Shown here: positions 1 to 36,258 of the stretch, in pieces
Position numbering within the stretch: the stretch's first letter is position 1
Layout of the letters: the number at the start of each line of letters is the position of its first letter
DNA from: a virus
Taxonomy: Duplodnaviria; Caudoviricetes
Length of the DNA: 36,258 nt
Virus record (IMG/VR): IMGVR_UViG_3300037511_000277
Span: 1 to 36,258 of that record
Direction: 5' to 3' (one strand)
Position numbers and translations under genes: made by a program
The notes under the pieces: generated by a model
The model's database searches: none
Seen by the model: the letters and a program-made list of their open reading frames with translations, nothing else
What the model was told of the DNA's origin: nothing

Positions 1-1965
1 CGGTCCCGGTGGCTGTCCCGGCGGTGCCCCGGGTTGCGGCGGCGGTCCGGGGATGCCCGCGAGTTCCTGCGGCGTCGGTAGCGTGATCCCCAGCTGCTGC
101 AGGATGGCCAGCACCATCGGGTTGCCCAGATCCTCGCCCTTGAACGACAGCGACACCTTCGGCGGCTCGGGGTGCGGCGCCGGCGGCGGCGTGGGCACCA
201 CGATCTTGCCGGGGTCCATGTTGTGGCGCAGCAGAACCGTCTTCAGGAGTTCGGTGCGATTGACGTTCGGGTCGCGACCCAGCAGGTTGTAGAGCGCGAG
301 CGCCTGCCGCCGCTCGACATCGGCATCGATGCGGAGCGCGCTATCGGGCTTCGCGCTGAAGGCATACTCGCCCTGAATTTGGCGCCGGTCCCACGCCTGC
401 AGCGCTTTGACGCCGTCCTGGCCGACGATCTCGACGAAGCCCTGATCGTCCTTGAACTGCTGCAGCAAGCTCGCGAACTTCGCCGCGCCGCGCGTGAACC
501 AGCGCAGCACCGCCGTGCGCTCGGCATCGAGCACGACATCCGCTTCGCCGCGGGCGTTCTGCACCTCGGTCGCCGTGCGCGCCTCGGGCTCGACCTGGCC
601 GACGGCGTTGGGGCCGACGCGCCAGATCATCTTGAAGTCCGACATGCTGATGTCGTTGAACGTAAAGTTCTCGCGCGGGAACTGGCCGACGGACACCGCT
701 TTGACGACTTCGGCGGGGTCGCCGTCGAAGCCGATGGTGCGGCCGACCGTCTGGTCCTCGATCTTCTGCTTCGTCTCGGGGTCGCACTTCTCACGATTGA
801 TGCCGATGAAGGGCATCACGCGATCGCGGAACTGGATCATCTGCGTGCGGCCCTTACTCAGCTCCTCGCTGATGGGCCGCGCGATTTCGACATCGCCGAC
901 GGGGTAGGCACTCCCCGGCAGGAAGCGCAGCGTCAGCGGGTGGATGGGATTCCCCATCATGCCCTTGAGCTTCCCGTCCTGGCCCACGTACTGGTACGGC
1001 GAGTCCTTGTATTCGGCGACGCCGTCGTGGCCGTCGATGAGCACCAGCTTGCGGTACTGGCCCGGGAGGGCCGTCTGGTCGAAGACATCGGCCTGCAGCC
1101 AGATCTCGTAGCCCTCGATTTCCTGAATCGTGGTGTTGCCGGCGGCGCGCCCGGGTTGCTCGTCGCTCGAGAGCGTCTCGCGGAGCTGCGCCTTGACCGC
1201 GCTGAAATCGTCAGGGAGATGGAACGCCGCCTTGGCGTTCTCCAGGTTCATGCGGAAGCGCTGGCCGAGCCACGGCGCGCGGTCGCAGTCGCTCTGTTCG
1301 AACTCCACCGGAATCAACAGGTCCTCGACGGGGAAGCGGTCCCAGCGGTATTCCTCGCCGGCCAGATACTGCTCCTGCTGCGGCTCGCCGGTCATCGGGT
1401 CGATCGCGGGCGCCATTGGGCCAGGCTGGCCCGTCATGGGATCGGGCGGCCCGGGCGCGAGCTTTGGGCGTTTCCGGATGTGCGGCAGGTACGCGATCTT
1501 GCTGGCGCCGATACCGCAGATGAGCGTGTCGGTGAGGATTTCATCGACGCACTGCTTGACGTTGGCGCCGTGGTCGCCGAGTTCGTGATTGAGCGCCGGC
1601 TGAAACACGCTGACCGCCGCTTCGAGGCCGGGAAGCTTCGGCGCGAGATGCACCTCGGGGACCTGGAACGCGAGCTGCGCCTTCTTCGCTTCGACGAAGG
1701 CAAACTCCAGCGGCACGTTGACGACGTGGTCCTTCGGGAGCCGGTCGAGGACGCGGCCCATGTAGGCCGTGGTGTTCTTCTTCCAGGACTTGTCGCGGCG
1801 GTCGTCGATGACGCGCTTGCTGGCGTCCACGCGCTGGCGCCACTGGGCGATCTGCTCCTCGGTGAGAGTCATGCCGGGGGCGGCCGCCGGCGTGGCGGTG
1901 GTGGGCGCGGGCGGCGCCGGAGGCGGCATCGGCGGCGGTCCCGCCGGGGGAACCATGTCCATCAT
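1..1965 (-). CDS. Portal protein, P22-like (3'-truncated by window edge)
   Basis: Not in the ORF track because it has no stop in the window. Manual translation from ATG 1965 (MMDMVPPAGPPP...EEQIAQWRQRVDASKR...RTATEVQNARGEAD...) stays open for 655 codons. It lies directly downstream of terL and has an RTATE motif typical of this portal class. Confidence 0.85.
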   Translation of the reverse strand, partial: MMDMVPPAGPPPMPPPAPPAPTTATPAAAPGMTLTEEQIAQWRQRVDASKRVIDDRRDKSWKKNTTAYMGRVLDRLPKDHVVNVPLEFAFVEAKKAQLAFQVPEVHLAPKLPGLEAAVSVFQPALNHELGDHGANVKQCVDEILTDTLICGIGASKIAYLPHIRKRPKLAPGPPDPMTGQPGPMAPAIDPMTGEPQQEQYLAGEEYRWDRFPVEDLLIPVEFEQSDCDRAPWLGQRFRMNLENAKAAFHLPDDFSAVKAQLRETLSSDEQPGRAAGNTTIQEIEGYEIWLQADVFDQTALPGQYRKLVLIDGHDGVAEYKDSPYQYVGQDGKLKGMMGNPIHPLTLRFLPGSAYPVGDVEIARPISEELSKGRTQMIQFRDRVMPFIGINREKCDPETKQKIEDQTVGRTIGFDGDPAEVVKAVSVGQFPRENFTFNDISMSDFKMIWRVGPNAVGQVEPEARTATEVQNARGEADVVLDAERTAVLRWFTRGAAKFASLLQQFKDDQGFVEIVGQDGVKALQAWDRRQIQGEYAFSAKPDSALRIDADVERRQALALYNLLGRDPNVNRTELLKTVLLRHNMDPGKIVVPTPPPAPHPEPPKVSLSFKGEDLGNPMVLAILQQLGITLPTPQELAGIPGPPPQPGAPPGQPPGP

Positions 1966-2027
1966 CGCGAGGGCTCTTTCTGCTTCGCCGTGTCCATTCT
2001 ACGCTCCATACTGACCGGTTGGTATGT

Positions 2028-3470
2028 TCAATACGCAAACTTCCGCAGGCGCACGTTCCCGGTGCCCAGGACGCGCCGCGTCACGTCATGACTCAGCGAC
2101 TGGCGCATGTGGCCCACCGTCCCAGGCGGGTAGGCCATCTCCACTTGGGCCTCGGGCGGCGCCTGGCGCGAGGTGGCGATGTAGCGCACCACATCCATCG
2201 CGTGATCTTCGGTGTCGGTGTCGATGTCTTCCGGCTTCTGCTCGTCCATCGTCACTTCGCCGAAGGTGCGGATGGTGTAGGCGCAGCGGGGATGCACGCG
2301 CAGGAACGGCTGGCCGTCGGGGCGATTCCGCAGCCAGGCCCGCACCCGCGCCCAGCCGTTGACGCGATCGTTGTCGGCGCGCTCGCACGGCACCCCATGC
2401 TTGCGGAACGTGTCGAAGTAGGTTTCCGCGCTCTCGTGGCCGCGCTGTTCGTCCATCGACGGGTCAGCGTAGGTGCGGCGGATGGTGAGCCCGCGCGCTT
2501 TCGTGCGGCGGGTGATTTCTTCCGCCACTTCGCGCGCAATCAGCCGCGTCCGCGTCGGGCCGTTGAACACGAATTCGTCCTCGATGTCGAGGAACCCGTC
2601 CGGGTGGAAGCACGCCCACAGATACACGCCGGGGCTGTTGTAGCCCCAGTCCAGGCCGCCGACGCGCGGGAAGCTCGCGGGCGCGGGCTCGAATTCCTGC
2701 ACGTGCACGAGGCGGCGGAATTCAGGGAAGAACTGGCCGAGGAAGATGTCCCAGTCGCCATCGCGATACGCGCGCCGCAGTTCCGGCGGCAGGCGATTGA
2801 GCATCTTCATGTACTGCTTCCAGTCGAGGAACGGATTGTCGGACGGCAGCGCCGGGATGTACTCGTAGTCCTCCGGTCGGTAGTCCGGGTCCTCGTCCTC
2901 GGTCACGTCCTTGTCGATCCAGCGCCGCTTGACCCAGCGCGCCGCGCCGCCGGCGGGATTGGTGGCGCCGCCGACCCGCGGCGTCAGGCCGGGGATGGTG
3001 GTGCGGCAGCAGCTCGAAATGGACAAGTACTGGAACTCGGTGAACGTGACGATTTCATCGAAGCTCTGGCGGTCGTACTCGGCGGAGAGGTACTGGTCCA
3101 CGTCCGTCTCGTGCTGGCAGTGCCCGAACTCGATGAGGCTCCCGTTGGGGAAGTAGAGCACGCCGGCGCCGACATCGGAGGGTTTCCATGTCGCGCCCAG
3201 GAGCTGCGCCTCGGCGGGCACGAAGCGGAGGTGCGAGCGCTGCAGGTCTACCAGCTTGCGGCGGACGATGAGCGATTTCATCCCGGGGACGGCGAGTGAG
3301 GGCAGGTAGTGGTCCCAGCGCAGCGCCTTGGATTTCCCGCAGCCGCGGGAGCCGCCGTACAGCGGGTAGGGCGCCTTGGAGTTGTGATAGGCGACCTGCT
3401 TGGCGAACGGCTGGTAGACGACCTTGCCGTTGATGCGGACCTCGCCGCCCTCCAGGAACCCGGTGCTCAT
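2028..3470 (-). CDS. terL: Terminase large subunit
   Basis: Walker A YGGSRGCGKS, Walker B SFDE, coupling motif ATNP, nuclease motifs GLDWG and DHAMDVVRY; 480 aa. Confidence 0.95.
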   Translation of the reverse strand: MSTGFLEGGEVRINGKVVYQPFAKQVAYHNSKAPYPLYGGSRGCGKSKALRWDHYLPSLAVPGMKSLIVRRKLVDLQRSHLRFVPAEAQLLGATWKPSDVGAGVLYFPNGSLIEFGHCQHETDVDQYLSAEYDRQSFDEIVTFTEFQYLSISSCCRTTIPGLTPRVGGATNPAGGAARWVKRRWIDKDVTEDEDPDYRPEDYEYIPALPSDNPFLDWKQYMKMLNRLPPELRRAYRDGDWDIFLGQFFPEFRRLVHVQEFEPAPASFPRVGGLDWGYNSPGVYLWACFHPDGFLDIEDEFVFNGPTRTRLIAREVAEEITRRTKARGLTIRRTYADPSMDEQRGHESAETYFDTFRKHGVPCERADNDRVNGWARVRAWLRNRPDGQPFLRVHPRCAYTIRTFGEVTMDEQKPEDIDTDTEDHAMDVVRYIATSRQAPPEAQVEMAYPPGTVGHMRQSLSHDVTRRVLGTGNVRLRKFAY

Positions 3471-3766
3471 CGGCCTCGTTTCACAGCCTCAGCGATGCGC
3501 CGGTCGTGCGCGACTTCGTGCGCATGCAGTTCCGCCCGCAGCCGTTCGACTTCGGCGAGGAGCGCGGGCACGTCCGTGCGCGCGTGGGCGATGAATGACA
3601 TGTCCTCCGTGCGTGGCCCCTCGAAGGGCGGACCGTGAAGCACGGGCACCCGGTCGTCGCCGGCATAGATCTCGCCCGCCGTCTCCACGTCCTCACCTGC
3701 GGTCCACGGCCCTGGTGTGGCCGCCTCCACCCGTGCCGTGATCGCCTGCCGCTCCTCGTCGGTCAT
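3467..3766 (-). CDS. Phage hypothetical protein (ATPGPW...FIAHARTDVPALLAEVERL type)
   Basis: Restarted at MTDEERQ (ATG 3766, ATGA overlap with upstream stop); motif common in phage small proteins. Confidence 0.8.
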   Translation of the reverse strand: MTDEERQAITARVEAATPGPWTAGEDVETAGEIYAGDDRVPVLHGPPFEGPRTEDMSFIAHARTDVPALLAEVERLRAELHAHEVAHDRRIAEAVKRGR

Positions 3767-4026
3767 CGTTGCCTCCACCGCTCCCGCGCGGCCCGATACA
3801 GCCGCGCCCCCTCCCGCTGCGCCTGCGCCGCCGTCCTCTGGCGCTCCACCACCACCGACCACAGCTCCCCCGCCAGCATCCACCGATACCACGTCCACCG
3901 GGCCTCCCGCGTCACCAGCACCAGCCCCGTCCGCGTCGCCACCACCTCCCGCCCCGCCTCCGGCTCCAGCGCCACACTCCGCGTCACCGTCACCCGCCGA
4001 TCCACCCGCCCAGGCGTCAGGGGCAT
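3763..4026 (-). CDS. Hypothetical protein
   Basis: MPLTPGRV..., 87 aa; TGATG overlap upstream and ATGA overlap downstream. Confidence 0.6.
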   Translation of the reverse strand: MPLTPGRVDRRVTVTRSVALEPEAGREVVATRTGLVLVTREARWTWYRWMLAGELWSVVVERQRTAAQAQREGARLYRAARERWRQR

Positions 4027-4193
4027 CAGATGCCACGGTAGCGAGCTTCGTTCGTCGGCGCGACCGTTGGCTGTGGCGTCCGCTTGACCACAATGCCCGC
4101 CGTGCGCAACGTGCAGCCAGCGGCGAGCTTCACGAGGTCCCACCAGGACAGATGCAGATAGTCACTGTAATGCCCGCTCGTGTGCAGCTTCAT
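4026..4193 (-). CDS. Hypothetical protein
   Basis: MKLHTSG..., 55 aa; ATGA coupling to upstream gene. Confidence 0.55.
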   Translation of the reverse strand: MKLHTSGHYSDYLHLSWWDLVKLAAGCTLRTAGIVVKRTPQPTVAPTNEARYRGI

Positions 4194-4522
4194 CGGCCCT
4201 TCCTCACAAATCCCTCTGGCGTCAGCGCCCAGCCATCGTCCGTGACGTGCCCTTCCAGCACCACCTGCTGATACGCGTCCCACAGCGACAGGTCCGCATC
4301 CGCCCGCATCGCCCGCGCAATGGCCGCCTCGTGCGCCCTGAACCCAGGCCAGCACCGCGCGAACGTCAACCGCGCCGTGGCGTCCTGCACAATCTGCTGC
4401 GACAGCAGCCCATCCAGGTAGTGTCGCCAGGATTCGGTCAGGTAGCCCATCGCCTCCACCTGATCATCACGACACGCCTCCAAGCGCTCCCGTGTCCGCC
4501 GCACCAACTCCTGATAGTCCAT
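4190..4522 (-). CDS. Hypothetical protein
   Basis: 110 aa; purine-rich SD (GGAGAGAGG) upstream. Confidence 0.7.
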   Translation of the reverse strand: MDYQELVRRTRERLEACRDDQVEAMGYLTESWRHYLDGLLSQQIVQDATARLTFARCWPGFRAHEAAIARAMRADADLSLWDAYQQVVLEGHVTDDGWALTPEGFVRKGR

Positions 4523-4692
4523 AGCTGAGCTGCCTACCTCTCTCCGTCAGCACCAAAAAATTACAGGCACTCCGGGCCCGTGCTCGAGGGCCGGGGCCCC
4601 TGGTCCGGGTCGCGCGCCGGGCTGACCCCTCCAGGGCTGGGCTGGGGCGGTTCGCTGCGGCTTCGCGCGCTCCGCTGTCGCGCCACCGACAC

Positions 4693-4720
4693 TACCGTAG
4701 CGTGCGACGTTATGTTAACC
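4693..4720 (+). other. dif-like site (XerD arm only)
   Basis: TTATGTTAACC at 4710-4720 matches 9/11 of the E. coli XerD arm TTATGTTAAAT, in an intergenic region of a GC-rich genome; the XerC-side arm is degenerate. Confidence 0.35.
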
Positions 4721-4743
4721 ACCATCCGTAAGCCTAGCGTATG

Positions 4744-5001
4744 CTAGCACTTAGCCTCACCCTTAGCAGTTGACCTAACCGCCCTTATCGGACGCAGGGG
4801 GGATTCGGCCTGTTCTGGCTGGCTTTCGCTTGGGGCCTGCGGTTTCGCTGGCGAAGGTGTCGGGCTGACGGCGTAGCGCTCAGCCATCAGGCGGCGGTAC
4901 GCACGCGTCTTAACACCCCAGGCTGGCTTGCGATTACTTGATGGGAGGTACGGATCGGCCGCTAAGGCGGGCCTTGAAGAGCCTGCATAAACAGTAGGCA
5001 T
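4744..5001 (-). CDS. Hypothetical protein
   Basis: 85 aa, co-oriented with neighbours, weak SD. Confidence 0.45.
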   Translation of the reverse strand: MPTVYAGSSRPALAADPYLPSSNRKPAWGVKTRAYRRLMAERYAVSPTPSPAKPQAPSESQPEQAESPLRPIRAVRSTAKGEAKC

Positions 5002-5063
5002 GGGGGAATCTCTTGTACAGTACCAGCGCTTGGTACTGGTGCTCGGCCTGCTCGGCCTCGCCT

Positions 5064-5312
5064 CTACTCCTGTGGAGCTACTCCATCCCCCAGCCCCCGG
5101 TTCTTCGGGATTGTAGCACCATCCGTTGTGATGGGGTAGGCCGCATCAGTGGCTCGAAGGGCGTCCATCATGGACTTGGACAGTTGGCGCGCCCACTCCC
5201 GCTCTCGGCCGGGCCCAATACGAGAACCGTAGTTGTTCACACGCCCTGCCAACCGCGTGACGCTGCGTGTGTAGTCGTGACGATTACGCGGGCAGTACTC
5301 CTTCCAGCTCAT
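5064..5312 (-). CDS. Hypothetical protein
   Basis: MSWKEYC..., SD AAGGAG, ATGA overlap. Confidence 0.65.
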   Translation of the reverse strand: MSWKEYCPRNRHDYTRSVTRLAGRVNNYGSRIGPGREREWARQLSKSMMDALRATDAAYPITTDGATIPKNRGLGDGVAPQE

Positions 5313-5503
5313 GTATGAATCTCCTTCATGCGGATAATTCGTGTCCGTAATGCGCAACTGAAGCATTCGCGGTCACTACCTGGGTAGACGAGTTGTCCGT
5401 CCCAAGTCGGGTAGCTATAGCTCCGAAGACATCTCCTGCACACCGCGTTGAGGCGCGCCTTGGTCTTGGCGAACTCGAACACGATGTGTGCAGTCGTAAT
5501 CAT
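5309..5503 (-). CDS. Small putative Zn-binding protein
   Basis: CRRC...CFSC pairs; ATGA overlaps on both sides. Confidence 0.6.
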   Translation of the reverse strand: MITTAHIVFEFAKTKARLNAVCRRCLRSYSYPTWDGQLVYPGSDRECFSCALRTRIIRMKEIHT

Positions 5504-5991
5504 TCGCGCTCCGTACTGCGCGCGTTGGTTGCGACCACATCGAGGGCTGGGGCTGGTGCGCCTTGCGGCAACGGCTCATCGCCTGCGAGCAATGATTTAT
5601 TGCTTGCGAGCTGCACGGGGAGGCCGGGCAGGGTGAAGCCGCTGATTTGGACGGCGATGCCCACGGTGGTCTGTTCGACGGGGGTGGGCTCGGTGACGTG
5701 GAGGCGGTCGAGCATATCGCGGGCGGGGCGGTGATCGCCTTTGCGGGCGGCGATGTCAGAGGCGGTGAGGTAGTCGGTGACGAGGGCGACGGCGCTGGCT
5801 TCGAGCACGGCGCGGGCGTCCTGCAGGGCCTCGCGGACTTGCGAGGGCTGGTAGTTCAGCGCGCGGGCGATTTGGGCGTCACTGAAGTTGCGGTCATGGA
5901 GCGCACGAATCGTGAGGCGGTCGGGGAGGGTGAGGGGCGGGCGGCCGACCGGCTTGGCGCGTTCGATGCGGGGCTGGTCGTCAGCGCCCAT
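5500..5991 (-). CDS. Putative terminase small subunit / HTH DNA-binding protein
   Basis: N-terminal GRPP plus HTH (FSDAQIARALNYQPSQV), helical middle, beta-strand C-terminal part; largest ORF upstream of terL in the same operon. Confidence 0.55.
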   Translation of the reverse strand: MGADDQPRIERAKPVGRPPLTLPDRLTIRALHDRNFSDAQIARALNYQPSQVREALQDARAVLEASAVALVTDYLTASDIAARKGDHRPARDMLDRLHVTEPTPVEQTTVGIAVQISGFTLPGLPVQLASNKSLLAGDEPLPQGAPAPALDVVATNARSTERE

Positions 5992-6190
5992 CGGCTTGCC
6001 TCAGCGCGAAGTCAACATCCGCCGCGCGCTCGTCATCCAAACCACGCGGGCGCTCGACACCGTATCGTGGCGTCGCATACCCCAGCTCCCACGCATCGGC
6101 CATCAGCACGCGTACCTCATCAGCCGTATACAGGCGGTCTGTGGCCTGCGCTCCGGGAGAACTGGCCGTGTTGGGAGAAGACTCAGGCAT
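5981..6190 (-). CDS. Hypothetical protein
   Basis: MPESSPNT..., SD GGAGG, 69 aa. Confidence 0.6.
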   Translation of the reverse strand: MPESSPNTASSPGAQATDRLYTADEVRVLMADAWELGYATPRYGVERPRGLDDERAADVDFALRQADGR

Positions 6191-6359
6191 TCCCACCCTC
6201 CGTAGGTTCCCTCCGAGGGTCACGAGCCACAGGCCGAGCGGGTTCAAGGATCGCGAGGAGCTGTCTCACGCCATGGTCACCGAGGTCGCGATTCAACCAT
6301 GTGATCAGGGTGCCCAGGGTGCGCTCCACGCGCGCAAGACGTTCGTCGATGTCGCTCAT
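6183..6359 (-). CDS. Hypothetical protein (58 aa, below ORF-track cutoff)
   Basis: MSDIDERLARVERTLGTLITWLNRDLGDHGVRQLLAILEP...; overlaps start of next gene. Confidence 0.55.
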   Translation of the reverse strand: MSDIDERLARVERTLGTLITWLNRDLGDHGVRQLLAILEPARPVARDPRREPTEGGNA

Positions 6360-6385
6360 GATGTCTGTCTCAGCCTGATCGGTGT

Positions 6386-6658
6386 GGTCCGTGCGGCCCG
6401 CAGCGCGGGGAACCGAAGCGACGCGCGCGGGGACCGTGTAGCCCGCAGGAGCCTACAGGTGAGAGAAGAGAGCACATCTGATAGCTGCCCCTGAGACGCG
6501 AATGGTGGCGGCCATACCGTCACTACAAAGCAGCTTACCGGCGCCAAACGGCCAGATGTACTCACTACTCCCACCCGCATTGCCTCGTGGAGATGCGGAT
6601 GCGGGACGCGACCCCGCTACACAACGCAGGGCGCGGCACGGCTCACTCAAGCCGGACC
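6386..6658 (-). ncRNA. Candidate structured leader RNA of the late operon
   Basis: Starts at the predicted TSS. 5' GGUCC pairs with 3' GGACC. Nested helices GUGUAGC/GCUACAC, GGUGGGAG/CUCUCACC, GAGUACAUCUG/CAGAUGUGCUC and AGCUGC/GCAGCU have G-U wobbles mostly favouring the minus strand. Confidence 0.55.
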
Positions 6659-6663
6659 GCTGT

Positions 6664-6692
6664 AGTCTGCACCCGCGCCGATCCCCTGTCAA
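6664..6692 (-). promoter_or_regulatory. sigma70-type promoter (putative late promoter)
   Basis: TTGACA (6692-6687), 17 nt, CAGACT (6669-6664); the same -10 occurs in the repressor promoter. Confidence 0.65.
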
Positions 6693-6703
6693 GAAGTTGA
6701 CGA

Positions 6704-7168
6704 TCAGTTGTCGAACCAGAACACGACACGCACATCATCCGGCTCGCCGAACGTACGCAGGCGGTCCAGTTCCTTGAAATACCAATCGCCCAAGAACTCG
6801 CGATACGTGGTCGTCGCCCCGCCACCGGGATCCGCCGTTTCGCCGCCGCTGATGACACCGCTTGGGAGTACTCGCGTGGTGCGCCGGTCCTCGAACTGTT
6901 GGTCATAATCGAAGTCCGCAAGCTCGCGCAGCGACAACCACGAGTGCGTATGCCCGTCCACATCCCAATGCTCTGATTTCTGTCGCACCACGTCGCCTAC
7001 ATCTGCCGGCAACCCGCGCGGCTCCGCCAGCACGGGCACCTTGCTGTAGTTGCGCACGTTGGCGAGGAACCCGAACAGCCCGTAGTTGCGGCAGTCGAAC
7101 GCATCGCCCTCGCAGTTCCAGCCACCGTTTCGTTTCACCTCGACGTACGCGTGAATGTCACAACCCAT
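6704..7168 (-). CDS. Conserved phage hypothetical protein (MGCDIH...RNY.LF..LA.VRN...VFWFDN type)
   Basis: SD GAGGAGG before ATG 7168; recognisable phage small-protein motif. Confidence 0.85.
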   Translation of the reverse strand: MGCDIHAYVEVKRNGGWNCEGDAFDCRNYGLFGFLANVRNYSKVPVLAEPRGLPADVGDVVRQKSEHWDVDGHTHSWLSLRELADFDYDQQFEDRRTTRVLPSGVISGGETADPGGGATTTYREFLGDWYFKELDRLRTFGEPDDVRVVFWFDN

Positions 7169-7178
7169 CTTCGCCTCC

Positions 7179-7400
7179 TCACAGTCCAAACCCCCGCGGC
7201 GTCCGATGCAGCACCGGGGGCCGCGCCACACTGCCATCGGGGAACACCGTCACCTTGAGCGTGCGCACCGTTCCCCGGCGCGTCACCGTCCAGATGCTGA
7301 CCGCCACGTCCCGCGCCACCGCTTCTGTCTGCGCCAGGCGCTTGGCCTTCGCCCACCCCCGCACCGCGCGCCTCAGGGGGCCGACTTCGTAGGTGTGCAT
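7179..7400 (-). CDS. Hypothetical protein
   Basis: 73 aa, fits gene spacing. Confidence 0.5.
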   Translation of the reverse strand: MHTYEVGPLRRAVRGWAKAKRLAQTEAVARDVAVSIWTVTRRGTVRTLKVTVFPDGSVARPPVLHRTPRGFGL

Positions 7401-7515
7401 GCCGGCTGCTCGGTCGCGATGGGCTGGGGGTCATGAAGTGTGCAGCCCCAACTATCGCGACTGCTGGATACGTCCATCCCGCAGACCTCTAGATCGCCAA
7501 TTACTGGTCGGCCAT

Positions 7516-7806
7516 TTAGGGCCGCTCCTTCGGGAGATCTGATGGCGCCGGATTAGGCTTCCACCAGTCTTCGAACGCATCCAGGGCGGCGCATGCTCGT
7601 TCTTCCGTCTTCCCCGATGGAGGATCGAACACCCAAACGCCGGTTGAGGTCTGTCGCGCGAAGAACCCGCACAAGAAAGAGTGCGCATCAATGTGATACG
7701 CGTCGGCGCGGTCAGCACGCAGCCGTTCCAGCGCTTCATTTCTCTGTTGGACAATGGCTTCCTTCTCGAATGCTGCCGTGATGGGACTATTCCGCCGCTT
7801 CTCCAT
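7516..7806 (-). CDS. Hypothetical protein
   Basis: SD AAGGAG; abuts upstream stop. Confidence 0.65.
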   Translation of the reverse strand: MEKRRNSPITAAFEKEAIVQQRNEALERLRADRADAYHIDAHSFLCGFFARQTSTGVWVFDPPSGKTEERACAALDAFEDWWKPNPAPSDLPKERP

Positions 7807-8187
7807 CTAGCTCGTCTCCTTCAGGGACTCTGAGGTCGTCCGGTTGCTTCTCGGGATGGCATCCCATTGCTCCCGTAGATCATTCCGTTCCTGCGTCATC
7901 TGCGCGATCTGCTCGCGTAGGGACTGGGCCTCAACCGATAAAACGTTTCGTTCGTCCTCGGCCTTGTCGCGCAGCGCGGCCTCACCGTCACGTTGACGCA
8001 AGAGGCGAGCGATCTCATCGGCCTGGTTCCTTACGAGCGCCTCCCGCACTTCCGACTGCTCGCGTAGGGCTTGGGTGGCGGATTCCGCGAACTGCTTCAG
8101 TTCAGGGACGAGAACATCTCGTGGCGTGAGACGCATATGAAGTCTGCCTGCCGCCTGTTCTACGAGTTGGTTGAGACTGTCGCTCAT
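7807..8187 (-). CDS. Coiled-coil hypothetical protein
   Basis: MSDSLNQ... restarted at ATGA overlap; heptad-rich. Confidence 0.7.
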   Translation of the reverse strand: MSDSLNQLVEQAAGRLHMRLTPRDVLVPELKQFAESATQALREQSEVREALVRNQADEIARLLRQRDGEAALRDKAEDERNVLSVEAQSLREQIAQMTQERNDLREQWDAIPRSNRTTSESLKETS

Positions 8188-8468
8188 CGCATGGCCTCCA
8201 GCGCCTGCTCGGCGCTCTCCACCACCACCACCGGCAGATGCGCGCGCCACGCCGCATGCCAGCGCACTTCGTCCGCCGTCAGCTGCCGCTTGCTCGGGGG
8301 CTGCGCGCCGTCCTTCACCTCGACGAGCCACACCTTGCCGTGCTTCGCGACGAGGAGATCCGGACAGCCGTCGCCGATGGCCGCAAGGCTCTGCACCTGC
8401 GCGCCGGCTTTCCGCAGCGCCTCGACGATGGCGGTGTGATTGCGATCGACGCGGGCACGACGACGCAT
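8184..8468 (-). CDS. VRR-NUC / PD-(D/E)XK nuclease (possible junction resolvase)
   Basis: GCPDLL...LVEVK...LT..E..W motif. Confidence 0.85.
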   Translation of the reverse strand: MRRRARVDRNHTAIVEALRKAGAQVQSLAAIGDGCPDLLVAKHGKVWLVEVKDGAQPPSKRQLTADEVRWHAAWRAHLPVVVVESAEQALEAMR

Positions 8469-8933
8469 TTAGCGCGCGACCCCATACGCGCGCGGTCCGC
8501 ACCGCTGCGCAATCACCGGATTCGTCCCGCGACAGACACATGGCCGCACGCCCCAGTCGGCATGACTGCCCACCACCAGACGCCGTGGCACCGTCGCCCC
8601 ATCACTCTTGCGCACATAGGCCATGCCGAGGTCCTCGCAGATCTGGCAGTGATGCGCCACGCGCCAGTCGTCATCGCGGACCACCTGCCCCCGGGCCGCC
8701 TCGAGCAGCCGCTGTGCGCCCAGGGCCGCGTCCACGGCGCGTCGCAGCTCCGCCGGCTTGGGAAACCACGTCAGCGCCCGCGTCGCGTGCTGCAGGCCCT
8801 GCTTGAGCGCAGCCAAGGGCACGTCGGCAAGCGCCGCGAGATACCCCTCCATGCGCCCGTCGGTCATCGCCTCGCCAAAGACCTCGGCCAACGCCCCCAG
8901 CATCCGGATGCGCGCGAGCTCGTCCTCGCTTAT
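8469..8933 (-). CDS. Putative helicase loader/inhibitor-like replication protein with C-terminal Zn-binding region
   Basis: WFPKPAELR motif, CQIC...CVC; follows replisome-organizer gene. Start uncertain: ATA 8933 or ATG 8903. Confidence 0.6.
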   Translation of the reverse strand: MSEDELARIRMLGALAEVFGEAMTDGRMEGYLAALADVPLAALKQGLQHATRALTWFPKPAELRRAVDAALGAQRLLEAARGQVVRDDDWRVAHHCQICEDLGMAYVRKSDGATVPRRLVVGSHADWGVRPCVCRGTNPVIAQRCGPRAYGVAR

Positions 8934-9310
8934 TCCTCCAGTCGAAGCTGGCGGCGAGCAATCGCGCGCGCCATCACCTCGGCGTTCTGCTGGCTGATCG
9001 CTTCGCCGCGGGTCCTGGGCTTCGCGAGCGCCATCGCCGACTGCGGCTCGAAGGGTTCGTCCTCCCAGCGGCCTTGGTACAGCCACGTCCGGGGATGCGG
9101 GATGAACCGCGGGTCCTCGCGCCAGCTGCGGTCCTTCACTTGCCAGGCGAGCGTGGCGAGCATGCGCTCCAAGAGCGCCTGGTCGGGATGGATCTTTCGG
9201 AATAACTGCCATGCTGCGACCTTTCCCACTTTGCGGGGATACTGCGTCCAGAACACCGTGAAGCGCTGCGCGAGCGCTGCCGCCTCCTGGTCGGTCACCA
9301 CGTCCGGCAT
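8930..9310 (-). CDS. Replisome organizer C-terminal-domain protein (stand-alone)
   Basis: F..FW..YPRKVGK..A...IPHPRTWLYQGRWEDE motif; SD GGAGG before ATG 9310; 126 aa. Confidence 0.75.
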   Translation of the reverse strand: MPDVVTDQEAAALAQRFTVFWTQYPRKVGKVAAWQLFRKIHPDQALLERMLATLAWQVKDRSWREDPRFIPHPRTWLYQGRWEDEPFEPQSAMALAKPRTRGEAISQQNAEVMARAIARRQLRLEE

Positions 9311-9344
9311 CGAGCCTCCGATCGCGTTCTGAAAACGTTCGGGC

Positions 9345-9606
9345 AAAGCCGGGCTTTTCTCTTTCCCTCAAGAACCCTGCGGGGGGTCTGGAGCGGAAGC
9401 AGTCAGCGAACGGCCTGCCATCCTTGAAATCGCCCGGCACGTGGTGGCGCGTGCACCTGGTTCTTGAGGTCGGGGGGGACAGAAACTCGCCCGGCGCCAA
9501 AATGGTCCCAATTCCCCTCTGGGCTGTGCACTTTCGGGCTGGAAGTGCGAACCTTTACTGCAGACCGCTGCAGACCGCTGACCTTCTTCGGTATCGCGCC
9601 GGTCAG
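9345..9606. other. Structured non-coding block (candidate replication origin or RNA)
   Basis: Perfect 11-bp inverted repeat CCTCAAGAACC (9366-9376)/GGTTCTTGAGG (9459-9469) nested in GCCGGGC/GCCCGGC (9348-9354/9489-9495); further hairpins; tandem CTGCAGACCG x2 at 9558-9577. Confidence 0.5.
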
Positions 9607-9628
9607 TCCGCGCTGGCGAAACGAATCC

Positions 9629-9823
9629 TTAGGCCGCTGCCGGCACGATCTCGGTGGCCAGCGCGACATGCGCCGGCGTCCAGTGCCCGAGCACGTTGAC
9701 CTCGATGGCCAAGTCGCGATACCAGACCTCATGCCAGGTCACGAACGTCAGCAGCGGCAGGCGCGCGTGCGTCCACGGGCCGTCGTGCACCACCGTCTCG
9801 TGCGCCCTATACCGGAACTTCAT
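9629..9823 (-). CDS. Hypothetical protein
   Basis: MKFRYRAH..., SD AAGGAG, 64 aa. Confidence 0.6.
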   Translation of the reverse strand: MKFRYRAHETVVHDGPWTHARLPLLTFVTWHEVWYRDLAIEVNVLGHWTPAHVALATEIVPAAA

Positions 9824-10496
9824 GGCGCGCTCCTTCCGCTGTGAGGATCCCCATCCTGCGCGCCACATCCCGCACCCTGACGAGATCGGCCAGCAGGTGG
9901 GCGCGCACCTTGTCCCAATCCCCGCGAGCCACACAGGCCGGCACGTCGGCCCCCGTGATGGTATCGGCGACAGGCGGACAGCCGAGACGCTTGTGGTACC
10001 AGTCCAGCGAGTGCATCTGGTGCTTGCGGCCTTCATTCAACTGTTCGAACAGATCGATGACCTGCGTCGAGCGATAGCGGTCGCGGTCGATGGGTTTCGT
10101 CGGCACGCCGAGATAGAGGCTGCGGCGAAGAATCACGGGCAAATCGTAGCTGCGGATGTTGAACCCGCAGAGCACCTCACCCGCGTGATACATGTCCCAG
10201 AACATTTGCAGCGCGAACGTCTCGCCAGCCTCATCGACACATTCCAAGATTGACGGGTGGTCGTAGTGCGGCGGCCAGACACCCAGCATCACGATGCGGC
10301 ACAGGTCTGGGTCGAGCGCGGCGCGGTCGATGAACGCCTGCTTGCGGCGCACCATCGCATCCTTGATGTAGGCCGCGATCTTCTCGGGGTCCTTGTAGTT
10401 TGCTGGCGCCTCGATGGGCTCGCTGTCGTCGTAGTACTTCTCGATGTCCGCGATGGCGGCGCATTCGAGATCGATCAGGGTCGGATCAGAAAGCAT
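9807..10496 (-). CDS. 3'-5' exonuclease, DEDD/PolB-exonuclease-like
   Basis: Exo I IDLEC, Exo II GFNIRSYDLP, Exo III HLLADL. Confidence 0.8.
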   Translation of the reverse strand: MLSDPTLIDLECAAIADIEKYYDDSEPIEAPANYKDPEKIAAYIKDAMVRRKQAFIDRAALDPDLCRIVMLGVWPPHYDHPSILECVDEAGETFALQMFWDMYHAGEVLCGFNIRSYDLPVILRRSLYLGVPTKPIDRDRYRSTQVIDLFEQLNEGRKHQMHSLDWYHKRLGCPPVADTITGADVPACVARGDWDKVRAHLLADLVRVRDVARRMGILTAEGARHEVPV

Positions 10497-11316
10497 CGCG
10501 AGGCTCCTCGTCGTCTAGGCCGCCATCCTCGCGATCCACAGGCGGTTCGCTATCGGACGCGATGCGCGCGCAGATCTCCTCGTACTGCTGGCCGCGCTTG
10601 ATCTTTGAACTGGAGTCGAGCCCGTATTCGGCGTGTAACCACGCCTTCAGTTCGTCCGGCACCCAGGAGTGCTCGCGGGCGATCGCGAACAGGCGCTTCT
10701 GCTGCGCCTCCGAGATACAGCCTTCAACCGTGCTACTCGCGCCGACGGCGCGTGGTTGTTGCGGTGGCGCCTGTCGCGGCCGCTCTTCACGTTCGGCCTC
10801 CTCGGCGCTCACCTCGCCGAAGCCCACGAGGTTGGAGACGGCGCGGTTGAACGCGCGGGTGTGGGCGTGACTGCGCACGTTGTGCTCCGTGGCCTGCCCG
10901 CGTCCCGGCTTCTCGCTTGCGTAGCACGCGCCGTCTCCGTCGGCCGCGCGACCGTTCGGCGCCTTCGCCCGATAGGTCACCAGCCAGCCCCAATTGCCGT
11001 CAGGCAGGACTTCGCGGTGCTCCTCGACCATCGTCACGTCGAGATTGAACGCCGTGCGCACGGCCCGCCAGTACGCCTTCTTGCGGAAGGCGCGGCCCTG
11101 GATGCGCATGATGGCGTCCGGCATCGCCGTGTCCAGCGTCACCTGCAACTGCCGGTAGGCGCGGAACGCCTCGGCCATCTGCTCGCCGCTGAAGACCGGC
11201 AGCGGACTGCCGGGATCGGCCACCGGCACGAGCGCGTGCGTCTCCTCCGGCTGCGGCAGGGCGCGCACGAGGCCGGTCTGCTGCGCGCGCGTGCTGATGT
11301 CTCGAACCGCTTCCAT
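10486..11316 (-). CDS. Putative ssDNA-annealing recombinase
   Basis: AHTRAFNRAVSNLVGFGEVSAEE motif, C-terminal ISEAQQKRLFAI domain, paired with an exonuclease; SD AAGGAG fits ATG 11316. Confidence 0.6.
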   Translation of the reverse strand: MEAVRDISTRAQQTGLVRALPQPEETHALVPVADPGSPLPVFSGEQMAEAFRAYRQLQVTLDTAMPDAIMRIQGRAFRKKAYWRAVRTAFNLDVTMVEEHREVLPDGNWGWLVTYRAKAPNGRAADGDGACYASEKPGRGQATEHNVRSHAHTRAFNRAVSNLVGFGEVSAEEAEREERPRQAPPQQPRAVGASSTVEGCISEAQQKRLFAIAREHSWVPDELKAWLHAEYGLDSSSKIKRGQQYEEICARIASDSEPPVDREDGGLDDEEPRDAF

Positions 11317-11327
11317 GTGCATGCTCC

Positions 11328-11591
11328 TTATCGACCGTCCGCTTCCAGCCTCGCTGGAGGCAGATAGGCGGTCTGCGTATTCACCGCATCGTCGTAGCTG
11401 ACCTTCTTCGTGCTGCCCTTGCGCTTCGCGGGCAGCTCCACCTTGCTCGCGGCAAAGGCGCGCAGCAGCATCAGCGCCGCGTCAAGCTGTGCGGGGTAGC
11501 GCGTGGCCAGCGGGCCGAGAATCTGCGCGCAGCCCGCCACGGTGCTGCGGTCGCTGGTCTGCTGTTCGGGGTTCGGTCGTCGCTTCGCCAT
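11328..11591 (-). CDS. Hypothetical protein
   Basis: 87 aa, fits operon. Confidence 0.6.
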   Translation of the reverse strand: MAKRRPNPEQQTSDRSTVAGCAQILGPLATRYPAQLDAALMLLRAFAASKVELPAKRKGSTKKVSYDDAVNTQTAYLPPARLEADGR

Positions 11592-11709
11592 TCGTCGTCA
11601 TCTCCTCGCGGCACAGGCACTCGCGCCAGCCGCAGTCTGGGCACACATCCTCGCGGTAATCGTCAGCGTCATCGCGCTCGCGGGTGAGGTAGCTGTCAAG
11701 GCCGCGCAT
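11482..11709 (-). CDS. Small Cys-rich hypothetical protein
   Basis: MRGLDSYLTRE...CPDCGWRECLC; SD GAGGA; C-terminus overlaps next gene. Confidence 0.5.
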   Translation of the reverse strand: MRGLDSYLTRERDDADDYREDVCPDCGWRECLCREEMTTNGEATTEPRTADQRPQHRGGLRADSRPAGHALPRTA

Positions 11710-11815
11710 CAGATTCCTCGTCCTTCATCAGCTCGTGACAGCACGGGCAGTGCGTCACATCCCAGCGCCACGGAAAGAACAATTCGCACGCCGAGCACCA
11801 CGACCACTTCGGCAT
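11696..11815 (-). CDS. 39-aa Zn-ribbon-like protein
   Basis: MPKWSWCSACELFFPWRWDVTHCPCCHELMK...; SD GAGGTG. Confidence 0.55.
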   Translation of the reverse strand: MPKWSWCSACELFFPWRWDVTHCPCCHELMKDEESDARP

Positions 11816-11817
11816 GG

Positions 11818-12123
11818 CTAACTCACCTCGCGCCGGTTGTAGCGGTGGATGCGCGCACGCACTTCGGCTCTGGCTTGGTCGACGCCGATGGTTGGATCGC
11901 GAGGCCCGGGCTCACGCGCAGGCAGCGCCGGCACTGCACCGCCAGCCGACCGTGCCGCGTCAGCTTCACGTCGTCGTGCCCTTTGAGCAGACAGCGCCAA
12001 TTCGTGGTCAGAGAGTTCATCGTCACCCTCGAAGAAGTGGTTGGACACGACGGAACTGGCATAGATGAAGAGCCCCACCAGCCCACAACACACGACGCCG
12101 CCGACGATCATCAGTGCAAGCAT
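11818..12123 (-). CDS. Small membrane protein
   Basis: MLALMIVGGVVCCGLVGLFIY... N-terminal TM; SD GGAGGA. Confidence 0.5.
   Translation of the reverse strand: MLALMIVGGVVCCGLVGLFIYASSVVSNHFFEGDDELSDHELALSAQRARRREADAARSAGGAVPALPAREPGPRDPTIGVDQARAEVRARIHRYNRREVS
11823..12020 (-). CDS. Small Cys/His Zn-binding-like protein
   Basis: C.LKGHD...CRRC.RVSPG; SD GAGGG; nested in the preceding ORF in another frame. Confidence 0.5.
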   Translation of the reverse strand: MNSLTTNWRCLLKGHDDVKLTRHGRLAVQCRRCLRVSPGLAIQPSASTKPEPKCVRASTATTGAR

Positions 12124-12356
12124 GGCGTGTCCTCCTCGTCGTCCTCCAAGTGCACGTTGCCGGTGTCGAGCGGGATGTCGCGCGTGGACTCGCGTCCCTC
12201 GGTGAAGCCATCGATGAACGCCACCGCGCGGGCTGTGCGCTGACCGGCGGCGAGCCCTTCGAGGAAGCCGTCGTTGTAGCCCTTGCTGTAGGCCGTGCGG
12301 ACGGCCATGTTGTAGCCGGTGACCTGCTGCCACCACGCAGTGAGGGATGCCTTCAT
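12111..12356 (-). CDS. Hypothetical protein with GxxxG repeats
   Basis: KGYNDGFLEG...DGFTEG; ATGA overlap. Confidence 0.7.
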   Translation of the reverse strand: MKASLTAWWQQVTGYNMAVRTAYSKGYNDGFLEGLAAGQRTARAVAFIDGFTEGRESTRDIPLDTGNVHLEDDEEDTPCLH

Positions 12357-12598
12357 GACAGCGCCTCCCGGTCCGCAATCATCGCGTCGGCGAGGTCGTA
12401 CGCCTTCTGCGCGATTTCAGTGACTCCCTCTTCCTCATCGGTCCGACCAAAGTCACGGGCAAGAAGACCCGCGAGCGCGTGCCCGGCGAACCAATCGCGT
12501 AGCGACATGCCCGGGGCGAACACTTCACTCTCATGTCCTGGCTCGCCTTCATGGTGAAGTGGAGACGGGAACGCCGGACCACCTTCCTTGATACTCAT
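12353..12598 (-). CDS. Conserved phage protein (GGPAFP...GMSLRDWFA...AY.LADAM type)
   Basis: Recognisable phage small-protein motif. Confidence 0.85.
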   Translation of the reverse strand: MSIKEGGPAFPSPLHHEGEPGHESEVFAPGMSLRDWFAGHALAGLLARDFGRTDEEEGVTEIAQKAYDLADAMIADREALS

Positions 12599-12789
12599 CG
12601 GCCACCTCCGAGGGCTCGTCGGGCGTGCAGGCTCTCAGCCATTTCCTGCAGCGTGGCGAACGCCTTTAACGACCCGATCCAGTCCTCGAGCGTCTGCTCC
12701 TCGCCGAAGTCGGGGCTACCAACGCGACACTCCAGCGCGTGAGCGGCCCGCCACTGCTCGACCCACTTCATGAATTCGCTGCGCGTCAT
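12595..12789 (-). CDS. Hypothetical protein
   Basis: MTRSEFMKW..., ATGA overlaps on both sides. Confidence 0.65.
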   Translation of the reverse strand: MTRSEFMKWVEQWRAAHALECRVGSPDFGEEQTLEDWIGSLKAFATLQEMAESLHARRALGGGR

Positions 12790-13016
12790 CGCCAGCCTCG
12801 CTTGCGGCCGAAGGTCGGGGCGGTCCGTGCGGGCTCGGCCATCCACGCGCGCACGACGGGTTCGTACCAGCGCGGCCGCTTGTCCACGCGAGACATCTGC
12901 GGCGGCAGGAGATGCGGGGCATGCGACAGCCGCGCCTTGATCGTCGTCGGCGAGCACCGCAACAGTTTTGCGAGGTCGGGAATCATCAACACAGCGGGCG
13001 TCTGTTCGTCGCTCAT
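12786..13016 (-). CDS. AlpA/excisionase-like winged-HTH protein
   Basis: LMIPDLAKLLRCSPTTI...PP.......PRW....V.AW pattern; early operon. Confidence 0.7.
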   Translation of the reverse strand: MSDEQTPAVLMIPDLAKLLRCSPTTIKARLSHAPHLLPPQMSRVDKRPRWYEPVVRAWMAEPARTAPTFGRKRGWR

Positions 13017-13330
13017 GACGCCAGCGCCTTTCGGATCGGCACGTCAACCCACATGAAGCCGTTCCACTTCACGTGTCGCCGGCTCTCGCTGTAGGCGCCC
13101 AGTACGAAGTAGTGGTCGGAGGACTGCTTCTCGACTCGCAGCCACAAGTTCTCAACCGCTGCTTCCGGAGTGGCACCCCAGCCAGTCACACTCGCCAGCA
13201 CGCAGGAGGTGTCCGAGGTTTCCTCGATACCGCGCCCAGAGCAGACCCACTTGTCGCCGTCCGTCGTTGTGGTCAAATGCATGTCAGTAGACAAGGCTTT
13301 CAGCGCGGCGAACTTCTGTTCCCAGGTCAC
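13013..13330 (-). CDS. Hypothetical protein
   Basis: GTG start with GTGA overlap and SD GAGGAGG. Confidence 0.7.
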   Translation of the reverse strand: MTWEQKFAALKALSTDMHLTTTTDGDKWVCSGRGIEETSDTSCVLASVTGWGATPEAAVENLWLRVEKQSSDHYFVLGAYSESRRHVKWNGFMWVDVPIRKALAS

Positions 13331-13767
13331 GCGACCCTCCTCTGCTGCGCCCGCACCTGAATGACGTAGGTGCCGATCTCCTGCACGAGCGCCGCGATCT
13401 TCAACATCGCGAAGTCGGCGAGGTCCTGGTGGCTCATCGTCAGTTGCAAGGGGCTTGCGAGTAACGGGAGGAACTCACGCCAGAACTCCGCCGACAACTT
13501 CTGCAGGCGCTGGAAGCTGATGTGCCCATCGCCGTGCAACTGCCGCGACCACTGCGCCGGGTCGATGCCCATCGTGAGCGCCGCCGCCTTGTGCGAGATG
13601 CCGGCCCGATCAAGCGCGATCGAGATGGCCGAGGCGAGATCCAATTGACCCAAGGGGGCCTCAGTCGCATGCGAGTTGACCGGCGATGACCCTGTGTTTC
13701 CGACAGGATCGACTCGCGTTGACGGCTCAGCTCGCAGCATCCTTGCGGACGTGGGAAGGACACTCAT
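13327..13767 (-). CDS. CII-like HTH regulator
   Basis: HTH ISHKAAALTMGIDPAQWSRQL; position right after cro-like gene. Confidence 0.65.
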   Translation of the reverse strand: MSVLPTSARMLRAEPSTRVDPVGNTGSSPVNSHATEAPLGQLDLASAISIALDRAGISHKAAALTMGIDPAQWSRQLHGDGHISFQRLQKLSAEFWREFLPLLASPLQLTMSHQDLADFAMLKIAALVQEIGTYVIQVRAQQRRVA

Positions 13768-13985
13768 CGCGTCGCCTCCTGCGTACGGGGCGCTGGCATC
13801 GCGAAGATTTCGCTGGGCTCAACGCCGAGCGCCGCGGCCAAACGGCTCGCCGTCGTCCAGGTCAGGTCGCGCGTCCGGCCCTTTTCAATCTTGGCGATCG
13901 TGGATTGCGGCACCCCGGAGAGCGCGGACAACTCGTCCTGTGTGATGCCCTTGATCTTGCGAGCGGTCTTCAGTGTGATTGGCAC
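13764..13985 (-). CDS. Cro-like XRE HTH regulator
   Basis: LKTARKIKGITQDELSALSGVPQSTIAKIEKG; divergent from repressor; GTG start at predicted TSS. Confidence 0.85.
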   Translation of the reverse strand: MPITLKTARKIKGITQDELSALSGVPQSTIAKIEKGRTRDLTWTTASRLAAALGVEPSEIFAMPAPRTQEATR

Positions 13986-13992
13986 GAGCGGA

Positions 13993-14021
13993 AATTTATC
14001 ACTCCGTGCATAACGAGTCAA
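13993..14021 (-). promoter_or_regulatory. Early lytic promoter (leaderless cro transcript)
   Basis: TTGACT, 17 nt, TAAATT with extended TG; 7 nt to GTG 13985. Confidence 0.75.
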
Positions 14022-14046
14022 TAGGAAATCTACGTGTGCATAACGA
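14006..14046 (+). repeat. Operator-like 11-bp direct repeat
   Basis: GTGCATAACGA at 14006-14016 and 14036-14046 in the cro/cI intergenic region; the first copy lies between -35 and -10 of the cro promoter. Confidence 0.7.
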
Positions 14047-14081
14047 TTTCTCCCATCTTGTTGAGCGTGAAATAGTTAGCG

Positions 14082-14110
14082 TTGATTTGGTGGGCCGTCG
14101 ACGGCAGACT
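14082..14110 (+). promoter_or_regulatory. Repressor-maintenance-type promoter (leaderless)
   Basis: TTGATT, 17 nt, CAGACT, 6 nt, in-frame GTG 14117. Confidence 0.65.
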
Positions 14111-14116
14111 GGCGCC

Positions 14117-14623
14117 GTGTTTCACCTCGGCACGCTCGTGCGGCAGCTTCGGAAATCACGGCACCTGACGATCGAGCAGCTCGCGACGCTCGCCGGACTG
14201 AACAAGAACACGCTGAGCCGTTTGGAACGCACGGGCGCACGGTTTGAGGATGAGACACTCAGCAAAATCGCAACAGCATTGGGGTTGTCGCCGGCCGATT
14301 TGTACGCGTTGGAACACAAGCAGAGTGGGCGCATCCGCTCAGCCCTCGTGTCGCAACTCGATGATCACAAAGATGTTGAACGCACACCTGAGCAGCGGTA
14401 TTCTCCGTCTCCCTCGCCTAACGCGGCTGCGCCAGTAGCCGAAGGAGACGTCTTGATGGCCGACGATCCCGATCGGGAAGAACTGCTGCACTGTTTCTCC
14501 CTGCTCACGCAAGAAGCCCGCACCGAACTCCTCCGCCGCGCGCGTGCGCTGACGGCGACCGCCTTGACCGAACGCAATCGAGGCGGGTTTGAATCGCACC
14601 AACGGAAAAAAACCTCAGGGTGA
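14117..14623 (+). CDS. CI-like XRE repressor (no obvious S24 peptidase domain)
   Basis: LRKSRHLTIEQLATLAGLNKNTLSRLER HTH; heads the integrase operon. Confidence 0.8.
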   Translation: MFHLGTLVRQLRKSRHLTIEQLATLAGLNKNTLSRLERTGARFEDETLSKIATALGLSPADLYALEHKQSGRIRSALVSQLDDHKDVERTPEQRYSPSPSPNAAAPVAEGDVLMADDPDREELLHCFSLLTQEARTELLRRARALTATALTERNRGGFESHQRKKTSG

Positions 14624-14735
14624 GGGCGTGGTCGCTCTGATGCCGGCCCGCTGGGCCGATGAAATGCGGACGCGTTGAATCGCACTATCTCTCAGGCGCC
14701 GCGCCCCCGGCGCTCTTCTCTCTCAAGGAGTCTCC

Positions 14736-14849
14736 ATGCGCGACTGGCTGATCGGGGGTGGATTCGTGCTGGCGTGGGTGATTGTGATGGCGGTGCTGGC
14801 GTCGCACGACCGGCGCCTGAAAGAGCTGGAGGCGCGATGGAAAGGCTGA
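14736..14849 (+). CDS. 37-aa single-TM protein
   Basis: MRDWLIGGGFVLAWVIVMAVLASHDRRLKELEARWKG; SD AAGGAG. Confidence 0.65.
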   Translation: MRDWLIGGGFVLAWVIVMAVLASHDRRLKELEARWKG

Positions 14850-14860
14850 TGGAGGACTGA

Positions 14861-15037
14861 ATGCGCATGCTGATCGCGATCGTCGGCACCGGGGTGCTCG
14901 CGGCGGTGGTGCTGGGGGCCCTGCCGCTCGCATGGGGGTTCGTGGCGCTGTCGCTCTATCTCCTCATCAGCTTCGCGGCGATCTACGACCTGCTGCAGCC
15001 CCTGCCGCGCATCCCGCCCGATGAGGACGACGACTGA
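14861..15037 (+). CDS. 58-aa two-TM protein
   Basis: MRMLIAIVGTGVLAAVVLGALPLAWGFVALSLYLLISFAAIYDLL...; SD GGAGGA; TGATG overlap with integrase. Confidence 0.65.
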   Translation: MRMLIAIVGTGVLAAVVLGALPLAWGFVALSLYLLISFAAIYDLLQPLPRIPPDEDDD

Positions 15038-16137
15038 TGCCACGCCGCGGTCGCCGCATCCGCCTCGCCAAGCACATCTCGAAGGACAAGAGCGGCTACA
15101 GCGTCCGCATCGAAAGCGGTGGTCGCCCGATCGAACGGCGCTTTCCGCTGTCCACACCGTACGAGACGGTAAAGACGTGGCGCGATGACGAACTGCGCCG
15201 GCGCGAGGACATGGCCGTCGCCGAGTCGGCCGAGGCGGGTTATTTCGATTTCGACGCAAAAAAGTACTTGGCCGCCGTGCGGGCGATGCCGGAATACGCC
15301 CAGCGGGCGCGCGACATCGACTTGTGGTGCGCGCGGTTCAAGGGCCGCCGACGGGACAGCATTCAGCCACTCGATATCCGATGCGCCAGAGACGAGTGGC
15401 TGACCGTGGGGCCGAAGCTGGTCCAACGGCGTGTGGGTGGAGAGCGGCGGTGGATGCCCGTCCCGAAACCGCTCTCCGCCAGCACGGTGAACAAGCGGCT
15501 CCGCGCCCTGGAGAACCTCTGGACGGTCCTCGATGGGCGCAAGGCGTACAACCCCGTGCGCGAAGTCCCCGAGCCGCAGGAGCCGGATGCGGCCCCGCGT
15601 GGCCTGTCCTACGCCGTCGTCGAGCGCATCCTGGATCAGATGCAGCCCTCGCAGACGCGCGCCCGGCTGCGGGTCATGGCCTACACCGGCCTGGCGCAGG
15701 TGGAGATCGCCGGCTTGGCGCGCGCGGACGTAGACCTCGAGTCTGGCACCGTGCTGGTCAGGCGACGCCGGAAGGGCCGCAACGGGAAGATGGCGCCGCC
15801 CGCGCTCCATCCGCTGACGCCCGAAGGGGTCGAGGCGTTTAAGGAATTCCGCCGTGAAAATTGTTGGGGCGACTTCAGCCGCAGCTCGATGTGGAAAGCG
15901 TTCCAGCTGGCGGCCGGCGCCGCCGGGTACCACGGCCTGCGGCCCTACGACTTCCGCCACTCCTACGGCACCGCGGTCTTCCGCTCGACCGGGGACCTCG
16001 CGGCCACGCAGGGCATGCTTCGGCAGCGCAGCGGCGTCACCACCCTACGCTACGTCGCCGCGGCGATCGCGCCCAGGGCACGGCTGGCGGCGGAGGCGTT
16101 CGCCAGACAGGTTGCCGCCGACCGCAAACAGGGATAG
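15037..16137 (+). CDS. int: Tyrosine recombinase / phage integrase (non-canonical active-site motifs)
   Basis: LSASTVNKRLRAL, YTGL.Q.EI, RPYDFRHSYGT, TGDL..TQ.ML.....TT.RY; adjacent to attP. Confidence 0.9.
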   Translation: MPRRGRRIRLAKHISKDKSGYSVRIESGGRPIERRFPLSTPYETVKTWRDDELRRREDMAVAESAEAGYFDFDAKKYLAAVRAMPEYAQRARDIDLWCARFKGRRRDSIQPLDIRCARDEWLTVGPKLVQRRVGGERRWMPVPKPLSASTVNKRLRALENLWTVLDGRKAYNPVREVPEPQEPDAAPRGLSYAVVERILDQMQPSQTRARLRVMAYTGLAQVEIAGLARADVDLESGTVLVRRRRKGRNGKMAPPALHPLTPEGVEAFKEFRRENCWGDFSRSSMWKAFQLAAGAAGYHGLRPYDFRHSYGTAVFRSTGDLAATQGMLRQRSGVTTLRYVAAAIAPRARLAAEAFARQVAADRKQG

Positions 16138-16213
16138 GATAGTCGGAGCGACGCGGCGTTGGTAGCGCCTCGCCGCCCCTCACCGATACCAGCGGCATAG
16201 GAGGCCGCGCGGC

Positions 16214-16540
16214 ATGGCTGAACAGGATTCTACCCCAGTTAGGGAAGGCGCTTTTCTCGCAGGACCACTACGTGATCTGGCGGAGCACATGGAGCCGCGC
16301 GACGCGGATCTACTTCGCTGCGCCGCGACGATTTTGGAGCGCGGGCCACAATGGGAGTCGATAGAAACGGCGCCCAGAGACGGCGCCAGTATCTTGCTGT
16401 ACGACCACGGCGTCACGATCGGACGCTTTGAAGCCTATTCAGCATATGAAGGCGCGTGGGTCGTGAACCTCGTGTCGAACACGTCGCTTATTCGTATCCG
16501 TCCCACGCGCTGGATGCCGCTGCCCGCGCCACCGGAATAG
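16214..16540 (+). CDS. DUF551-like phage protein
   Basis: W.SIETAPRDG..IL...PTRWMPLPAPP motif; SD GGAGG. Confidence 0.75.
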   Translation: MAEQDSTPVREGAFLAGPLRDLAEHMEPRDADLLRCAATILERGPQWESIETAPRDGASILLYDHGVTIGRFEAYSAYEGAWVVNLVSNTSLIRIRPTRWMPLPAPPE

Positions 16541-16583
16541 GCGAAGCCGGGAACCGAAGCCGGGAGAACCGCGAAATCCTGAG

Positions 16584-16599
16584 CGTTTCACGTGGAACT
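16584..16599. promoter_or_regulatory. parS-like centromere palindrome
   Basis: cGTTTCACGTGGAACt; the central 14 bp match the bacterial chromosomal parS consensus TGTTNCACGTGAAACA (read on the minus strand). Confidence 0.7.
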
Positions 16600-16604
16600 G
16601 AAGG

Positions 16605-16651
16605 GCCTTTTAAGCGGTTGGTCGCGCGTTCGATCCGCGCACGCCCCACCA
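16605..16651 (+). other. attP core: 3' half of a tRNA-Lys(TTT) gene
   Basis: Anticodon loop CTTTTAA (16607-16613), T-arm GCGCG-TTCGATC-CGCGC, acceptor 3' strand ACGCCCC-A-CCA; 5' half of the tRNA absent; downstream of integrase. Confidence 0.85.
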
Positions 16652-16832
16652 TAAAATCAGGCCCAAATCGATAGACGAACGGTCGCGGCGGGACGGGAAC
16701 GGACGGCTTCAAAGGGGCGAAGCCGGGAGAACAGCCGGGAACCTCAACGGGAGAAGAATCGGGCGGGCCGGACGCCAACACATCGGTTGAAGCGACCACA
16801 GTGCAAGCTCCCCCGGCCCGCCAGAACGTGAC

Positions 16833-17312
16833 TCAGGACGCGGACCAGATGCGTACGAGGCGCGCGCTGCACAGGAACATCCCCGGCGACACGAGGTCGG
16901 CGTCGTAGGCATCCTGGAAGGGCTCCAGCCGGCCATGCCGGAGGAGCCGCGTCACATACTCGCTGCAGAACTGCTTGTCCATCGACTGCTGCCCCCACGT
17001 GTAGAAGCGCAGCAGCCCCAGCCAGTCATAGACCTGCCCGATGCAGGCGGTGTGGAACGCCTTGACGCCCGTCATGTCGAGCGCGGTAGCCGGCCGCAGG
17101 ATGTAGGCCAGCTCCTCGCGCCGCAGCGGGTAGGTGTTCACGCCCAGCCCGTCTCGGCTCGCTGCCGTCAGGCCCTCCCCCAGCACCAGCTCGCAGTGCG
17201 TCACCTTCGACCAGGTCTTGACGCTGATCACCCAGGCGTTGAAGTTGTGGCCGCTGTAGAGCAGCACGTCTCCCGGCTGGACAAAGGTCAGCGGATCCGG
17301 CAGGGCCTCCAT
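16833..17312 (-). CDS. Permuted papain-like amidase (YiiX/YebB-like NlpC/P60)
   Basis: QPGDVLL...THCELV...G..YDW...FCSEYV...SPG: His before Cys, the permuted order. Confidence 0.85.
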   Translation of the reverse strand: MEALPDPLTFVQPGDVLLYSGHNFNAWVISVKTWSKVTHCELVLGEGLTAASRDGLGVNTYPLRREELAYILRPATALDMTGVKAFHTACIGQVYDWLGLLRFYTWGQQSMDKQFCSEYVTRLLRHGRLEPFQDAYDADLVSPGMFLCSARLVRIWSAS

Positions 17313-17467
17313 CAGCCTTCCTTCTGCACGGCAGTCTCGGCGGCCTTGATCAGCTCATCGAGCCATTCGTCCAGGTGGTCGAGCACGATCTGTTTGAGCA
17401 CCGGCTTGATGTCCGGAAGCAGGATCGGCAGCAGCTTGGCGAGAATGGGACCGAGGTCGATACGCAT
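17312..17467 (-). CDS. 51-aa amphipathic protein
   Basis: MRIDLGPILAKLLPILLPDIK...; SD GGAG; TGATG overlap with amidase. Confidence 0.65.
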   Translation of the reverse strand: MRIDLGPILAKLLPILLPDIKPVLKQIVLDHLDEWLDELIKAAETAVQKEG

Positions 17468-17478
17468 GTCTGTCTCCG

Positions 17479-17685
17479 TCAGTGAATGAACTTCCCGATG
17501 AGCGCGCCCGCGACGAGCCCTGCGCCCGCGCCGATGAGGCCCGCCTTGACCTTGAGCATGGTGATGTCGATCCGGGCGTGATCGAGCTTCTCGTCCAGCC
17601 GCTCCACCCGCCGGTCCAGCGCGTCGAGCTTGTCCAGGATCAGCAGCTTGTACTCGTCGAAGTGGCTCAGCACCGGGGGAGTCAT
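17479..17685 (-). CDS. Holin-like protein (coiled coil plus C-terminal TM)
   Basis: LDKLDALDRRVERLDEKLD then AGLIGAGAGLVAGALIG. Confidence 0.55.
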   Translation of the reverse strand: MTPPVLSHFDEYKLLILDKLDALDRRVERLDEKLDHARIDITMLKVKAGLIGAGAGLVAGALIGKFIH

Positions 17686-18095
17686 AGCCGCTTTCGGCGC
17701 ACCACCGCCACCGCATAGATGCCGGCCGCCGTCACGACGGGGCTCAAGTTGATCTCCAGCGGCACCTCTTCGCCGGTGCGGCGCAGGCCCTTCAGGTCAT
17801 GTCCGAGGCCCATCGGCCGCACGCGCGGGTCGGCGAAGAACGCGCGCCGGTGCTGAACGTGCCGCTCGCGCACATCGGCCGGCAGCAGCATCTCAAGCTG
17901 ATTGCCCAGCACGTCCTGTCGCGGGTAGGCGAAGATCAGTTCGGCCTGCGCGTTCATGAAGCGCACCGTGCCGCTCTCGTCGATGACGAGCACGCCATCG
18001 GGCAGCACTTCGAGGATGCGCGCGAGCAGATCCGGGTCGAGGATGATCCCCGGCTCGCTCAACTGGCGCAGGCGATCGAACTGCGGGTCGGTCAT
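17682..18095 (-). CDS. Stand-alone PAS-domain protein
   Basis: ILEVLPDGVLVIDESGTVRFMNAQAELIFAY...LG..LEMLLP...RERH...GLRRTGEEVPLEINLSPV: complete PAS S-box fold with no output domain. Confidence 0.9.
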   Translation of the reverse strand: MTDPQFDRLRQLSEPGIILDPDLLARILEVLPDGVLVIDESGTVRFMNAQAELIFAYPRQDVLGNQLEMLLPADVRERHVQHRRAFFADPRVRPMGLGHDLKGLRRTGEEVPLEINLSPVVTAAGIYAVAVVRRKRL

Positions 18096-18096
18096 G

Positions 18097-18273
18097 TCAA
18101 CAACGCCGCCAAAGACCTGTTTCTGTACCAAAAAATGTGGCCAGAATCAGCAGCACCACGAGGAGCGCAATCACGCGGATGACTTTCTGAAATTCCGGCG
18201 GCGCGATCATCTCGATCAGAATCACGGCGATGACCACCGCTACGAGTGCGAACAGCAGGCCGATGAGTGTCAT
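18097..18273 (-). CDS. 58-aa two-TM membrane protein (possible holin/antiholin)
   Basis: MTLIGLLFALVAVVIAVILIEMIAPPEFQKVIRVIALLVVLLILATFFG...; SD GGAG. Confidence 0.7.
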   Translation of the reverse strand: MTLIGLLFALVAVVIAVILIEMIAPPEFQKVIRVIALLVVLLILATFFGTETGLWRRC

Positions 18274-18378
18274 TCAGCGCTCCGGGTGGACTGTTTTTTG
18301 ATCCGAAGGTCGGTCGAGTGCCTCGGGCACCGCGATCTCCTTCACCTTGCCGCCGACAACGATCTTCACAATACGCAT
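18274..18378 (-). CDS. 34-aa peptide
   Basis: MRIVKIVVGGKVKEIAVPE...; exactly fills the gap between neighbours. Confidence 0.4.
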   Translation of the reverse strand: MRIVKIVVGGKVKEIAVPEALDRPSDQKTVHPER

Positions 18379-18384
18379 TCGATT

Positions 18385-19467
18385 TCAACGCTCCAGATCC
18401 ACCGTGTTTCCGTCGTAGCCGTACACGCGCGTTACCCTCCAGCCATTCACGGGCTGCAGCGCCCAACCGGGACGCGGGCTGACGACGACCGCCGTCGCGC
18501 GCGAGCCTGCAATCATCGCGAAGGTCCGCAGGGCGAGGTCATCGCTGTGCGCGATGGGGCAGGTCGGCATGCCGCCGCGCGTGTACGTCCCGACCGCGGC
18601 GAGGTCAGCAGGCGGCGGGTCAGCCCAGACGGCCGCAACCGCCTGCGCGACGCTCTGGTCTGCCGGGATGCGGCAGCGCTGCAGGGTGTCCCCGTCGCCA
18701 TGCAGGCAGGCCCCAGACGCGAAGAGTTCGGCGACCGCGACGTAATCCGCATACTGGCGCGGCGTGGCGTTCTGCAGGCGCTCAGGCTCGCCCGCGATGG
18801 CCGGCTTGTTCGTCGGCGGGAAGTCGCCGATGCCGAGCCGCGAGGTTTCGAGCAGGTTCTTCGACTTGCGCTCCCACCCATCACCGCGCGGCGTGTGCTC
18901 CGTGGTGAAGTCGAGCACGCTGCCAGCTTCGAGCGGTGTGTTGCCGTCCTCCCAGGACGAGCGAGTGGTCAACAGCGTGCCGGTGAAAGGCTTCAGCCGG
19001 CCGGCGATTGCGCCATTTTTCCAGTCCTCGTTGACCAGTTCGAGTAAGGCATTGTCATGCCAACTGAGTACATTCGCCACACGCTGAACATGGTCCGCCT
19101 GTTCCTCCTCTGACATCAGCACCGAGCTGCCAGATATTTGGTCGGTGAAGGCGACGAAGTGCAGGCGCAGGCCACAGGCAGCTAGGATTGAACACAACTG
19201 ATGTAGGTTGGCGTAGTACTTATCGCCGTAGCGCCGCGGATCGAAATCGGTCACCGACCACATGCCAAACACGCGTACGGTGTTCGTACCGAGCGACAAG
19301 GCCCAGTAGAGGAAATCCTTCGCGGCCTCGCTATCTTGGAACAGCGTGAACGCCGTCACGGCGCGGTACTTCCACGGCCGCCCCGCGTCGAGGAAGTTGA
19401 CGCCGCTGGTGGTGAGTCTCCCGAGAGGCCCCGCCGGTGGAGACGGCGGATCGACGGGGCCTACTGG
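18385..19467 (-). CDS. Glycoside-hydrolase-like TIM-barrel domain (clan GH-A-like), start-less frame probably reached by -1 frameshift
   Basis: GTNTVRVFG, ELVNE (acid/base-like) and IAGEP (nucleophile-like) motifs; preceded by a Pro-rich linker with no start codon or SD. Confidence 0.7.
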   Translation of the reverse strand, partial: PVGPVDPPSPPAGPLGRLTTSGVNFLDAGRPWKYRAVTAFTLFQDSEAAKDFLYWALSLGTNTVRVFGMWSVTDFDPRRYGDKYYANLHQLCSILAACGLRLHFVAFTDQISGSSVLMSEEEQADHVQRVANVLSWHDNALLELVNEDWKNGAIAGRLKPFTGTLLTTRSSWEDGNTPLEAGSVLDFTTEHTPRGDGWERKSKNLLETSRLGIGDFPPTNKPAIAGEPERLQNATPRQYADYVAVAELFASGACLHGDGDTLQRCRIPADQSVAQAVAAVWADPPPADLAAVGTYTRGGMPTCPIAHSDDLALRTFAMIAGSRATAVVVSPRPGWALQPVNGWRVTRVYGYDGNTVDLER

Positions 19468-19473
19468 GGGTCC
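19416..19473 (-). other. Candidate programmed -1 ribosomal frameshift signal
   Basis: G_GAC_CCC_CAG_UAG followed by 11-bp stem AGGCCCCGUCG/CGGCGGGGCCU whose loop GUCUCC can pair with downstream GGAGAC (H-type pseudoknot). Confidence 0.55.
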
Positions 19474-20714
19474 TCGGGGCCTGGGCCAATCTGGGCCTTG
19501 TACGCCCGAATGGCGGCGTCCGTGCCGAGATCGAAGGCGGCATTCCACTCCTCGGCGCCGTTCAGGCCCCGTCCGAGGTCGATACACCGCTGCGCGACGG
19601 CGGCCGCGATCGCGCGATGGTAGAACGCCAGCGCGCCGCGGCTCGGCACGTCGCCGCCCTGGTCGCGCAACCAAACATGGTCGCGAAAGCGCGCAAGGTG
19701 GTCCACATCGACATCCCAAGGCCACGCGGCCAAGGTGTCACGAATCTGCTGCGGGGTCACGGACATCGTCGGCTCCGGGGGGAGGGGCGGATCTGGAATC
19801 GGGTCAGGCGGTGGCGGTGGCGGCGGTGGAATGACGACATCGCGCGGCACCGGCCCGCGCGCCGCATCGCGCGGCACGGTGGTCGTGCGCAGCTGGCCAC
19901 CGCCGTCCACCGCGACGATCGACCACTGGTCGCCGATGGGACGCACCCGCAGCCACGTCGCCACGAGATCGACGACGATGCAGTCCTGCTCGCCGTAGGG
20001 CCGCCCCAGGACGAGCGATCGGCCGCCGGGGCTGGTCGTGGCCGTCCACAGCCAGAGCGTGCCGTCAGGCGCCTGCACGGGCACCGGGGGGCCTTCCTGC
20101 CGCCACGGCGTGACCGTCACGAGTTCGTTCGCGGTGGCGCCGTTCCGCGACAGCCAGCTCTCGCCGTTGTAGCCGCTGCCGACGTTCCCCTGCGCGTCGA
20201 GCGTGAGCGCGTTGCCGTTCGCCGGGATGCGCACCTTCCGCTGCAGCACGCCCCCGGTGTAGTGCCAGAACTGCGGGGCGCCGTCGGTATCGACGCTGAC
20301 GTGGATCAACTGCTCGCCGGCCACCGAGCCGCCATCGTAGCCGCGCCCTGAGAAGAGGAACGTGCCGTCGTACCAGACCGCGGCGACGCCCTGCTGCGCG
20401 CGGACCGACAGCCAGTGACCATCGGCCGCCCGCATCGTGTTCCCGCCTACGTCCGCTGCCAGCAATGCCGGGGGCGTCTCAAACGAGGCGACCCAGAGGT
20501 CGTCGCTGCCCTCGGGCCGGTAGGCGAACAGTACGTCATTCAGCCAGCCCACGGCGCGTCCGGGGCCGATCTCGACGACGCGCTGCCGATCGGCCGAGAT
20601 GAGCCGCACTGTCGGCGGGTCGGTGCGCGTCCCGCCCCCGCCGCAGCCGAGATCGCCGCGCGCGTTCTGCTCGGCGTTCCAGCCGTCGGTGAAGGGGGCG
20701 GTCCAGATCGCCAT
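19461..20714 (-). CDS. Multi-domain protein (beta-rich N-terminal region, poly-Pro linker, helical domain); N-terminal part of the putative GH fusion
   Basis: 417 aa; PPPPPPPPDPIPDPPLPPEP linker. Confidence 0.8.
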   Translation of the reverse strand: MAIWTAPFTDGWNAEQNARGDLGCGGGGTRTDPPTVRLISADRQRVVEIGPGRAVGWLNDVLFAYRPEGSDDLWVASFETPPALLAADVGGNTMRAADGHWLSVRAQQGVAAVWYDGTFLFSGRGYDGGSVAGEQLIHVSVDTDGAPQFWHYTGGVLQRKVRIPANGNALTLDAQGNVGSGYNGESWLSRNGATANELVTVTPWRQEGPPVPVQAPDGTLWLWTATTSPGGRSLVLGRPYGEQDCIVVDLVATWLRVRPIGDQWSIVAVDGGGQLRTTTVPRDAARGPVPRDVVIPPPPPPPPDPIPDPPLPPEPTMSVTPQQIRDTLAAWPWDVDVDHLARFRDHVWLRDQGGDVPSRGALAFYHRAIAAAVAQRCIDLGRGLNGAEEWNAAFDLGTDAAIRAYKAQIGPGPEDPQ

Positions 20715-20715
20715 A

Positions 20716-21042
20716 CTACGCAGCCGGCGTGTTGGCGGTCACCGCGGCGGCGAGGTCGTTCTTGGCCGCGTCGAGGGCCGCGTTGGCGGCGTCGATCTTC
20801 GCGAGCACCGCGGGATCGGTGACGCCATTCTTCAGGTCGGCGATGATGGCCGACAGGCCGTTCAGCAGCGTCACCGCGCTCTGTTCAACCGTCTTCATCT
20901 GCTCAACTTCGGCGGTCAACGCGTCGATCTTGTCGCTCAATGCACTCATCGTTTGCTCCATCTTCTGAAGGGCCGCCATGATCTTCGTCAACAGGGCGGT
21001 GACGGGATCATCGGAAGCGTGTACGTAGACATCGATTCGCAT
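20716..21042 (-). CDS. Coiled-coil phage protein
   Basis: MRIDVYVH...IDALTAEV...LAAAVTANTP; SD GAGGAG. Confidence 0.75.
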   Translation of the reverse strand: MRIDVYVHASDDPVTALLTKIMAALQKMEQTMSALSDKIDALTAEVEQMKTVEQSAVTLLNGLSAIIADLKNGVTDPAVLAKIDAANAALDAAKNDLAAAVTANTPAA

Positions 21043-21049
21043 GGGCTCC

Positions 21050-21682
21050 TCACGGCACCGTGAGTGGCACGGCATAGACCGCGGTGCGCGAGCAGTTCTG
21101 GCTGTTGGCCGCCGTCACCGCGAGCTGGTGTGTGCCCAAGCCGGGCATCGTGAACCAACTGCCCGGAACATCGGTCAGGTTCTCGCCGCGCATCGTCGGC
21201 GCCAGCGCCACGCCATCCGCCGTGACCGTGACCGTCGTCACGGGCGCATTCGGCGAAGCGAGTTGGAACAGCACCCGCGCCCGGCTGCCCGGGCCAGCGC
21301 TGCCAGTTTTCAGCAACGACGTGAAAAAAATTGAGACGGCATAGCGCCCCGTAACGGGCGCGCAATCATCGACGGGAGGTGGCAGGCCCGGGATGGTCGC
21401 CTTGATTTCGTTCGAGGGCGTGCTCATCAGGCCAATGAGATCCATCGCGCGAACGACGAAGTAGTACGTCGATCCTGATTGCAGGCCATCCACCGTCGCG
21501 GTGGTGAAGGTCGTCGTCACCCGATCGTGGTAGGGCCCGCCGGCGGCATCCCCGACCTGCACGACATAGCCCGTGAGGTCCGGCTCCGTGTTCGCGTCCC
21601 ACGCCAGCGCCACCGAGGCCGTTTGTGCCTCCGCGCGAGCGGCGAGACTAAGCAGCGCGATCAGCAGCAGGAGTCGTCGCAT
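21050..21682 (-). CDS. Secreted fibronectin type III domain protein
   Basis: Signal peptide MRRLLLLIALLSLAARAEA; LAWDANTEPDL.GY...V.GL..G.TYYFVVRA FN3 signature. Confidence 0.85.
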   Translation of the reverse strand: MRRLLLLIALLSLAARAEAQTASVALAWDANTEPDLTGYVVQVGDAAGGPYHDRVTTTFTTATVDGLQSGSTYYFVVRAMDLIGLMSTPSNEIKATIPGLPPPVDDCAPVTGRYAVSIFFTSLLKTGSAGPGSRARVLFQLASPNAPVTTVTVTADGVALAPTMRGENLTDVPGSWFTMPGLGTHQLAVTAANSQNCSRTAVYAVPLTVP

Positions 21683-22061
21683 CCTCGGTTCCCTTCGCCA
21701 GCGCCCGCCGGATCGCGGCCCGCTGGGCGTATTCCGCGAGCTGCACCGCCCGAGTCCGTAGAGCCCGCAGCCGTTTCTGCGCCGTCCCCCACGACTCGTC
21801 TTCGCGCAAGGGGATCTGCTCGATCAGTCCGACGATGTCACCCAATTCGCGAATGACACTCTCCGCCGTGGGTATCCCGCCGGTCGCCACGTCGTGCTCC
21901 TGACGGAGGGCCTCCTGCAAGCCAGCCTCAGGGATCCAGTACACCGCGCGCGGGCCACGGACACAGGGCCACTTGCCGCTCAGCACGCGGTTGTAGGCCG
22001 CATTCCGGCCGAGGCCGGCGAGCGCCGCCGCTTGCTGCAGCGTCAAATATCCCTCCCGCAT
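21648..22061 (-). CDS. Excisionase-like (HTH_17-type) DNA-binding protein
   Basis: YLTLQQAAALAGLGRNAAYNRVLSGKWP.....YWIP. Confidence 0.75.
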   Translation of the reverse strand: MREGYLTLQQAAALAGLGRNAAYNRVLSGKWPCVRGPRAVYWIPEAGLQEALRQEHDVATGGIPTAESVIRELGDIVGLIEQIPLREDESWGTAQKRLRALRTRAVQLAEYAQRAAIRRALAKGTEDATTPAADRAA

Positions 22062-22063
22062 CG

Positions 22064-22112
22064 CTGATAGACTAGTCCTATCAGATCTCAGCCGCAACCC
22101 CCTATTGCGGCT
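22064..22112 (-). promoter_or_regulatory. Internal leaderless promoter with overlapping operator palindrome and upstream hairpin
   Basis: TTGCGG (22097-22092), 17 nt, TAGTCT (22074-22069), 7 nt, ATG 22061. CTGATAG-N7-CTATCAG spans the -10. AGCCGCAA/TTGCGGCT hairpin at 22090-22112. Confidence 0.55.
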
Positions 22113-22113
22113 A

Positions 22114-22413
22114 TCACAGGTCTTTGACCGTCACGCCCACCGAGCGGTCATCCGTGCGGCCCCCGGTGGTGGTGATCCGGTTCCGCAGCACGTAGCGCTG
22201 GCCCAGCGTCCCGCCCGTCAGCCACGCCGTCGCCGTCGTCGTCGTGTTCGAGGGCGCCGGAGAGCCGGCGATCGCGAGCGAACTGTCCGGGGCCACGTCG
22301 ATCGCCCACGCGGACGAGCTGATGGTGTCGCCAGTCGGCAGCCAGGCCGACCAGTCCAGCAGGTAGTCCTTCTTCGCGGCCGGGTCCTTCTCGAACTCTT
22401 TGATGACGGACAT
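22114..22413 (-). CDS. Phage fibre/tail adaptor-like protein
   Basis: KDP....DY..DWS.WL..GDTI.SS.W...WL.GGT.G..Y.....ITT.GGRT..RS family motif. Confidence 0.75.
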   Translation of the reverse strand: MSVIKEFEKDPAAKKDYLLDWSAWLPTGDTISSSAWAIDVAPDSSLAIAGSPAPSNTTTTATAWLTGGTLGQRYVLRNRITTTGGRTDDRSVGVTVKDL

Positions 22414-22415
22414 GC

Positions 22416-22649
22416 CTACCTCACCACCACCGTGCGATTCTCCGGCGGCACCAGCACCGACCGACTCTCGGCGGCGACGATCACGTTCCGGTTCTCCGGC
22501 GGGATCATCGCCGTGCGCGTGGCCGGCGTCGGCCCGATGACCGGCGGCGCCGCAGTCGTGCCCACGCTGGGCAGCCAGAGCGCCGGCAGCGTGCTGCCAC
22601 GCAGCTGCGGGTAGCGCCGCCCGCCCTGCTTCGAGAGCGTGGCGATCAT
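22416..22649 (-). CDS. Small virion-associated protein
   Basis: C-terminal P.ENR.V.V repeats; precedes adaptor gene. Confidence 0.6.
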   Translation of the reverse strand: MIATLSKQGGRRYPQLRGSTLPALWLPSVGTTAAPPVIGPTPATRTAMIPPENRNVIVAAESRSVLVPPENRTVVVR

Positions 22650-23761
22650 GGCTGCGTCACGATGCGCTCGAACGTGTCGTCACAGCCGCTCGCCGTGGCC
22701 CGCAGGGTGATGACGTTGCCGTTCAGGTCGCCCGCACCGAAGTCCACGCGATACAGGCCGTTGCTGATCTCGGTGACGGCGCTCAGCGTGCCAGAGGCCT
22801 GCGAGCCATTGTCGATGCCGCGCGTCACCGTCACCGTCTTGCCTGTCGCCGGCGCGTGGTTCGTCGAATCTGTCATCAGGAACTGGAAGTTGCTGAGGGC
22901 CTGATTCTTCTTGACGTTCGAGGTGGTGGCGACCGCGGCGGTGACCGAGGCGACCGAGCCCACGACATTGCCGCCGACATTGCCCGTGACGCTACCCACG
23001 GCCCCCGTCACGCTGCCCACGCTCCCGACGACATTGCCGCCGACGTTCCCGGTCACCGAACCCACCGCGCCGGTGACGCTGCCGACAGCACCCGTGACGG
23101 AGCCGACCGCGCCTGTTACCGAGCCGACGGCGCCGGTGGTGCTGGCCACGGTCGCGTTCGTCGGGAACGTGATCGTTCCGCCGTTCACCACCGGGTTGGT
23201 CTTGATCGTGTCTACATCGACCTTCTGCGTGGTCTTGATGGTCGTGCCGCTGAGATCGACCGCCGTCGTAGGGCTCCCGACGTTTGCCCAGTCCACACCG
23301 CCCTCGCCGCCGGCGCTCACATCCAGCGTCCGACCGGCGACTGTCGGCTGGAGTGGCGCTTGGCCACTGGCATAGCTCACGACATTGACGCCAAGCTGCG
23401 CACTGCTGGTGCTGACCGTGGAGCCCGCGATCGACTGCAGGTCCACCTTGATGTCGCCGGACTCCTGCGGGTAGAACACCAGCACCGTCGTCTTCGCGTT
23501 CGTCGTCGAAGTCTTCACGATCACCGAGACGCCGTCGGCGTTCATCTCCGTCGAAGTCAGATCGAGGTAGTAGATCCCGCTTGATGTGGCGATCTCCGTT
23601 GCCTCGTTCGTGCAGTCGGTGAACGTGCCTTGGTCCTTCGACACCTCGGAGTCGAGGCCGGCCGCGCCCGTGACGAGCGCACCGGTGTTGTCGTAGATCG
23701 GGAAGATGGCCCGATAGGCGACGTTCTTGCGAGGGACCGGGAGGCAATCAGTCGAGGCCAT
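22646..23761 (-). CDS. Fibre-like virion protein with GAVGSVT repeats
   Basis: Two related beta-sandwich ends (TEI...G.Y...L....N) flanking a repetitive S/T/G/V shaft. Confidence 0.75.
   Translation of the reverse strand: MASTDCLPVPRKNVAYRAIFPIYDNTGALVTGAAGLDSEVSKDQGTFTDCTNEATEIATSSGIYYLDLTSTEMNADGVSVIVKTSTTNAKTTVLVFYPQESGDIKVDLQSIAGSTVSTSSAQLGVNVVSYASGQAPLQPTVAGRTLDVSAGGEGGVDWANVGSPTTAVDLSGTTIKTTQKVDVDTIKTNPVVNGGTITFPTNATVASTTGAVGSVTGAVGSVTGAVGSVTGAVGSVTGNVGGNVVGSVGSVTGAVGSVTGNVGGNVVGSVASVTAAVATTSNVKKNQALSNFQFLMTDSTNHAPATGKTVTVTRGIDNGSQASGTLSAVTEISNGLYRVDFGAGDLNGNVITLRATASGCDDTFERIVTQP
22931..23137 (-). repeat. Coding tandem repeat (GAVGSVT / GNVGGNVVGSV)
   Basis: 7-aa units, near-identical in protein but synonymously diverged in DNA. 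Confidence 0.85.
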
Positions 23762-23764
23762 CAG

Positions 23765-24055
23765 CTACCCCACGCGGTTGATGAGCGAGAGCGCGTTGCT
23801 GTTCTGCGCAGTACCAGAGACCGCCTGCATCGTACCGTTGCACAAGTCGTAGACCGTCTGACCCTTCGACGACGGCAGACCGAAGAGCGTCTCGATGGCA
23901 GTAAAGGTCGTGCCATCGTTGTTGTGATCCATGATGGTCTTCACCTCATCGAGGAGGTCGATCACATCGCGGAGTTGGCGCGTGAGCGAGACGAGCTTGC
24001 CCGCGAAGGGCGCCGTCGTGACGGTCGTATCGGGATGAATGAAGTCGATCGGCAT
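23765..24055 (-). CDS. Hypothetical protein
   Basis: 96 aa; TAATG overlap; SD GAGGAG. Confidence 0.75.
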   Translation of the reverse strand: MPIDFIHPDTTVTTAPFAGKLVSLTRQLRDVIDLLDEVKTIMDHNNDGTTFTAIETLFGLPSSKGQTVYDLCNGTMQAVSGTAQNSNALSLINRVG

Positions 24056-24801
24056 TACCAGACTCCTCCGCGGACTCCGCCGCGTAGTTGCATCGCCGTC
24101 ATGAAGGGCACCCCGCCGTGCCGTTTTTCGATCGGTTGGTCCGTTCCACCGCCGCCTGTGGCCGGCGCGATGGTGATGACTACATGCACAATTGCGAGCC
24201 CGAAGGGATTACTGCTGCGCGTGGTCTGAATGCTATAGGGTGACCCTGCGGTTACCGGTCCGCCGCTGTCGAAAATGCCCCATCCGCCATTGGTGGCGTC
24301 AAAGGTCCGTCGGGTTGCGCCGGTACCAGCCCCCGGTGCCGCACCGCTGTTGTAACAACCCTCTACGCAGACGACCCAACAGTTCGCGGCACTCGGCGTA
24401 ATTGAGGTCGTCAGCGAGGTCGCGCCGGGGCTGCTGAAATTCGTCGTCGAATTGTCCGGCAGTCCGCTCTGCAGCACCCCTGAGTACGACACCGCTCCGC
24501 CCTGGATCAGGTGCGAACTGGCCGCGCCGATCGACAATGTGTGAGAGCCTGTTGCCGGCCCGAGCAATCCATCGATGTACGTGATACGGTCTCCGCTGGC
24601 CGCGACTGTGATCTTCTGCAGGAACGACATCGCCACGGAGTTGTAGGTCCGTGAGTTGATATCGTCCGCGCCGCCGATGTTGTCGCCGTTGTAGCAGGCG
24701 AGGACCAAGTCCCCGGCGACATTGTTAAACGCAGCCGACAGGGGCGACGCTCCGCCCCCGTTGTTCCCCAGATCCACGGCGCTGTCGAAAGCGATGGCCA
24801 T
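24055..24801 (-). CDS. Beta-rich virion decoration/fibre-like protein
   Basis: MAIAFDSA..., G/S/T/A-rich, within structural module. Confidence 0.65.
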   Translation of the reverse strand: MAIAFDSAVDLGNNGGGASPLSAAFNNVAGDLVLACYNGDNIGGADDINSRTYNSVAMSFLQKITVAASGDRITYIDGLLGPATGSHTLSIGAASSHLIQGGAVSYSGVLQSGLPDNSTTNFSSPGATSLTTSITPSAANCWVVCVEGCYNSGAAPGAGTGATRRTFDATNGGWGIFDSGGPVTAGSPYSIQTTRSSNPFGLAIVHVVITIAPATGGGGTDQPIEKRHGGVPFMTAMQLRGGVRGGVW

Positions 24802-25100
24802 TACCGAATTTTCCGCACTTCCGTCTTCACGTCCTTGACCTCGCCGCGCAGCGAGGTGATGTCGTACTGAATCTGCGAGAGCTGCAGCGACACGACGGCG
24901 CGGTTCGTCTTCGACTCGGTGCCATCCGCGGCCATCTGCGCCATCGACGCTTCGAGGTGCGCGACGCGCTGCTCAATCTGCGCATGAAACGAATACTGGT
25001 CGCCGATCCACATGCCGAGGCTGACGAGAAACAAGCCCGTTGCGACGATGTTCGGCCCGGTGAACAACGACTTCCAGAATCCGCGCGTGTCGTCCGTCAT
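24801..25100 (-). CDS. TM plus coiled-coil protein
   Basis: IVATGLFLVSLGMWIG TM then heptads; SD GGAGG. Confidence 0.7.
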   Translation of the reverse strand: MTDDTRGFWKSLFTGPNIVATGLFLVSLGMWIGDQYSFHAQIEQRVAHLEASMAQMAADGTESKTNRAVVSLQLSQIQYDITSLRGEVKDVKTEVRKIR

Positions 25101-25132
25101 GGATCGGCCCTCCCGCACCTGCGGGGCAATAG

Positions 25133-26401
25133 TTACGGTTGCGGCGGCTCGTCGCCGCCCATCATCGCGAGCAGCGCCGCCCGGATGGCCTGCGGAGGCA
25201 CCTGCGCCTGTCCTGTGCGATACATCAAGTTCGCGCCACGCGAGGCAAGGGACGGCGCCCCGGTCACAGCACTGATGGCCGACAGCACCGGGTTGTGCGC
25301 CATGAACACGCGCGCCGGCACGACGTTCGTGTTCTGCGCCGTGCCGAGCCGCTGCGCCAGCGCCTTGCGTACGGCGATGGCCGGCGCCAATTGCTGATTC
25401 AGTTCGTCCACGGCCGGTTCTGCATTCGCGACGGCCTGCTTGGCGCCGACGCGCACTCTTTGCAGGATGTCCTTCGCGACCGGCGAGGCACCCTCTGTGC
25501 CGAACTTCACACGCTCCGCGGCATATTTCTTGATGCCTTGTGTTTGGCTGATCGGCATCGGCGCGTCAGCCCCAACGAGATCAACCAGCGCCTCCTGGAT
25601 CTTGTTTGCGTCTCCAGCCGCGACCGGCCCAAGAGCTTGACGCTCGCGGAGCAGATCCGCGACGGGCGCATACACTTCGCTCGGCTTGACCGTCGCATTG
25701 CTCGCGGCGATCGCATTCTTCACCTGCTGATTCAGGCCACGGACCTTGTCGGACTGCGCCGCCAGTCCGCCCTTCGAGATCACGGCGCCTTGTTTCACCG
25801 CTTCGAGTGGGATGTCCATCCCTTCGTTCTGGGCGCGCAGACGCGTCCCCGGCTTCAAGACGGCCGACATCACGCGCGGGGCCGCCGCTTCGAGTCCCTT
25901 GGCGATGAGCCCGCCCGCAAGCTGCGAGCCGCCCTGAATCGCCGCATCCTTCGCCACGTCTGTCGCCGCTTCGCCCAGCGAGGAGGGACCCTTGCCGAGG
26001 AAGTACTCCGCGGCGTTCTTCGCGATCGAGCCTCCGCCGCCTGCGACGCCCGTCACCGCGGCGGCGGCCGGCAGGCTCATGCCGGCTGTGGCGGGTGCCG
26101 CGGCCATCGCGGCGATCGCGGGCGCGTTCTTCGGATTGCCCGTGAACTGCGCCGCGGCTTCTCCAACAGGGCCACCGCCCCCAACGCCGGGGATGCCGAC
26201 GCTGCGCCCAACGACGCCGAGCGCAGTATCCAACAGGCCGGCCTTGTCCACCGGCGCCTCGTGACTCGCCATGAGCTTCGGCGCTGCGGCCTCGGTCGCC
26301 GGCAGATGGGCAAGGATCTCCTCCTCTGTCGGCGCGTGGTCGGCGACGACACGGAACTTGCGCCCGTCGTGCATCACGACTTCGTAGGTCTGGTCCGGCA
26401 T
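25133..26401 (-). CDS. Putative DNA-ejection (internal virion) protein
   Basis: 422 aa Ala/Gly-rich, last of five coupled genes after the nozzle; N-terminal Y.V...DG..F.V....PT domain. Confidence 0.65.
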   Translation of the reverse strand: MPDQTYEVVMHDGRKFRVVADHAPTEEEILAHLPATEAAAPKLMASHEAPVDKAGLLDTALGVVGRSVGIPGVGGGGPVGEAAAQFTGNPKNAPAIAAMAAAPATAGMSLPAAAAVTGVAGGGGSIAKNAAEYFLGKGPSSLGEAATDVAKDAAIQGGSQLAGGLIAKGLEAAAPRVMSAVLKPGTRLRAQNEGMDIPLEAVKQGAVISKGGLAAQSDKVRGLNQQVKNAIAASNATVKPSEVYAPVADLLRERQALGPVAAGDANKIQEALVDLVGADAPMPISQTQGIKKYAAERVKFGTEGASPVAKDILQRVRVGAKQAVANAEPAVDELNQQLAPAIAVRKALAQRLGTAQNTNVVPARVFMAHNPVLSAISAVTGAPSLASRGANLMYRTGQAQVPPQAIRAALLAMMGGDEPPQP

Positions 26402-27417
26402 CAGGGGTTCACCAGCGTGATGGACTTGATACCGGATGGCCGTGCCGCGGGTGCGGCGGGCGTCGCCGCTGTAGGAGCCGCGCCGCCCGCTTCGTCACCG
26501 TAGAACTCGCCATACGCCTTCCCGGAGGCGAACTTCATGCCGGCCAGCAGCGTCTCGCGCGCTTTCTGCTTCTGCGCGATCGTCTGCGGCGTGTCACCGG
26601 GCTGCGCGAAGTACGTCCGCGCGTCGTTGATGAACTCGCTTTCCGGGATGGCGGCGCCCGACTCCTTGCGGAGCCGCGCCTCGGTGAACGCCCGCTGCGC
26701 CTGCCGATACGCCTGCTGCTCCGAGGTCTGCAGCATGTTCGGCGCGTACTGCCCGCGCAATTGGCCCGCCGTGCTCTGCCTCGCGATCTGCATTTCGAGC
26801 GAGGGCTTCCCGGCCGGCGCCTCCGTCAGCGTCTTCACGGCATCCTGTGCGCGGTTGTAGAACGCGAGGGACTGGCGTTCAGCGGGCGTCGCCGGCTTCA
26901 GGCTCGGCTTCGCCAGCGTCGCGTCGATCTGCCGGCCCTTCAGCGCTTCCTCCGCGAGGTTGCTCCGTTTCGTCTCGCCGAACTCGGCCTGCTTCAGGCC
27001 CATGCCCTGCTGGAACTGCGCAATGTCGGTCTGCAGCTTCTGCTCGAAGTTGCTCTGCTCGCGGCCGGCCTCCTGCTGCTTGAAGCCCATGCCGGTATCG
27101 AACTGGCGCTGGTCCTCGCCCAGCCTGGCGCCAAACTGCCGCTTCTCTTCACCGAGCTTCGCGCCGAACTGCTCGCGCTGCTGGATGCGATCCTCGGTCG
27201 GATCCATGCCCTTGCGTCGCGCGAGGAAATCGGTCTGTGCCGCGGTCGCCAGCGCCGGCCCGGCCTTTTCGGTGCCGGTCGTATCCATCGCGGCCGCGTT
27301 CTGCTGCAGGGCGGCCAGCCGCTGTGCCATGAGGCGTGCCGATAGCAGGCTCGTGATGTCCCCGGTATCCCGCGCGATCGACTGCGCCCCTGCGGCGCTT
27401 GCCCATCCGGTGCCCAT
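26401..27417 (-). CDS. Putative DNA-ejection protein
   Basis: RQF heptad-like repeats, LRKESGAAI..SE......YF.QPGD motif. Confidence 0.7.
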   Translation of the reverse strand: MGTGWASAAGAQSIARDTGDITSLLSARLMAQRLAALQQNAAAMDTTGTEKAGPALATAAQTDFLARRKGMDPTEDRIQQREQFGAKLGEEKRQFGARLGEDQRQFDTGMGFKQQEAGREQSNFEQKLQTDIAQFQQGMGLKQAEFGETKRSNLAEEALKGRQIDATLAKPSLKPATPAERQSLAFYNRAQDAVKTLTEAPAGKPSLEMQIARQSTAGQLRGQYAPNMLQTSEQQAYRQAQRAFTEARLRKESGAAIPESEFINDARTYFAQPGDTPQTIAQKQKARETLLAGMKFASGKAYGEFYGDEAGGAAPTAATPAAPAARPSGIKSITLVNP

Positions 27418-27423
27418 GTGGCG

Positions 27424-28080
27424 TCACTCCACCAGCGACGGCGTGGTCACGCCCCCGCGGGTCTCCGTATAGGGGTTCTGCTTCTGCTGCGCCGCGGCGA
27501 GGCCCACGCCGGCCAGTCCGCCATACATCCCGATGTTGGCGAGGATGGAATCGAGCGTGGACGCCTGCGGCAGTGGCGTCGGCCCAGGCGCCTTCATGCT
27601 CGTGATGCTGGACACGTCCAGCGGCTTCATATCGCTGTAGGGCGTGACCTGCGGCGCCATCTGGCTGAGGAGCGCATCGCGCGTCATCTGCTGGCCGAGC
27701 GCCCGCGTGTCGCCGGAGAACATCGACGGCCGCAGCCCGCCCGAGATGGTGGGCACGGTGACGCCCTTCGGCAACCCGCTGATCGTCGCGTCCTGCGCGT
27801 TGGCGAGGATCGAGCCCCGCACGCTGTTCTGCGCCCGCGTGCGCGGCGCGGAGAGCGCCAGCTCCTGCTCGTTGAGGATGCCGCCCGCCCGCGCGTTCTG
27901 CGAGTTCTGCGCGGCCGCCAGCGCCTGCAGGTTGGTGCTCTTGTCGGTCGCGTAGCCGGCCTGCGCCACAGTGTCGTTCGCGTGCTGGGCCTGTGCTTCA
28001 GCCGCTTTGGCCTTGGCCCGCTCAGCAGCGGCGTTGGCGGCCACCGTCGCGGCGGCGGAGATGATCGCGCCCCAATCCAT
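27424..28080 (-). CDS. Putative DNA-ejection protein
   Basis: MDWGAIISAAA..., A/Q-rich, pilot-like. Confidence 0.6.
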   Translation of the reverse strand: MDWGAIISAAATVAANAAAERAKAKAAEAQAQHANDTVAQAGYATDKSTNLQALAAAQNSQNARAGGILNEQELALSAPRTRAQNSVRGSILANAQDATISGLPKGVTVPTISGGLRPSMFSGDTRALGQQMTRDALLSQMAPQVTPYSDMKPLDVSSITSMKAPGPTPLPQASTLDSILANIGMYGGLAGVGLAAAQQKQNPYTETRGGVTTPSLVE

Positions 28081-29261
28081 TACCCACCTCCGTACGTGAC
28101 GGCGTTCTGGTTCAGCAGCGCCATGAGGTTCGCGTAGTTGAAACCGAGCGAATTGTTCGCCTGGTTGTTACTCAGGAGAGTCTGTAACAATCCCAGGTTC
28201 AATTGTCCCATGCCGAGCTGGGTCCGCAAGGCGATGTCGAGCTGGCCCAGGTCGCCCTGCGTGTTGATGCCGAGCTTCCGCACTTCGGCGTCAAGCTGCG
28301 CCAGGCGCTCCTGCGTCGAGTAGCCCTCGCGCTGCAGCTTCGCGTTGAGGTCGGCCAGATACAGCTTCGTGCTGGTGTCGAGGTTCGCGAGGCCCACCTG
28401 AATCTGCTGGCCGGCCTGCGTCACGTCCTGGCCGCGCATCGTCACCTGCGCCTGCAGGTTCGCGAGCTGTCGCTGCAGGTCATTCGCCTGCTGCGTCATG
28501 CCGAGCGACGAGGCGACCTGAATCGCGTTCTGCAGCTGCTGGATCCGCTGCTGCTGCTTCTGGCCGATGAGGCTCGCGTCGTTCGCGCCCTTGGTCTGCG
28601 CCGCCTGCATTCCCAGCGCGCCGAGCCGGTTCACCGTGGCGCCGCTGTTCGACGTGCCTTCGGCGTTGGCTTCCTCGAGTGCCTGCGCGCGCTGCGCCGC
28701 CGCTTCGCGATCGACCTGCGCATTGAAGGCGCGCGACTGCGGCGCGAGGTCGGCATCCTGCGTGCTGACGTTGTTCGTGTCGGTGCCCAGGATCTCCAGC
28801 AGCCGCTGCCGGACCTGCGCGTCCATCGCCCCCTGGCTGCCCGGTGGCGCCGTCGTAGACACGGGCCCGGTCGGTGTCGCCGTGGTCGGATTCGCCGCGT
28901 CGCCCATGTTGAAGTGGTAGACGCCGTCCGGGGTCGTCGTGCCCTGCAGGCTCTGCGACGCCGGCGTGCTGCCGCCGGTCGTCGGCCCCAGCGGAATCGA
29001 CGGCGAGTAGGGGAGCGGCGCCGAGGAGCCCGAGGCGGGCTTCACCGTCTGGAGCGAGGGATCGACCGCGCCGCTGTACTGGTTCGTCGTCGCGGTGCCG
29101 GGTGACGGGAGCTGCGCCTTGCCGGCGGTATCCGTCTGGTCGTCGCGCGGGTGATAGCGGTTGTAGTAATCGACGGCGTCCTGCGGGGACCAGCCGAGGG
29201 CCTTATCGACCTCGATCTTCCCGGCGTTGTAGTCGTCGAGCGTCCAGGGAGTCGCGGCCAT
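28080..29261 (-). CDS. Putative DNA-ejection protein
   Basis: Q/A-rich helical C-terminal half with MRGQD motif. Confidence 0.65.
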   Translation of the reverse strand: MAATPWTLDDYNAGKIEVDKALGWSPQDAVDYYNRYHPRDDQTDTAGKAQLPSPGTATTNQYSGAVDPSLQTVKPASGSSAPLPYSPSIPLGPTTGGSTPASQSLQGTTTPDGVYHFNMGDAANPTTATPTGPVSTTAPPGSQGAMDAQVRQRLLEILGTDTNNVSTQDADLAPQSRAFNAQVDREAAAQRAQALEEANAEGTSNSGATVNRLGALGMQAAQTKGANDASLIGQKQQQRIQQLQNAIQVASSLGMTQQANDLQRQLANLQAQVTMRGQDVTQAGQQIQVGLANLDTSTKLYLADLNAKLQREGYSTQERLAQLDAEVRKLGINTQGDLGQLDIALRTQLGMGQLNLGLLQTLLSNNQANNSLGFNYANLMALLNQNAVTYGGG

Positions 29262-30517
29262 TACGCCAGCCCCATCTGATTGAGGAGGGCCGCGCGCGGG
29301 GCCTCGCCGGCCTGCACGCGGCGCAGCTCCTCCATGATTTGCTGCAGCACGTCGTTGTTCGTCAGGGGTGCCGCGAGCTGGGCCGCGCCGGGAGACGCCA
29401 GGGGCGAAGAGCCTGACGCTGCGGGGGCCGCACTCGCGGCACTTTGGTTGGCGCCGTCGACGGGCTCCCAGTGGTAGCCGCCGCCGCCTTCGACATCACG
29501 CTGTAGATCCACGCGCCCGATATCGCCGCCGAAGTCCACCACGTCCTGACTGAGTCGGCTCGCGCCGGGATACATCTGCTGAATCTGAGGCCACGCCGCG
29601 TCGAGGCTGCCGGCGCTGGCGATCGCGTGTAGCACGTCGTACTTCGGGTCATGCTTGTTCGGATCGCCCCACTTGCCCGCGTCGACGCCCTCGATATTGG
29701 CTGGCACGCCGCCCCCGCCGCCTGCGCTGCCGCCAGGGCCGCTGACGCTGGTGTTCATCCCGCCGGCAAAACCCGTATTCGGATTCGAGGCCAGCGCACC
29801 GCCCGGCGTCGCGCCCGCGCTCGCGGTGCTGGCGGCTGTTCCGCCACCCGCGGCCCGCTCTGCCGCGGCGTTCTCGCCGAGGTGACCGAGCACGCCCATC
29901 AACCCCTGCTGGCCGACCCACTCGCCGCCGGCCTTCAAGCCTTGTCCCGCGAGGGCGTCGTTCACTTCCTGATCCGTGGCCTCGCGCCCGAACATGTCGC
30001 GGTAGGAGGCTCTGATGATCTCGCGCGCGTCGTTCACGCTGAAGTCGGTCGGCGCCGTTTCCGCATGCTTTCGCGCCGCCCCGACGATCGCGCCGATGGC
30101 CGCCCCGACACCGGCGCCGATCGGTCCCGCGGTGCTGCCGATGCTGGCGCCCGTGAGGGCGCCGGAGCCCGCGCCGCCGGTCCCGCCCCCGCGGCGGTTG
30201 TACGGCTCGCTGTAGAGGTCGAGAATCTTGCTCCCGTACTGCAGACCGTTGTCGGTGCTGGTATAGGGATTCGCGGTCGGGCTCGTCGCCGCGGCCGAGG
30301 GCGGATCCGGCAGGTCTGGCGTGTCCGAGCCGCTGGCGGTCGTCGCGCGCGTGGTGCCCGTCGGGATCGTCGGCGCGGGACGGGACGAGGGCAGCGTCTG
30401 CGACGCCGTGGGCGCCGCGCCCTGCGCCGGCGTGCCCATCAGGTCGAGCAGGGCCTTCCGCCTGGCCGCATCCGGGTCGTAGCTGTCGTCCCCGTAGGGA
30501 TTGTCGTAGATGGCCAT
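29261..30517 (-). CDS. Putative DNA-ejection/pilot protein
   Basis: GA.IG...GPIGAGVGAAIGAIVG glycine-zipper segment; low complexity. Confidence 0.65.
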   Translation of the reverse strand: MAIYDNPYGDDSYDPDAARRKALLDLMGTPAQGAAPTASQTLPSSRPAPTIPTGTTRATTASGSDTPDLPDPPSAAATSPTANPYTSTDNGLQYGSKILDLYSEPYNRRGGGTGGAGSGALTGASIGSTAGPIGAGVGAAIGAIVGAARKHAETAPTDFSVNDAREIIRASYRDMFGREATDQEVNDALAGQGLKAGGEWVGQQGLMGVLGHLGENAAAERAAGGGTAASTASAGATPGGALASNPNTGFAGGMNTSVSGPGGSAGGGGGVPANIEGVDAGKWGDPNKHDPKYDVLHAIASAGSLDAAWPQIQQMYPGASRLSQDVVDFGGDIGRVDLQRDVEGGGGYHWEPVDGANQSAASAAPAASGSSPLASPGAAQLAAPLTNNDVLQQIMEELRRVQAGEAPRAALLNQMGLA

Positions 30518-30519
30518 GG

Positions 30520-31053
30520 TTAGAGGGTCTGCACCCAGGCATCAGAGGACCCGTTCCCGAACATGGGCAGAAAAATGAGCTTCAGCGGGCGCCCCGTCGT
30601 AAGGGGTTCCGACGACAAAATCATCTCCGTACCGATCGGGGTCGTACCCGCACCGAAGACCGAATTCGCGCCGCTGTGGAAATTGGGCACCGCCCCGCCG
30701 ACCAAGTCCCGCCAGAGAAACAGCACATCGCCGTATTTCTGACCGACTTGTCGCACGCCGTAAACATCGAACGTGCCAATGATTGGCGTCTTGAACACCG
30801 CGAAACTCACGCCAGCCGGCACCTCCAGGGGGGCGGCCGTCGCGCTCCCCGATACATCTAGGGTGACGAAGCCACGCAGCTTCAATTGCTGGCATGTGCA
30901 CGTGCCGGTCGCGTTGATGTCGGCGTGGTGGCCGTCACTATCGTGTTCGGTGCCCCAGCCGGTCTGAATCGAGGCGACGAGCTGATCGAGTTCAGCCTGC
31001 AGCGGCCCGGACAGGAGCCCGATCTGGTCCCTAAACTGTTGGGCGATATTCAT
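30520..31053 (-). CDS. Hypothetical tail-associated protein
   Basis: MNIAQQF... via ATGA overlap with nozzle gene; EH..DG.H motif. Confidence 0.65.
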   Translation of the reverse strand: MNIAQQFRDQIGLLSGPLQAELDQLVASIQTGWGTEHDSDGHHADINATGTCTCQQLKLRGFVTLDVSGSATAAPLEVPAGVSFAVFKTPIIGTFDVYGVRQVGQKYGDVLFLWRDLVGGAVPNFHSGANSVFGAGTTPIGTEMILSSEPLTTGRPLKLIFLPMFGNGSSDAWVQTL

Positions 31054-33020
31054 CGCGCCCCCTCTTCCTTCACGCGCAAGCCGATGGTATCGATCGTCCA
31101 CGCGCGCGCGACCCCGCCGTCATCGATCGTCAGCTCCAGAGTCTTGCAGTCACCAAGCGTCAGGTTTTCAATCTTCACGTCATCGCGACTCAGCGTCGCA
31201 TCGCCACTGATCGTGACGGCGGCTGGAATCGTCTCCTGCCCGTAGTTGCGGATCGCGCTGAGATTGAACGTGCAGCCCGTGGCCTTGGCCGTGATGAAGC
31301 CTTCGCCCACGCCGCCGCGTTTGTCGCGGCCGCCGGGGTTGAACGCTTTCGTTTTGAACGTGCCGGTGTAGGCCGTCGCGCGCGCGCCACCGTCGGTATA
31401 GACACCATCGGCGTCGTACATCACGAGCGGGCCGTCTGGGTCCGTCGTGCCGTTGTTGACCTGCGCGACGTAGGGCTTGAGGTCAAGCGACATGGTGGCG
31501 CCGAGTGTCTTGCTGAACATCACCGCCGCGAGCGCCGACGCGATGTCGCCCGTGAACGTCGTCCAGCCGCCGCGCACCGAGCCATCGCCCTGGCGCTTCG
31601 CGAAGGGGATGTTCAACACGAGCACGGTCCCCGGCGTATTGCCGGTACCGACCCACCACCAGATTTGATGTTTTTGCTCGTAGTAGAGGCCGAAGGGCAG
31701 GGTGGTCGGCGCCTTACTGATCGTAGACCACGTGCCAAACTCCAGATCGCGGCCGAGATATTCCAGCCCGTAGGGCCCGAGCCGATACGGCCCGCGCCGC
31801 GACAGAAAGTAGAGGCACTGGTTGCCGGCGTCGTCTTCGCCGCGCACGATCGAGCGGTGCGAGAGCGCGCCGACGGTCTGGCTGATGACAGTACGCGTAT
31901 AGGGCTTCGTCGCATTTGACGTGGCGTTCAACCGATAGATGCGCGCCGTCTTGAACGCGTACGGCGTGCCACTCAGCATCGCCGCGCCGGTTAATCCCCC
32001 GCCATCACTCGGGTCGAGATCGAGATAGTTGGTAGACGGAACGCGTTCGTCATCAGCGCTAGGAAACGCGCTCGTATGTAGCAGCGGCGTGAACCACATG
32101 CGCGATTGATAGGCCGTCGTTTCCCAGGAGGAAAACAGCAACAACCGCGCGCCGTCCACCAACAGATATCTAGGGCTGGGCGGGACGGTGTAATAGTCGA
32201 GATCAGCAGCCGGCGCCGTCAGGGACGGCTGCGGCGTATTCGCGTACGCACTCGGCGCGACGCTGTCATCGTAGGTCGTCGTCGCGATCGCAATGGCACC
32301 GCTGATGAGGTAAAAGTTGACGTTGTCCAGCGAGCCGTACACCAGCCACGCTGTTTCGTGCTCACCCGCGGCCGTCGGCCGCGTGATGCGCGCCGCCGTG
32401 CCCGCGCCGGATGGCGTGAAGGAGACGGCATCAGACAAGGGCGAGAGCGGCTGATTCAGCGCGACACCGTTGTTGTACCACTGCACCTTGTACCAGCGTT
32501 GCACAGCGGCGTAGGCACCCGCGCCCGTATTCGCGACAGTCGGCGCAGCGCCCGGTTTGGCCAGGCCGGCGCGACGCAGACTCGTGCCGTCCCACACGTG
32601 GAGGCGATCGATTGCAGAGTCGTACGCGATGAACGCCTTGCCGTTGAAGCTCACCAGATCGGATTGACTCGCATTGCTAATGGCATCACCGACCGTCACC
32701 GCCGCGAAGTTCGCGCTAGCTGCGAGGCGCCCCAGCACCACCGTCGCACTCGTGTCCATCCCGAACAACTCAGCGGCGGTTTCGTCATTCGTGGGCGTGT
32801 GGCGCCAGACGCTCACCAGCGACTTGCCCGACCCCCACGGCTCGGTACCGATGTTGTTCTGGCCGCCCTGCCGGCGCTGCGCGATGTTGGTCTGCGTCCA
32901 CTCGACGTTCTGCGCGATCTGGAGCTGGTTGTCGGCGATCCTCTCGGGCGGATCGGTGGTGTTCAGACCCCCCGTGAGGTCATCGATCCACGCGAGCCCG
33001 TTCTTCGACGGTTCCAGCAT
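31050..33020 (-). CDS. Tail nozzle / packaged-DNA stabilisation protein (P22 gp10 / T7 gp12-like)
   Basis: GGLN...P..I..NQ...A.NV....RR.G N-terminus, beta-propeller-like body, 656 aa after adaptor. Confidence 0.75.
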   Translation of the reverse strand: MLEPSKNGLAWIDDLTGGLNTTDPPERIADNQLQIAQNVEWTQTNIAQRRQGGQNNIGTEPWGSGKSLVSVWRHTPTNDETAAELFGMDTSATVVLGRLAASANFAAVTVGDAISNASQSDLVSFNGKAFIAYDSAIDRLHVWDGTSLRRAGLAKPGAAPTVANTGAGAYAAVQRWYKVQWYNNGVALNQPLSPLSDAVSFTPSGAGTAARITRPTAAGEHETAWLVYGSLDNVNFYLISGAIAIATTTYDDSVAPSAYANTPQPSLTAPAADLDYYTVPPSPRYLLVDGARLLLFSSWETTAYQSRMWFTPLLHTSAFPSADDERVPSTNYLDLDPSDGGGLTGAAMLSGTPYAFKTARIYRLNATSNATKPYTRTVISQTVGALSHRSIVRGEDDAGNQCLYFLSRRGPYRLGPYGLEYLGRDLEFGTWSTISKAPTTLPFGLYYEQKHQIWWWVGTGNTPGTVLVLNIPFAKRQGDGSVRGGWTTFTGDIASALAAVMFSKTLGATMSLDLKPYVAQVNNGTTDPDGPLVMYDADGVYTDGGARATAYTGTFKTKAFNPGGRDKRGGVGEGFITAKATGCTFNLSAIRNYGQETIPAAVTISGDATLSRDDVKIENLTLGDCKTLELTIDDGGVARAWTIDTIGLRVKEEGAR

Positions 33021-33977
33021 TTACGTTCCGCTCGGAAACCACGCGCCGAGCCGCGACGGCCGATCGAAGTCGCGCCGTGGCGGCGTCGGCAGATCCCACA
33101 GCCAGCGATTCAAGCTCTTTTCGGCCTCCGCGAGGTCGCTGCGCACGAGCGAGTAGCGGCTGTCATCGCGCCGCTTCAGCTCCTCGCATTGCGCGCCGAG
33201 CGACAGCATGAAGTGATAGTCGGGCGGCAGTTGCGGCTCGTCCTGATCTGATTCCAGGTTGCGCAGCTCCCCGGTGAAGTCGCACGTGTAGGTCAGCGAC
33301 GCCGAGGGCGTCGGCCAGAGCTGTACCTGGAAGTAGCGCGCCTTCGTGCGCCCCGGCTGAATCACGCCCAGCGTGGCGCCCGCGCCGCTCGTCTGCGTGA
33401 ACGTGATCGTCAGGCCCGTGCTCGGCCCCTGATAGGTGAGGCCCAGCACCTGCACGATCGTCGAGGCTGTCCCGAGCTGCACCGCCGTCGTGCCGTTGAG
33501 CGCCGTGACGCCGGTCGAGCGCTGCCCGTTCGACAGCAGGAAGTCCCAGCCGATCTGCGTCGTATCCGAGCCACTCGACACGGCGTAGACCTTGTCGGCG
33601 CTGGACGGATGATTGGCGACCGGGAACCAGCCCTTCGGGATGTAGGCGCTCGGCGTGCCGCTGGTGTTCATCGCCGACGACTGATAGCGCAGCCATGACA
33701 GGTCGCGCAGCCGCAACGACCAGCGATTGGTGATGTCGTAGACGCCGTTCAAGCGGCCCATCGGCTCCGCGAAGCCGTAGACCGCCTGGCCCGTGGTCGT
33801 CGTCAACGTCTCCTCGAAGTCACGGAGCAGCCGCGCGAATCCGGGCTGTGTCAGGAGCCGCCGGTGCCACGTGTTGATGCCGCGCTTGATGCGCGTACGC
33901 GCTTCGCTCTGCGTGCCACTCGTCAGCGAGTAGCCCAGCGCGTCGAGCGCGTCGTCGGCGAGTTCAGCGAACGTCAT
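33021..33977 (-). CDS. Head-tail adaptor / tail tubular protein A-like
   Basis: MTFAEL...IN...; G.P..Y; LWPTP; D.P.LP.DYH motifs. Confidence 0.75.
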   Translation of the reverse strand: MTFAELADDALDALGYSLTSGTQSEARTRIKRGINTWHRRLLTQPGFARLLRDFEETLTTTTGQAVYGFAEPMGRLNGVYDITNRWSLRLRDLSWLRYQSSAMNTSGTPSAYIPKGWFPVANHPSSADKVYAVSSGSDTTQIGWDFLLSNGQRSTGVTALNGTTAVQLGTASTIVQVLGLTYQGPSTGLTITFTQTSGAGATLGVIQPGRTKARYFQVQLWPTPSASLTYTCDFTGELRNLESDQDEPQLPPDYHFMLSLGAQCEELKRRDDSRYSLVRSDLAEAEKSLNRWLWDLPTPPRRDFDRPSRLGAWFPSGT

Positions 33978-34404
33978 CGTGCCATCCGTGTGCCCGTGCC
34001 CAGGGTTGCGCCCGCCGCTGCACCACCGCGTAGAAGCGACGGAACGGCCGCGACCGCGTCAGGCGATCCTCCAGATTCAAACAAGCTCCCTGCGCGTCCT
34101 GCTCCCACGCCTCACCCGTCACGCGGCCGCAGAGGAAGCGCCGACAGGAGTACGGCCGCACCGCGTAGACCGTGCACAAGCCCTTCCCAGCCGCATCGCG
34201 CCGGAAGTAGGGGCAAGGCCGTGCCCGTAAGAACACCCAGCCATCCGCCTGCGTGACGAACTCCGCGGCGACTTCGGGCCGCGCCGCCATGAGCGCGTCT
34301 CGCTCCTGCGCGGTCAGCGTCACGCCGATCGGCTGCGTGCAGCAGTCGCCTTCGCGGCGACACTGCCAGGGCACCTCGACAGGCCGCAGCGGAATGACGC
34401 GCAT
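33964..34404 (-). CDS. YkgJ-family (CxxCxxCC-type) Fe-S/Zn cysteine-cluster protein
   Basis: CRREGDCC...CPYF...C.VY..RP..CR.F.C; the second Cys of the motif is replaced by Glu. Confidence 0.8.
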   Translation of the reverse strand: MRVIPLRPVEVPWQCRREGDCCTQPIGVTLTAQERDALMAARPEVAAEFVTQADGWVFLRARPCPYFRRDAAGKGLCTVYAVRPYSCRRFLCGRVTGEAWEQDAQGACLNLEDRLTRSRPFRRFYAVVQRRAQPWARAHGWHDDVR

Positions 34405-34931
34405 CAGATCAGCGCCGGCACGCCTTCCACCATCTCGCGCAGCATGTCGGTCATCGAGCGCGGCAGGTTCGCGCGCACGTCCGGGTCCTTGCACGGGAAC
34501 AGCACCAGCAGCTCCTGCGTATTCGCCACGCCCGGCCGCAGGTTCATCACCGTCCAGTTGCCGTTGTGATAGAGGCCCGGCTGCAGCTGGTTGACGAGAT
34601 CGATCTCCGGCTTCGTCAGTTCGTCCTTGTGCAGGAGGTAGCCGAGCCAGAACACTTTGCCGACCAGCTCTGGCCGCGGCGCGTTCTTCTCGCCGAGCGG
34701 GTTGAAGACCGAGATGCCCGGGTAGCTGCCGACGTTCCACCACTGGCCCGAGAGCTTCTCGAAGACATCGGCCCCGGCTTTCGTGGCCACTTCGGCGATG
34801 GCACTCGCATCCAAGCGATTGCCGGCGACCAGCTCCCGTACGACCGCAAGCAGGTCATCCCGTGTCAGGCCCGGCGCGGTCGGGGCCGGTATCTCTTGCG
34901 TCGGCGGTGGTTTCTGTTCGTCCTTGGCCAT
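34404..34931 (-). CDS. Hypothetical protein
   Basis: MAKDEQK..., SD AGGAG, 175 aa. Confidence 0.75.
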   Translation of the reverse strand: MAKDEQKPPPTQEIPAPTAPGLTRDDLLAVVRELVAGNRLDASAIAEVATKAGADVFEKLSGQWWNVGSYPGISVFNPLGEKNAPRPELVGKVFWLGYLLHKDELTKPEIDLVNQLQPGLYHNGNWTVMNLRPGVANTQELLVLFPCKDPDVRANLPRSMTDMLREMVEGVPALI

Positions 34932-34938
34932 AGCTCTC

Positions 34939-36000
34939 CTAAATGAACGCCGAGTGGAGCCCGTCCTCCATGAACGCGCGTTCCACGAGGGTGTTGTAGC
35001 CCGCGTAGCGACACGGGGCACATTTCGTCACGTCGATCGCATCGACCATCGCGCGATGCTGGTCGTTCCACCACACGTCCTTGAAGGCGTGCTGCAAGAC
35101 CGAGCCGGCGCGGAAGTTCGGCAGGCCCCGCATCTGGCAGCAGTGGTAGATGTAGCCGTCGGCGTTGATGACCGTGGTCAGCGGGCCGATGTGGCAGGCG
35201 TTGAACGGCTTCGCCGCGCCCTGCAGCTGATCGAAGCGCGACACCATGCCGATAACCCGGAAGTGATCCGTCGCGAGCGCCTTGGCCCGCTCCAGCGCCG
35301 CACGCGCGCGATCGACGTTGGCATCCGAGAGCGCCCGCGAGAAGCCGCCGCCGCGCCATTCCGTCGCGAAGACGGGTCGCACCTCGAGGTAATTGCCGCC
35401 GGCGTCGCGCACCAGTTCGGCCGCGCGCTCGATCTCATCGACGTTGCAGTCGAAGACACAGAAGGACGCGCCCAGCGTCAGGCGATCGCCCGCCATCTCA
35501 CGCGTTTTGCGGATGTTCGCGAGGATCGCGTCCAGTTCGGGTTTCGGGGTCGCGTGCAGGAGCTGATGCGTTTGCGGCGTACCGGCGTCCAGACTGATCC
35601 GACAGAACACAGCGTGCTTCGCGATCATCTCGCGCGCATCGCCCAGGAGCAGGCGCCCATTCGTGACGACGCCATACTGCAACCCCTGTTCGTTCGCGGT
35701 GTAGAAGATGACCGGCGCATGCTTGTGGGTCAGCGGTTCCCCGCCGCCCGTGAACGTCACCGACTTGACCCCCACCGCCGCAAACTCGTGCATCAGCGCG
35801 ACCGCGCGCGCCATCGGAAACTGCACCCAGTTCTCTTGCCGGAAGCCGTTGAAGCTGCACCACGGACACCCGTGATTGCAGGTGTTGGACAAGTCGAATT
35901 CGACCGAGACGGGATAGACCACTTCGTGACGCAGCATCGCCTCGATGCGATCGCCGTGCCGCAGCAACTTCATCGGCTGGAAAGGAGACACTTCAAGCAT
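34939..36000 (-). CDS. Radical SAM protein with C-terminal SPASM/Twitch-type domain
   Basis: CNHGCPWC (CxxxCxxC), GGGEP, TNG, ISLD; C....INADG.IY.CC...G.V....F..VW...C..C. Confidence 0.93.
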   Translation of the reverse strand: MLEVSPFQPMKLLRHGDRIEAMLRHEVVYPVSVEFDLSNTCNHGCPWCSFNGFRQENWVQFPMARAVALMHEFAAVGVKSVTFTGGGEPLTHKHAPVIFYTANEQGLQYGVVTNGRLLLGDAREMIAKHAVFCRISLDAGTPQTHQLLHATPKPELDAILANIRKTREMAGDRLTLGASFCVFDCNVDEIERAAELVRDAGGNYLEVRPVFATEWRGGGFSRALSDANVDRARAALERAKALATDHFRVIGMVSRFDQLQGAAKPFNACHIGPLTTVINADGYIYHCCQMRGLPNFRAGSVLQHAFKDVWWNDQHRAMVDAIDVTKCAPCRYAGYNTLVERAFMEDGLHSAFI

Positions 36001-36258
36001 GCGCGGCCTTCACGATCTGCGCCGCGCGCGCCTTGTCCTGCCACGCGACCGCCGCGCGCGCCACGTCCCGCGTGACGCCGTCGATGACCGGCGCGGCGGT
36101 GATGTGGCCGCACTCGATCGAGGTATCCACCAGCACGGTGAAGCCCGCCTCCTGAATGCGGCGGCAGGCGAATACGTCGTGCGTCATCTGGCCGCCGTGC
36201 TTGTCGGCGGTGCCAAAGAACGGCTTTTCCACCTTCTCGATCAGGCGCCGCGACATCA
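35993..36258 (-). CDS. Glycosyltransferase (GT2-like) C-terminal part, 5'-truncated by window edge
   Basis: D..FAC..I.EAGF.V.VDT.I.CGHI motif typical of phage GT-A proteins. Confidence 0.65.
   Translation of the reverse strand, partial: MSRRLIEKVEKPFFGTADKHGGQMTHDVFACRRIQEAGFTVLVDTSIECGHITAAPVIDGVTRDVARAAVAWQDKARAAQIVKAAHA

Follow-up and report, generated by a model that had tools for sequence, protein, structure and literature searches.

The packaging RNA (pRNA) of phage phi29 has its own promoter. The portion of PMC5066667 that treats this RNA describes a structure conserved at 12% sequence similarity and presents the RNA as unique to phi29-like motors. Among leader RNAs, put is given in the relevant passages of PMC9378689 as about 70 nt long, with two stem-loops just past PL, and sections of PMC8191782 describe the conAn2 regions as 260-600 bp and poorly conserved. 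The C4 RNA of phages P1 and P7 is, in the parts of PMC5320573 that concern it, a mature RNA of about 77 nt with three stem-loops, the loops of which complement its own downstream mRNA. Here we describe a predicted 273-nt structured non-coding RNA (6386..6658, minus strand) adjoining the DNA-packaging genes of a soil phage.

The stretch of DNA analyzed, hereafter the window, is an IMG/VR record of 36 kb (IMGVR_UViG_3300037511_000277; 36,258 nt) that is 85% complete and has 66% G+C. The phage is temperate and encodes an integrase as well as HTH regulators. Among the terL homologues, one bears the label Usitatibacter (from a MAG bin), and the integrase matches carry no organism. The element lies on the minus strand between early/middle genes and packaging genes (Table 1), and its ends at 6386 and 6658 were placed from the predicted closing stem. 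From position and architecture, the product of 5500..5991 is likely the terminase small subunit (terS), although a fold search with it returned no match at E<=0.001. A non-coding block after this gene (4540-4790, minus strand) is kept in G001, L027 and L028 and recognizable in L046 and L055 (related loci described below); its GC-rich palindromes end in an A/T run, and it is likely a packaging-start region that is also terminator-like.

Table 1. The element and neighboring features, in window coordinates
Feature	Position	Strand	Description
terminase large subunit (terL)	2028..3470	-	PHROGs 979/2
GC-rich palindromes + T-run	4540..4640	-	conserved; sole strong terminator-like site between RNA and terL; likely packaging-start region
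HTH protein, likely terS	5500..5991	-	HTH_38, helical model
first downstream ORF	6183..6359	-	58 aa; differs between close relatives; no Pfam match
hairpin H5	6397..6431	-	peripheral; absent from distant members
hairpin H4	6442..6459	-	predicted, close subfamily only; constrained fold; invariant sequence
H3, exchangeable arm	6460..6573	-	unalignable to G001 arm; folds as rod
hairpin H2	6574..6599	-	6 bp, 3' bulge, 4 bp
hairpin H1	6607..6635	-	8-nt loop GUYGNNYA at 6625-6618; p 0.9-1.0
P2, 5' strand	6637..6642	-	invariant CGUG; predicted partner 6438-6433
P1, 5' strand	6653..6658	-	pairs with 6391-6386; p ~0.9
sigma70-type promoter	6664..6692	-	TTGACA (6692-6687), 17-nt spacer, CAGACT (6669-6664)

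A sequence-only reading of the window had proposed a structured leader RNA beginning at this promoter with GGUCC, and both the promoter and GGUCC at 6658 (minus strand) are present. The promoter is missing from a consensus-scan list because its -10 agrees with the consensus at 3 of 6 positions. In G001, the one close relative found in IMG/VR, the -35, the spacing and the -10 are kept while the spacer sequence differs, and in all five sequences measured TTGACA-17/18-YAGNCT is followed by exactly 38 nt to the H1 loop. A start at 6658 and "late" timing are predictions from spacing and position. Of 14 other promoters examined, 9 are followed by an ATG no more than about 12 nt from the -10. The early regions of L046 (5242-6765) and L055 (3404-6360) carry several near-consensus sigma70 promoters with palindromic operator-like spacers, and an ATG at this short distance from each -10 implies leaderless or short-leader mRNAs; the RNA promoter has no spacer palindrome. 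In G001, a perfect inverted repeat of 7 bp, which may be an operator, overlaps an internal late promoter at 20327.

Over the whole element, the two strands gave z -2.6 for the minus strand (3/200 shuffles as stable) and -3.6 for the plus strand (1/200). The inner rod reached z -5.3 (0/200 shuffles); across 81 control windows from the genome, the lowest value was -3.6. No terminator was found after the predicted 3' end of the RNA. The ORF at 6356-6580 (74 codons), which overlaps the element and whose conservation as a protein had been named as counting against the RNA, does not keep its frame in G001, and among 1.84 billion protein representatives it had one match, a repetitive 783-aa protein judged spurious; this points away from a conserved protein-coding gene. 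Rfam 15 covariance models at the gathering threshold gave 0 matches in the window and none over the element even at E<=10, and in the distant members described below they matched only the neighboring tRNA-Lys. ARAGORN predicted no tRNA or tmRNA gene in the window or in G001, and INPHARED phages and PLSDB plasmids contained no relevant match to the element. Likenesses to RNase P, SRP, tmRNA, 6S, Y RNA, retrons and group II D5 were dropped, as there was no Rfam match and no reverse transcriptase among 62 ORFs. Our literature search found no description of this RNA: four supplements of PMC10690425, which reports 10,000 candidate viral RNAs, contain no motif or sample match, and the family may be in its alignment archives and three large files, which lay outside the search.

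Comparison with G001 revealed the main feature of the element, which the sequence-only reading had overlooked: a constant scaffold that carries an exchangeable central arm. The terS and terL proteins of the two phages are 86% and 73% identical, and terL is 76% identical in DNA. In the RNA, positions 1-87 and the final 76 nt agree throughout (87/87 and 76/76). No exact match between the genomes is longer than those formed by the scaffold halves, at 102 and 87 nt, the next being 85, 83 and 74 nt. Those of 85 and 83 nt lie at 11244-11328 and 13424-13506 of the window and may be recombination linkers or regulatory elements. Between the scaffold halves, 42 of 111 columns of the central arm are identical (shuffled, 30+-7%). 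The G001 arm is also rod-like, with a z of -5.3 equal to that of the window arm, and as RNA both arms are more stable on the promoter strand than on the other (-64 vs -50.5 and -62.5 vs -47.2).

Public sequencing runs provided further arms. The search listed 24 runs from 20 studies. X1 is possibly the source, and 17 further DNA runs contain 0.35-0.48 of the element words, where a scaffold-only match gives 0.38. Assembly from four DNA runs (19-69% of each read, large runs subsampled) yielded no contig bridging the element. Soil RNA-library runs, which were chosen by matching this element, gave contigs on it in 4 of 4 examined. Two of these contigs, X19 and X20, bridge the element with the arm replaced by 92 and 84 other letters, the boundaries of the replacement falling either side of the arm base, and a third enters another unrelated arm. 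X20 extends 14 nt into the promoter, and X19 and X22 extend beyond the 3' end; such contigs may derive from DNA, and they give no strand, ends or level. The two scaffold differences in X20 both fall in H1, where one keeps a G-U pair and the bulge is removed.

These observations bear on whether the element acts as DNA, for example as a cruciform, an R-loop, a packaging-linked protein site or a recombination linker, with its folding incidental. Both strands fold well, other exact matches of 60-85 nt exist between the window and G001, and the G008 region contains interspersed DNA repeats. We nevertheless consider this account quite unlikely, given the promoter at a fixed distance, the variants that keep G-U pairs on the promoter strand, and arms that are far more stable as RNA on that strand. 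Separately, a 10-nt tandem repeat in the replication-gene region of the window (9560-9585, minus strand) shares an 8-mer with the RNA start (6654-6661), and the downstream region of G008 resembles that phage's own replication-region repeats, a likeness absent from G001 and G007. A link between the element and such repeats holds for the window and G008 but fails in G001 and G007, and it was rejected.

Sequence barely connects the window to more distant members (nhmmer E 4.6 for L067), which emerged when 18 related loci were scanned for promoters ahead of terL/terS. Structured non-coding DNA follows TTGACA-17/18-TAGNCT in L046 (G007), L055 (G008), L049 (identical to L055) and L067, and their terL is 57-63% identical to that of the window. 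The distant members and the window have in common a CGUGYCGC motif, a hairpin with a GUYGNNYA loop, a GCGU motif and a 6+4-bp hairpin with a 3' bulge; the CGUG of P2 is invariant in all members. In the distant members, the first ~143 nt form a fold of their own (z -2.4 to -3.6), in which a bulged stalk leads to a four-way junction, and for this fold the MFE structure equals the centroid or lies within 0.1 kcal of it, independently in G007, G008 and G032. The opposite strand folds slightly better in G007 and G008 (z -3.4 and -4.2). At the homologous place the distant cores are closed by GUCCG/CGGAC or GGGCG/CGCCC, with CUCCA a few nt past P1; a ~360-nt reading of these members, with the P1 partner at about +360, was dropped for the 143-nt core with the partner at +140. 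As modeled, the window RNA is this 143-nt core plus the long H3, H4 and H5.

Covariation had been put forward as a check on the RNA, and it supports the core. Across four distinct core sequences from about three lineages, in an alignment fitted to the structure, 7 of 20 pairs showed two-sided change (0/500 shuffles; at most 2 in slid controls). In a hand count, 96 of 96 cells were paired and 8 of 24 pairs had changed on both sides. Two-sided changes are seen at two positions of P1, where G007 differs from G008/window, and in 3 of 10 pairs of H1; H2 shows covariation of multiple types. Together with the conserved promoter, the lack of an Rfam family and the lack of a conserved ORF, these data support the earlier suggestion of an undescribed phage non-coding RNA.

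Run over 50 related records, a covariance model (R1) gave five strong matches, of which four were training or identical sequences, and no further member emerged among these records, most of the negatives being fragments; in the same search, members were present in 3 of 9 near-complete records. Five records with weak R1 matches (E 0.0015-0.04) were rejected on inspection. Exact-motif scans of IMG/VR gave real matches in 1 of 19 cases, 1 of 3, 1 among 119 listed (45 of 64 parts scanned) and, in the final pattern scan, 5 of 34, all in phages already named here, with the remainder due to chance. Ten of 64 parts of a metagenome collection held two close terS matches, both without upstream DNA, and a GTDB scan returned one distant terS-like match. 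The 729-aa terL homologue P0032 carries an intein-splicing domain (PF14890).

In the window itself, three states are near-isoenergetic: the homolog-supported fold at -132.0, a long-rod fold at -136.1 and the fold of the sequence-only reading at -132.7 kcal/mol. The five helices named in that reading are all present, and two of them contain one G-U pair each on the minus strand. H2 has a probability of only ~0.4 in the full-length ensemble and P2 one of 0.04, the stalk being strongly predicted in G007 and G008. The rival of H2 in the window is the base of the long rod, which is present only in the close subfamily and is invariant there; covariation favors H2 (CCGCAU/AUGCGG), which is the conserved state. 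This hairpin had been offered as one of two mutually exclusive pairings. The other, GUGUAGC/GCUACAC (6616-22/6436-42), is a perfect complement, yet it has a pairing probability of ~0.00-0.01, would open the covarying hairpin H1 and has no consistent counterpart in the relatives compared. In predicted folding during synthesis, H1 and H2 have both reached p 1.0 once 90 nt are made, and H2 meets no competitor until about nt 205. The N-terminal extension of P0011 implies a shorter version of H5.

The similar energies of the three states could suggest a two-state cis switch (an attenuator or translational riboswitch) controlling the first downstream ORF or terS, and the P0011 contig seems to put the RNA ~100 nt before terS. 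We regard such a switch as hardly probable: the competing strand is missing from the distant members, the alternative pairing is restricted to the close subfamily and without variation there, no terminator or clear occlusion of a ribosome site follows the RNA, and no gene comes after it in G007/G008.

Gene order reinforces this last point. Homologues had been expected upstream of terS, which holds for the window. In G007/G008, terS comes first and is followed by the promoter and the RNA; beyond non-coding DNA and a pac-like site come a convergent operon with tRNA-Lys and, last, terL. The RNA is therefore not a terS 5'UTR, because in these genomes it lies downstream of terS and heads no gene. 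The tRNA-Lys(UUU) (L046 ~9880-9950; L055 ~9870-9945) is on the strand opposite terL and heads the convergent operon of small ORFs; it may serve in counter-defence against anticodon nucleases.

A cis-acting processive antiterminator of the put/EAR/conAn2 kind stays a candidate, because in 4 of 4 genomes scanned no later sigma70-like promoter stands between the RNA promoter and terL, and a conserved hairpin and T-run lie between the RNA and terL in all four. H1 and H2 would form on the emerging transcript and alter the polymerase so that it passes the pac-region hairpin/T-run and reaches terL; the arm would be a tolerated insertion or a folding timer. The fixed 38 nt between the -10 and the H1 loop, the early predicted formation of both hairpins, and the 2.0-2.3 kb of largely untranslated sequence in G007/G008 agree with this mechanism. 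H1 and H2 together span 62 nt and start ~24 nt after the predicted start, in the manner of the two adjacent stem-loops of put. The absence of a Q-like antiterminator gene noted earlier was also upheld, with no Q/N/NusG-like match among 62 ORFs in PHROGs or 30 in Pfam. In contrast, the end-closing stalk covaries, the promoter of G007/G008 comes after terS, internal promoters serve the late regions of G001, G007 and G008, and the window has only three terminator-like sites on this strand. By eye, no conserved -10-like element was noticed in the first 30 nt, and a search for a ConAn1-like gene found neighboring small ORFs with no Pfam match and no small protein common to both subfamilies. The earlier proposal of a late-gene switch or put-like antiterminator is possible but is not the better reading of an RNA that heads no gene in distant relatives and closes its own ends; we consider antitermination possible, though doubtful.

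Our preferred reading, at a probability of roughly 0.4, is a discrete RNA that acts in trans, binds a protein and carries an arm for specificity. The analysis shows the conservation of the promoter, the covarying core (P1, H1, H2), the replacement of the arm and the changing gene context. Transcription would start at about 6658, and trimming or release would occur at the P1 end; the H1 loop, the H2 bulge and the junction would form a protein-binding surface, with the core docking a protein partner and the arm giving lineage-specific recognition. Recombination within the identical flanks would exchange the arms. The search for a partner protein found none. That the role is one of decoy or exclusion, as counter-defence during terminase expression or in the lysogen, is a more tentative idea that we consider rather unlikely as stated. 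Similarly low is our confidence in a wider modular class of phage RNAs, in which an invariant core docks protein and a recombination-swapped double-stranded arm sets specificity (as decoy, exclusion factor or guide precursor), or which serves as packaging RNA in a terminase-type motor.

Variable arms could also pair with the phage's own transcript, as in a C4/CI-type antisense immunity RNA. The cloverleaf-like core, the leader position, the GGU start and the variable region echo C4 (PMC5320573). However, the best own-genome complements are 12-16 nt and are equalled by cross-genome or random-window controls, and the best complement of all (25 nt, 92%, in G008) is equalled by 3 of 60 random windows. 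There was no Rfam C4 match, no own-mRNA match above controls of the kind that the C4 loops make and no antisense target beyond cross-genome controls, and we find this explanation very improbable. An antisense or spacer origin of the arm was likewise rejected, as it did not rise above controls.

A packaging RNA analogue, binding prohead or terminase as phi29 pRNA does and possibly self-associating through its loops, is in our view unlikely. The element is beside terS and a pac-like site in two different gene orders, and its long bulged stalk, junction and own promoter resemble pRNA. The phages, on the other hand, have a conventional terL and likely terS, and inspection revealed no loop-loop complementarity in a consistent register: complements of 5-9 nt to the H1 loop exist, have no common register and are matched by the downstream background.

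Few families of phage non-coding RNA can show a core backed by covariation. A constant scaffold whose arm can be replaced outright and yet still folds is the mark of an arms-race specificity module or a natural RNA chassis. Should the element prove to be an antiterminator, it would join the three RNA-based types (put, EAR and conAn2) counted in PMC8191782, and would do so at a packaging operon; if it had a packaging role, it would overturn the view of pRNA as confined to phi29-like phages. With short (143 nt) and long (250-273 nt) forms both occurring in nature, either idea is open to a direct test.

Compared with described systems, the element resembles the large phage RNAs ROOL and GOLLD in being a structured phage RNA of unknown function with a tRNA nearby in G007/G008, but it is much smaller and without an Rfam match. 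It resembles C4 (PMC5320573) as a phage leader RNA with an end-closing stem, several stem-loops, a variable part and a 5' GGU; unlike the ~77-nt C4, it measures 143 nt as a core and 273 nt in the window, and its variable part is a paired arm of 84-114 nt rather than a short loop. With the prohead RNA of phi29 it shares a bulged stalk, a multi-way junction and a link to packaging. It differs in having a four-way junction and no consistent interlocking loops, and its phage has terL, likely terS and an integrase, where pRNA belongs to a phi29-like motor without terminase subunits. Finally, like put, EAR and conAn2, it places two adjacent hairpins within ~60 nt just past a sigma70 promoter in a phage with no recognized antiterminator protein; unlike them, it has no identified conAn1-like protein, lies at the packaging module rather than at early promoters, and has its hairpins set inside a covarying stalk that joins the 5' and 3' ends, along with an arm that can be exchanged.

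Follow-up and report, generated by a model that had tools for sequence, protein, structure and literature searches.

Among the described systems closest to the locus considered here, VqmA-Phage has a PAS-HTH architecture, and XhlA-type proteins are holin-associated proteins for which we know of no sensor partner. FG214 is the haem-PAS domain of an HTH-PAS one-component regulator of Fimbriimonas ginsengisoli (PDB 10jx/10jy), and its N-terminal helix is described as being released on haem reduction or ligand binding (PMC13060918). In PAS domains of the FixL/DosP type (cluster 3), the histidine of the F-alpha helix is given as the primary determinant of haem binding (PMC10468136). Lysis-control papers describe the timing of lysis as set by holin accumulation and, in T4, also by antiholins that respond to superinfection; T4 RIII binds the N-terminal helix of the holin T (PMC12162936).

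Here, we analyse a pair of small genes in an uncultured phage, using its entire 36,258-nt virus record (hereafter the window), which is an incomplete genome, since its left end truncates a portal-like gene. A PAS gene and the coiled-coil gene directly downstream of it (17479-17685, with one predicted transmembrane (TM) segment) form a conserved unit, and pairs of this kind recur in dozens of uncultured phages. The features discussed below are collected in Table 1.

Table 1 Features of the window and endolysin-type genes near haem-type modules on other contigs (L numbers).
Feature	Location	Strand	Basis and remarks
Terminase	2028-3470		Tailed-phage gene, window
Integrase	15037-16137		Temperate-phage marker, window
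Permuted papain-like (YaeF-like) enzyme	16833-17312	-	Last late-operon gene; NF008552 E 5.5e-6 (below cut-off), phrog_1128 E 3.9e-21
Amphipathic ORF, 51 aa, downstream	17312-17467	-	Variable, outside the unit; replaced in an X1 contig, joint 17301-17472
Conserved partner, 68 aa	17479-17685	-	N-terminal (W/F)xEY(R/K)(R/L)L helix, coiled coil, one predicted C-terminal TM (49-67), 1-residue tail
Stand-alone haem-type PAS protein, 137 aa	17682-18095	-	Pfam PAS, PDB matches, AF2 model, homologues
Predicted haem pocket	17811-17861	-	His79 (17859-17861) proximal; His82; Arg93; Met95 (17811-17813) candidate distal ligand
N-terminal amphipathic helix, residues 4-13 (FDRLRQLS), putative docking helix	18057-18086	-	Helix 4-12 in model
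Two-TM small membrane protein, 58 aa	18097-18273	-	Two hydrophobic peaks; adjacent, outside the conserved unit
phrog_181 endolysin-type gene	L004, 3.7 kb from module; L005, 3.4 kb
Amidase	L013, 0.8 kb from module
VanY	L017		Overlaps module
Endolysin-type gene	L019, 0.8 kb		Holin and spanin between
Lysozyme	L022, L049		Overlaps module
M15_4	L026, L056		Overlaps module; L026 below cut-off
Endolysin-type gene	L021, 3.4 kb; L027, 3.8 kb; L043, 1.1 kb

A stand-alone PAS protein with a predicted haem pocket

The PAS reading frame starts with the ATG at 18095 and comprises 137 codons and a stop; an in-frame upstream TTG would lengthen the product to 149 aa, and homologues begin at the Met equivalent to ATG 18095. 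An N-terminal helix, a linker, an A' helix, the PAS core and a basic tail make up the protein. A first-pass annotation of this DNA had described a 137-aa single PAS domain devoid of kinase or output domain, and this description held: Pfam PAS (PF00989) covers residues 24-133 (E 2.9e-15; 56.7 bits vs a cut-off of 22.6), and no domain follows. The gene junctions it reported were likewise confirmed on re-reading the coordinates, with the PAS stop overlapping the partner ATG as ATGA (17682-17685) and the upstream gene, in which hydropathy gives two hydrophobic peaks, stopping 1 nt before the PAS start. The AF2 model of the PAS protein (pLDDT 81) matches PAS structures at TM ~0.7, and the PDB entries nearest to the protein, in sequence as well as in fold, are haem-PAS domains, those of FG214, DosP and FixL.

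The proposal that a FixL-like segment places a His at the position of the proximal haem ligand was also borne out: an ungapped alignment puts His79 on the F-alpha His of FixL, DosP and FG214, the residue by which haem PAS domains of the FixL/DosP type are recognised. Across 31 homologues, H79 and R93 are retained in all (31/31 each), M95 in 30 and H82 in 27. In the alignment with FG214, H156, H159 and M172 correspond to H79, H82 and M95 (PMC13060918), and the distal H175 is not kept, being Gly98 in the window PAS. Judged by these residues, the window PAS likely binds haem, and His/Met ligation is our best guess. The oxygen chemistry of FixL is not supported. In the FixL R220A structure, Arg220 falls on position 99 of the PAS protein, where the window PAS has His and no Arg220 equivalent; this position varies among the 31 homologues (Leu in 12, Gln in 5, His in 4, Arg in 2), so stable O2 binding of the FixL type is not implied.

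The PAS gene and its partner form a conserved unit

Strict scans that started from the PAS found the partner directly downstream in all five loci recovered (L001-L005; three metagenome and two viral contigs), with tandem PAS genes in two of them (L004 and L005). Scans that started from the partner gave 43 distinct IMG/VR contigs (17 from the first scans and 26 new), in which the gene directly upstream of the partner encodes a Pfam PAS in 26 (25 over the cut-off and L016 below it), a protein judged PAS-like by eye in 2, a cupin in 1 and a 73-aa helix-only protein in 2, the remaining 12 being sensor-less; many of these contigs are near relatives, so the counts are not independent. The sensor stop overlaps the partner start in 20/23 tabulated pairs, and every sensor ORF match adjoins a partner (52/52, from 61 sequences), three having been flagged for no other reason than that the contig ends before the partner does. 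Pairing in the reverse direction is looser, this partner being found with 14 of 47 viral haem-type PAS matches (8 of them already known).

The first-pass annotation had coupled the PAS to both of its neighbours. Our data uphold this for the downstream coiled-coil/TM gene (5/5 strict loci) and not for the upstream two-TM gene, which is variable and is skipped in a relative. A joining of PAS and partner by programmed frameshift was considered and rejected because their overlaps (-4, -8, -11, -14 and -17 nt) lie in different frames; a search for a fused PAS-partner protein among 7,993 candidates of 175-2000 aa found none, which is weak evidence.

Several contigs carry variants of this arrangement. 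The cupin (L024:3561-3947; Cupin_2, E 2e-8) has the common N-terminal helix and an ATGA overlap with the partner gene, and helix-only proteins of 73-79 aa occupy the sensor slot at L045/L050:3756-3977 and L057:2158-2397, the last on a contig filed under a Candidatus Woesebacteria MAG yet carrying phage head genes. PAS_3-type sensors of a large-phage group (L029, L038, L039 and L041) end in C-x-x-C, which could serve as a site for metal binding or redox chemistry. In L003, the last part of the head-protein gene directly upstream of the PAS (22-648) looks, by eye, linked to an intein or endonuclease. A different membrane family with the motif L-H-S-P-H was seen near haem-type PAS genes in six contigs; stand-alone haem-type PAS genes beside a membrane family with L-H-S/K-P-H/T occur in L063, L089, L096, L112/L115, L122 and L123, with two PAS in tandem in L112/L115 and L122.

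A helix shared by unrelated sensors

Haem-type PAS, PAS_3-type PAS and cupin sensors begin with the same amphipathic helix. A helix profile was trained on haem-type proteins alone, with its threshold at the 95th percentile of 338 background families. Of 14 non-haem sensors (half of them, seven, from a single large-phage group), 11 scored above threshold, against 0/6 non-sensor upstream genes; among 419 host PAS domains, 12% did so. Viral haem PAS carry the helix in 9/9 cases with a W.EYRRL partner (eight are training sequences or near copies, so that only L074 is independent), in 0/5 whose partner N-helix is changed and in 4/36 with other neighbours. From this co-occurrence of the sensor helix with the W-x-E-Y-R-R-L helix of the partner, which is indirect evidence, we infer helix-to-helix recognition, in which the two helices likely constitute a docking pair. 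A tight interface is disfavoured by five contigs that retain the pair without the sensor N-helix and by the divergence between the window and L001, where partners are just 53% identical and PAS domains 93%.

The partner protein

The partner is modelled as a single continuous helix (residues 4-67, pLDDT 90). Its family comprises 128 homologues among 7,994 scored, and in 23/23 tabulated members the hydrophobic segment is C-terminal with a tail of 1-6 aa; the membrane segment is conserved as K-x-K-A-G-x-W-G-A-x-x-G. Look-alike clusters are listed as viral, which leaves no host homologue for the partner to mimic. Most members tested (43/61) match phrog_1103, a family of unknown function.

Both neighbours of the PAS had been called holin-like in the first-pass annotation, a term that describes their shape and that no holin match in Pfam, PHROGs or NCBIfam turned into an identity. 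None was found for the window partner in these three collections, and the best 25 of 35 Pfam and best 25 of 45 PHROGs families matched by 61 partner members include no holin family. Weaker matches were to phrog_1193 'hemolysin' (7/61), to XhlA (PF10779; 3/61, best E 0.012, short of significance) and to DUF2730 (1/61, E 0.065), whose releasins have an N-terminal TM where the partner has a C-terminal one.

Genome setting and neighbouring genes

The window looks like a temperate tailed phage by its gene content, which in Pfam and PHROGs searches also includes repressor-like HTH genes and a Gp77 tail adaptor. The far end of the late (-) operon holds the PAS locus, which tail genes precede and the integrase follows. 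In a separate study, an X2 contig spans 17552-18083 across the PAS-partner junction with 18 differences and 0 gaps. No promoter-like or terminator-like site was found in a scan of 16500-18500. Among the datasets listed as carrying the window sequence, the best DNA match is a soil metagenome, which may be where the window comes from, and none is an RNA dataset. When 50,697 GenBank phages were searched by tblastn, with two partners and PAS proteins of two types as queries, no cultured carrier was found, just two matches at E 0.8 being returned, and the partner motif occurs in one GTDB contig, a short MAG contig bearing phage head genes.

Immediately upstream of the PAS, the two-TM gene has, in the closest relative (L001), a Thivi_2564-family counterpart that is 32% identical over 31 aa, and it is absent from an X2 contig (joint 18092-18407). 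Searches of Pfam, PHROGs and NCBIfam gave no holin family for it, and its position is not conservedly beside an endolysin. The same three collections gave no family match for the 51-aa ORF downstream of the partner. The product of 16833-17312 is a candidate envelope hydrolase by its family matches; in L036, too, a gene of phrog_1128 comes after the module.

Further upstream, ORFs 19461-20714 and 18385-19461 (-) overlap within a proline-rich linker, which suggests one multi-domain protein of ~775 aa split by a frameshift or read error. Its C-terminal part resembles GH5/apiosidase barrels, whose nearest clusters are mostly from Acidobacteriota and give a hint that the host may belong to this phylum. 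A PDB sequence search with the papain-like and GH-like proteins gave no useful match. The coiled-coil protein at 20716-21042 (-) looks by eye like L019:2292-2567, L021:6329-6814 and L027:4246-4590, some with His-rich starts; these look-alikes come after the sensor-partner module, and phmmer gave no link. The product of 24801-25100 (-) has an N-terminal TM and a coiled coil, with a weak match to DUF2730 (the Mu releasin family) below the cut-off (E 0.0073), and is possibly a second lysis-related membrane protein. The virion gene block includes a radical SAM/SPASM enzyme and a CxxCxxCC protein (33964-36000, -).

Evolution and viral distribution of the PAS family

From 55 candidates, 17 proteins were found, of which 15 are full-length homologues or clusters (137-144 aa, 60-96% identity). 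By the measure of dN/dS, the PAS is under purifying selection (0.13 for the window and L001; 0.02, 0.02 and 0.06 in three further pairs). A quick tree set 19 phage or orphan copies against the 45 best-scoring host domains; 18 of these copies fell in one clade (SH-aLRT 96), with L017 unplaced. The low dN/dS and the single clade argue that this is not a freshly captured host fragment. Frameshifted copies at L003 and L021, which may be read errors or decay, would fit a recent and functionless capture, but the start, the end and the partner are all conserved as well, and a lone fragment lacking synteny, one of the outcomes by which the first-pass annotation would have its idea refuted, is not what the contigs contain; we regard functionless capture as extremely improbable.

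A relaxed scan of IMG/VR for the haem-type motif returned 70 stretches, 47 with a profile match. The protein extends no more than 33 aa beyond the PAS in 46 of these 47 cases, with no case inside a long kinase, so the output-less haem-type PAS is the usual viral form. The sole match with a long C-terminal extension is L076:1981-2868 (-), where the PAS is followed by what appears by eye to be a receiver-like domain. Three scans of viral contigs with close patterns gave no match. Large host proteins carry this PAS type abundantly (2,883 representatives at E<=1e-30 among 1.8 billion searched), and multi-PAS proteins dominate among them.

Proximity to lysis genes

When haem-type contigs were sorted by eye into groups, an endolysin-type gene lay 0-3.8 kb away in 8 groups (Table 1); the survey excludes L036, whose contig ends too soon, and L048. 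A lysozyme search of five records gave 0/5, and other endolysin types lie near four of them (L004, L005, L013 and L027). The haem-type contigs L074 (in a head/virion block), L068, L071, L083 and L087 have no lysis gene within 2.5 kb among the 33 of 41 called genes listed, and the L003 module comes after a head gene. Around 20 non-haem or sensor-less loci (~4 kb), the only holin match was in L051 and there was no endolysin match (for the last 101 genes, among the 90 listed). In the window, an incomplete contig, no endolysin or holin family was matched among the genes scanned; the permuted papain-like enzyme and the GH5/apiosidase-like protein are endolysin candidates.

Small late genes also cluster near lysis cassettes for other reasons. 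A role in lysis timing is plausible for the haem-type branch, given these neighbourhoods. Since no holin family appears among the listed matches and separate holins occur beside the partner, the partner is more likely a regulator than a pore.

A proposed mechanism and its alternatives

Our tentative reading, which we hold to be somewhat short of an even prospect, is that the PAS-partner module is a haem-gated regulator that would tune lysis timing by the oxygen or redox state of the host. The PAS would dock on the predicted membrane-anchored partner, and the state of the host, in oxygen or redox terms, would influence a late step at the membrane, most probably when lysis occurs. Quite probably, His79 carries haem b and Met95 serves as its switchable distal ligand, an arrangement seen in one FG214 structure. 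A shift in the redox state or ligation of the haem might then move the N-terminal helix, much like the helix release of FG214, a step about which we are doubtful. That the sensor N-helix pairs with the N-terminal helix of the partner seems likely. Through its K-x-K-A-G-x-W-G-A-x-x-G segment, the partner could, with no better than guarded confidence, affect either a separate holin or the export of the endolysin; it would be a regulator and not a pore. More broadly, the unit may be a modular post-translational switch, in which the docking helix loads interchangeable sensors (haem PAS, other PAS or cupin) on a tail-anchored helix and the haem version delays or triggers lysis according to oxygen or redox state, neither a kinase nor transcription being involved, although we think this generalisation rather unlikely.

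The same unit may instead have an output other than lysis: the tail-anchored helix would bind a membrane protein of the host, be it a kinase, a cyclase, a transporter or a defence effector, and tune host physiology or superinfection, in late infection or in the lysogen. We rate this as unlikely though possible, and as nearly as likely as the lysis reading. Non-haem versions with the same partner family and docking helix lie between baseplate hub and primase or in head modules, away from lysis genes, and the window has no recognised endolysin; however, eight haem-type groups lie within 3.8 kb of an endolysin, five contigs overlap one (L017, L022, L026, L049 and L056), and the viral look-alike clusters of the partner offer no host homologue that it could mimic. 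Action of the pair in virion assembly at the membrane, for example in anchoring proheads or tails under sensor control, is suggested by its place in head or tail blocks of L003, L020, L045, L057, L074 and the large-phage group, and by sensor-less partners in head blocks (L006, L009, L014 and L018). Its position varies widely, though, among phages whose virion genes are unrelated, no structural gene being its constant neighbour, and we consider such a role improbable.

Were the coiled-coil/TM protein itself the holin, the PAS would be its ligand-gated cytoplasmic antiholin, as T4 RIII is for the holin T. No holin family is among the best matches of 61 members, a separate holin lies nearby in L019 (Phage_holin_10, E 4.8e-17) and L051, the partner is often far from lysis genes, and with a tail of 1-6 aa it has no periplasmic domain. 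These points leave the holin reading a slim prospect despite the place of the partner directly before a lysozyme or M15 peptidase in L022, L049, L026 and L056, the weak 'hemolysin' and XhlA matches, and a cytoplasmic N-helix with one TM that is loosely like T4 T (PMC12162936). The earlier suggestion of a decoy interfering with host PAS kinases fared no better. The PAS would form heterodimers with host multi-PAS kinases or cyclases, or sequester haem, and the partner would be only a tether. The abundance of this PAS type in large host proteins would fit such a decoy, but a partner that stays constant while the sensor slot holds unrelated PAS types, a cupin or a helix alone is left unexplained, and the phage copies form their own clade and do not track host domains, which makes a decoy or haem sink a poor candidate.

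If the PAS-partner module does tune lysis timing, lysis control would gain a further route, in which a cofactor sensor acts on a membrane protein directly, and with the haem version the release of phage would follow oxic-anoxic shifts in soils and sediments. With an output other than lysis, the docking helix common to unrelated sensor folds would still define a two-protein signalling unit that has not been described before. The small size of both genes makes them amenable to testing in E. coli.

Comparison with known systems

The first-pass annotation knew of no described system with a PAS beside holin-like genes, and our literature search agrees: no description of the PAS-partner module was found in sources mostly outside the subscription journals, FG214 being only the nearest. 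By sequence, the module combines a known domain with an unnamed helix, and it falls outside FixL, the FG214-type regulators, the holin families, XhlA and the releasins.

FG214 is the top match of the window PAS in sequence and fold (E 1.3e-15; TM 0.73), and its H156, H159 and M172 are kept. The window PAS differs in having no HTH (only 23 residues precede the PAS) and Gly98 in place of the distal His175, and is thus not a one-component regulator of the FG214 type; the output of FG214 is DNA binding, whereas that of the window PAS would be a separate membrane protein. FixL and DosP (PDB 1dp6, 1y28 and 1s66) share the PAS type and the gapless F-alpha His, but the window PAS has neither kinase nor phosphodiesterase, and against the FixL sensor kinase model (NF041777) it scores 46.9 bits vs a cut-off of 850, with both the distal Arg220 and the kinase absent.

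XhlA (PF10779; PBSX and SPP1) resembles the partner in having a soluble helix and a C-terminal TM. The Mu gp25 releasin (DUF2730) is described as a small membrane-tethered cytoplasmic protein near the endolysin gene that regulates lysis and is not a holin, but its topology is opposite (N-terminal TM), and the available text mentions no sensor partner (PMC9239132). VqmA-Phage of vibriophage VP882 is a phage sensor that couples a chemical cue to the lytic programme (PMC8284805); it is a transcription factor at the lysis-lysogeny decision, whereas the window PAS has no DNA-binding domain and lies in a late operon. The closest working analogy is T4 T/RIII, in which a soluble cytoplasmic protein acts on the N-helix of a single-TM protein in lysis control (PMC12162936, PMC11413866). 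In the scans, however, neither T nor RIII was matched as a family, the partner lacks a periplasmic domain, and any holin activity of the partner would be hypothetical; the available text on RIII mentions no cofactor-sensing role (PMC12162936).
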